The notes under the pieces: generated by a model
What the model saw: the letters and a program-made list of their open reading frames with translations, nothing else
Told to the model about the DNA's origin: nothing
Databases searched by the model: none
Source: Sphagnum compactum
Lineage: Eukaryota
Reading direction: 5' to 3'
DNA length: 64,000 bases
Assembly: GCA_965153455.1 (NCBI GenBank)
Contig: OZ234493.1
Span: 25,100,213 to 25,164,212, forward strand
In this document: positions 1 to 64,000 of the stretch, one piece after another
Position numbering within the stretch: the stretch's first letter is position 1
How the letters are laid out: the number at the start of each line of letters is the position of its first letter
Position numbers and translations under genes: made by a program

Positions 1-8
1 GAAAACCT

Positions 9-785
9 AACAATGAGTAGGGTGCATTGACTTGGTTTGAGAATTTTTGGAGCTACGATGCAAAGGTTATTGATTATTGAATCATTTTCTTGGTAAACCT
101 TAATAAAATTATAAATAAAAAATGTATTTGAATCTAAGGGTTTACTTGGTGCTGTTGGAAAATAATTGATGAATCAAATTTAATGAAGTTTATTTAATAA
201 TTTTCACATTTAAGGTGCGGAAAAGATTGAATTTTGAATGAATCTTGTTTTTGAAAATTCAATCAATTTTTTTTTAAATGGGTTTAGAAGGGAAAATGAA
301 TTGAGTGTGTTCACACTTGGGGCCATCAACACATGTTACATTATTCATTCATGAAGGAAGGTAGTTTGTTTTGTTTTTTCACAATGAAATCTCCCAAACC
401 ATAGCATTTTACGTTATGCTATGGGACATATCATCATAAAGTTTTCAATGAGTAGGGGTGCACCAACTTGGTTTAAAATGTTTGGAGTTATGGTGTGGAA
501 TTTATCCATTATTGAAGCATGTTTTCATTGAATTTATTAAAAAAACCAATATTGAAAACTATGTTGGAATATGGGGGCTTTCTTGCTATTATTGGAAAGC
601 CCTCACCAAGTTTGATTTAATAATGTTGATTCCATAATTTTGAGACCTAAAATGGGAACTATATTATTGAAGTATTAGTGGGTATTGTTGTTATAAATTC
701 AAACAAATTACAAAAAGGGGTTAGGAAGGTAAATTCAATTGAATGCATTCAAACTTGGGCCAATGACATAAGGTACATTAGTGTT
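9..785. repeat. Two diverged tandem copies of an interspersed repeat (about 9-345 and 446-785)
   Basis: caatgagtagggtgca..acttggttt..tttggag..attattgaa.cat and ..acacttgggg/aaacttgggcca..acatta both occur twice, about 440 bp apart. Confidence 0.6.
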
Positions 786-1429
786 TAATGAGTTTTTATC
801 ATAATTTTAAACAAATATTAAGATATCATGTATATAAAAATGAATAAACATTAGAGTTGCACAATATTATTAGTTATGTATTAGTACTTGATATGTTTTA
901 ATGATGTACGTAAAAATAATAAATCACATGTGTATTGAACATAAACATTATTACTAACATATATTTAGAATTTCCTAAATTTTATTTTGGAATTAAAATT
1001 TAATATTTATATGCAAGAAAAAAACCATTCATTTGTACAAATAAAATTTACATGAAAGTTAATGTTATTATAATTTTAAATGAAAATGAAAATTAAAGTT
1101 GCCTACTAATTGTTTAACCTAGTTGAAATAAATAGTTACAAACAAAACTACATTTGATTTGTCCTTTAATACATTTTATCATCCATATATGTGTGTTGTT
1201 GGTGTCATTAAAATAATTGAACATTAATCAATGTTTTGACTATATGCCAATTAAAGAACCTTAGATGCCAAAAATATTTTTAAAATGACACTTTCCTGAA
1301 AACATGTTTCACATTGTTTATCAACATACTTGAGTATTCAACTTGTAGACATTGTTGATGTTGAGAATATTCGGTAATTGACCAACTAGTTGAAAAATGT
1401 TTTCGACTATGTACCAATATAGTAATTGG

Positions 1430-2316
1430 AACACTTTCATAAATAAAGCTTTTGGAGTGCATTTGATTGCCAATAGATGAAGTTAGTTCTTTCAAGTTGG
1501 AACACCCTTCTAAATAAAGCTTTTGGAGTGCATTCAATTGGCCAATAGATGAAGGTAATTCTTTCAAGTTGGAACACTAACACAAATAAAGCTCTTGGAG
1601 TGCATTCAATTGGCCAATAGATGAAGGTAATTCCTTCAAGTTGCACACCTTGACAAATAAAACTTTTCGAGTGCATTCAATTGGCCAATAGATGAAAGTA
1701 GTTCTTTCAAGTTCAAACACCTTGACAAATCAAGTTCTTGGAGTGCATTCAATTAGTCAATAGATGAAGGTAATTCTTTCAAGTTCAAACACCTTGACAA
1801 ATCAAGCTCTTGTAATGCATTCAAGTGACCAATAGATGAAGGTAGTTCTTTCAAGTTCGAACACCTTGACAAATGAAGCTCTTGGAGTGCATTCAATTGG
1901 CCAATAGATGAAGGTAGTTCCTTCAAATTGGAACACTTTGACAAATCAAGCTCTTGTAGTGCATTCAATTGGCCAATAGATGAAGGTAGTTCCTTCAAAT
2001 TGGAACACCTTGACAAATCAAGCTCTTGTAGTGCATTCAATTGGCCAATAGATGAAGGTAATTTTTTCAAGGTGGAACACCCTGACAAATCAAGTACTCG
2101 TAATTGTAAACAATCAAACAAATTACATGGCAACTTTCGAATCATGCAATTTTTGAGGCACAACCACTTAACATTATTCAAATTTCGCCCTTGAATGCAA
2201 TTTTCCACAATAGTTGGTGAAGCTTCTGTTAAGTCAACCAACCTAAGGTTGCGAAATCCCTTGGAGCCGATTTGGGACAATGTAGCCAAATTGACACATT
2301 TTTTCAATGAGATGCC
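1430..2316 (-). pseudogene. Degenerate LRR domain of the HNL gene (about 9 tandem 72-bp / 24-aa LRR units)
   Basis: LKELPSSIGQLNALQELDLSxCSN repeats; the motif aatagatgaa recurs about every 72 bp from about 1471 to 2047. Disrupted by TAA 1753-1755, TAG 1577-1579 and 1-nt frameshifts near 1643 and 1465. Confidence 0.9.
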
Positions 2317-5300
2317 TTATAAAATTTCCACCACCTATCACATGAAATGAAAACAAAAGGATTATCAATATTAAAAAAACATTTCATCTTATTATTAATT
2401 TTTCTTAAAAAAACATTATTCATAAAATCAAGATTCAAAGTTAAAACATTTGTTTTTGGACATTACAAAATTCATAGGAAATCGAAATAAAATTATAAGA
2501 TTGAAATAATATGGTGACAACCTCGTTGTTTTGTAAAACGAAATTTGACTCATTTGCTTTCCATATAAATCGATTCATAATTGGAAGTTCCATTGCAATA
2601 TTTTGACCCATGTCTCGTAATTGGTCATGTATGTACAAGATTCCACCTTCTCCGCGTTGGATTAAAGATCTATGTTGTAAATTTTGCAATGCAAATTTTG
2701 GGTGTAAATAATCTCCATTCCACGCTCGACAAATTGTTTTTATTTTCAAACCACCAAAGAAACAAGCAATATCCAAAAACATGCTTTGATGTTCCTTATC
2801 CAAATACTCATAAGAAATCTTCAATTTACTCCAAAGTTTTTCATTATCATTGCCCCCGGTGAAACTTTGCCCACTTTTCAATTTGTTCAATGCGCCTTCC
2901 CAGATTTCCAATTCCTTAGTATCGCACAAAAAAGAACCCAATACTTTAAGACTTAAAGGGAGCCCTCCACAAGCTTTTATAATCTCCTTACATATATCTT
3001 TGAAATATTTTGTTGGAACTTGATTTGCATTACCGAATGCATGGAACATAAAAAGTTCCATTGCTTGCTCCTCCTCCAAAGATTTCATGATCATTTTTCC
3101 ATCTTCACTTACGTGAGATTTTAGACTTTGCCAATTTCGACAATTCACAAGTATTCTACTTTTAGAAGCTCCATTCCTAGCAGCCTTATCAATGAAAATT
3201 GGCAAGGACGTAAGGTTCTCCACTTTACCAACATCATCCACCACCACTAACACTTTCTGTGATATCATACATTGCCTAATTTTGTCAAAGTCTTCTTTGT
3301 TCACATTTTCATCCTTGGATATTTTTTTGTCACACAAATCATGTAGGAGTTGTTTTATGACATCATTGATATTGTCCTTTGAATTCACATCCTCCAAAAA
3401 ACTACATTTGTCATATTGGTTGTGGAACAAATGATAGAATTTTTTGCTCAAAGTGGTTTTCCCAATTCCCCCCATTCCAACCAAACCAACAATAGATTCC
3501 TTTTGTAACAAGATGTTTATATCTTTTGCTTTGTCAATCAACGCCACCTCATGACATGGCAAAGGTGGAAGTAATATATTTTTCTGTCAAAATTCACAAA
3601 ACAAAGGTCATTTATATGTTATCTTTCTTATTTGATAACCAATATATATGACATTGCATATGCGATACACGTCAAGTGTGCTACGACCTAAAATGTATAA
3701 AATAACATGAACATATATGAAGTCAAAAGACTTAGATTTGATGTTTTTACCTCCATACATATTTTCAAACATTTTAACAATAAATAATAGCTTGGATGAT
3801 TTTTGTTTGGTGGCTTGCAAATTGTCAAGTGATTAGCATCTTCAATTCTATAGTGGTTGTTGTTTGACAATTGAATAGCTGAGGCATATGGCACTAAAAT
3901 TCCCTGCATGAGCAAAAGATTAAGTTAATGGAACTCATTGACTTTTTTGTTCAACTATGCTTGAACTTATAAGTAACACAGTAAATCCAAATGGTGGTGG
4001 AAACTATAGCTTAATAACTATTGATGTTTGAATAACAATGAAATATTTTGTGTGAAAGTAATTTCTTTCAACCCTTTGGCAAGCAAATCACAAAGTTATT
4101 GGTTTTTAATTTCATTAATCTTACATGTTTTAATGATGATATGAATTTCATGACAAATATTTGTATGGAATTGATTTGATGAAGGGAAAATTTAAAACGT
4201 ATTTCATGATGTTTGAAGTGAATCAAATTTTCTTTCCATCAATAGTATTTCATGAAACAAAGTTCATAAAACACATGACCCATTCACCACATTATTGTAT
4301 TAAGAAGTATTGAGTACATGATCCCACACAAATTTTGACGATACAAAAAATGTTCAATTAATGAACTTAGTTGGATAACTTTCGATGTGGTGAAATGAAA
4401 ATCTTACCCAATTCTCGTCGAGTGGTAATCCTTCACCAAATGCATAAATGTTGACGTCTTCAGGAATAGCATTTTTAAAATCTGTTGAAAGGTGTTCCAT
4501 TTGTGGGTTGAAAGATTTTAAACTTTTTAAAAAACCAGATTGGGTTGCACACTTGTTGACTGCGTTGATTTGTTGATGTTGCCAAATGAAATAATTTGAT
4601 AAATATTGGGTACCGCCAACATGTGGTACACCGTAAAATATTACACCTTTAACATTGTTCAAAAATTTCTTACAACATTTGTGGACTTCATCATCCAAAC
4701 TATTTCTTGACCTTTGATGTACATGTTTGTGAGCTTCAACCACCAAGCTTTTGAGTATAAGACCTCCAAAACTATAACCAATTAATGCCACCGGTCCATC
4801 CCAAAGCGATTGATAACTACAAATATTCAACAATGCATAAAATTCCATTATCAACATTGTATTAACATGTACAAATTTGTCCTATTGTACTTGGGGACAA
4901 TTTTCCAATTCCCACATGACCTAAACCATAAGTTCGTAATTGATTTGCTTCTCATTTGTCATTTATTAATTCCATTAATTTACCTAAAAAATGTGACAAC
5001 CATGTTTTGGTAAAACAATTATAATGTACAAGTATGTAGGCGTTTACGTTCTTGTGTTAATGCACAATTCATCTTCTGTATTACCTTGGAAATATTGTTG
5101 AAATAAATTTTAACAAAAAAAAAAACACTTTTTTTGAAATATATTTTTTGCAATGAAATGGATGCAAATTTTTTACACATGTATTAATAGAATTTAATTT
5201 AATTCAATTCCATTACCAAAGATAAAGCTCCAAAAAGCTCGACCTAAAAGTTGCCATCAAAACCAAACTAGTTGTACCATGAGCTTATAATATGAACATA

Positions 5301-7159
5301 GATTTTGTTTTTATCTTCAAACAAGAACATTTGCACATAAGCCCCATTTTATGTTCTCCTACATGAATCTAACAATTCAAATAAATTGAAACTTGTTGGT
5401 GTGTATCACAATACTAACACACATGAACAATTAACTCCTGCACAACATTTAAGAAATTCTAAAGATCTAAACAATTTTTTTTAATATACATAAGGAGAAG
5501 TCATTAATGTGTCCTTAAATAGAAGAGATTGTCACACCTTGAATTTGTAACCAAACTTTGAATGAGGTTTTTGCCAATTTCAATCACATCATTGTGAACA
5601 CTTGTCACAATTTTAGAATCATAAGACAATGATAAAATTCGAACATTGTTGTTCAAGTCTTCAGGTAGCCACTTTTCTGGCCAACATATGCACTCTTCTC
5701 TATTGTTGGTGGGGCACGTTGTCCATGTTTCCTTCCATTCATCATTTGTGCCAAAAGCAATCCCATGAAAAAAAACGATGGTCAAGTTTGGATTATTGGT
5801 ATTGCAAGTGGGATTTAAATCATGCACTACATATTTCTGCAAAGAAAATGAAAAAGAGTCAACACAATTGTTCAAACATCTATTGAAAATTATTTGACTA
5901 TACAATAAATTGGAAACATGCAATATACAAATTATAGTAGTTAGATAAAAGCAATAATTAATTGAAAATATTAAGTCTAACAAGAAGACAATAATAGATG
6001 AATTGGAGAATGCCAAATGTATCTTGCATAACTAACAAATGAAAATCATTCACATGCGTCAAAGTTTCAAAACATAGTTCAATTAAGTAAATACTGTTAC
6101 ATAGTAGGTCAAACATATGTCCATCAATAAAGGTTAATTCTCAGAATTGGATTCTTTCAAGTTTGGGTCGATTAACTAAGCCATCTAGTTTGGATTATTT
6201 GTATTTCATGACATTTTCCCCGACATTTGGGCCACTAAGGCCTCTCACCCCTAAGGAATTGGGACACAAACCCAAATAAGAATGTCCAAGAGCAATTTAA
6301 TAATTTACGTTAGGTTGTTGGATTATGACTACACATTGAACTTAACTCAAATCTATAAGGAAAGTTCCAATCTTTACAAGTTCAATATATTCTTAGTTAA
6401 TGCCAATTGACGAATTTCCCTTTCACCGATTCTACTTGTTTTGGCAAGTGAGTCGCTGGCCTAATGTAAGAGGCTATAATGATGACTCCATTTCCTACTG
6501 TTTAAAACATCATTTCATATCGTTTTTATCTAAACAAACAAACTGGAAAGTAGGCAAAGTGAAAATGTATGGCAAGGAAGCTTGTAAATGATTTAGGACA
6601 TTCAGGTACCCTAGTGGCTAAAGGGTATGGTTGCGAAGCTGTTGGCTGGGAGTTCAAATCTGAACTAGACCACCTCCTCCTGATGCTTTGTGAGGACAAT
6701 AAGCTATGGTGGTTGTATGGGTCACGGAAACTTGTCAACACCCAAACAAAATTAAAAAAGCAAAGAAAAATCAAATTGCAACATGTAACTTGGGAAAGCC
6801 GAAGAAAAAACTGTGCAAAGAAAGCTCATCATAAGAGTAAGAAAAAGCACCACATTGCCGTGCCATCCAGAGCTTGAAGGAGCATTTTCAACAGGGACCA
6901 AAGGTGTCTCAATCGCAGTAGGTATCTGCACAATATCTTTACATGGGAAAGCCCAAGAAAAAACTGTGCAAAGAAAGCTCATGATAAAATTAAGAAGAAG
7001 CACCACATTGCTGTGCCATCCAGAGCTTGAAGGAGCATTTTCAGCGGGGACCGAAGGTGTCTCAGTCGCAGCAGGGATCCGCCCAACATCTCTCTTTCTT
7101 TTTGGTGGCCCTTGTGAAAGATCAACTCCTTTTCCTTTGAGGCCATATGAATTTCCCAT
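2317..7159 (-). CDS. Alpha/beta-hydrolase-NB-ARC(-LRR) NLR-type immune receptor (HNL). Model: complement(join(7004..7159,6851..6925,5538..5836,4408..4816,3751..3903,2522..3583,2317..2334)), ending at a premature TAA before the LRRs
   Basis: Hydrolase motifs: IVFFHG (oxyanion region), WPEKWLPEDL, nucleophile elbow GYSFGG, FYGVPH, DANHLTICKP. NB-ARC motifs: P-loop GMGGIGKT, kinase-2 VLVVVDDV, RNBS-B SRILVNCR, GLPL, RNBS-D FLDIACFF, MHD variant IHD. All GT-AG junctions from 5836 to 2334 are phase-compatible. The two 5'-most exons are more tentative. Confidence 0.88.
6790..7082. repeat. 153-bp tandem duplication (exon plus intron unit of the HNL 5' region)
   Basis: tgggaaagcc..aaaaaactgtgcaaagaaagctcat..aagcaccacattgc.gtgccatccagagcttgaaggagcattttca repeated with period 153. 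Confidence 0.9.
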
Positions 7160-8688
7160 ATTTCACACTACTGAAATTCCTTTTGCTCACTGCTCTCAAA
7201 AATATTTTTCTCTTAACCTTTTGCTCTCATAAAACCTGCTACAAATCCTTTGCCATCCCAATAGCATACCCAAGGTATGATGGGTGTCCCTCACATCACA
7301 GATTCCTGCAAGCTAAGCTGATCTTTCCACTAGATCTCCCCAAAAAACATCAACCCCTTTCCTCTTCACGATCTCCCTGGAATTCCCACTCTCTTTTCTT
7401 ACTCCTTTTTCGACTTCTCTCCCGAATGTTTCTTCTTCTTCTTCATTTTCTCCTCCCCCAGAAACTTCTAGAAGGGTTTTGCCGGGACTCTTCAGACTGT
7501 AGCATACGCGCTTTACCGATTTCTTGGCCCATGATTATCATCATGACTTTTGTTCACATCCACACACCGACCTTTCTTTTACTAAAAAACCAGAGCTGGA
7601 AAAAAGCTAAGTCATCAATTTAAAAAGTGTTAAAATCAAATGCTTTTTGAGATTCTCAATAGCCAAAATTCAACCAAATTCAAAGAAAAATCGTCAGAGT
7701 TCCACACATGGGTTTCAAGTAGGTAGCCAACAAAAGAGAAATATGTTAAAAAAATTCGAATGCCATATTTAGCTCATAGGCAAATCTGACTAAATCTTCC
7801 TACCGATGATAGCCACTTGGGCCATATCTCAAAACTGACCCAAAAATTATTGATCCACACGTTTCCTGCTGTTGGCTGATTTCAGCCAGTGCATTCTTGA
7901 AGCGCTCTGCCAGAGCTCATGTTGCAGGCAATGCATGATTAATTGGGGCTTGGGGGAACCGGCCAGGGTGAATTGACCTCCACATTGGGATCACTGTAAA
8001 AATCCCCAAAACCCATTGAAATGGCCATATTAGGCCCCAAAAATTATGAATTTGGACTTTGGGACCCTGATTTAGTCTAGGGAAATGATATTTATAAATA
8101 TTTAGAATATTTACGAGCAATTTAAATGGGCTTTGCGGGGTCAAGTTGCCTTGGTTGGGTGAACCTGGCCTACATTAGAACCACGGTGGAAATCCCAAAG
8201 TTTTTGGGGGCAGCTTCAAAACATTGTAGATACATGTAGTGTCCTTAGACAAAATCAGGGTCTCTGAATCAAAACCTGAAACCCTAAACCTAAACCCTAA
8301 ACTCCAGAGGCCTCACACAAGAAGGTGAGTGTACCAGTTTAGGTTTGCCCTGCCCAGTGGCTATGATCGGAGGAGCCTGGGGGCAGAAGGAAAAATTACA
8401 TGTACGGTCATAGCAAATAAATTCCGAGTGGAAAAACCCCTGTACAGAGCAGTGATTTTTCTTGGTGGATTTTCGCACTGTTGGCTACAAGTTGTTTTTG
8501 GAAGAAACTGGGAAATTTCGTCTAATAGTGTGAATTTGAGAAAAAAAAATTCTCAGAAAATGGAAAAAATGGAGAAAGTTTACAGACCACAAATTTGAAA
8601 AACAAGAAAAAGAAAAAGAAGACACCGGTACAGAGGTATATATGTGTGCACTATAAATAAACAATGGAAAAACATGTTGTGAAACTAA

Positions 8689-8991
8689 GGGCAACTGTAG
8701 ACGAGGGTCCGAGGTCCAGAGACAAATGAATGGAAGCAATCTTATTGGTCGGAAGCTTTAAATTGGTCCCAAGGACTTTAGGCCAGGGTCCAAGACCAAA
8801 TTGAGGCTAATATGGCACCTGTTTTGGAGGAAAAATCAACTGATTCCGACAAAAAGACAGCTCCTGATTTGGAGAAACAAGAATCAGGCTGAGGACCCAG
8901 GTACACTCCAACTCAAGGATTCAATTTGCTTCACATGAGTCCGAATTGGGTCCTAGGACATTGGACCCTGGACCCTCGTCTCAAGTGGCCC
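8689..8991. mobile_element. Tourist (PIF/Harbinger) MITE, 303 bp
   Basis: About 28-bp imperfect TIRs (gggcaactgtagacgagggtcc / ggaccctcgtctcaagtggccc) flanked by TAA TSD at 8686-8688 and 8992-8994. Confidence 0.85.
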
Positions 8992-9672
8992 TAATGGTGT
9001 TTTACTGCAAGACCCTTTGACTCCTTATGTGGAGAACCACACAATCAGCACGATTGACATCTGGTGGAAAGTGCGAACATGTTGGATCCGAGATGTGAGG
9101 CCTTAGCCTAGCGAAAGCCAGTAACTTTTTGCTCATTTTTGGTTTTCTGACTTGCTTTGTGTTATGGTGCCCGCAACCAAGTCTGTTGTTTGTGAAAGAA
9201 TTGGGGAAACCTGTAATTAATGGCCAGGCCGAACCTGCACCTACATTAACACATTCACCTTCTTAGTGAGCCCTTGTTTCCCTGATACTAACTCCAAGAC
9301 GCATCAAAGAAATGTTAAATTTGAACTCCGAGACCCTGATTTAGTCTAAAAAAGTTGGGGCCAACTTTGAGCATTTTTGGCTTTTTGTCTGGCCCTGCAA
9401 AGTTACTAATAAATGCTACAACATTGGCCACAAGGGTTGCAAATTGGCTTCCCAAATTTGATGGTATCCTTTTCTTCAGCCTTGGGAACAATACAAGGCC
9501 ATAAAGTTCAGCATTTATTAATAACTTGGGGCAGATTGAAAAGATTTTTTCTGTTTCAGCCTTGACTCCTAGTGTAATTTAGCGCATGGGGCTGATTTCA
9601 ACTTTTGCACGAATAAGAATGCGTGATGTGAGTTGAACATTGGCCTCAACTCCTAGTGTAAAGTGGGCCTAA

Positions 9673-9986
9673 GAGCAGCTCCACAGGTTCTGGGTTTATA
9701 TTGTCCTGGACAGTAAATGTTGGCTCGGCACAATGCCTTTGGGCTGGACATTTTCCCCGAGATTATCAAGGCAGGGAAAAGACTCAGCAAGGGACACTAC
9801 CTGCTGTTGATTGACTGTTAGACAGGTGGTTGGTCCAAGTGGGGTCCTAATAGCTATTATTGGTTACTCATGATTTGCAGTGTCAGTTTTAGTGTGGGGT
9901 TGGGGAAAAAAGAAAAGGAACTAACCCTGGTTTTGGGAAATATTGTGTTCCGTTGTCATGTACTCAGAGCACCTGCAGAGCTGCTC
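9673..9986. mobile_element. Tourist-like MITE, 314 bp
   Basis: TIRs gagcagctccacagg / cctgcagagctgctc with TAA TSD at 9670-9672 and 9987-9989. Confidence 0.8.
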
Positions 9987-9989
9987 TAA

Positions 9990-11050
9990 AGGAAGATTTT
10001 AGCTACAACAGAAGGTGTCTTTGTACATCAAGCGATTTCACTAGATTTTGAATGAAGAACTAATCCTAACCCTAGATGGAAGTCACGGTAAGGGAACAAA
10101 TCAGTTCACAAAACAAAAATAGAAAGCCTTTACAAATGCCCTAGATTCGTTCTAAATATAACATGCATACTAAAAGTCCTACATAATTCATCCAAGGGAT
10201 GAATGATACTAAGCTAAGAGTATATCAGTTCCAACAACCCCTCGTGAGCTTAGCATACACAAAACACCTTTGATCGACAAGATATGGTGGATGAGGGAGA
10301 TCAAACAATAAAGCAACATAATATCTACTAGCAAGACGTCAACAATGCCTCTTCATCACCAATGTCTTCGTCCACAAGATCTAAACATCTTCTTCATCAG
10401 TTAACAACATCTTTTTCATCATTCTTATGTCATGAGCAACATCCTCCCTCACACATTATGAGAAGAAATAATTCCATTCGCAATGTAATCACACTTGCAC
10501 ACACTTTAAGTTTGGTGATCCCAATCAAATTTTTAGGAGACTACTTAAGAATAGACTCATTAGATCATTATCTAACTTTCAAATTCAACATTCTTTTGAT
10601 TGAATCTACTTCTATATGCTTCAAATTTAATTGGACTTAAGGCCTCTGTGAGAATATTAGCAAGTTGCTTTGTTGTACTGATAAAATCAACCTGAACTAT
10701 TTTTTCTTCTACTTTATCTCGTATAAAGTGCCAATCTGTTTGAAAATGCTTTGTTTTATTAAAAAAAACCAAGTTTTTAGAGAGTTTAATGGCACTCTGA
10801 TTGTCACACATGATTGTTGTGGGGGCATTCATGTCTAGTCCTAGTTCATGCAATAGTCGACGAATCCATACAACTTCACAACAATGTGCTAATGATCAAT
10901 ACTCCAATTCACATGACAACCGTGAAATTAAATTTTGCTTCCAACAACAACACCATGAGATGGGTGTAGATCCAAGGAGGAAAATGTAAGTTATTATGGA
11001 GGTTTGGTCATCTAAATTGATGCATAATCTACATCAGAAAATCCCCGGAG
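9990..11050 (-). mobile_element. Ty1/Copia LTR retrotransposon remnant (RNase H, PPT, start of 3' LTR)
   Basis: Minus-strand GFSDVDYA...PISW...DNQSAIKL..KTKHFQTDWHFIRD..QLANILTEAL (Copia RNase H, with stops and frameshifts). PPT-like GAGGGGT is followed by TGTTGG at 10236. The left LTR end is not defined. Confidence 0.85.
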
Positions 11051-11067
11051 TTCACCAATAGTGCAAT

Positions 11068-11887
11068 TGTCGCAACCCCACTTTGTCCAAGTGTGAGGGT
11101 GAAGCCCAACACTTGGAGAAGTTGGAGGTTGGGAGTCCTCCGGGACTCCCGAATGTTCAGAGCTCGACAGCAAGGGGCAAAACACCTCGCATTGGAGTGT
11201 TCTTGGTGTCATTGGAAAGGTCTTGAAACGTAGATATCGAAAATGGCCTCGCATTGGCCATTTGGACATCTGCAGCCCAAGTTATGGGCAAAAGAAGGGC
11301 CGGGAGTCAAACTGGCAGTTTGACTCCCGACCACTAAAAGTCGGGAATCGACCCATTGCCGACGTCGCCTCAGGGAGTGCGACATGGCGTTGGAAAGATC
11401 TCGACGAGGGCTACAACTTTGGTTCAGACCTCGTTGCGATCGGACTTCGGAATTGGGAGTTATGACCGTTCAAAGTCCCGGGAGTCCCGCCGGGACAATT
11501 TCGGGACTCCATTTCGGGAGTCCCAACAAAATGAGCCATTTGGATGTAGCCTCCGTGGTGAGCCGCAGAGATAACTATAAGGGGGAAGGTGGTGGCTTCC
11601 CCCAAGTCCGGGCCGTGGTGAGTCAAGTAGTCCGAAGTGCCCGTGGCTTGTCCCAACACCCAAGGGTGTTCCCGAATGTGAACTAACCCATTTGTGGTTG
11701 GTTTTGGACGCAGATTTGTGCTTGATCTACTAGTCCATCTTCCTAGTCTAATCCCGGGGCTTCCAACTCGACCCTCTACCCCTTTCTAGAGTTGGAAGTC
11801 GGGAGCGTGCCCTTGGGTCCCCACTTTCCGCAACTTCACATTGGTGAACCCTCAAGTGGGTTCACCCCGGGACCAAGGAGCGCGTCA
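11068..11887. mobile_element. Solo LTR, 820 bp, relatively young
   Basis: Termini TGTCGC...GCGTCA; perfect 5-bp TSD GCAAT at 11063-11067 and 11888-11892; GC- and CpG-rich relative to the flanks. Confidence 0.9.
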
Positions 11888-13550
11888 GCAATGACTCAGT
11901 GTGCCCTTGTGCCATGCAAATATGTCTTGAAACTACTCCAACAAGGACCATAATTCATCTATCTATTTCTCATCAAGAGATGTATTCAAGTGGACCTTTG
12001 CCTTGATTTTAATCCACCTATCCTCCTCTTTCTTTGATCCCTTCCTTTTGATGCCAGGTGCGAAAAAAGATGAAATGGAGATTGAAAACACTTGTTTGCA
12101 GGATCTTGGGTACTTTGTTCTTCCTCTGCTTGAACACACTGAATCCAATCTACATAAACATCATCCTCTATGTATAGTCCTTTTAATAGCTTCTATTGTT
12201 GTCCTTGCAACACCAAATTGAACCTCTACATTAGTGTTTCATCTTCCACTATTTGATTCATACCATAATCATTCAATTCCTCAATCAAAATTTCTTCTAT
12301 AGACAGAATCTTATAAAGATTATTGTGTACATTTTCTTCTTCATCTTTCAAGTCTCCTTTAGAAAGGGAATCATTAATACAAATTGCATAATTAGTAAAG
12401 GTTGATGTGGAATCCAATGTAGGTTTGTCATCCGCACAGCATTGTTCCAAGCTCATTTTGTTGAAATCTTCTTTCATCTGGTCATGTCTTGAAACTTTTG
12501 ATTTTGAAATCCTGTGAAGCATATTGACCACATTGAGGGGCATAACTTCAACTGCTATACTAGGTTTATTCTAAACCCGTATAACTCCATTTTCAAGATC
12601 TACAACCACTCCAATTTCCATAAGAAAGTCCAACCCCAACAATAAATTGTAGTTGTCGATGTCTACAACCAAGAAGATCATTTGGCAAATCACCTTGCCA
12701 ATTGTGACAAGGATATCAAAAATCCTTCCCAAGGTTTGAGTGATTGTTCTTGACTTGGTTTTGTATGTCTCTTGACCTAAAACCAAATGCATTGTGTCGA
12801 GTTCTCTTACCACATTGGTTGCCATGATTGACATTGATGCAATAGTATCAACCAAGCCTTCAATCAATGTTCGATTAATTCAACCACAAGATGGAGAGTT
12901 TTGTTGTGGTGAGTTTTGTTGATGCAAACTTGTCTGATTGTAAAGGTGTCCATGACAGCAGCTACTTGTGTTTAAGTTGTTTCAATATCCTTTTTATTTC
13001 TAGCTAATTTCACTAGACCTTCAAAATATTCCAACTCCCTAGGAATAACGAGGATGGTTCCATGGGTGTTAAAGAGATCTTCCCTTTAACAAAATGTGAT
13101 AATGTCTTAGATTTGATGTTTCCATCTACCTTAAGGTGTCAAGATTTTCTATTCTTTTCTTCAGATATTTTTCATGATTTTGTTCTAAATGTGGATGCTT
13201 GTACATGCATCTTGCAGTTTGGCATTTTAATTATAGAGAAAACATTGTGCTTTGTTCCAAATAGCTGGTTTGATTTAGTCAATGTAGCTTCGTCATTGAT
13301 TAACATTTTTAGGAAATTTGCACAAGCGGATGGGCCTTTGCCATTCTTTTTCCAACATCTATCTTTTGTGTGCCCCATGCTTAAACAAAAAGAACATTTA
13401 ATATCGTAATTATCTGTTTTATGCCCCCCACCACATGTGGCACACCTTGGCTTGAAATCAGTAAATTTAGGGCATGTAATGCGATATGTTCTTTTGACTT
13501 GCAACGTTGGCATTGGATGATGTTGGTCATTCCTGGACTAGGTTTTTAAT

Positions 13551-16037
13551 CACTACTACCAAAGTGGGGTGTAATTTACTAGCTTAAATCACTATGGGAC
13601 TTTAAAAGTGAAATAACTTCATTGCATTTTACTGATTTCACCTAGTGAAAGTTATTTCATTATAATATCACTATGTAGACATCATGTTTCATTTCTAATA
13701 AACATAATTCATTATTACAATTTACTATAGCAAATAGGTTTATTTCTATATTTTTAAAAACTTCTATCTATGTTACTTTATGATATACCCTATATTATTT
13801 TAAGTTACTGTAGTTATTCTAACTTATATTTTATGTTATTATAGGCTATTATAAATTATTGTACCCTAAATTATTACATGTTATTTTATCTTAAAGTATT
13901 TTAACTAATTTATTATAAGCTTTTCAATTATTTAAAATTAAATTATTCAACTAACTTTAGGCTATACCTTAGGTTATTTTATTTTAAATTAATATATGTT
14001 ATTTCAAGTTATACTTTAAATTATTCGAAGTCATCCTACTTAATGTTATTATAAATTATTTTATCCTAAGCATAATAACTTAAAAATAATCTAAAACAAA
14101 ATATAATGACCTAAGGTAAAAATAACTTAAAAGAAAAAATAATAGCCTATGAAAAATAATTTTAAATACCCTACAATATAATAACTACCAATAGCCTATG
14201 ATATTATAACATAGAATATCAAACAATAATTTATAATACAATAATCACCAATAGTTGTAACATAACATATAATAACCAACAATAACTTATAATACAATAA
14301 CCATTAATAAACATTAATAAAATAGCCATCAATAACCAACAATAAAATAACCACCAACGGCTTACAACAGAAGAATCACTAATAGCCATTAATAGAATAA
14401 CCACCAATAGCCATTAATAGAATAACCACCAACAGCCATTAATAGAATAGCCACCAATCGCCATTAATAGATTAAACATGGATAACCATTAATAAAATAG
14501 CCAACAATAGTCATTAATAGAATAGCCACTAGTAGCCATTAATAGAATAGCCACTAGTAGCCATTAATAGAATAGCCACCAGTAACCATTCATATAATAA
14601 CCATCAATAGCCACCAATAGAATAACCACGAATACCCACTAATAAAATAACTACTAATGGCCATTAATAGAATAATCACCAATAATTATTAATAAAATAA
14701 CCACTAAAAAACATTAATAGCCACAAATAGAATAGGTATCAATAGCCATTAATAATCACCAATAGCATTAATAACATAATAACCTATAGTCATATATTAT
14801 AATTGCTTAGGATTGCCAAAAATAATCTAAGGTGAAATAATTTATAATAAAAAAAAATAACTTAAGGTGAAATAATTTTCAATAGCCAAAAGTAACTTAT
14901 TATAGCTACAAGTAGTCTAAATTGAAATAATTTACAATAGCCAAAAAAACATAGAATAGACAAAAAAATTTACAATAATTGAAAATAGCTTAAGGTGAAA
15001 TAAGTTAAAATAGCCAAAAATAATGTATAATAATTGCAAGTAGTCCAAATTGAAATAATCTACAATAGCCAAAAAAAACATAGATTAGCCAAAAAAAACT
15101 TATAATAGCTAAAAATAGCCTAAGGTGAAATAAGTTAAAATAGCCAAAAATAACCAAAAATAATTAAAAATAGCCATAAATAGCCGTAAATATTGTAGGG
15201 TGAAATATTTTAAATTAATGAAAAATAAACATATAATAATTAAAAGTAGTTTAACATAAGTAGTATTATTATATTAACAAAAAAATCCATTTACTAAAAA
15301 ATTTTGTTTAAAAGAATGGTCATTGAAATGTTATTGAATAATGATATTCAACTTTTTTTTTTTGTTCAAATGATTTTAAACTTTCAAAAGGAAATAAATG
15401 TAATTACGTAAACTCGAATCATTTCATTTGAACAAAATCTCAATAAGATATGAATTTTCAAATTTTATGTTTTTATAATGTTTAAAATGAAGTATTTGAT
15501 AAATAGAATGTAATGTAACATATTATCACAACAAGTGGGGTGGTTTGATGGTAAAGGTGTTTGCCCCCAATCCAAAGGTCAAAGGATCAAACCTCATGGG
15601 TGGTGTTGTGTGTGATCAATAATGGTATGTTGACTGAATATTCTCCTATTGAATTCTTAGGTTAGGTGCCTAAGTTGATTTGTGGCCTACCTACCTACCT
15701 AGGCTAGGTTTTTAACCTAGCGTAGGTAGTGACACGTGTCAATAAATAATAGGCCTTAAAAATCATGAAATTATTAATAATATTATATATAAATAATTAA
15801 AATTTAATTAATTTCCATACTGGTTAGTTAATAAACTAACAAGTGAATGGTTTGGTAAATTTATATTTCACTTGAGAATAACCTTGTTTCACTAGGTAAT
15901 AATGAAACAAATCATTGTCCGTAGCAACTGGTCCCGGTTCACTAGGGGGTTAAACAATTTCACTAGGTAAAAATGTTCAAATTCACTCAAAAATCTAGTG
16001 AAACCCATAATGAACTAGGACGCATTTCCTAGTAGTG
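13551..16037. mobile_element. Non-autonomous CACTA (En/Spm) DNA transposon, 2487 bp
   Basis: Termini CACTACTA...TAGTAGTG; 3-bp TSD AAT at 13548-13550 and 16038-16040; subterminal tttcactagg/cacctagtgaaa repeats; the Gypsy gag sequence resumes across the insertion. Confidence 0.9.
14250..14780. repeat. 25-bp minisatellite inside the CACTA element
   Basis: Tandem aatagccattaatagaata(a/g)ccacc units; followed by taaggtgaaataa-type repeats at 14820-15250. Confidence 0.9.
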
Positions 16038-19000
16038 AATCGCCATCTATTCTTCCCAATGTAGTTCACCAAAATTTCATTGAACACATGTAACTACTTG
16101 TCAATATTGGTCTCTCCTAGTGTTAATTCCTCCTCCTTCTCCTCCTATAAAGGTTCATATGGTGTTTCTCCTATTTCTCCCAACACTTTCACCACTTCTA
16201 TAGTAGTTGATAGGAGTTCATCCATGTCTTGATAAGTGTAAACCACCAGCAATTCTTTCAATTCTGGTTGTAATTTAGCCAGAAACCGTCTTCACCTCTC
16301 TGCATTTAGGATGTGGCCCTTGACAAAAAGCCTTTCCAATTTGTCATAATACAATTGAACCTTCTACGTGGGTTTTTGATTCACCACATCCATCTTGGTT
16401 CTTAACTCATCTTCATCATATACCTTGTACTTTAGATGTAGTAGTGTCTATAAAATCCCCCAATCATCAAGTGGTGGTTCAAGCCTACAGTACCAGTCCT
16501 AGGCTTTACCTTTTAAATTAAGTTTGGTAATTTTGAAGAACTTGTCTTCATCCAATTCTCTGACTTTTGCAGCCATTTGAAGCCTTCGTGTCCAATCAAA
16601 AACATCCTCCATGTCCTTGCCCCAGAAGAATTCATCATACCTTTTGGACTGGTCATCCTATTTACTGAAGGTTTTCAACAAATACACTTAGTCAATATTC
16701 TAATTCCTTATTTCCACCTCCTCTTCTTTTTCCTTAGATTCAATAGATTATAACTTATTGCTACTTATTCCTATGTTGTACTCCATATCATTTCTACCAG
16801 CATATTTCCCAAAGAAATGACGATAGATATCAATGCAATATAGCCAACATAACATATGAAAATCCTTTCCACAACTAGAAATTCTCAAAATGTGGTCTCC
16901 CTCTTTGATCCTATTGTCTAATTCTGGTCTATAGAATTGTGAACAACTTCTTATACCAATATATATTGGAATCCAAATATCTCCTACCTTGGGAAATATA
17001 GTAATTTTTTCCCTAATTACTCGTTCAATTTCAAGACGTTTCAAAGGGCGAAAAACTTATGAAATATTACTTGGTTTCTAAGTTATGTAAGATGGACCAC
17101 TATCGCCCATTGACATCTGAATTAGTCTTTCTAAAAAACCATTTTCATAAATAAACCAGCATGTACAACTCCTATTGAAATATCATCGATTTTGCAATTG
17201 TTGGATCAAACCATACTATTATGATGCTTACAAATCCTATAACCCTCAAAACGATTGTCCTTGTACGTAGTTATGCTGGAAACTCCACTTCATCAAAAGA
17301 AGAAACCCCACACTGGATTCTTCTACTCATGGCTCATCAATGACACCATTAGTCAATTTTGTTAATACATTTCATGAAAAAAATCATTATGTCTTCCTTC
17401 AACCATGGGATTGAATAGGTTAGAAACCTGAATGACATATGACTGTTCATCTACACTCTCGAGTTGCCATTTAAGTCCTCGATTTGACTTTACGTAGAGT
17501 CTCCAACTAATGAGTCTGGACATACCTCCACCTACTTTTACCCTTAGAATTTTATCTCCCTCTTGGAACAACTTTCCAATTCCTAATATGAAAAAATTGA
17601 TAAAGCAATCTTGAGAAGTATATCCCTTGGGTATCCAAATATCCCCAACCTTGGAGATCTCACCTTTCTCCTCAAACCTTAAAAGAACAACACTAGGGGA
17701 TGTAGAAAGTGAAAAAGAACCTGCACTAGAATTGTGCAACTTTGTTCCACTCTCCAATTCCATCATGTATTTTCATCCATACTTGTGCCTTTCCATCAAA
17801 CCCTCTATGATTGATTTTGATTGCAAGATCTCCAACCAGAGCTTCCCTTGGATCTATTCCCACAATGCTCACACCCCAAAGCCATGCAGCTATAGTATCA
17901 GAGATCCTAAAGATGGATTTGGATCTATGCCTAGGCTATCAAACCTACGAATAACATGTTTAATAGTTCTTGTGTAATCAAATCTTGATCATGATCATTA
18001 ATACTATAATCTAAACTTTTCTCTACATTTTAAGAACCTATAATTACCTTATAAAAACTTTTGCACTCATCATCCCAATCTGACCAACATGCTTTAATAC
18101 TAAAAAAAAGGTGCATAAAAGTTTTTATGCACATTGATCACACCATAGTAATGTTTAAAAAATCAATACAACAAACATTGAAAACACACAACCAGTGTAA
18201 TAACACTGCATCTGGTTTAAGTTAGTGACAAAATGATTCTATGGACTTTGATGGATAAGCACGCTTGAGATTTCCTCTCTTTGTGGACTATCATGGCTTT
18301 ATATTGGGGTATCTTGACAACAAACAAGTTTTGCACATAGTCTTCCCAGAATCCCAGTACAGATATTGGTTTGGAAATGGTAAAAATATGGACAAGTAGT
18401 GTTCGCAGTGGTTTCTTCAAAATGTCTTAAGAACTTCCCACTATAGAGAACTTGCTTTTAAACATTCAGGTACTCAATCTTTCCCATGTCCCAACACAAT
18501 TCTCAAATACATTCAACTTGAGTAGGAACCCCCTTAAGGCCAATTGAAATAACCCTGTTGAACCTCTCATCATTTCCGTCCTAAAAATTCTACTAACACA
18601 TTAACTCTTAATGTTTTGCTCACTAGCTTTAGCGCGATGGAAATCCTAAAGCAAACATGAACAACCTAATGAAAATCACAAGCTTTAGGCATTCCTCTTG
18701 AAAGTTTCCAAACAACAAAATGTAATTGAGATGAATTTGAGTACAGAAAACTAGAGTGTTTAGTTTTAGTCATCATCAGGTATTTATTTTTTCTCCCCAC
18801 CAAACGCATATTTATTTCATTCAGCAACTCCACATCATCTTTCTCACACAACCAAAGAAAATTCAGGAAGTAACATTCCACCACCAACTTTTGGTTTGGG
18901 CACTGGCATTCCATGAATAACAACACACCAAATTCGATAACATGCAAACAACAAAAACACAAGAAAATATCAAAGACATTAAAAAGGAAAATGTGGCTCC

Positions 19001-19194
19001 TTTAAAGTTCATGATTACCAACCATCCCCTCTCTTGATGTTTTGTATCAATACATCCATCAACACAATAAATCATTCATTAGGGCAATCTCGCCCCACTT
19101 CACCAGGTTAGGGCTTAGTCATCCAAAATTTTTGCTAACACAAATCCCAGTCACACTGGTTTTGAAGGAAGTGCTATTTAAGTGGATATATATA

Positions 19195-21762
19195 GAAGCC
19201 TAGATAGTTTAGGTGATCGAGGGTTGTGCCGCTTAAATTAGCTAAACATGCTTTGATTGATGCGCCTAAAATAAGGCTATGCGAACTTCAGTAGTTGCAA
19301 GTGGAATACAAGTCTAGATGGAGTAGAAAGCGTGTTCTGTTGTTGGTTTTGGTTGGTTTCGACATGTATTCAGCGATATTGCGTTCATATTCAATCTCTA
19401 CATCGATGTTGGCTCGTTCATTGTCGTATGTTAAGGATAACGATTAAAAATATGGAGTGATCGTTACGTCTCGCGATCTTAAGACTTCAAAGGTGATTGG
19501 TCTGTAGTGCCATTTCTGTATTACAGTTAGTTGGGAAGAGAAGGTCGGCTCCAAGTGCAAGGCCATGATTAAAGTGCAGGGATGGTCTGCCCCTTTTTGT
19601 TACGACAATATTGAGAACCATATGCGCACCCAACATCGAACGAAGTGGTTGGAATATGACACGATCCATTCCAATTCTGAACATGATGAAATTTTCACCA
19701 ATGTGTCTATCGTATTCAAGTATTCAATCAAAGCGCACTTTGTTTCCAAGTCTATACGCGAGCAATAGATTGTCTTTGACATTGACAAGGACATCGTCGA
19801 AACTATTGTCAACGACGTGATGTACAAAGTCAAGGACGAAACTAATAGCGACAATGAAGATGTTGAGGAGAATCTTGCATTTGGCAATGAGGCTGAACGA
19901 ACCACTGTACTTGTTCGACGCCGGGCGGCTGCTACAAAGGCGAAAGAGTGGGCATTATTATTGTTCAAGCGAACCGAGCCAAACAAAGATGGGGTGTCGC
20001 ATTCGTATACTATCATGATCCCTAAGACGAAGACAAAGCTATTCCATTTGGTAATTCACTACGTATCATGCAGGACTTCTTTTTGTATGGCAGCGAACAT
20101 CATAAGCTGCACGTTCGAAGTCCTGTCCGATCCTTCTTTACATTTTTGCACTCATCACCACGTGAGTAGCTTCATCAGGGTTGTTTGTGCCGTCAATTTG
20201 CAACGTATTTGCGACATTTTACAACGTTCATGGGTTTTTTTGTTGGCGTTGGATTCCACTACCCACAAAAGCACATCGTATCTTGACTTGCGTATTCGTG
20301 TGTACATGGAGGAACATCACACCATTGCCAACGTGCATGGATGCGTGTTACCAATGTTCTAGTGGCATACGTGTGAAATCATGTTCGAAATGGTTTCTAA
20401 CTTCTTGACAATATTTTGTCCTAATTGGAAGATTCACCTTCTTGGTTTGTCGTTTGACGAAGCTCGAAATATGACTGGGCGTGTTGCTGGCATTGTGACA
20501 TGACTTCAGGATTCTATGCATGACAATTGTTTTCTCTTTCGTATTTAGTGCGGAGTGCATCAACTCGACCTTGTCATGGAACACATCATGAACGAGGTGG
20601 TTAAAGAACGCTTCTTCTCAGTAATGACTGGCTTCATCACGCACCTCACCCGGCAGCAATAGAAGTTGATTGCAGACATGGGTACAACATGCCCTCCCAT
20701 CATTAATCTTTGGCTTTCTACATACAAGGTTACAAAGTGGTTTAAGATTCATCACACCCTGAACTCTTCGTGCAGATTGCATCGAAACAGCTAGCTTCCA
20801 CCTCGCTTCAACTTTGGTGGGCTTATTTGCTTGTGATGGATGACTTCATGAGCCGCATTGCTGTCACTTTTCACAAGATTCAAGGATTGACAACATTAGT
20901 GGCGCAACAGCAGGCAGAACTTGATGCTATCGTTGGCTCTTCCATCGATGACATTGTAGTGACTAGTCTGCTCACTTCTGAATTGATTCAGGACTTAGAC
21001 CCAATGACCCATGTCTTCAGCGGGTGTTATGTGGTTTATTTGTCGAATGTTCAAGAATTTTTCGTCAGCTTGGCGAGCTGGGTGGAAGGAATCATCAACG
21101 AAGTCGATGAGGTCAAACATAACGAGTTGCGGCGCAATGTTGGGACTTGTCTTTGTTGTGGCTTGTGAGCACATCGACTCAATCCGATTCCAAGCAATGC
21201 AAATAACATCTGTTCAGCGATTTGTACGTGCTACCGCCGGTTCTATCGCATGAGTTGGTTAAGACGACGACATTCGATTTCCTTCGCAAAATGTGTTAGC
21301 ACGGTTATCGGTTGCAACATCGCTACTTTTCTAGGTAGATCGATGTAGTCGACGAACACAAGGCACTTATTCAAGCGTACCGATATGAACTGGTCCTGAA
21401 GCAAGGTATTGATGCGCTCACCGAAAAATCATCATTTGTTGAGGGCTAGAGTTTGCTCGAAACTTGCTTCCCAATTTGATTGACTATTGTGGCACTGTCA
21501 TGACTTTGTTTCCTGGAACATCCACCGTTGAGTCTGATTTTTCTGTGTTACGTTGGGAGAAGGACGAGTTCCGCAAGGCGCTGTACGATTTCGGCCTTGA
21601 GGGAGTTTTGCAAATGAAGCAATATTTGTTTATTGAACAACTTCTTGAGTCTAATTAGTAAACTTGTCCACGCTGCCTACCACCTAAATTAACCTTCCGA
21701 GATGAGCCTTAATTAAGCTAATTTTAGGTAATTCAAGCGGTCGCCTAAACTATCCAGGCCTG
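19195..21762 (+). mobile_element. Decayed full-length hAT DNA transposon with pseudogenised transposase
   Basis: TIRs gaagcctagatagtttaggtgatcg / cggtcgcctaaactatccaggcctg; 8-bp TSD TATATATA at 19187-19194 and 21763-21770. Transposase motifs: CHFC..H..H zinc finger, LALDSTT, CGVHQLDLV (CxxH), PGTSTVESDFS dimerisation region. Many stops and frameshifts. Confidence 0.88.
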
Positions 21763-21770
21763 TATATATA

Positions 21771-23030
21771 TCTACTTATATAATATCCTTGGGTGGTCGT
21801 CCTTTCCATCCATCCGTCCCTTCATCCGTCTCGACATCCATCCATCCAAGTTCCTCATCCCGGAAGAAGAAGATGATGGAAGAGGAGGAGGAGGAGGAAT
21901 GGCGGCAGCAACAATTTATCCAAATGTTTATGCGATCCAATCCTGTAGTCTTGCAATTTGCCAAAAGTTACAAACTAATTTTAAAAAACTAAAAATTGTT
22001 GAAAAAAAAATGAGAAACGAGAGACGAAATATTTTGAAAACAACACAAGAAATTTCAAATTAAAAAAGAAGAAAAAAAGTTATTAATAAATAAATAAAAT
22101 GAAACAAAGTTGTAACAAAAAAGAAAAAAACCGAACAAATATATATTTTTCAAAGGGAAAAAGCTAGAAAAAAAATAAAAACAAAAAACACTTTAACAAT
22201 TAGAAACTTTTTAAAAACACTTTAAAATAGAAACAAAATGAAAACATATAAAATAAATATATTTAAACATGAAACAAAAAAGGGAAATACAGTAAAATAA
22301 TCTTAAAAGAAAATCAAAAAATAGATGACAAAAAATAAGAAACAAAACAGTGAGCAAAAGAAAAAGAAAAAAAACCATACTTGAAAAAAAAATGAGGTTT
22401 GTCTTCTTTTTCCAAACTTCAAACCTGCATCTAATCAAACAAAAATACAAAATTTTTTTAAAATTATTTTCATTATAAAACATATTAGAAAAACTAGATT
22501 TTTTTTGAAAAAGAAAGTAGAAACAAAATAAATAAATAAATAAATAAATGCTTAAAAATAGAAAAAAATGAAGATAAACAAAATAAGAATAGAAAAAATA
22601 AAAACATGAAACAAACATAAACAAAAAAAGGATAAAAACGCAACAACTATAAAAAAGGAATGGAAACAAATGAAACAAGGAAAGGGAAATACAATAAAAT
22701 AATTTTAAAAGAAAAAAAAATTAAATGAAGAAACCAAATAAAGAGTAAAAAATAATAAAAAATAAAACTTATAATAATGAAGAAAAACCCTACTTGAAAA
22801 AGAATGATGTGTGTCTTCTTTCTCCAAACTTCAAACTTGCATCCAAATAAACAAAAATATAAAAGTGAAAAAGAAACACTTTATTTTTATTATACAAATA
22901 ATAATAAAAACAAAAAACACATAAAAATAAAAAATAGAAAAAATAAAAGTTTCTAGAAAAAACTAAAACATGAACCAAGTTTGAAGAAACCAGGGGACTT
23001 CACAGTGCCCACAGGCACGAGTACCCACTA
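21771..23030 (+). mobile_element. Non-autonomous Helitron-like element 1
   Basis: Starts A|TCTACTTATATAATAT; 3' hairpin gtgcc-caca-ggcac about 10 nt before a CTAT end; extremely A-rich interior with an internal duplication; no TSD. Confidence 0.6.
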
Positions 23031-23753
23031 TATATAATATTTTAGGTGTCTATCTGTTCGGTCGTCCTTCTTGGGGGTAAGGGGGTTAGGGTCAACACGG
23101 GATTATAATGGATTATGGAGTAGGTTCAAAATTATTCTTTACTATTTTACTCAGTAATGGTAGAGATAAAGCCGTGTATAAAGTCAAGGTTTGCATACGT
23201 CAATGGTCATTTTTTACTTTGCTTTTGTAAGTGCATCCCAACTTGACTGTCTTTAATTGGGGCTATGATGTGCATTGGGTCATCAATTTAAACTGTTTTT
23301 AGAACATGTGGGCATTGGACACGACTTCACCCGGCTCATCCGGCCCACCCCCCCAAGATGCAAAACATTATCTCCCCACCAAACTTAAGGGGGTTAGGGT
23401 TAGCACGCCTTTCATAAACGCGTTTCAAAAGAAGAAAGCTTGGAATCTGCCCAAATCCTCTACAAATCTTGGCAATTTCAAAACCTGTTTTTTTTCTCCT
23501 CAAAATGTGCCGATTTCAAAACTCTTTTTTTCACCTTCTTGGAAATGTGGCGATTTAGTTTTTTTTTTGGGAAATTTTCCAAAATGCTCGTTTCACCATA
23601 TATGTTTTCATGGGGGACTTTTCAACGGATTTTCGCCACAAAAAGTAAATAAAATAAAAATAAAATTAGTTGCTTTGCACCTTTGTGTGTGTCTCTCTCA
23701 GTTTAAAGAAACCAAGGGACTTCATAGTGTCCGAAGGTCACGAGTACCCACTT
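23028..23753 (+). mobile_element. Non-autonomous Helitron-like element 2, head-to-tail with element 1
   Basis: Shares the 5' tatataatat..ggtcgtcc motif and the 3' end aagaaacca.gggacttca.agtg.cc..agg.cacgagtacccact with element 1; different interior. Confidence 0.6.
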
Positions 23754-23764
23754 GTATATACATA

Positions 23765-24432
23765 CGAGTGTTGTGACCCGTGGCTACGCCACTCCAGCCA
23801 CCCGTGGCACCTCGTCCGGCCCCCCGCAGCGGCTGCCCTGGCCGCTGTTTTTTTTGGCCTCTCTGAGGACCTCGTTTCAGGACCCTAACGACGGGTTTTC
23901 TTTCTGAGGACCTCGTTTCAGGTCCCCAACGACGGGTTTTCTTTCTGGGAACCTCGTTTTGGGTCCGTCTCGAGGTCTGGATCGGGTACTGAGAATCTCG
24001 ATTCAGGTCCTTTACCGAGGATTCTGGCCATCTCGGTTCAGGTCCTCGAAGGTTTTGAGGACCTCGTTCGTTTCAGGACCTCGTCTTGTTTTTCTTCTTC
24101 TTCTTGGGGATGTGGTTTAGGGGTTTAAGACAGACAGACGAACATACGAGATCTGGGTTTCAAGACCTCGATAGACGGATGAACGGGATTTGGGTTTCAA
24201 GACCTCGACAGACAGACAGACAGACGGACACCACGTTTGCTTTTATATATAAGATTATATGTGCCATGGGTGCTGATTTTGTGCCCTGATTATCACCTCA
24301 CCTATCCTATTTTGCCATCTTCTACAGACCACCTCCACAGGGAACGGGTAGTGACTGGAAGAATCTTCCAGGCACTGCCCAATTTTTGTCCACACAGACA
24401 AACAGACACCACGTTTGCTTTTATATATAAGA
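23765..24432 (-). mobile_element. Helitron-like element on the minus strand with a duplicated 5' end
   Basis: Minus-strand 5' A|TCTTATATATAAAAGCAAACGTGGTGTC plus (TCTG)n, present at both 24254 and 24432; 3' hairpin gtggc-gta-gccac before CTCG|T at 23765; internal gaggacctcgtttcagg repeats at 23860-24085. Confidence 0.7.
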
Positions 24433-24993
24433 TATATATCCCTTGGTACGGAAACATTCTATCCCCTGTTTTTCGTAACCACACAACACTAATGTGATCC
24501 AAGTTCAACTTGTTTGGTTACAGATAGTGTCCGATTGTACACTAGTCTGTGCAGGAAAAAAAAATCTTTTACTGGCTGAAGTGTGTTTCTTCTTCTTGTC
24601 CGGTTACCAGAATGTGTCGAGTTGCAGACAGGTGTCCGGTTACAGAGCAGATTGTGTCCCCTCTCTTTCCCCGCTGCTGCCTGAAGTGTTCTTGTTCGGT
24701 TTAGGGTCTAGGTTTACCAACCTCTGTGCGGTTACAAACATGTGTCCGGTTAACGAGGAGATTGTGTCTTCTCTCTCCCCTTCCTGCCAGCCTGAAGTGT
24801 TCATGCACGGTTACCAACATGTGTCCGGTTTCAGGTGTCTGTCCGGTTACAGGAAAGATTGTGTGCTTCCCTTCTCTCGCTCTCTGTGTGCGCGTACGTT
24901 TGTGTGTGCGAGTGGGAGGAAGTGCCTGCAGTGCAGTCTTATCCGTTTGCTGCACGTACTTGTTGCTGCTGCTCTTGCTCCTCCTCAGCAGCC

Positions 24994-26636
24994 ATGGCGG
25001 CAGCGGCAGCAGCTTGCTCCTCCTCTTTCTTGAGGTTGAGTGTTGATGCCACCCACAAGAACTATTTTTCGTCTTTTGTGCCCAAAGCAAGCAGCGCTTT
25101 TGTATCATCGTCGTCGTCATCAATATCATCATGTAGCTGCTTGAAGGGACAGCCGCTGCTGGAGTCGCGGGGAGGAGGAGGAGCTGTGTTCGTAGGAATG
25201 CCGGTCCGTAGGCCTTTCCAAGTGCTGGCCATGGCGCCGCCTAAACCTTCCGGGAAAGCTAAGAAAGGTGTGTGCTCTCAGCAACTTTTTCTATCATCCG
25301 CCTACGAGCGGTTGGTTTGTTGAGAGGATGAATTCGGTGCCTGAGAGAGATAGATAGAGAGAGAATGGGCACTTTGTTTCCTAATGATACGCAAATGGGA
25401 TGGAATTGCTGGGGTGTGCGGTGTGTGTTTTTTTGTGAGGATTGCAGTGATAGGAATTGTTAAGCTTGCGTTGGAGGCCGGGAAGGCCACCCCAGCACCG
25501 CCTGTGGGACCTGCCCTGGGATCCAAGGGTGTCAACATCATGGCATTTTGCAAGGAATACAATGCCAAGACAGCAGACAAGCCTGGCTACGTCATTCCTG
25601 TTGAAATCACTGTTTTCGATGTATGTTTGCGCAAACCCTAGCTTTTCTTTCGAACCATCAGTTGCGTTCTTTATTTTTATTTTTTTGGAGCAGAACTTGT
25701 GGTGACAACAACCCCCCAACTTACTTCTAGTCTTGGCAGAAGAACCAGAGGGAATTCTTTGTTTTTTTGAGGGGCAAAACTAACTACCCATGGATGCTGC
25801 TGTTGTTGGCTGGCCATGTCTTGCATTAGGACAAGAGCTTCACATTTGTCTTGAAGACTCCACCAGCTTCGGTCCTCCTTCTCAAAGCAGCAGGTAATTT
25901 TATTTTTTTATTCACAAATTTTGTTGCTTGCAAGCAGTGTCAAATTGTGATGCAGTCCTTGCAGATGAACTGCCTCTTTGTTGTCCCTACTATTGAACAA
26001 GCTAATTGTTACAAGAGTTAGGGTTTGTTTTCTGGTGTTTTGGTTTTGCAACAAAGTTAGGGTTTGTTCTCTGGTGTTTTGGTTTTGCAACAAGGTTAGG
26101 GTTTTTTCTCTTGTGTTTTGGTTTTGCAACAAGGTTAGGGTTTTTTCTCTGGTGTTTTGGTTTTGCAAGGTATTGAAACTCAGCTCAGAGAAACACAAGC
26201 TCATGCTTGCTTGTGCTATTTTTTTCCATTTACTCTTTTAAAGAATTGCTTCTCTTCTTGTCCAATCTGTTTTCTCCCCCCCCCTTTCCTGCAATAATGG
26301 TTCAGAGCTCAGTAAAAATGGTTTCTCATCGATTGACATCTTGGAGCTGGTTTTTATATTCACATTTCAAAACCAACATCTGGATTTGACTCTGGTGCTT
26401 TGCTTTTTTTTACTATCTTTCTTGCAGGAGCTGAAAAGGGCTCAAAAGACCCACAACTTCAGAAAGTTGGCAAGGTAACAATTGAGCAGCTACGAGAGAT
26501 TGCAACAGAGAAGTTGCCTGATTTGAATTGCACAACAGTTGAGTCAGCCATGAGAATTGTTGCTGGAACTGCAGCTAACATGGGCATAGATGTTGTACCA
26601 CCTTTGCTTGAGAAGAAGCAAAAAGTCATACTTTAG
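24994..26636 (+). CDS. rpl11: Nuclear-encoded plastid 50S ribosomal protein L11 (uL11c), 239 aa; join(24994..25267,25448..25620,25830..25893,26428..26636)
   Basis: Ser/Ala-rich transit peptide, then [78 protein letters not shown]; all introns GT-AG and in phase. Confidence 0.96.
26012..26170. repeat. 39-bp tandem repeat (about 4 copies) in rpl11 intron 3
   Basis: caaggttagggttttttctctggtgttttggttttgcaa repeated. Confidence 0.9.
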
Positions 26637-27019
26637 TTCCCTATTTTCCCCCCCCCCAAAAAAAAAAAACACTCACCTTGTAGTTTGAGATTTATGTGCA
26701 TATCTTTGTGACTGGAAGAGGAGAAGAGACAAGAACCGTTTTTTTCTTTTCCAATCTGTGCAAATTTTTTCAAGTGAAAGGGTAGTCCATTTCATGGCGA
26801 GGTATGGATTGGAATGAAATTTGCGCTCTAGTCTTCACTTGATCTTATTGATTTTGATGTTCTGGTTTTCTTACTCATGAGTATGGAGGTTTCTTGATTT
26901 CTCATGAGAGTTATTATTTATTTGTTTTGTTCTTTATTGCCCATGGAAATTTTACATATGTTTTTGTGTATCCCTTGTCTAGATCTTGGGTTCAGACTGG
27001 TCTCAAGACCAAACTTGAG

Positions 27020-27440
27020 AATTCATAAGACCAGTTCTTTGGATTTCCAAAACCTTTGGTTCTGATCATTTTCTCAAAAAATTTAGAGCCAGACCAATTG
27101 AAGACAAGGTCCAGCTCCATTTCCATTACACAACTAAATCAACAAAAGAGTAATACTATTAGTTTATTCAACTATTGTACACAATTCAAGATAAAGATTA
27201 TTTAATATTTGTATATGTACAATCAATTAAATGCAATAACTTGTTTAAAATGTAAGGCTAAGTTTATATATTTTTAATAAAAATTGTACTTATGTGTTTA
27301 AAGAACATGAACCTTTTAAAATGAGGAAGCACCTTTGATTGAGGTTTGATAGAAAATAGATTGGTTCTCCAATTAAGTTTGGATGACAGTTCCAAACACA
27401 AAAATCTGAAATTCTAATTCAGTTTCGAATATAGATTGAT
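27020..27440 (+). repeat. Dispersed repeat; second copy at about 43600-43980
   Basis: Colinear similarity including ttctttggattt.caaaacctt..atcatttt and tgcaataacttgtttaaaatgta. Confidence 0.75.
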
Positions 27441-27854
27441 TCTCTGGTTATGACAGTGCCAAGAAAATTTGAAATCTCCAATCTAGAGTCATATTTCCAG
27501 AGTAAAAAGAAAGGGTTTGTTTCCAAATGTTTGGTTCCTTTGGTTGTCTAATTCTGTTGGCCAAAGGCAAATAAGCATTAGATGAGGTTGAAATGGGTGG
27601 AGCCCAGCTGATTCTAATGCGTAACCTAGCTGTTGTGGGATTATCCTGGCAATGTTCTGAATTCAATACCTGACATCTGAGGTGTTGTTTGATTGACAAG
27701 GATCTTCTTGAATGGAGCATTACAAGATTGATGCCTACTCAGATTACAGACATAAAATTGTATTAGTTGCCAACTCTGACCACTCTGCTCTTTAATCTGC
27801 CTAGGGAAGTGAAAGAATAATCCATGCCACTGCTGATTCACGTATTTGGGAACA

Positions 27855-27889
<35 letters not shown>

Positions 27890-30800
27890 TGGGAACAACC
27901 AAATTCTTTGGATTCAAGTGTGTGACACTGAAATCCCCCTAATGAATTCACAGGTTTTTTGCCAACATAAATTGCCTAATAATAGAAGGAGTGTTTTTTT
28001 TTGGATTGCTGAAGTGGTTGATGATCATCTAGCCTACTGTAATGCAGGGGCAGCTTCAGCACTTGTCTACTGAATAATTAATTAAATTTTGAAGATTTTC
28101 ATTTTGAAAAGTTGAACATTCCTGAACATTCCTGAATATTCTTCATTTCCCTTCACACAAAAAAAAATTCCATTAAGAAAAGTTATAATTTGAAAAATTC
28201 AGCATTTCTAGAAATAATATAATTTGTGCTGAAGCTGTCAAGGTACTATGGTATATATATCCTTAGGAAGTTTAAGCCAAAATTTGGCAAGTAAAAAAAA
28301 TGTAAGCTTCCTTCTATTTGTTTTGCTACATATGGAATCAAATTGTAGAAATATGGAATTATCATTATTATTATTATTATTATTATTAATCATTGAAAAT
28401 CCAGAAATTACTATTCTTTTTTGCATTAAATCTTCACTTTCACTTTTTGGCAAATTTTCTCCAGTAAAATAAAAGGTTGATTCTAACAAGATTCTAACCA
28501 CACCCCTTCTTTCGCTGGCATTTATGGTGTAGGGTAAAAGCCGGAGGGGGCTGCCTTTCCGGGAATAAGGACCTCACAAGGCCTAACTGAGCACAGGCCA
28601 GATTGCCATAAAAGCTCACCCCCAACCCCAAGGGCTTTTACATAGCATAAAAATCACACGCCCCTTTTTTTAAAATAAAATAAATTCCTGTGATACCTGG
28701 CGGGTACCTTCCGAGTATCAAAGGAACACAAACAATAATGAGCTCTTCAAAAATGTAATTACATTTCTGTAAAGCCCACCAACCTTTTACGCCCCCCCAT
28801 AAGGCAGGCATGGCGCTCTCCGGGTACACTACCAAAACCAGGGCAGGTTATTACAGACACATGATTCACTAGTTTAAGACCAATAGTTTGAGTTGAGAGA
28901 TGAAAGTTCAAATGTGATGACGACCAATTTTCCATTCGTTTATCTTCTTCACCAACAACCAAATCTGCATAAAATGCCTTCTCTCACATGCAAGCATCAC
29001 AATATCATCAGTGCAGTTTGCAAAGCAACTAGCATCACTATTGTTATGTGATCTCAGTTCAGCTTGCATTCAACACTCATATATTGCATGTATTGAACGA
29101 CAAAGATCCCTGAGATCGTATTTTCCGTGGATGTCAGAAAAACACCATAAGTTGGGAGAAGTGAGCCTAAACAGGCACTTTTCGTACCGGATGAACTCTG
29201 CTCACTTCAAAAAATGATGAGAAAAAATAATCCACAAAACTCCGAATGGTTTGCGGATCCAAGACCAGGGTGGGTGGGTGGGTGGGCAGGTGAGGGGCAC
29301 GAGTGAGAAGGGGGTGGGTCAATATAATTTAATAAGTAGAAGAATCCGTTGAAGCCATTGAAAGAAAAAATAATAATAAATTCCATTCAACAAATTGCCC
29401 ATCAAAGTGGGCAACCAGTCCTGTACACAAACTGGTTTTGACCACTTTTAAAGCAACTGACTAGGTCCACTTAAGTCATTTATGTATTTATTTATTTGTG
29501 AGTGTTTACATGCTCTTGGAAAATGGTAACATCTAAACCCTACGTAAACCCTAACCCCTAAACCCTGCCTTTCACCAAACAAAATGCACTGGCACACTAA
29601 TCAATGTCCAAAATGGAAGAAGTCTCTCAAAGCTTGTTAAGCACAAAAAATAATAATAATAATAAAATGCAGAAGATTTTTTTTGGAAATTTATTTATTT
29701 AAATCCCAAGGCTTCAATACAAGCCCCCACTCTCCAAGTCAGTAGTCAATTTGTAGTTTTGTTTGTTTTTTCAGTGACAAGTCCTTCAACATAACTTATA
29801 GGTGGTGGCCTTATAACTAGTTTCATAAGATATAAATCAATGTTTTCTGAAGAAAATGTTAGCCTCATCAAAAAGATATTTGCAATTTCAGCTACACGTC
29901 CTATATAACCTTTAATTATTATTATATTCTTGGGAAAATAATTGATTTAAATATGGCCTACCTTTGACCTACCAAACTCCATAGTTGACTCATGTATTGC
30001 TAATCACTATGGTTTCAAATGCTATTTTAGTCGTACCACAGTGGTACCCATAGGGTTTGACATTTCAATGGTTTTTTAATGTCAAAAAAATCAAAGTTTG
30101 GAGTCTCATTTGTCAAAGTTGAACCATGAGTTGTGAAAATCAAGACAATAAAAGTATTCGTAAAAGGAAGAGGAGTGAAGGTGAAGAGTAGTAGTTTTCG
30201 CATAATGGGGTGACTTCAAGACCTAAACCCTAAAATTTACATTAAACAAGGCATCAGCCCTGCCAATAGATAATATGTTGTACCTCTACCTACTGTGTCC
30301 ACACTCTGAGCACCAAAACGATCCGTTCCAATCTAAACAGTCTAAACACTTTCACCAAAGAAACCAGTTCATCTAATGTAAACTGGTTTTATTAACGTAA
30401 AACTTCCAAAAGTTGGTTCCAATGCGCACGGGGCAGGGCCCAACAAATACATTGGTAATAAGTCGGAGTTGGAACCTCCCTAATGAGAAATTCTCTTTTT
30501 CCTTCAAATAACTAATATTTAAGGATGAAAAGGGATTTCAAAAGGAAAGAGTATCAAAAGACAAGGTTATTTTAACTATAACTTTAATGTCCTAACCTCT
30601 AGGATCCCCACATTTCAATAAAATTATGTGTTACAATTTTATTTTAATACTTTTTCACCAAACCAAGAAGTTTAATAATATTATATTAGGCTTGATATTT
30701 CAAATAATAATCATGAAAATTTATGGCAACTATAATAATATATAATTGCTATTCCTCATTTAGGTAGTAGAGATTGCCAATTAAAGGTTTGAAATGTTGT

Positions 30801-33099
30801 TTGTAGCCAATAGGATTCAACTCAAGTAAAAGTGTTTTATTTTATTAATAAATATGAACATACCAATTTGGTTTACACATCAAATTAATTCACACATGTC
30901 CATAATATGATCTGTTTAAATAAGCAATAGATTATAGACATTTAATCAAGTCTTACCACCAATGACCATACAACTTTAAAAAATGCATGGGCATTGTCAT
31001 CAATAGGGCATGCAATTAAAGATTATAACATAATTGAAAAAATCTTGGCAAGAGGACAAGGGTTGAAAATACGTGGTAAGCCCATAAGGCAAGCTCACAT
31101 TTCATACATGACATGCACAAGACCACAACATACACAAACTTTCAAATGCGGTACTTGCCAAACTCAATAGGGGGGGGGGTTTCAAAGGTTGATTATATTG
31201 TATTTAATTTTATGCAATAATTGATTACTGCAATAAGCAACTCTCTCAAATGTTCACTTGGTTGGTTGCCTATGATTGGATTGCATATTGAATTATAATA
31301 ATTCAAATGTCCTTTTGTGAGTGCTTTTTCACCTTTGAGGTGAAAAAAATTAAGATAAACATGGGAGTAAGGTTTGGTTTTTTTGTTTCAAAACCTTCAT
31401 CACTAGAAACATTTGTGTGTAACCTTTTGCAACTCAAAAATGTAATACTTGCAAATGTGTTTCAAAACCTTCATTGTGCACAACCTCATGTAATACGCAC
31501 ATAGTATGGCCCAAACATTCACTATGCACATGGCCAATGTGAAATAGCTACATATGACAATTTCAGGAGAGGCCAACTGTGCAATACTTGTATTGCTCAC
31601 TTCAAACCCACAATGTGTAGCACATAGATTGTGCATTATTCACATTTGGGTTTCCAAATCATCCCTTATGTCCATGACCCAATGTGTAAATGCCCTTCTT
31701 GTTTTTTCAACATTTTGTTTCATCTCTCAATGTCTTGTTCCATACATGTGCATTCTAGAATAATACACATGATGTGGTTTGAAATTAAGCTTTCAATGTG
31801 AAACCATGGGATAAAAATTTAAATTTAACTCAAAGAAGATATATAAACATGCATTTATCCATTGTCATGTGCATAGTATTTCAAAAGATATATGCATGAA
31901 AAAATACATCTATGCATTGAATCAAAAACAAAAATCATTGTGCATGGATGTGTTACGTGTAAATGTATTCCCAATGAATGGTCAACACATTGTGTATCTC
32001 CATGGAAAGAAAACATATATCTTTTGATGTATTATCTTTTTGTTTTAAAAGCACATCCATTTGATTGCCCATAAAATTTAAAATTCTTTTTGTCACTATA
32101 CATACACCATTAACCAAGTTGATTGTATCATTCAATTGTGTTATCTTCTTTTACAAACCTTCTTAACCTTGCATATTACAATCCTCACATCCATATTCAT
32201 CACATGAACAATCCCCTTTGATAAATTGCATAAACACGAAATACTAAACATTGGAGAGGAAAATTTAGTGTTAATTGCGTACAACATTGAATCCTTGTTG
32301 GGTATTAACAATATTTTCTATAAGGTAATGCCCCAAGGATGTTGGGGCATTCCCAAAATAAAGGGCGTAGGTGATCCAAATCCATACACATGTTTTGTAA
32401 TTTGAACCTTGTTCACAACATTTGATTACATCATACCCAATTCTACTTAATTTAATTTGTTTCATCGTTAGCAATTTTTGATGCATTAACAAACTTTCCC
32501 AATTTTATAGGAATGGGTAAAAAAATTGCAACCCAACTTTGAAATCCTACTTGTAAGGCTTTGTATATACATGTATATAGTCATATATTGTTTCGTTCCA
32601 ATAGAATAGTTCTTTGAGGTAAACCCCCTCTCATTCACACCCCCCAAGTCAAAAAAAAATATTGAGCCTATTGGATGCATAAAGTTTCCCTTCATTGATT
32701 AAGGGGAATTTTCATTCCTAAATATGTTTTTCACCATTTTTTGCTTAAGCTAAAGGAAGGGTTTGGGAATATGGGTGTATCATCGCTTTGCAAGCCCGAT
32801 TTTCACATTGTGTGATGTATATAGTTAATTAATGAAATACATGATTGAAAGGGTTCTTTCTAACATAGAAAATCATCAATATGAGTTTCATTAGGGCAAG
32901 ATGACTTTTAAAAATCATCATCCTCAACACAATTATCTTCCAAATCCCCTCTCCAACATGCACCCATGCTTATCAAACTAAAAGTAGCTCGGACCCCTAT
33001 TATCTATGATCAAATTCACAATATATAAAAGTTTAAAACAACAATATCATGCCAAATAATCAATTATAGTTGATGAAACCTTGGAAAATTTTATTAAAT

Positions 33100-34975
33100 A
33101 AAGCACCCAATAAAGGGGGAAAAGGAAAACAAAAAGAGAGGACCCAAGTTCAAGCCATAAATGCAAAAAACCAAAGGGGGTCACAAAGGGGCTAAAGAAC
33201 AAATTATGTTCCAAAGTCCCCCACTAGTTGCAAATAAACATATCAAACAAGGAAAAAGAAGGAAAACTTGAAAAAACAATAACCTTGGAAAAGCCTTCAC
33301 TTGTAATGATGGCATATTTCAAAATAGAAATAGCTTACGTTTTTTGAAAGGCTACCAACATTCTTTGTTTATAAAAGGCACGTAAAATTGCCAGAGGAAG
33401 GCCATTGATGCCTTTTGTTGACCATGACATGCTAGCACATTACTGAAAAAAATTGTTCATTCATTGGTGTAAGCACCCAAAAACCTTTATGGTAAAGGGA
33501 ATAAACACGTCTACCAAATGCTAATCATGGTAAAATCCTTCCTTTGTCTAAGCCGCCACCATCACCGCCACCCCATGAAATGAAATAATTTGAAAAATTA
33601 AATATCCTCAAGTGGGATCGACGATGACCACATCAACCAAGGTGCAAATGCCATTAAATGATAACATGATGTCAACATGTGACAATAAAATTGAAAGGAA
33701 AATGTGAAAAGACATGGGTTTGCTAACATGAAACATGAAACCTTATTATGTCTTTTGCAATGGAGGTGAAAGCATTTCAAATCGCATCATGAGATGTAGT
33801 TCATTCCTCACCATGGGAACAATGAAAAAAATAGGTCCCTGCAAGATCTAAGGGCTAACCACAAATGTAATGAATCACCCCAAAAGCTAGAGGATGGGGG
33901 AAACCCAATTTGGTGCATAATGCAAATTAAAAAAACATCACAATCAATTGAAAATGTGGAATGATTAAGTGGGCAAATAGCTAAGCACTCACCTTTGGGC
34001 CCATGCAATACCTCAAGCATGCATAATGTGAATCAAAAGGCTTGTTAGAAATGATGCTTAAAAAAATGGTCATGTAATCTATTTGAAGTGTTTTTTTGAA
34101 GCTAATTTGATCCCATTTCAACAAATTACATGAAAGGCGGAATGCATGTCATTACATTTGGGGGAAAGAACTCTTGCACTAACTTCAAATGGGCTTGGAA
34201 GGGGAGTGGGCCGAAACTATTGACACCTATTACCTCCAATAAGAATGGGCAATGATTCAATAGGAATTTGATAGTGATATTAGGTGCAATAAGTATCCAA
34301 CTCCCTAAATAGGTTGTTGGTGCAATGAACTCTATAAAAATGAAGCTAATCCCCCCATGAAAGATGGGGAGAGAAATGTGTCAATGCATCAAGGGGGCCT
34401 ATGGGCAATTCAAAAAGCTTAGGCCCAAGGGTCGCCCAAAAACTTGCATGAAGGTTGAGTTGGAAAAGGCGAGCTACTGCCAAAACATTAATAAGGGAGG
34501 GAAACAATGAAACAAATAGAAAGGTTTTTGGGCAAAACATTGAGAGGATCTTAAAAACAACTTGGACATCCCCTAAACTTAAAAATGCTTCTACATGATA
34601 AACATCTTCGTCTAACATATATTGTAAGAAGGATGAAAAGAAATAAGCAAACTCAATTGGGATGCCTAAAACCTTCATGTTGTTTGATGGGCAACAAATT
34701 AACAAGAAGAGAGAAACCAGGAGATAAATCATAAGATGACAAAGCCAAATGCTAGCAAGAATGAACCACGAACCCCACATAAACCAATTGAGAAACAAAA
34801 TGATCAAAAGCAAGAAGAACAATACAAGCCATACTAATTATGTGATTGTCGTTTTGTTCACAAAGGAAGAGAAAATACAAGAAAGCAAAACCCTTTGAAA
34901 CATTGTAGCACATGAAAATGAACCGACCCTCAAAAGGTCCGACAAAGGAATCGCCCTGATGTGTGCCCTCCAAAA
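33100..34975 (-). mobile_element. 5'-truncated, degenerate non-LTR retrotransposon (CRE-like: RT plus C-terminal REL endonuclease)
   Basis: Minus-strand remnants GTHQGD (RT QGD motif), KVLGIP, LVDVVIVDP and YHD..DVFIPFTIKVFGCLH (REL-type endonuclease); heavily mutated. Confidence 0.65.
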
Positions 34976-35347
34976 CTAAATATTTGAAAGGGTGGCATAA
35001 AGCATTAGTAGAAAATTCTTATTGTATCTGGAGGGCAAATTACCAAGTGAAACTTTTCTTCTGTAGAAGGTGGGGCATTTGAAAGACAGAATGCTCACTC
35101 CAATAGTCATTTCTTTTATTTTCATTTTCCCCCCTTGATTCTCAATGGATACTTGTGGGGGTAAAAGGGGGGAAAAAAAGGGGTTTTTTTTTCAGATGAT
35201 TTATGTCAATTAACGTTGTCAAAGCCAGGCAATTCCAAAAGAAACGCCCACCAAGAGGAGCTGTGAGGAGCATATATTTCAGAAACACCCCCACTCTTCA
35301 GGCATTACTTTACTCATTATGTTCTTCATGCCTTGGGTATGTATTGG

Positions 35348-35568
35348 GGTCCAGGGTGAACCGGCACCCTCATTGGTGCCTTTACCTTTCTGTGGGAGGC
35401 CTCTTAATAGCCAGCCATATTATACCCAAAGATGTTAAATTTGAACTCAGTGACCTTGGTTTAGTCTAAGCATAAGATATTTATAATATTTATAAATAAT
35501 TCGAATGGATTTTTGGAATTTTTACCATGGTACCAAGTTCTAATGTGGGTGTTGGTTCACCCAAGGCC
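35348..35568. mobile_element. MITE with related copies at about 7955-8200 and 9220-9350
   Basis: Inverted ends ccagggtgaaccggcaccctcatt / aatgtgggtgttggttcacccaaggcc; shared core gaccct(t)g(g)tttagtcta..gatatttata. Confidence 0.65.
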
Positions 35569-38500
35569 AAATTGGGTGGATAAGAAATTATGGACTAGCC
35601 TCCCTCTCCATAAATGCTATCCAGTGTACCTGATAACCTTCATGTGCATGAATGAAGAGTTTCATATAAATGGATGGAAAATTTCATAACCTTCTTGTAG
35701 ATGGATGAAAACTTTCATAGCCTTCTTGTAAATGGATGAATTTGTTGATGGATGAATTTGTTTTTAGCCAAGAGTAGATGGACGAGAAAAGAGAGAAGTT
35801 TTGCATGGTGAGAGCCAAGGGGAGGGCCCAATTAGAAGCTTGAAAATATCTAAACAGAGGTTATGTCTACAAGGTTACAGGCTACTGCACCTGGACTGCC
35901 CTGCTCTAGACAAATAAAAAATTGGCACGTCAGCAATTTACCTCCAACAATCCATTACGAGTTTGGGTTACCAATCCGAGGAGTTGACCCAATCTATGAA
36001 GGAACTAACAATAATATAATACCTATTTTGTGGGTGCATTGGGGGTGGTGGGATTCATGCATAGGAAAATGGGGGTGGGGGGGGGGGGGGGGGGTGTAGC
36101 AGCAAAGTTGCAAACCCTAAAATAAGATGCAATAAAAGACAAATAGCAAATTTCCTCAGCACCTTTGGAAGTTGGCAAAAAAGTTTCATTAATGGAACAA
36201 GTATGAATATAGAACTTTGTTATCCTATCCTTTAGAGAGATGGGTCATGCAGACTCATGCTAGGCTATACAAAACCTGTGATCTATATATCATTGTTTCA
36301 TATGCTCTTCTGACATGAATAGGGTTGTTGTGTAATTTTGTTAGATAATGCCCACCAGCAAGGATAATACTAAAACAAGGGGTTTGTCATACTGTGGCAT
36401 TGCCATTTACATTAAAAGAAAAGGTATCTTAAGGCAAAGAAGAATTATGAAAATTCAAATATTTTACAATGCAAAAATAGAATCTTAAAAAAAAAATCCT
36501 CTGAAAGAAACCAAAATCCTTCAAGATATCATAACTCTATAACTTAATCTCAAGTTTCAACACAAGCCAAAATATCATTTTCAAAAATCCTCCTATAAAA
36601 ATACACCTATTATTATCTAGGGGCCAAAATCCCTTAAGCTACTATACTCTACAATGAATCTGAAAACACAATAAATATCCTTGCCCTGGTAGGCAAGGCC
36701 AATGGTGTTCCTAAGCACTCACACAAGGTAGAGTCGCGTGTGAGTTGGATTTTGGTAAAGCTCGGTTGAGGGCTTTACCAAGTGTAAAGAAGTGCATAGA
36801 TTTTTTTTTCTCATAATACTCGTTGAATACTGGGTGAGTATTAAAAGGAAGAAATGCAAGGTGTTTCAGAAACATGGAATGCCTGCTGGAGTGGGTGTTA
36901 TGCAAAACGGAATGGAATGCCTGCTGGAACAGGCATTCCATTTTCTCATGCATCTCACAAACAGTGCTTGAAAAAACATGATGGATAAGATAAGGTAACC
37001 TCTGATTACACTTAAAAACATGGCGCAACAAGTCTTTACATGCATAAAAAAAATGTGACAACAAGGATGAAAGAACCAGCGTAAGAGAGAATCAGCTTTT
37101 GTACATGTACGTAAGGCAGGTACCATGCTGGGATTCGTTTGGTTTTTGTTTCTGGTTGTTGAATCTGAACAAGCTTGTAGTACCAAAAACATTTTCCCCA
37201 AGATGATGATGATGATAATGCATGACACTTGTTGTTCTTGTTTTTTTTAGTAGATCTAGAGCTTCTCTGACAAATTATGCAGAAGAAGCAATAGCTGTAT
37301 TTGTGGCAGCAGCAAAGAGTTGTTGCAGACTGCCTGCCATTGCAAAAGTTATGAACACGAGGAGGAAGTCGTGCTGCTTGGTCTTTGCTGACACACACAA
37401 AGTTCCTTCCTTCCTTGCAGGGGGGTGTTTGGCATGGTGCCTTACTTCTAGCTTCCAACTCTGGGAGTTGAACAGAATCCTCAGAATGAAGGATTTTGGC
37501 ATTCTGGCTGGTGTATGTCTTGTTTTCCTGTGTTGGGTAGTAATCTTTTATTCCATTTTTCAAAAAGAATCACCTCCAGATCCAGTTTTTTTTTTTTTTT
37601 TTTTTTGGGGAAATCAAAGAACATCCAGCTTCATTGTGTTTTTTTTCTTAAAAAATAGACAAAAAGAATTGGCAAAATTTCACAAAATAATCAGTTTTTT
37701 TTAAAAAATGGACATTAGTTTCCTAGGAAGGTTATTTGACCGGTTATTAGATTTTTTGAGAGAGCTGCAGTCCTGATACCCTAGTACAGGGGGGGCAGCT
37801 TTGAGCACATGTCTGTCAAATAAATTATTTATTTTTGACAATTCCATTTTGAAAAGAAAATTTAAAACTATTGTATATTCCAAAAGATTCTTCATTTTCC
37901 TTCACAACAAATTTTCTTTGAGAATGGGGGGTTTTTTTTTGGGGGAAATTTTCAGCGGTTTTGTGCGGGCTGTCTGATTCTGATTTTATCCTCAAAAACC
38001 AGAACCAGCAGGTTCTTTGATTCTGAATTTTAAAGAAGAAATGGAACTTCCGGGTATTTAAAATTTTAAATAACCGCACCCAACACTGGGTGTCTTTTTT
38101 TTTGTTTCCCTATAGGCAAGATGAAGCATTTGCAGTTGAAGAAAAAAAAATTGCATTGCAATTTGACGGCAATCTCTTAAATTTGTGCTTTTTTGTGTTT
38201 GTTTTGTTGCACAAAAATTCTTGTGAGTGTGGTAGAAAAAATTCTGTGCAGATGGGATTGTTTGCATTTTAGTAATCTCCAGTTCCACTTTCCATTCAAC
38301 AACCCACTTCAATGCTCTTCCAGTTGCCCACCTAGCTGCAGCAAGCATGCTTGCCCTGCCTTGCCTTTCTCCTCATCATCAATCGCACTGGTTGCTTCTT
38401 CTTCTTCTTCTTCTTCTTCTTCTTGTGGTCAAACAAGTGTAGAGGAGCAGCAGCAGCAGAAAGAAACTCAACCAAAAAACAAAAATTGTATTGAGCTGCT

Positions 38501-38708
38501 GCTGGGGAGAGCAACCGCCAAAAAGAAAGAAGATAAAAGAAAATAGCAGATTTTTGAGAGAAAGATCTGGTCTTCAGAGCACCAGGGAGTGACTAGTGTA
38601 AGAGAATTGGTGCATTTTCTTCTTCTTTTTGGGTTTTTGGTTTTGTGGGTGCAGCAGGGAAGTGTGTGAAGAAGAAGCAGTAGCAGAATCAGCTGTGGTG
38701 GTGGAGCT

Positions 38709-41537
38709 ATGGTGCAGTCTTCAGTTAGTGAGGATGATGGAGGTGGTGGAAGAAGAGGGGGAGAAGAAGAAGAACAGCAGCAGCAGCAGGAGGAGGAAGA
38801 GGAAGAGGAAGAGGAGAATGAAGGAGCAAACGAGATCACGAGTAAGAAGGCAACCAGGGAGCAGGTTGCAGCGATGCGGAGGGAGAGCGTGGCGTTGCGA
38901 GCACAAATAGCTGCGGCGCTGGTGCATCAGCAGATGGCAGAGGTAGGAGGAACGGCGGCGGCGGCGGCGGCAGATCCCCGTGCAGCAAGGCGCAGGGAGT
39001 ACCCCGTCTTCACACTAGTATGTCTCTTCTGTCTCTCTTCTGCTTCTGCTTCTGCTTCTTCTGCTGCTGCTGCAAAGATGGAAATTGTAGCTGCTGAGGG
39101 AGGGAGCTTCATAGAATTCTGAAACAAAAGCAGCCTGGGGGTTGTAATTTAGAGCTACGGGGATGATCCGAAGCAGCAGCAGCTCATGACGTCCACAGCA
39201 GCCGGAGGCAGCAAACTGAAGTATTGTGGATCATTGCAGACGACAAAGCAGCAGCAGCAACAGCAAATCACGTCAGCCCAAATTTGGCAACAACAACAAC
39301 ATCATGACCACAGTGCACAACAATTCGGCCTAGATTATCAGCAGCAGCAGCAGCAGCAATTCATGGCTCAGGATCATCACATCACCCCTGGAAACAGCTT
39401 CCGATCACATGAGCTGCCTGCACAAATCATGAGAAGCAGCAGGATGATCAGTCCACTCCCAGCAACTCCACTCACTGGGTTAACCCCAAATGGAAAGCAG
39501 CAGCTACAGCATCTAAACAGATCTTCAGCTTCAAGCCCAAATGGAAAGAAGAAGCAGCAGCAAAACAGATCTTCTTCAAGTCCAAAGTCTGCAAAATTGG
39601 AGAAATATCGTCACTGTGATGCTGCTGCTCCAGTGTCACCTATCAGCATATATTCAGGCATGGAGATCAATAATTTGCAGGATTCAAAGATGACGATGAT
39701 GATGATGATGGACAACACTACTGCTAGTACCACTACTCTGGGAGGAAGAAGCAGAACTTCACCAGGGACAATGTCGAGCATTGAATCTGGCTCTAAGATT
39801 CATACTCCTACTGCAATGGTGGGGCTAGCAAGGGACATTGGAAGCCGAGGGAAGATGATTGCTGCTGCTGCAGGTGGTAGCAGCAGCTGCACTACTGCTG
39901 CTGCATTGCCAACAACTTCATCAGCCTGGCACAACTGCGCCAGTGGACTATCCTCCGTGGTTCCAGTCGCTGGGACTGCTAGTTTATATGCCAGTGGTAA
40001 TACCTTCTTTCTTCTTTGCAAAATTTGCATTGGAAGCTCCTCCTTTGCCAATTTCAATCTGTGATTTTTGTGTTTGTCTTTCCCACCCAAGTTTGTTTTG
40101 CTTCTGAAATGTTGGGAATTGTGTTTGCAAATGTCATTAGAATGGTGATTTAGCAATTTCTGAGACAAGGAGTTGGGTTTTGGATTTGGGGGGGGGGGAA
40201 TGTGGCTTGCCATAGGGCCAATCATCAATCCTCCAGAGACTCCTCCACCACAGCCACTGGTTGAAGTCGCACTCAAGCAACCACCACCACCACCACCACC
40301 ACAGCCTAATAGTAGTAGTAGTGGGTACTTTAATTTTTTGGTTTGGGGTAGTAAGAAGAAGGGGTTGTTGAAGAAGAAAGGCCATGGAACAGCAACTTCT
40401 GAAAGTGGGAGCATCATTAGCAACAGCAACAACACAGAGCAAGAGAAAATTGTGAATCTGGAAAACACGACCAAGATGTTGGAGTTGAAGCTTGAGGAAT
40501 CAAATAAAAAGAGAGCTGCAGCTGTTTATGAAATTAGGGCTTTGCGATTGGCGATGGAGATTTTAGATGGTAATTTCAAGCAGTTGCAAGCACAATGCCA
40601 AGAGTTACAACAGCAAAGATTTCAGGATGCACAGATGATGAAGAAGGATCTTGAATTGGAACTAGATGATGAAAATGATGAAGACATGATTGGTACAGAG
40701 TCGACCACTGCAGCTCCATCTGTTTGGACAGCAGCTCACATAGGACATGGTAGTAGTAGTCATCATCCAAGAGTAACACCTGAGCTTTTCTTAACAACAC
40801 TTGAGAATGCCAAACGCAGCTTGAGGAAGCTAACAGATGTGATATGTCACCACATACGGGAGCTTGGAGGCTCCTTCACACATGTGATTGCCTGTCTTTT
40901 GGAGCAACATAAAGTTGGGATCAACAAGCCGGCAAGTCAAATGCCAAGATTGATGAAACTGCTTTACTTTGAAGCGTTTCTGAACCAGATTATGTTTGAG
41001 AGCTTTGAGAACGTGAATTTTGAGTCGAATGGAGCCACCACCATCTTCAACCAGGAGGCATTACAGGAGGCAAGTTTCCAATCTTTCCTAGATCTGAAGA
41101 AACAGAATTGGCCTGATATTGAGAAGGCCTTAAGCAAAGCACAAGGTGTGATTGTGAACACAACTTTTCACCGCTTCTTTGTAGTGAGAATGGAAATAGT
41201 CATATCTCAGCTCGGGAAGCTGGGTGAAACAAATATGCCTGTGTCTGTAATTACAGCTTTCTACAAGGCAGTTAAAGCTGTATGGCTCGTGCATCACTTA
41301 GCATTTGCATTTGGCCCTGCTGCTGTCACCATATTCCGAATTGCGCCAGGATCCAAATTCAATCCAATGTATATGGAGGAAGTAGTAGTAGCTCCATTGT
41401 CAGCGAACTCCAACAAACAAGTCATTAACAGTGGTCTCCCCTATGTGTCAATCATGGTAAGCCCAGGCTTCATTGTAAACAAGGAGGTGTGTAAATGCAA
41501 AGTCTTGTGCAGCAGCAAACCAAAACCTTTGACATAG
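38709..41537 (+). CDS. IRK-interacting protein-like (IRKI/GIL1 family), about 824 aa; join(38709..39017,39153..39996,40216..41537)
   Basis: N-terminal REQVAAMRRESVALRAQIAAAL. The family motif YPVFTL|SYGDDP is restored by splicing. Coiled coil, then EAFLNQIMFESFENVNF, VWLVHHLAFAF and MVSPGF. Junctions are in phase; poly-Q/E/P tracts present. Confidence 0.85.
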
Positions 41538-43599
41538 TGGAACCCACCCACCCACCTGCAACCCTAAACCCTAGACCCTAAAGCCTAAAAGAGCTCTCTT
41601 CAGGTGAGGTTAAGTAGCACTAGAGCAATGTTTGTGAGGAACTTGGTGGGCAAAATATTACCTAGTCTTCCTGCAAATTGCTTTCCAAGACTGTTGTTAG
41701 TTGCAACTACCCTAGGAGCATAATTATCATAGCATCATCCTTGTACATAATAGTAATAGAACAAGGCAACACTTCCATGGAAGTTGTTAGATAGGTAATT
41801 CTGTAAAACTACTGTAAGAAAATTGAACAATCTGGAGATTTGTCCTTTATTTCCAGAGTGACCCATCTTCTCAATAACCTGCAACCACTTAAGTTTAGTT
41901 TGTAGGTAATGAAAAAAAAGGGCTTCTCTTATGTATGTACCCTTTGTCAATGCATGAAATGCCCAAGCACAACTCTGTTGTCATTGTTGTTATTGGTGTT
42001 TTGAAAACCCCTCCCCCTGGGCCCAAAGGTGTTTGCAATGACAAACACTAAACGCAACGGCCATTGATACACCAACTTATTCTTTGCATTGGTCGTGTAG
42101 GTAGCAAAAAACTCTCTACTTCAAAGGGATCTTCTGTCTTTAAAACAAAACAAAGTCATGAAGCACATAAAGCCATAACTTCATGGGCACTTTGCAAATG
42201 TACACATTGGGTACAATTCTCCAGTGGATTTTCTTGCGTGATAGTCACAACAGCCAACCCACTGATAAGGAGAAGAGGAGGTAATGTGATCCAAGATGGG
42301 TGGTCATCAGGTACATGAAAATCACATACATATATGAAATTTGGGTAAAGTCCTTGCACACTAAAGTTTTGTGCATTTGTTCAAAGTTACAAATTTGATG
42401 TAGGAGCCATCACTTTACTATTCTCTGAAGAACAATCACCCATACAAGGATAATTGTTAAGAATATCTACTATCATTCACAATTGAGCATGCTTGAGCTA
42501 TGTAAAAAAGCCAAGTCTTTTGGAAATATATTAACGATGGGTTCACACATGCGTGTATATATATATACTTGTTTTTTAAGTAAATCTTATGAACCAACAA
42601 CTAACTTTACTAACATTCGATATTTTATTTTTAAGGTTTAAACCACACCTATAACTAAAGGTATTTTTTCCTTAGCCTACCTATTTTGTATAGATATCAA
42701 GGTTCAGAGTATTTACTTTCTATTAGCACTTTTAGTCTTATTGCAGTTCATTATGACATGTGAGGTGCCTAGATTAGATGCCATCTTTCGTCCTATCTTT
42801 TATTAATAAAGTTCATTATTTTCCAATTGATTGTGGCTTTCTTTCCCATCAAATCCATTCTATGCCTTTCATCTTAACTACAGTGCTTTCACAACATCAC
42901 AATCATCTCATAGGAGGTACATTTTTAAAAATATTTTCTTTTGCATTCATCTTCTTGTGGCCCATCGTAGTTGTTAGGTTCTTATTGAGGTTCATGGATT
43001 GTAAATAATAGTATTTTTTGAATGCAACTTTTAACTCAATCTTCAACACAACTTCTAACTGCATATTAGTATTGGGTGGCTGTTTATTTTATGAAAAAAT
43101 TTCAGTTTTGGTTTCTTTAAATAAAATTGAATGATTTCGATTCCAATTTTGGTTTCACACATAAATGCATTACAAGAATCTATAGTTTCGTTGATTGAAA
43201 AATTAGACCAAAAACAACTCAGTTTGACAATTGGTCATTTTGAACATGTCCAACTTGACTACTGATCTTTTTGACTAGTCATAAAGTGGTGTTTTTGATT
43301 GGTCAAATTAAACAATAAAATTTGTCCAACCCAAAAATAAATAAAATATTTGAATTTTTTAAAATTTCATGCCTAAAATAATAATTATAAATTATTTGTA
43401 CCATGTAGGTAAGTAGGTAACCCACCTACCTATTTACCAACCTATCCACGACCCACCAATATATATATATATATATATATATGTCCTTCACATTATATAT
43501 GTTGACAAGGGGGATTGAACCAATGTTGCCCAATTTTTGATTTCAAAAAGAGCCTTTGGTCATAGTTCTTCTTTTTTTTTTTTTAATTATGGAACCGCC

Positions 43600-43980
43600 A
43601 ATTAGATCGACCAATTCTTTGGATTTTCAAAACCTTCAATTCCAATCATTTTCATAAAAAATTTGCAGCTAGTCCAATTTAAAACAAGGGGTGGTTCCAT
43701 CTCAATTACACACAATTAAACCCAAAAGAAGTGTGTGATTATAGTTTGTTCCACTAGTGTACACATTTAAAGACAAAATTATGTAATATTTTTTACGTAC
43801 AACCAATCAACTGCAATAACTTGTTTAAAATGTAGGGTCAAGTTTATTTTTTCTCAATAAAGTTATATTTATATACTTAGAAAATATGAACCCTTTTTAA
43901 ATGGAGCAACACCCCAAGTTCAAGTCCTAATTCAATTTCGAAAATGGCCAATTCTCCAATTGGGTTACAATGGCAGTTCC
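43600..43980 (+). repeat. Dispersed repeat, copy of about 27020-27440
   Basis: Colinear similarity with the 27 kb copy. Confidence 0.75.
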
Positions 43981-46900
43981 AAGGAGACTTGGAACCTCCA
44001 ATGCGGGGACCCTAGAACTTGACCTTCTAACCTAATCTAAACCTATTGAAATCCAAGAATAAGTGGCAATATTGGATTGAACTTTGGTTCCATGCCAATA
44101 TTTTGACCATTAAACCACCACATCACTTTGTAAAACAATATTATAAAAAATGAATATAACATGTTTCCTCCAACTTGTCTTACAAATCCAAATTTTGGAA
44201 TGAACTACCATCCTACCCATCTACTTACTACTTACTCACCTACCTACCTATTTCCAATTTTTCTCCTATTTACTTATGCCTTACCTACCTACCTACCTAT
44301 CCACAATGATTATCTTTACATACCTACCTATTTCATTTTTTTAATTAAATAAATATGTAGTTAGATAGCTAGGTCAATGACCTACTTATTCATGGTGAAA
44401 ATAGATTAACTATTAATAAATCAATCAATTTGTATATTTCTGGGATTAATTCCCCAAAAATCATAAGTTACGAATTTAGTTTTTTTTTAAAAATTGAATC
44501 CTAACAAGTTCTACTTTGATTTGAATTCCAAAAAATGTTATACCTAAAACCAAATATAAATATTATAGGTCTTCCATTTTAACTATTTAGTTTACTTTAA
44601 TAATTTAACATTGTTTTAAATATTATTTGGATTACATAGTGAGTTTAAATTTAAATGGTTTTTCCATTTTGTTGAATGAAAACCTACATTAAATACTTTT
44701 CCCCAATTTTTGTGATAATATATCTTATTTAAATATAAACTTTATTTTTTAATCATACAATATCACACATTTTAACTAATTGATACAATAAAATTTATGA
44801 TATGTAATTAACAATTTTATTCATCAATGCAAGATGAAATGTGGAAAGGTTTTATCCAATATTCAAAAACTTTAGATAATACATTCAATGAACCATCCAA
44901 TGAAATACTTATATGAGATATTTGGTTATTTATTGTTAACCAAGGTTTGGAGTTCTAGTCAAGTGGACTTCTAAAGGAAAATAAGTAAATTAAATCAAAA
45001 ATATACATTTCAAAATGATATTAAAATATGGTATAAAAAATTTATAAAAGTTATGGCGTGAAGTTAGTTATGACATTTTGTGTGTTTATTTCAATTATCA
45101 AACTAAGATAAAAATTGCAACCAATGAAGTTGAAAGATCTAGTGATGTTTATACTTTAAAGCAATTGTGTATCTTTTAATTTAGTATCACATGCTGTTAG
45201 ATGTGATATTTCATAATCAATCACTTCAAATAAATGTGTTAAAAAATTCAATATTGTGATTTCAGCTTCTAATGATGAACAATCTAATGTTGAAAGGATT
45301 TTTTTTTTAAATAATGCATTTGTTCCAAACACTTGAAGGTAAGTATCAAAGTAAATAGATGTAAAAATCTTTGGAAATAATGTTGTACAAAATGTACATT
45401 TATATTAATGCAATGGACTATAATCAAATTGACACATGTTTCGTTTTACTATACGACCTTATCGTGTTAAACTAAAGGTGTCCATTTTTTGTCTTATTTA
45501 ATTAAATGTCACATTGACCAAATTTTTAAAAAGGACACTCTAGTCAAGTAAACCAATAAAAATGGACATGTCACTTCAACAACCAAGGTCTCTAGGCAAA
45601 ATGACCAAAATTCTAATCAAAATGGACACTTTAATCAAGTTGGAAGGGCTTGAAATGTTGTGAATTCTTGTAATGAAGGAAATGGGAATTTGGTTTTGGG
45701 CTCAAATTTTATTTTTACTTTAAATTTGATTTTGGTTTTAAAACTCAGCTTAGTTCAAAGTAGCTTGGAATGGACTAAACAATTAGAAATTAGTTAGCCC
45801 CTAATTCTAACCCTTTTTTCAAGAACTTTTTCCCAAAATCTCAATTTGAATTTGAATTTTGGTTTTAAAACAACCTAGAAATCAGTTTTAATTTCAAAAA
45901 TCAAACCTAGTTCTAGTTTGACTTTTATCAATTGAGATCAAAACCAATTGTTATGATTCCTCAAACCAAGCACGTGGCCAACACAAATACATTTCAATGT
46001 TGAGTTATTCTTCACTTCTATGAACCTTAAGTTTTGGTTTTAAAAATAAATTAAATAGTACTAGTTTAGGGTCCAATTCTTCATAAAAACAACATCTCGG
46101 TTTCAATTATGGGTTTGGTTCTTTAAAAAAAAACATTCATAGTCTTAGTTTTGGTTCTAAAAATCAAACTTTGTTTTGGGTAACTTGGATCAAAAGCAAT
46201 GATTATGCATTGTCAATTACTCTTCAATTGGCCCCCAAAAATCTAGTTTTTTTTTCATTTTTTCCCCAAAAATGTCGAAGTTGGCTCTACATTTGGTTTT
46301 TTGTAACCAAAAATTATAGTTTCAATTCAATTTCAACTTTTTGAAAAATATGAGACCCCAATTCCAAACTCAATTCTAAAAATCAAACCCAATTCCAATT
46401 TTATTCTTACTAACCACAATTGTGTCATTGCTACATGTGTATGTAATCTCTCTATAATCCTTCTACAAGTTTTTTAAGCATGCCTAAAAAAATTGTAATC
46501 ACAAATGGAGCATGAAAACAAATTGAAAGTTTGTAGCTAGTAGAAAGGAATAGTAGTCTCTAGACACAATAAATTCCAAAATTTACAACTAAAGGCAAGG
46601 TTAAAAAAAAAACTTAAAATCTTCTATAACATGTAGTAACCTACCTTTAAAAGACAACAATATTTTATGTTGTCTAACTAGACACAAGTAAGTTACCAAC
46701 AAGTAAATTACTTACTTATTTAGATATGTTAAAAATATGCCTAGTGTGAATTGTATTAAGTTTAACCACAAGTTTTTGCACAATTACTAGTAGGTGTGAA
46801 CCCCTCTTTAATTGTGGCATGTTCATTGATTTTGTATTACTTATGTTCAAAGACCAATAGTGACCATCTAATAAATGACTATGGAGGGGGACTCATTTGG

Positions 46901-49689
46901 TTCCAAATAATGGACAAGCTAGAAACCCAATAAATGGCTCTCAAGCAAAGTTTCATGACAAGTTGTGAAGCTAGATGTATAAAGACAACAATACAAAAAA
47001 AATTAGACAATTGAACTTTGATTTGGTTTACAACATCCATGTGTTTCTTAAATTTTTTTGAATAGTGCATTGATGTGAGATTTTCCAATCATCTCAATTT
47101 TCTTTGAAAGGAAGCATGAATCATAATAATACAAATTTAAGCTTGTTGATTGCTTACTCCAAATTGAGTTAGCTTTGTCAAGGGTACTTTTTGAATCCTA
47201 CAAAGTTATTCATTGCCTATTCAAGTTGGAAGTAACCAAATTAGATTTGTTGATAGCAATTTGTAGGGGTTGCTTACTTTATGGTTTATTTGCAAAGGTT
47301 TTGCTTTGTATGCAAAATATGAAAACATGGCACATTATTTCACAACTTTTAAATGAAATCCCTTTCTTCAACTAAAATCAAAATTAATTATATTACCCTT
47401 CATGATATTGCCCTTGACATTAGCCTAAGCAAAAGGGATGTTAATTACATTTATGAATATCATATAGGTGAGTGAGTATGAATAAAACACTTTTTTTTTC
47501 CCCTTTAAAAGATTGGGGGGGTTGGGAGAGGGGACATTGAAGATTGTTTGGGTTTAAAATTTTGTTCCCCTTAATGTTCCCAATAAAATCCCCAATGTTG
47601 TTGCAAATGTATTTACCGTGTTCATTAATTTTACCCCATGTCATTTGCCAAATGTTCCTTATGTTGTTTCCTTATGTCCCCCATATGTGTTCCTTCATTG
47701 TATCCCATGCATATGTTTTGACAATATGTTGGCCTTGTTTTCATAGTTTGAATATGTCCTTCATGTTGTTATCAAGAGCTCCACTTGTTATCTCATGTTT
47801 TTTGTCCAAAACCTTATTCTTTTAGCCTACATACGACCATCGAAATGGAAAGGCTAAATGTAGTCTTTATGTAAGTAATGTTTGTTACCACTTTGCTTCA
47901 ATTTCATATTGTGTATTACTTGCAACTTTTTCATGTAAGTCATTAATCAATGTAAGCATGGTGTCCAAGTGTAAGATCTTTTTTTTACAAGGGGTGAAGC
48001 TACAAGCAAGCCTTAAACTATGGAGTGCACATTAGAATCTTAAATCATGGAAAATTAATAATTTCAACTTATTATTGTTTGTCCATCAACATTGCATCAA
48101 TTTAAGTTCATGTATGATATTTTCCCCTTCATGTGAACATATGAAGTAAAAAACACCTATAATTGTTAGAATAAGCATTGTGAGTAAATCATGCTTCAAT
48201 TTTCTTGTATATTTATTTTCCCCTTAAAGACAAGACAATTTGAAATTCAACCCCAAGTTGAAATTAAAATTTTGATATTTTTTCAATTAATTATGATTTT
48301 TTGAAAAAAAAATAATTTCAATGAATTTTTAAATGGTGAATAGGCTCCCTTTTGAATGGTGAATGTAATACCTCAAAATCCTCAAATGAGAATTTAATCA
48401 ATGTTGAAAATTTACTAAAAATTGCACCAAACCTTTGCAAAGTATTAGGTCGTGTATCAAAGTTGACAACTGCGGTTATAAAAAAAATCAAATACCCCAT
48501 TACTACATATAATAGCAATTTTCAATTTTTTTTGAAAAAATCAAATAACCACCTAAAAAATTGCCAAATTTTTTTGTTAGTTCTTTCATGAAACTCTATG
48601 GTTGTTTGAGGTTTTTTTTAATAATTTTAACTAGTGGCTTTTTTTTTTCCCCAAATAATTGGACTTAATAATTTTTTGACTTTAATTTTTTTCAAATATG
48701 TGGACCTGACAATTATTTGAAAATTCAAATACTTGCCCAACATTAAGTTTAATGTGCTCCAACAATTATCAATACACTGACAAAAGGCGATCTTTTTAAT
48801 ATGGTCAAATAAGGATACTAAAATAAAATACCCATGTGTTCAAATTGAAATCATAAATGAGTTAGATTTGAAAGGCATTTGAAAGGGTGTAAAAAAATAG
48901 CTTTTAAAATTATTTTCAATCTCAATCTTTACATTTTATCTTTTAAAATAGATGATTGTTGATAATGTGAAGCAACGTGGAGCCCAAGTTTGATTAGTAA
49001 CAATGTTTAACATGCTTGCTAACACTGAATCAAAACTTTGTTGGGCCATGCCCCCCATAGGGATAAAACTCTTGTGTTGGATCCAAGTTTTGCAAATTTT
49101 ACCTTGTTAAAAATAGTTTCACATTAAGTGAATTGATTTATTTGGTGGAAATGTTTTGAATGGTTTAGATTGAAACGAGTTTTTTAAAAACTTTGTTTTA
49201 ACATTTTTTCTTCTCTTTATACAAAAAGTGGATTAAACTAAGAAGGTAAGTTATCATTTCAATGATTACTTTAACCTTCTAATTTTGGTAAATGTGTATT
49301 TTAAAAACTTTTGCCTTGTTTCTAGTTTTTTCTTCAAAGTATGTGTTCATTAAAAATCTGAATTAAAAAAAATTTGATTTAAATTGATTTTGTACTTATA
49401 GTTATAAAAACCAGAAATAAATTTAAAAGAAAAAGTCAAAAATATATATTATGTAAAAAAATATTTTTTAAATGAGAAAAAGATGGATAAAAGAACTGTA
49501 CCTTTCGAAATCCGGAAGATATAGTGAAAAATTTAAGGTAAATAATTGTCCTAAAAATACACTAGGAAAAATCAACCGGGTCTTTATATTTTGGAACTAC
49601 TTGGACATCGTTGGTGGTGATCGCAAAGCTCTAAAAATGACTGAGGTGATGGAAGAGCTGATGATGGAATAGATACAAGCTCTTTGATT

Positions 49690-50350
49690 TTTGGGTGGAG
49701 CAAATATGGCTCCTTAGGTCACTAGCTTAGGAGGGCTTAAAGAAAGTTATGATTGAATGCCACATACTGACATGGTATACTTCTTTGCAACACAAAGCTC
49801 CTTTGCTTTCTGGACTCATCAAATCAATAGTAAGTAAGTTGATGATATGGGATAAACTATTTTTCACTACAAGGACGAATTTGAGCACTTTGGGCATTTC
49901 CTTGGGGTCAACAAGTATGTTCAAGGGGTGCATGTGATGGAAGTGCACCAAATTTTGATGTTAGGAGAGTTGGCATGGATGCCCCAAATAGTAAGAGTTT
50001 TGAAGTATGCAACAATATTTCAACAAGAATCAAAACCAAAGTCCTGCCAACACCATTATGACAACTAGTAATCCACCCGCTTTACAGTGCAAGCATGTGG
50101 TAACATCGCAACACAAAAGTTGAAGCACCAGAGTTGTTGTTGCTGATATTGTATCTCTGCCAAAGGGACATGCAAAAGGTACATCATACTTCGATTATAT
50201 TGATGTAAAGCTAAAGTTTTGATATGGTTATCTGCAATGGCTATAGGGGGTGACAAATTTTGGGAAAAGATGGACCATGTGTTGGTATGAAAGGCTACCA
50301 AGCACCCCAAGGTATGTGTCCCTTCCCTTGGTCTACACTTGTTAAGACTA
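49690..50350 (+). mobile_element. Possible highly degenerate LINE (L1-like) ORF2 fragment
   Basis: KLMIWDKL.FSLQGRI resembles the L1 KLxxW...LSxxGR motif; a GGL motif lies nearby; no intact ORF. Confidence 0.3.
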
Positions 50351-51864
50351 GAAAATAGTTCTGCAACACATCAAAATTGGACAAAAGCTTGGTTGGTGTC
50401 AACTTTAGACTCATCATAAAACGATTTTGCAAAATTTGCTAATAAATTTTGATGGAATTAATGGGCTTATACATGAGGCTCATTCAAAGAGATTCAATTC
50501 GTCTTTGCTCTACCTTCTCAAGGTACCAAATTGAAAAAAAATTCTTGTTTCCAATCTAGCTGGTATTTTGGCACACCACCTTTATGTTTGGCTTCTTCCA
50601 AAAAGGAGAAGAAAAATAGACAAATGAGCCATAAAATCTAGAAAGTATGGAGGGGAAAAACAACCTCCAAGCTCCTAGCTTCTAATCCTGAACATTTACA
50701 AGAAAATTGAATGAGTTGATTATAAAATGCCAGGTATGCATATAGGGTATGTTCCTGAGGTGACAAACTATGGACTTGTGATTGATGAATTTTCTTCATT
50801 TTCCTCCTCACTTTTGGTGTCATTTTATGTGCAGGTCTTGCTTGAAATCAAACATGCAAACAACAAAACTAGATATCTAATTTGCAGGTGTTAGTCCACT
50901 ACAACTGGTTGCAGGCAAAAACACCTTTTCTTTCAAGCAACAGTGAACGGTAAGGGAACCTTTCTTTCCTTCTCGAAACTGGGGTGTAGTTGTACATTTG
51001 AACCCCGCCATCATTTATGTGTGAATGAATGTCATGGTATATCTCACATGCTTTTCTCCAGAAATGACTGATATGATGATTTCGACTTATCTGAAAGTCG
51101 TGGAACCATGTGGAAGGAAGCCATGCAATGTTTTTCAAATGTTAACAACCATGGGTTGCCATCAAGGCATTGAGAACACTAAGTTTGTTGAATTGGTGCC
51201 AATGGGTCTGGACTTTTTAACTCAACAACAACCCCAAGTTAGTTGAATTGGTCACAACTGGTGTAAAGTCTAAACCTTTTGGACTGTTGGATTCACACTC
51301 CTATACCATGTAGGTCTTACAAAGTGGGATGCAAATGGGATGGTTTCACATGTCAAACTTTGGACAAATACAACAGCTTTGACACGTGTTTGTCGAATAA
51401 ATAAATAAATTTAAAACTCTCGTTTGGACAAATCAAAGGTCCTTGAAGATTCACTATTTTCCTTCCCAAATTTTTGTTATTTGATAAAAGAAATTGAAAA
51501 AAAATTCAACATTTCTGAAAATTATATAAATTAGTGTCAAAAGCTGCCGAGATAGCAGGGTGGTCAAATGATTTGGTTCCACATTACAAACCGAACTTCA
51601 AACCTTGTGACATTAGGCTAGGAGATGTTGAAAGAGAGATGGTGAGAGAACAAGAGTAAGTATCTAGAAACTCAAATCTAGATTTTTCTTAAGTCCGGGA
51701 CTTTGCATGCTATGGTGTCTGCACACCTTTCCACCACATGGTTCGTTAGGAGGAATAGTACCTCCCAAAAGCCCCAATTTCCAAGGATTTGCCCTTCCCA
51801 TTCATATTAAATAGATAAACCTTTCCTATTCACCACTCCTCGCATGTTAGATAGTCACCTCTCC

Positions 51865-52355
51865 TATTAATTAGATGAGGTGCCTCCCAGGTTCAATTTT
51901 TTTTTTTATTTTTTATTTTTTTGCAGCGAGCCAATTCGATTGGCCCATCACTAAACAAAAATGAAACTTTGGAGACTACCCTATATAGAAGGTTCTATTT
52001 GGAAGTGTAGAGTTCCTCCCCTTTGGGCCACTTATATAGTGAAAGGAGGACAACATTTGCCAAAGCATATGGGATAAAAATGAGGTGCTGGTGATAAAAG
52101 TGAGAACATGTTGGGGAACGTACTGAGAACCTGATGGGAACCCATTGAGAGATTAAAGGGAACATATTGGGAACCAAGGGAAATGAAAAAAAATTCCTCC
52201 CCACCCCCTCCAAAACATTAAAGGAAAAAAAGCAAGGCACCTTGAGTGCATTCTTTGAGCTTCCCATTGGCTACATGAAATTTCTCTTCCCAAAAGAGTT
52301 CCTCACCATTTTTGGCCTGGGCTAATACCCTTTGCAAAGAACATCCTACCTATTC
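51865..52355. repeat. Probable interspersed non-autonomous element
   Basis: Its end tcaccatttttggcctgggctaa has degenerate counterparts at about 32730 (same strand) and about 47420 (inverted); T-rich tract at the left end. Confidence 0.4.
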
Positions 52356-55300
52356 AGGACCATTGAGCAGTTTAGGTTGCAAAGTCCCCTCCAGAAGGCT
52401 CTTTGCTAAAATGTACCTATTGGTAGAAGGAAAAGGCACAGTGTAAGTGTAGGCTAAAGCCTATGGAGGCAGGCTACTTACCTACCTACTAATACCGAGC
52501 ATAAAGACGTCCTCTGATTTTAATTTTCTTTTTCCCCCCTTTTTTTGGGTGATACCCCAGAATTTTTTAATTAAAAAAATGGTGTAAATTAACTGATCTT
52601 TTGCAAAAACATGAAATAAAGACAATAAAGATATCCCTAAAGTATCCATTTCATAGGACAAGTGTTGAAAACCCTAAACCCTAAACCCAAAAGAAAAAAA
52701 ACCCAGGGTGAAAGTGGCAAATGGACTGCTTTTGGTACATTCTCAAGTTTCATCCTGTCTTTTACTGTATTGGCTCGTGTGCACGCCGCCGCCCCCCTCT
52801 TTTTCAAATTTCCCCCACTTTGTCCTACTTTAAAGGCAGTCAAAATATGGCCCCCAAGTCAACCTTTTTTTTTTCCTCCCTCACCCTCTCTTTTTCAAAT
52901 TTCCCCCCACAGTCAGTCAGGGTGACTTTCCGGAAGACTAGGAACTAGGTATCAAAATAATAACAGGGTATCAGACTTCCTGTGAAAGTCAGGCTGACTT
53001 TTGGGATCTGTTGAATGAAAGATAATAATGTTATTTGTAAATGATAAGAAGTATATTAGTGGGAGGAATTAACTCATGTTTTCATGACAATATGGGTTCA
53101 AACTTGGTAGGAGAGGAAGGAGGGGGGAAGGGGGAAGATTTTTAAAATAAATTAAAATTTGTCCTTAAGCAAAGACATGTGCAAGTCTGGAGCTCATTGA
53201 GCTAAAAACCTTGGCTATTTAGCATCTTCATGAAGGTATAAAACCTCGTCTCACTCTTAATCAGGCCTCTTTTTTAAGAGTGAGATTCACAAACATAATG
53301 TGTCCTCCAAATACACTTTGAATTTTTCACAAGTGCTTTTCACTATGTTCACATAGAAGCCTAGAAAAATGAAGGTTGAGACTTGGCATATCCTACTATC
53401 ACACACAAACCAATAAGTAAGCCCTCCTTTCATACATTGTACATACATAAGTACTCCTTTCATACCAAGGCAACGATATTGTGTTTAGATTCATGGCAGA
53501 GTAGAGTAGCTAAAGGGTTTTTGGCCCCTTGGTAATAGGTCTATTTTTATACGAGCATTTTTGAAAGATGATATTTTCGCTTGTGTTGAAACTTGACATT
53601 AGTTATGGAATTATGATATGTTGAAAAATTTGGTTTCTTTTAGTGGATTTTTTTGAAGATTATATTTTTGAACAGTGAAATATTTGAATTTCCATAATCT
53701 TCTTTTGCCTTAAAGGTATTTTAAAATCTAAATGACAAGGCCACAGTGTGACACACCCCTTGTTTAATGAAGTTTGCCAATTTGATAGTCCTGTAGCACC
53801 AAAAAAGGTTGGAGAAGGAAGGAGGGTTAACATCATACATATCAAATAAATCCTAGCCTAAGGGTAAGATTATGAATTCGGGTAGGAATAAATAATGCAA
53901 CTTTGAACCCTACTATGAACACCTTTTGACCAACGATTAAATGTAATAACTCATAAATTATGTAATAACTAATTTTGGGACTAAGCATAATTCAAAGATG
54001 TTTGATTTGATCGTAGGAAGTATATTCTAAACAAAAAGGGACTCATCCATAGATGGATGCTAATTATAGCAAAATAATAATTGACATGATTCCATTGGTT
54101 TGTGATTGATGAATATGTGTATGAACGGAGATAATAATTCATCCATTCCTCCTTGCTAGTATATAAGTGGGCTTGTGAGTGGGGCCTTGACATAATTTTT
54201 TAAAGTTTTTGATAATCTCACATTGCTATTTTGTGTGAGGATGTGGGAATAGCCTTGATGTAATGGGTGTTTATGACAATATACATTATTGTTTTTATGA
54301 TGTTGGATTGGTGTGTACAAGGAAACTCATGTGGTTTTGGTGAGTGAACCTCATAAAATAAGGTCTTTAAGCGTGTGTGAAGAATTCCCCATTGGATGTA
54401 GCCCACATAAAGATCAAGTTTTAAGCGCGTGAGTGATCCCACCCAAAACTCATGAAAGTTTCATCTGTTTTGTTGTCCACAAATTTTGGGAAGTTGTGTG
54501 AGTGTTGGGGTGTACATTTTGGGGGCAAAACAAGTAAAGATTTAAATAAAAAAAACCCTTATAGCCTACAATCCCTTTTAAAAAGTACTTGAGAGAGTCC
54601 AAAAGTAAATGGATATTTTGACCTAATTAACACATCCAATTTATGCAAGTGGCATGGTCCTGATACATAAGCATGGTTCTCCACCCCAAAAAAAACATTG
54701 CTTCTTTAGAACTACCAGCTCTTTGATTTTATATAACCTCCAATTCTTTACTGGTTCTTTCATGAAAACTGCAAATTCTTTAATTGATTTTTTTTTAATA
54801 ATTGGTACCTAGTGATTCTTGTATTTTGAATATTTTTTCATTCTTTGTGAAACATCGAAACTGGTGGTTATTTTATTCTAGTTTGGTGTTTTTTCCTTTC
54901 AAAACATCAATGGAGGTCCAGAATTGGTTATTCTTTTGTAGTGAAATTTTTGCATTTCATTCAAAACACCAAAACCAATGCTTTAAAGCATTTAATTTGT
55001 TATTTTTCCTTCAAAACACTGAAACTAGTCACTCATAGATGGTTATATCTTCAAATTTTTTTAAATTTAATTTTTCAACAAACACTAGAATATGTGCTTA
55101 GTTGATTATGGAAACAATAATTGTAATAGTGGTTATCAATGAAATCAAATACCCATCCAACAATGACAATAACAATTATTTCAAAGTAAAGTTAAAAGAG
55201 GATTTAAGCATCAGAATTGCGTAATTGTCAAGTGGGGCTACCAAAATGCACAATAATAAGGGAATCAGCTAATGTGGGGTGAATATTTGATTTTTGTAAG

Positions 55301-55716
55301 ACCCATTGGTTCTGGGCATTTGAAAAAATTCAAAATCAAATAACCATTGGGTCTAGGTATTTGGAAATTTTCATAATCAAATAATCGTTGGGTTTGGGTA
55401 TTTTGAAAAAACTCAGACTCAAATAATCGTTAGCTCTAGGTATTTCAAAAACCCAAAGAATCATAAGGTGTAATGAAAGAACCAAAAAAGATTCGACAAT
55501 TTTTAGATGATTTTTTTCCAAAAATTAAGAATCATAATTATGTGATGAAAACATATGGGATGAAACCTTATAATGGATGGAATATTGTTATCAACTGTCG
55601 AAAGTGAAAAACGACATATATTTTTTATGGATGATGGTGATGTTAAGGTAAAGTTTTTTTTGTTGTGGCTATTTTTTACATAGATTTATTTGTTTGCAAA
55701 TGATGTGCGCTATGAA

Positions 55717-56577
55717 TGTTGTAACCTTAACATTGAGTTCACGACAAAATGTGAAATGTAAAAACACATGAAATGAAGATAATATGTTTGGGAATGAAAC
55801 ATGCTTTCACAAGTGGGGGAAACTACAAGAAAATGAGCCCAATGATTCCCAAAGTGGACTCCCACTTTAGGAATTACATTCGTGCGGAGTCCTGAAAATT
55901 CAGGGTTTTAGTTGAAAGGACACACAAGCATTATTTTGGGCTCCCAAGATACCAATGTAAAGGTTTTAAATTTTAATTATCTAATGTGCTTTCGCATTAT
56001 TCATTTAGATTTAAAATGCATAAGTTATGATAAAAAGAAGGGTCAGGACTCAAATTGGGAATTTGATTTTTAACCACAAATCCCTTTAAAGTAAGGGCCA
56101 AATGAACTCCGATTGGGGTGTGCATACACCATTGGAAATATCTTTTTGAGGGTTCTAAGATGTTCTTTTGTATGTTCCAAACAAACTTGATTTAAGGAAA
56201 ATATAATTGGTTAAAATTTTAGAACAATAATCCCAATTTTGGGACTCCTAAGAAAATAATGTTATATTGGAAGGACAAGTGGTGCTTCTTTCTAAAAGTT
56301 GCAAGCCGTGTAAAGCTTGAGCTTGAAGTTGTTCTTGTTAAGTTTGTTGCATCACTTGTGTTTGATTTGCACTAACTGCCTTTGTTGTTTGGTTGTGTAA
56401 TTAATTTCACATTGAACTATTGCTTATGAGTTCATGCTACTCTCATCCCAAAACTCCAACACACCCTCTTACCTTAGAATTGTTGCAAACTAAGGAGCGT
56501 GCCTCAACTCTTTTCTTTTTTTGTTTTTCACTTTGGGACCCACATTTGGGTCTCTCAAGAACTTTAGGGGTGCATTA
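55717..56577. mobile_element. Older solo LTR related to 11068..11887
   Basis: TGTTGTAACC...GTGCATTA termini; 5-bp TSD ATGAA at 55712-55716 and 56578-56582; shared core aagttatg..aaaagaaggg.c.gga.tcaaa.tgg..a.tttga. Confidence 0.8.
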
Positions 56578-57749
56578 ATGAACTTTTGTTTTTCGATGAT
56601 GCTTGTTGCGTTATTGTGTTTTTGTTGGGTGCATTTTTGGTGGTGTGCTTGTGTTTGCACAAGTGTTTTGATGGATGTCAATCAAAAATTTGGAGGTGAA
56701 AATGAAGATAAGAGGAAGAGTTGTTGGGTGGAGCTCACCTTCTTCTTCGGTAAGTCTTGAAGATGTGTTGGGAGATAAGTGGCAAATTTTTTTTTCTAAT
56801 GGAGTTAGATCTAGATTGAATGTAGGTTTGTGTATTGCGGTTTCTTTGTGTTGAGGCAATGAAGTCTTTGTTGCACCATGTGCCTCAAAAAATGGGAGTT
56901 AGTTGTGGCAGTAGCTTTTGGGGTGGATGACCAAGGGGATGATGAAAAACTTGAGGGATCTCAAGAATGATCATTCTGAATTTTCAATGTGTTTGTGAGT
57001 TTTTGTGTTTAGGTTGTGGTAATTCTTGTCTCATGAGACTCATGAGAGGGCACCTTCAATACTAGGAACTCCAAAGGAATATTGGTGTCTATTCAAATCT
57101 AGAGGATGCTAATGATGATCATTTGAGGGACTAGGTTTTTCTTTGTAAATTCATAAATAAGTTTCTGTGGTATGCGGAGTGTTCAGATTGTTTATGTTTA
57201 GGTCGGTGTTGTTTGTGTTCATGGTTGAATTGTTGCACTCCTAAAGTTGATAGAGTTACCGAATTTATATATTAAAAGAATTTTGGGTAATGTCTTCCTT
57301 TTTCCTTCCTGTGTTGCTATGTGAAGGGAAGTCCTCAACATGGGTTGTTGTGGTTTGTTATAAATGAGAAAAGTACAATATGACCAATTGAGCTCAAGAG
57401 AGTGAGATTGGAGTGATCTGACCCCGTAGAGAGACCTTTAATTATTGGTTTTTGTGTAGACAACAAGAGTTTCTATAAATTTTAGCTTAGCTCATGGTAC
57501 TTAAGTTACTTGGAAAGGATTGCTACAATAAGATGTATGCAGATACTTGTTTGGAATTTCATATTCAATTGACCTGTTGGGTCTTTGTGTGTGCCCTTGT
57601 TTTTCATTAGAATTATATACAATAAAATCAGGTATTTGATACCCGTACTGATACCCGAAGGGTGTTTGGTGCAATTTCTAATACCGGGCCCTCTCTGGAA
57701 TCAACGACTGGGCTGTACCTCGCCAGTTTTCGCCTGTGCACCGCATTAG

Positions 57750-57930
57750 GGACGTCAACGTTGGGCCACGTTTCGTCTGGCTGCTGCTTCTGGCGCAGCC
57801 TCCTTTCCACCTTTTGCTGCGACGAAGACGAGGATCCATCTTCGTTGCTGCTGCTCTGCAGCTGCTGCTGGTCGCAGCGGAGCGTCAATCGCTTGGACAA
57901 ACGTGTCACGTGCTCAGCTTGTGACGTCTC
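57750..57930 (+). promoter_or_regulatory. ACGT-core (ABRE/G-box/C-box) cluster upstream of the Sec14 gene
   Basis: gacgtc 57751, aacgtt 57757, ccacgt 57766, ACGTGTC 57901, CACGTG 57907, TGACGT 57922. Confidence 0.45.
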
Positions 57931-58551
57931 ATCCAGCTGGGAACCGCTGCGATGGACGAGTGATCGCCAACTTTTTCCTGTTTTTGCTTTGGGGTTGTTT
58001 TTTTTTTTTTTTGCCCCCCCCCCACCCCCCCCTCCTTCTTCCGTGGTTGCTTCCTTCCTGGCTGCTGCTGTTACGTCTTCTGGCAGAGATTTGAAGAAGA
58101 AAAGTCTTGACTTGCTTCTGTGGCAATCAATTGAGCAATCTGTAGTTACTGCTGCTTCCAAAGGATCTTGAACAATAGTCTTGACTTGTGTGTGTGGGGG
58201 AGAGCAATCTATCAATCTGTAGCTGCTGCTCTTGCTTCCGAAGGATTTTGAAGAAGAGTCTTGAGTCTTGAGTCTAGACTATTTTTTTTGTGTGTGTCGT
58301 GGGTGGGGTGCGGGGGCAATCAATTTGCAGGACTTCTTTACAATTTGATGTTTCGCGTTGTGTGGTATACAGGAGGACCTAATTACACGCATTCGGGTTG
58401 GGATTTTTGTTGCCCGGTTTGCTAAATTTTGGTTTTGGTACTGGTTTTGTGGTGGCTGGAGGTTTGTGGACAATCAAATTCTTAGTGGAAATCATCAACA
58501 ACTTTGATTATCAGTCCATCGGCAGCTAGCTAGAGGGTGAAAGCAACAAGC

Positions 58552-60520
58552 ATGTCAGCACTGAGGAAGGTTGGAAAGAGAGGAGTTGAGGAACCGAGCA
58601 CACCTGCTCAAGAAGATGCTAAGGTATTTATTGGCTCTGTCCTTCAGGGTAGAGACATTGTGATGCACTCAGAAACAGGCCAAAGTTTGGTATCCCTACA
58701 TTCTAGGGTCATGTGGAGTCCACTATAGAACCGTTTCCAGCAGCATATGGGAAGGATGCACTTGGGCTTCACCATGCTAACCACCAAATGTTGCCAATTT
58801 AGTATGTTGAATAATTGCCATCCTTATGGATGTCATTGAAAGGCAGAGTCATTATGTGATGAGCTCCTTGGTACACTATGGCTTTTGAAGCCTTCAAAAT
58901 CCTCTTCAGTGGGTGGTGCTACCGCCACCATGCTCCTGAAATGAAGATTGGTATCTGATTTGTGGGAGAAGAAGCTTTGGGGTTTTGTGAACTCTAGAAG
59001 AAAATGTCCACTGCAGGAATGAATCATCTTATGGATCGTAGAGAAATTTGTGTTGCAATTTGGAAAAGTCTTGCTGGCAATGACAAAAAAAAGTCTTGGG
59101 GATTGGGGATGATGGCCACCTTTGCAGGTGAAAGAGTTGCGAGCACGATTAGGACCATTGACAGGACGCTCACTCCAATATGCAACAGATTCATGTCTCA
59201 AGCGCTACCTGCGAGCTCGCAGCTGGAATCTCAAGAAAGCAGAAAAGATGATTCGAGAATCTCTCACATGGAGAGCCACTTACAAACCGGAAGAGATTTG
59301 CTGGAAAGATATTGCCACAGAAGCAGAAACTGGCAAGGTGTACAGAGCAAATTTCTTGGACAAGCAGGGTCATCCAGTGTTAGTGATGCATCCAGGAAGA
59401 CAGGTTAGGGGTTTTGTTTCTTTCACCCCTTGAGGAAGAGTCAGTAATGATTCTTAACAACATCAAGGCCGAGACTGAGTAAAGAAGCATTTGGTTTATA
59501 GCTGTGAAAAAGACTCTTGAGATCAAAGATTTTACCCTTCCTGTGAAATGGAATCAAAGATAGGTCCTCGTGTCTCCTCCACCTCCCCATGTATGTAAGT
59601 GTGTGTGTGTTGTGGTGCACTGGCTGACTGATACAGAACACTTCAATGCGGGAGGGGCAAATCAAGCACCTTGTGTACTCAATGGAGAATGCAGTCTTGA
59701 ATCTGCCACCAGGTCAAGAGGAAATGGTGTGGTTGGTCGATTTCAAAGGCTGGACTATCAACAAAGCAGTCCCTCTTAAGACAGTTCAAGAAACTGCCTA
59801 TGTCTTGCAAACCCATTACCCTGAGCGATTAAGTGTGGGCATCTTGTACAATCCTCCCCACATTTTTGAAACGTTTTATACGGTAAAAGCCTCTCTTTTT
59901 CAAGGCAGTGAATGGGTGCAATTGACAGTAGAAGAAAGAATCAAAGTCTTTGTTTAAGGATGCAATGGGTGCAAGTGACAGTTGAAGAAGGAGTTGCTGT
60001 TATTGATTTTCTAGAGATTCCATTCCCACTTGTGCCAAAATTGTACATCAAGTGGAATTTTGAGTTATTTTGCAATTTTTACAGAGACTCTCACTCTTGT
60101 GTTTTGCAGTAGATTACACCTCTCAGTCTTGTGGTTACATCAGGGAGTCCCCTGTTGTGCTGTACTGAAAGCTCTTATTAATGTATCATGTCTTGGATGC
60201 AGATTGTGAAGCCATTTCTCGATCCCAGGACAGCTCGCAAAGTGAAATTTGTGTACAGTGATGATGCTGAGTCAATGAAAATTCTGGACATTCTTTTTGA
60301 CAAAGACAAAGTAGATGCTTCGCTTGCAGATGATGATTTTGACCTTGCAGAGTATGCGAAACTGATGCAGAATGATGATGAAAGGGCGGCAGTAACCTGG
60401 AATTTGAGGGGAAGTGAAGCAGGAGCAGACACCCCCCACCCCATTCCCAACCTTTCAACCTTGAAGCTCGATACAGTCAATTCAAGTAGTCGATACACTG
60501 CTACTATTACAAGTGGATGA
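58552..60520 (+). CDS. Sec14-like CRAL-TRIO phosphatidylinositol transfer protein, 303 aa; join(58552..58623,59128..59403,59637..59882,60203..60520)
   Basis: CRAL_TRIO_N (CLKRYLRARSWNLKKAEKM..SLTWR), DKQGHPVLVMHPGRQN, WLVDFKGW, LQTHYPERL, IVKPFLDPRTARKVKFV; phase-0 GT-AG introns. Confidence 0.94.
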
Positions 60521-63500
60521 GACCTCAGATGATTCTCATCACTGCAGCAGAGATATGCTACTTTCCTCACCTTAAGCAATACCATTTTTCTGATCTCCAT
60601 TGCCAAAACATTCAATCGCAAGCTGAAAGAGTTTTGACAAAAGGAGGGATCTATTTTTCGGATAGTATTTTTTCCATACTACCCAAAAGTGATTTGAACA
60701 TGAGGAAAAACCACATATGCAACTCATGACAAGATCTACATATTTATGTGTTGCTAGACTATGTTTGTATATACTCCTCATCCGATCTCATTCATTTATT
60801 TCATTGTTGTTGAAGGTCACTCAACATGTGCGACATTTTGCAATTGTTCAAACACCTCTAGACAATACTCTTGTTTATATGGCAGATGTGCATTTTTGTT
60901 TTTTTTTGTTTTTTGGTCTTAGTGTTGTCCCTTTTTCTATTGCTCTTTCTTAGTTTAAAACTTCTTATGCTGAAGTGTTTCTTCCACTGGAAAGGAGAAC
61001 TTTTCACCTTGTTCTCACTTTTTAAATTGTGAGTATGGAGATTTTTGGATGATCCCCAGAATGATGGGTTGTTCAAATGATTTGTAACTGCTTCCATGAA
61101 AGTTTCCACATTATTAATCCAGCCTTTTCAAATGTCATTACTTTCTTCATAGTTTGCTTATTCAAATGATTTGCTGCCATCTTCTATGAAAGTTTTACAT
61201 GTATTAAAGTTATCCACAAAGTCAGGAAAGGGACCCTGAGTTTGGTCATAAACAGGGTGAGATTCAAAAGAAACCTGCAAAAAAGGTACATTAGAAAGAA
61301 AGACTGTGAAACCCAAAGAACCGTGAGGAGCAGACAACTCAGGGTTTTCTGAGTTTCACCCTGTCTTTCTTTTCTCCTGAGCTCCTCCACTGCTACTACA
61401 TATATTTTCACTGCTCCTACCTGTGCAGCTACTATAATTCTTCTTGGACCTTGTGCGTTAAATGTTGAGTTTCAGTATTTCATACTGAGTTTTAATAAAT
61501 GTTCATTACATTAGGGATACCACTGAAAGAACGGTTAGGGGGTGAAAGGAGGCTCAAAGACAGGGTGAAGATAGGGTGAAGACAAAGGTGAATTTACAGA
61601 TTTCTCTATTATTTCAGCCTTTGTTGGTATTACCCAAAAGGGAAATTTGGATTTGAGAAAATCAACATAATTTAAGAAAAAGTTCTAGTTTCTCCTAAAC
61701 TAGTTCAACAACTTGTTAGATATCAAGTCCTGACAACAAAGAAAATGATAAGCTCCAGAATACACCCTACACAATTGTCTCAATTTCAGCATCAACAGAG
61801 AAATAATTTCCTTCAATTTCCACGTTTCAAGCAGGTAATTAAAAAATAAGCAGCAATCTGAAAAATTAATGGAACTGAAAAGGAATGTCGAAAGTACTTA
61901 TGTTTTAGTACTAACTTAAGATATTAGTTAACAATTTTGATGTCCATTCACACTTAAGTTAGTGTTAAGTTAAACTAAGTATCAAAAAATAAAGCAGCTT
62001 ACCTTTGTAATCACACCATCATGATCAATGTTAGTGGTTAGTAGTCACAAGCAAGATTGGCTATTATAATTACTGTTAAATGTAATAAATGTAAATGTTA
62101 AATGGTATGGAGTTAGACCCCACAATCAAGAGTGTGTTATGTAACATTGATTTAAAGTTTTTTTATTTCTTTACATAACATTAAGTTAAAACATCAAAAC
62201 TGAGATTTTAGGTTAGGTTTGGATGTTAAGAGCCACTTTAAATGACAGTCCAAGATTCAAAATCCCAATGATCAATTTGAAGCTAATTAAACTTTTGAAT
62301 TGCACCCTTCTTCATATTAATTTTATTATTTATAAAGTATAGTGAGTGCGTCCAATGACATAGGGTCAAATTTGAAAATTTTGAGATTCACAAATGAGAA
62401 AATGAGATTGAAATTTTCTTTTTATTTTCCCTTTCTCTTCATTCTTTTCATGTTTTTTTTTTCAGTTCTTACTACACACAATAGCATAGGCACACGATAT
62501 TGATAAACCTAGTTTTTATTATGGTCATCCATTGAATCATTGCATTATTACTCTCATTGCAATGAGTAACTATTGCACAACATTGAAGTATGAGGAATGT
62601 ATTACTATTTTTTTCGAAGTTTGTTGACATGTCACCAAAGGTTCATTTCATATGAAGTATGAGAAGGCGATTGATATATAAAAAATCCAACCATGTCAAC
62701 ATTATATGTGCTTAAAAACGGATTAATGGGCATGCATTCAATAATGTTTTCAATTCTCAAAATGTCTTTCATTCTTGCACAATTTCAACTTCAAAAAATT
62801 AGAAAATAAACAATGAAAAACATGAAAAAAACAACCTTGAACCCTAACTTAAATCTTGATTCTCCAAACCTTGAGCTCCATTTTTGCATCTAGCCCAATT
62901 GAATTTTCCTCCAAAATAATGACATGTAAGTTCCACCTCAAATTGACTTCATCAATCTTGATCCTCATCTAAAAGCCTTGGGTCCAACTTCCGTTTTTTG
63001 ATCAACAAAATAGAACTATTTTGTTGGACCCTCCCCTTTGGACTCTCATCTAAAGTAACCCTAACTATCATAAATGCTAACACCAAGTTAACACCACATA
63101 CCAACAAGGATGCCACATCATCAACAATGCTACCTTACATTACATATGTGAATGCACCTGAAATCAAGAAAATCAAACATCAACTTAGCACTAAATGTGA
63201 ATGGTGCTTAAGCCCATATTGTATGTTTTTTTACATGATTTTTCCAGTGATAACAATATATATATATATATACTGCCACAGACTCCAAGTAAACTTCACC
63301 ACCATTTGAAATATTTTGCAAATTTGCCAGATTTTGACCTAAGGTACTAAAAACATAGAAGGATACTTGAAATGATGTATAATGTCTACCAATATGACCA
63401 ATTAATGCTATACTGTTTTTTGAATGCTTGTCATTGATGCAAGATCAGAAAGTAGAGAATGAAAATCTTAATTCACACTGAGTTTCACACTATTTGAAGC

Positions 63501-63865
63501 CTAAACTCCATCAAAATAATAATTGTTTACATAACATTATCCTCCTGCTAGTGAACCTATTCTTCATACTGAAAAGCCGCAACTCATTTACTTAATGACT
63601 CCCAGTTTTTATGACAAGTTCAAACAAAAATCATGAAAGATGATGAAAGATGAATATACTTACCTAACCATATTACATGATGATAAGAATGCAGTTTCAT
63701 TGCAGCCTGAGAGTGAGACATAAAAAATGTGTTGTTCTAAGACTGCATAAACCACTCCCTGAAGTTTTGAATTGTATTTGGAGGGCACCTTGTATATGTG
63801 AATTTCCCTGTAAGAAAAATGGGGAGTGATCATACACATACTCTTTTAAGTGTAAGTGTAGGGTA

Positions 63866-63957
63866 ATGCTTGAGGAGCAGGGAGTTCCTCAAATAAGTGC
63901 CTGCCAGACATGGAGCCAAGGAGCACTTATTTCAGAATCACCCTGCTCCTCAGGCAT
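63866..63957. ncRNA. Pre-miRNA-like imperfect hairpin (unassigned family)
   Basis: atgcttgaggagcaggg pairs with ccctgctcctcaggcat (17 bp with one G:U); internal loop; aaataagtgc pairs with gcacttattt (10 bp); short terminal region. Confidence 0.5.
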
Positions 63958-64000
63958 ATGATACTAACAGCAGGTATCTTACCAGGTATCTTAAAAAAAA

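Follow-up and report, generated by a model that had tools for sequence, protein, structure and literature searches.

The plant NLR class closest to the locus described here, that of the hydrolase-NLRs (HNL or Hyd-NLR), was defined by Xue et al. (2012; PMC3352924) by phase-0 introns at the hydrolase/NBS and NBS/LRR boundaries, and the same account gives the intron before the NBS of TIR-NLRs (TNLs) as phase 2. Published surveys report that Sphagnum is rich in hydrolase-NLRs (PMC11218826, PMC10952240), and two Marchantia hydrolase domains cause HR-like cell death and ion leakage in N. benthamiana (PMC11218826). Few plant NLR classes still await an account of the chemistry by which their N-terminus signals, and the hydrolase-NLRs are one of them; a review likewise calls their biochemistry unknown (PMC10952240).

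The present locus lies on the minus strand of the window (the whole 64-kb stretch of Sphagnum compactum DNA that was analyzed) and is most probably a six-exon gene of this class in which the hydrolase and NB-ARC parts are open and the LRR exon is broken, leaving an LRR-less protein or a decaying paralog. Read from the N-terminus, the gene encodes a disordered segment, an alpha/beta-hydrolase of the DUF676/PGAP1-like kind spread over three exons, an NB-ARC of TNL type together with a winged helix on one exon, and LRRs on the last exon. The exon joints were examined in X24, a stranded polyA RNA run whose reads were required to be at least 96% identical to the locus, and in which depth is 60-180 in exons versus 0-3 in introns. 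A sequence-only reading of this DNA had placed the gene at 2522-5836, which is exactly where the NB-ARC exon ends (2522) and the first hydrolase exon begins (5836); this span is real, but a 5' exon starting at ATG 7159 and an LRR exon starting at 2334 had been overlooked. The same reading had three hydrolase exons splicing in phase to the NB-ARC domain and called for RNA-seq of the junctions, and X24 agrees with it: the hydrolase exons (5538-5836, 4408-4816 and 3751-3903) and the NB-ARC exon (2522-3583) are connected by 65 reads (4816|5538), 54 reads (3902|4407) and, uniting hydrolase and NB-ARC exons in one transcript type, 87 reads (3583|3751), with the introns 4817-5537, 3904-4407 and 3584-3750 all GT..AG and a single frame kept (phases 2, 0 and 0). 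Thirty-six reads cover the NB-ARC/LRR joint (2332|2520), and intron phases over the whole gene, 5' to 3', are 0, 2, 0, 0, 0. The hydrolase and NB-ARC parts comprise 744 open codons with every conserved motif present. No further hydrolase-NLR copies were found in the 64-kb window, where tblastn with 232 proteins matched only 1286-7296.

Exon 1 was located by tblastn, a search that also backs the rest of the gene model, with the nearest relative, P0001, an S. compactum hydrolase-NB-ARC-LRR protein of 1138 aa that is 95.7% identical to the window gene over the 392-aa N-terminal part and 96% over the NB-ARC. In its long form the exon spans 6851-7159, opening with ATG 7159, which an in-frame stop at 7165-7163 precedes; exon 2 contains no in-frame ATG (5836-5538). 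Alternative in-frame donors end exon 1 at 7007, 7004 or 6851, and the corresponding joints to 5836, all with GT..AG introns, have 14, 10 and 11 X24 reads, respectively. A tandem duplication of 153 bp (6791-7091; 2.0 copies, 89% matches, Tandem Repeats Finder) covers the 3' end of the exon together with its donor, doubling the peptide ...SSSGWH[SG]N in translation. The exon encodes a disordered N-terminus with the motif PPKRKRD (7108-7088), and residues 1-50 of an AF2 model of a paralog have pLDDT below 50. N-myristoylation of the starting MGNSYG was considered and is not claimed, because Gly2 is not kept across the paralogs, many of which begin MANS, MENS or MRNS. Intron 1 contains a tRNA-looking stretch near 6590-6680, because of which tRNA and Rfam scans were run; these returned 0 tRNAs in the whole 64-kb window and 0 Rfam matches in 1-9000 at E <= 0.1.

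All of the hydrolase motifs that the sequence-only reading had pointed to were located on the minus strand. Exon 2 carries the oxyanion-type VFFHG (5776-5762); exon 3 the nucleophile elbow GYSFGG (4779-4762), an invariant GVPHVGG (4632-4612) and AFGEG (4443-4429); and exon 4 EDANHLTICKP (3843-3811) and a linker helix. The middle hydrolase exon has 77 protein matches, down to E 6e-86, all of them Sphagnum or metagenome proteins, and 62 of the 77 also carry an NB-ARC. With Pfam matches of exon 5 to NB-ARC (E 1.1e-34) and WHD_ROQ1 (E 4.6e-12), the feature itself is far beyond chance. The description of the head as SERAC1/PGAP1-like holds as remote similarity, but DUF676 (PF05057) scores only 16.3 bits for the window's exon 3 and 18.6 for P0001, under the Pfam gathering cut-off of 20.3; the cut-off is exceeded in paralog P0006 (22.7) and in liverwort relative P0098 (38.2), and PGAP1 (PF07819) scores 27.7 bits in P0191.

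The alpha/beta-hydrolase fold was upheld by an AF2 model of the close paralog P0003 (pLDDT 80.7, alpha/beta-hydrolase core 51-335), for which VIA-align gave 431 chains at Z >= 8, the best at Z 16.9 (217 residues aligned, rmsd 3.1). Foldseek against the PDB returned generic alpha/beta hydrolases only (E ~1e-6, TM 0.3-0.6), and a PDB sequence-profile search with the hydrolase alignment returned marginal matches only (best E 0.043). In the P0003 model the Ser is preceded by strand 160-165 and followed by helix 167-184, the HG follows a strand, the EDANH His follows the last core strand (304-307), and the FGEG Glu stands at the end of strand 273-279. There are two candidates for the acid residue, the FGEG Glu, kept in 197 of 208 aligned domains, and the DANH Asp, kept in 121 of 141; the DANH His is kept in 160 of 163 and the elbow Ser in 184 of 206. 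In the numbering of the long isoform the candidate residues are Ser218, His364, Glu331 or Asp361, and His127.

The NB-ARC exon encodes the P-loop GMGGIGKTT (3478-3452), the kinase-2 motif VLVVVDDVG (3253-3227), GGLPLS, FLDIACFF (2779-2756) and IHD (2635-2621). We take an RNBS-D of the FLDIACFF type and a kinase-2 motif without Trp to be TNL-type. Bit scores against PDB chains are 139.5 for Roq1, 74.5 for ADR2 and 70.8 for RPP1, versus 65.7 for an RPW8-domain NLR and at most 58.9 for CC-NLRs, and among the 120 NB-ARC relatives listed, 31 have a TIR (PF01582) and 0 have Rx_N or RPW8. By these sequence comparisons the NB-ARC is to be classed as TNL-like, as the sequence-only reading had judged. 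An NB-ARC tree, built without an outgroup because CC-NLR and RPW8-NLR sequences were absent from the set and serving for nearest neighbors and label scatter only, places the window gene as sister to P0001.

As a mechanism for the family, we infer that nucleotide-dependent oligomerization of the NB-ARC would gather the N-terminal hydrolase domains, and that the cell-death or immune output would then be set off either by hydrolysis of an ester or lipid through a Ser-His-acid serine-hydrolase mechanism or by the binding of lipid, the head playing a role proposed as analogous to that of TIR or CC N-terminal domains. If enzymatic, this output would be neither that of a TIR NADase nor that of a CC pore. 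The full proposal, in which the head really is a serine hydrolase, activated by proximity, whose ester or lipid cleavage serves as the immune or cell-death signal, and in which LRR-less proteins are functional signaling partners and not debris, is a tentative one that we consider rather unlikely to hold in all its parts. Alternatively, the hydrolase domain may be non-catalytic, a scaffold or lipid- or ligand-binding module that signals by binding in the manner of lipase-like immune regulators, a possibility that we take seriously without thinking it probable. Consistent with this alternative, of 206 aligned domains 92 have Ala and not Gly as the first residue of the elbow and 22 have a nucleophile other than Ser, the combination of HG His, Ser and DANH His is incomplete in 18 of 136 full-length domains (some with Cys, Gly, Asp or Lys in place of the nucleophile), and a review counts lipid binding and roles like that of EDS1 among the possibilities still open (PMC10952240). 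Our search of the literature from 2023 on, outside supplements, gave no activity data and no plant hydrolase-NLR tested with its catalytic residues mutated; the word 'serine' is absent from the main text of Chia et al. (2024; PMC11218826), whose supplements may contain mutant data. Against a purely non-catalytic role, all three residues are present in 118 of the 136 full-length domains, with Glu or Asp at the FGEG position in 117 of those 118, which fits selection for catalysis, and the Ala-x-Ser-x-Gly form of the elbow aligns to AHSMGG of the solved lipase 5ah0 (a marginal match, E 0.043). The window copy has the HG His, the Ser, the DANH His and the FGEG Glu, although conservation of residues in aligned sequences would not in itself be proof of catalysis.

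The sequence-only reading had called the gene an NLR immune receptor, and here the hydrolase-NB-ARC gene stands but an intact receptor does not. The LRR exon (1426-2334) was delimited by Tandem Repeats Finder, the repeat register and three-frame translation; its 72-nt units (9.3 copies, Pfam LRR_14 E 1.4e-23) are interrupted by three stops and two frameshifts, namely TAA 2319-2317, TAA 1755-1753, a 1-nt deletion near 1644, TAG 1579-1577 and a 1-nt deletion near 1468. The frame thus ends at codon 6 of the exon, so that the LRR is not in the same open frame as the NB-ARC, with four further lesions downstream. At position 2319, all 70 X24 reads and all contigs of the metatranscriptome runs X1-X3 read C (Glu codon GAA) and none carries the window's stop. 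Of the 2340 reads on the locus, only 387 are at least 99% identical to it and 1953 fall below 99%; the source of these reads may therefore be a close paralog or an allele that is intact, and the copy in the window may not be expressed. An unlikely but substantial alternative goes further, holding that the entire locus is a silent, recently dead pseudogene, that its RNA comes wholly from close paralogs and that the open frame reflects recency. In keeping with it, besides the low share of near-identical reads, letters private to the window are unread at 2319 (0/70), 2738 (0/98), 1755 (0/10), 1757 (0/10), 6891 (0/21) and 6919 (0/26). However, the density of lesions in the LRR exon (5 per ~300 codons) predicts about 12 across the 744 open codons, where 0 are seen, and many polymorphic sites have a third of their reads in agreement with the window (as in 20/63 at 2099 and 33/103 at 2624). 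Furthermore, LRR-less hydrolase-NB-ARC models are common, making up 34 of 95 family rows and including a group of ~690 aa in several Sphagnum species.

Conversely, the stops and frameshifts may be variants that only the sequenced individual carries, or errors of the assembly, and the locus would then be an intact full-length hydrolase-NB-ARC-LRR receptor. The unanimous GAA at 2319-2317 (70/70 reads and all contigs of the three metatranscriptome runs), the Gly-Gln restored at 1757 and 1755 in 10 of 10 X24 reads, and the open LRR region (~390 aa) of the ortholog-like P0001 are consistent with such a receptor. It is nonetheless quite improbable: five independent lesions fall in ~850 bases versus none in the 744 upstream codons, X24 depth is down to 8 across 1597-1793, the bin with three of the five, and the reads that appear to repair the frame may belong to a paralog or another genotype, because the threshold was just >=96% and 1953 of 2340 lie below 99%. 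Lastly, that the hydrolase exons and the NB-ARC exon are two adjacent genes, a scenario that the sequence-only reading had raised against itself, found no support and is as good as ruled out by the 87 X24 reads that join 3751 to 3583 from 45 start positions, by the frame-keeping GT..AG intron at that joint with neither stop nor start between the domains, and by the presence of both domains in 62 of 77 homologs. As written, the sequence of the locus is predicted to encode an LRR-less hydrolase-NB-ARC protein of 697-749 aa, or else is a decaying paralog.

Sphagnum hydrolase-NLRs are already in print, and the window gene is one more case, adding little to the published surveys. Sphagnum is a keystone peatland genus with dozens of hydrolase-NLRs, and what this locus gives is an RNA-checked gene model that includes the alternative 5' donors, a map of residues to mutate, evidence that catalytic-type residues are retained by most family members, and a concrete case of an LRR-less hydrolase-NB-ARC protein, a form that is frequent. 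Were the hydrolase catalytic and necessary for cell death, this would constitute a new NLR signaling chemistry, the test of which is not specific to the window gene.

Compared with known hydrolases, the head resembles generic alpha/beta hydrolases, esterases and monoacylglycerol lipases among them, over model residues 49-335, with Legionella phospholipase PlaB (6zth) at Z 16.9 and dozens of others at Z 15-16. Sequence identities are 8-17%, and because differences of up to 1 Z unit count as ties, no structural relative stands out; the comparison points to no particular substrate. The head has the G/A-x-S-x-G-G and (V/T)-P-H-x-G motifs in common with two solved lipases, 5ah0 and 8yye, in alignments that are marginal. 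Like the putative serine esterases of the DUF676/PGAP1 type, the head has DUF676 as its best Pfam family and some of its relatives match PGAP1; the window gene and P0001, for their part, score under the Pfam cut-off. Language-model neighbors, which serve as a lead only, include DUF676 clusters of Streptophyta, Ascomycota and bacteria, among them 'DUF676/Sigma domain on NACHT-NTPases'. Unlike the DUF676 heads on fungal NACHT NTPases, however, the partner here is a plant NB-ARC, and we note a similarity without claiming a common origin of the fusions.

Among plant NLRs, the locus shares with the TIR-NLRs Roq1 and RPP1 (resistosomes 7jlv and 7crb) the type of NB-ARC and winged helix, including WHD_ROQ1 and the high Roq1 score, but it has an alpha/beta-hydrolase head in place of a TIR NADase and a pre-NBS intron of phase 0 instead of the phase 2 given for TNLs. 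It differs from described HNLs in its interrupted LRR exon, in an extra phase-2 intron within the hydrolase and in a 5' exon with a duplicated donor. In other respects it matches the HNL/Hyd-NLR class as described by Xue et al. (2012; PMC3352924) and Chia et al. (2024; PMC11218826): the order is alpha/beta-hydrolase, NB-ARC, LRR; phase 0 applies to the introns at 3584-3750 and 2335-2521 and to one more inside the hydrolase; and the NB-ARC stands closer to the TNLs than to the CNLs. Membership in the known bryophyte class of hydrolase-NLRs, as first suggested from the sequence, is thus borne out by domain order, intron phases and the TNL-like NB-ARC.

Stop-to-stop open reading frames and the raw sequence place the hydrolase-NLR gene on the minus strand of the window, where the hydrolase and NB-ARC peptides quoted in the sequence-only reading were found and assigned coordinates. 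The hydrolase motifs are VFFHG (5776-5762), GYSFGG (4779-4762) and EDANHLTICKP (3843-3811), and the NB-ARC exon carries the P-loop GMGGIGKTT (3478-3452), the kinase-2 motif VLVVVDDVG (3253-3227), FLDIACFF (2779-2756) and an IHD (MHD-type) motif (2635-2621). The limits proposed in that reading, 2522 and 5836, are exactly one exon end and one exon start. The open frame containing the first exon that it named has no in-frame ATG, and the gene start must therefore lie further upstream. A gene model built from tblastn of P0001, the nearest S. compactum relative, together with splice dinucleotides and intron phases, comprises six minus-strand exons: E1 (7159-6851, with alternative ends at 7007 and 7004), the hydrolase exons E2 (5836-5538), E3 (4816-4408) and E4 (3903-3751), the NB-ARC exon E5 (3583-2522) and the LRR exon E6 (from 2334). 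Every intron has GT..AG ends, and the phases are 0, 2, 0, 0, 0. In the available part of Xue et al. 2012 (PMC3352924), the HNL class is defined partly by introns, with phase-0 introns at the hydrolase/NBS boundary, at the NBS/LRR boundary and inside the hydrolase, and a phase-2 intron preceding the NBS in TNLs; the intron phases of the window gene match HNL as described there.

RNA from one stranded polyA run of the same species label (X24) and from three metatranscriptome contig sets was mapped to 1400-7300 at ≥96% identity. All X24 first mates lie on the plus strand, which in most stranded libraries denotes RNA from the minus strand, and depth is 45-198 in exon bins versus 0-3 in intron bins. 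The proposed in-phase splicing of hydrolase to NB-ARC was confirmed by 87 X24 reads (≥96% identical) across 3583|3751. Further X24 reads span 2332|2520 (E5-E6, 36 reads), 3902|4407 (E3-E4, 54), 4816|5538 (E2-E3, 65) and, between E1 and E2, 5836|6851 (11), 5836|7004 (10), 5836|7007 (14) and 5835|7003 (15, non-canonical ends). The hydrolase and NB-ARC exons therefore belong to one transcript type, and transcripts with hydrolase-NB-ARC architecture exist. Only 387 of the 2340 mapped reads are ≥99% identical to the window, and the window's letter occurs in none of the RNA reads at 2319 (0/70), 2738 (0/98), 1755 and 1757 (0/10 each), 6891 (0/21) and 6919 (0/26); the mapped reads may derive from another genotype or a close paralog rather than from the exact window copy. 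In the NB-ARC exon near kinase-2, three bases are missing at 3210 in 18 of 52 RNA reads, an allelic or paralogous variant that keeps the frame.

E6 is broken in the assembled copy. It opens with VVEIL and then reads TAA at 2319-2317, where P0001 has Glu; a second TAA at 1755-1753 replaces the Gln of a repeat, a TAG follows at 1579-1577, and single nucleotides are deleted near 1644 and near 1468 (all minus strand), with only 9.3 of the 72-nt LRR units remaining. No lesion was found in the 744 codons upstream of E6. As written, the product predicted from the window sequence is 749 aa long (697/698 aa if the short exon 1 is used) and consists of hydrolase, NB-ARC and winged helix without LRR. At 2319-2317 the RNA reads have GAA, and at 1757 and 1755 they give Gly-Gln, indicating that the lesions are specific to the assembled copy, or are errors. 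With its LRR lost, the window copy is either a non-sensor or a decaying gene.

Searching longer proteins with the middle hydrolase exon returned 77 matches, all from Sphagnum species or metagenome records. NB-ARC is present in 62 of these, 34 of them with LRR Pfam domains and 27 with none; one match has LRR domains without an NB-ARC call, 13 are hydrolase-only (about 310-400 aa) and two are hydrolase-kinase fusions. P0001 (1138 aa) is the best match, identical at 95.7% across the N-terminal 392 residues and at 96% across the NB-ARC exon. Fewer than 150 aa follow the NB-ARC in 34 of 95 hydrolase-NB-ARC rows (window included), and these LRR-less rows are scattered on the NB-ARC tree, requiring at least 20 changes versus a shuffled mean of 28.1. 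One LRR-less group of about 687-695 aa, from several species, terminates right at the NB-ARC exon end. Some of the LRR-less rows may be annotation artefacts, since the gene models are automatic.

Exon 1 has two sets of in-frame donors because of a 153-bp tandem duplication at 6791-7091 (exon 1/intron 1). The distal donor is used by 11 X24 reads versus 24 at the canonical proximal sites 7004/7007, plus 15 at 7003 (non-canonical ends), and its use lengthens the protein by 51 aa, 21 of which form a hydrophobic stretch; the long-isoform insert is located at 7006-6944. The same long form appears in several paralog models of other Sphagnum species (HG motif at residue 123-124). A basic motif resembling a nuclear-localisation signal, PPKRKRD (7108-7088), lies within the disordered N-terminus and is retained in the majority of paralogs. 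Conservation does not extend to the Met-Gly start, many paralogs beginning with MANS, MENS or MRNS. Intron 1 holds a tRNA-derived-looking stretch near 6590-6680 (about 6520-6720) with very high summed metatranscriptome contig depth; in one paralog model, P0030, this stretch is read as the N-terminus. Neither ARAGORN nor Rfam made a call on it, and it may be a SINE-like repeat. Elsewhere in the window, an unrelated neighbour at 40164-41537 (plus strand) is a 457-aa open frame whose C-terminal domain is of the GIL1/IRKI type (Pfam E 1.2e-7), and Gln-rich low-complexity frames lie just upstream at 39153-40064.

Pfam DUF676 matches the hydrolase weakly, at 16.3 bits for the window exon and 18.6 for P0001, both below the 20.3 cut-off; it is exceeded by some paralogs and liverwort relatives (P0006, 22.7; P0098, 38.2), and one relative, P0191, passes the PGAP1 threshold at 27.7. 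HMMER with the 335-aa paralog P0003 against 1.84 billion representatives recovered 1378 proteins with E ≤ 1e-3, of which 330 reach E ≤ 1e-10. Six of the 10 matches looked up carry species names, all bryophytes (Sphagnum, Ceratodon, Riccia, Marchantia paleacea, Calypogeia), and the other four are metagenome or Logan records. P0003 was folded from a 48-sequence alignment as a stand-in for the window's own domain, with 73.9% identity to the window's first 383 residues, a value that includes the gap facing the long insert of exon 1. The model (mean pLDDT 80.7, pTM 0.80) has a disordered stretch at residues 1-50 and a confident core at 51-335, bearing out the proposed alpha/beta-hydrolase fold. Among 48,161 chains, VIA-align ranked Legionella PlaB first (Z 16.9, rmsd 3.1, 217 aligned residues), in effect tied with dozens of esterases and lipases at Z 15-16; Foldseek concurs on the fold only.

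In this model HG comes after strand 69-74, Ser166 is flanked by strand 160-165 and helix 167-184, Glu279 ends strand 273-279, and Asp309 and His312 follow strand 304-307. An invariant P215-H216 after strand 206-212 was matched, in marginal alignments, to PH(D/N)G, a motif found in solved lipases. His75, Ser166 and His312 occur together in 118 of 136 full-length domains (window included), 117 of which have an acid at 279 and 94 of those also at 309; the window carries all of these residues. A likely, putative triad pairs Ser and His with one of two candidate acids, the Glu of FGEG or the Asp of DANH. In long-isoform numbering of the window protein these four residues are Ser218, His364, Glu331 and Asp361, and the hydrolase domain covers about residues 104-390. 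Across 206 aligned domains, the elbow begins with Gly in 102 cases and with Ala in 92: GYSFGG occurs in the window and in stand-alone Sphagnum hydrolases (P0061-P0070, about 310-400 aa), and AYSFGG in most NLR-attached paralogs, including P0001. In other bryophyte proteins (P0042, P0049, P0105, P0115, P0136 and P0157) the domain is fused to a protein kinase in Sphagnum, to NB-ARC-LRR-kinase in Ceratodon (2013 aa) and to a caspase-type peptidase C14 in Marchantia paleacea; B-lectin and DnaJ domains are further partners. The hydrolase domain behaves as a mobile module in bryophytes.

The NB-ARC exon matches Pfam NB-ARC (E 1.1e-34) and WHD_ROQ1 (E 4.6e-12). Compared with solved structures, it scores 139.5 bits against Roq1, followed by ADR2 (74.5), RPP1 (70.8), an RPW8-domain NLR (65.7), Sr35 and CNL9 (about 58-59), MLA13 (55.5) and ZAR1 (51.2), CNLs thus reaching about 59 or less. 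Among its best 120 longer relatives the Sphagnum family ranks first; of the rows below it, 31 have TIR (PF01582) and none has Rx_N or RPW8. In a FastTree phylogeny of 127 NB-ARC segments without a CC-NLR outgroup (178 of 305 sequences were excluded for want of a match ≥300 aa), the window adjoins P0001 with support 100 within a 54-row Sphagnum set. The assignment of a TNL-like NB-ARC is therefore supported.

In one reading frame, a hydrolase fold whose catalytic-type residues are conserved is joined to an NB-ARC switch whose motifs are intact. Oligomerisation of the NB-ARC would gather the hydrolase heads together, and the gathered heads might give an output through ester or lipid hydrolysis, or through lipid binding; that catalysis is required for the output we regard as somewhat doubtful. 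In the part of PMC11218826 available, two hydrolase domains from Marchantia trigger HR-like death in N. benthamiana, together with ion leakage, and the accessible text of a review (PMC10952240) describes the biochemistry of the head, commonest in Marchantia, Sphagnum and Ceratodon, as unknown. The proposed analogy with hydrolase-STAND proteins of fungi and bacteria is a reasonable one as a likeness, not as a claim of shared origin; Atlas neighbours of the hydrolase include, as a lead only, a cluster of DUF676 domains attached to fungal NACHT NTPases. Most bryophyte hydrolase-NLRs are placed near bryophyte TIR-NLRs in the portion of Chia 2024 (PMC11218826) consulted, and the TNL-like NB-ARC of the window gene agrees with both that portion and the available part of Xue 2012 (PMC3352924). 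The hydrolase-NLR class has been known since 2012 and its Sphagnum members were surveyed in 2024; the window gene is an added member.
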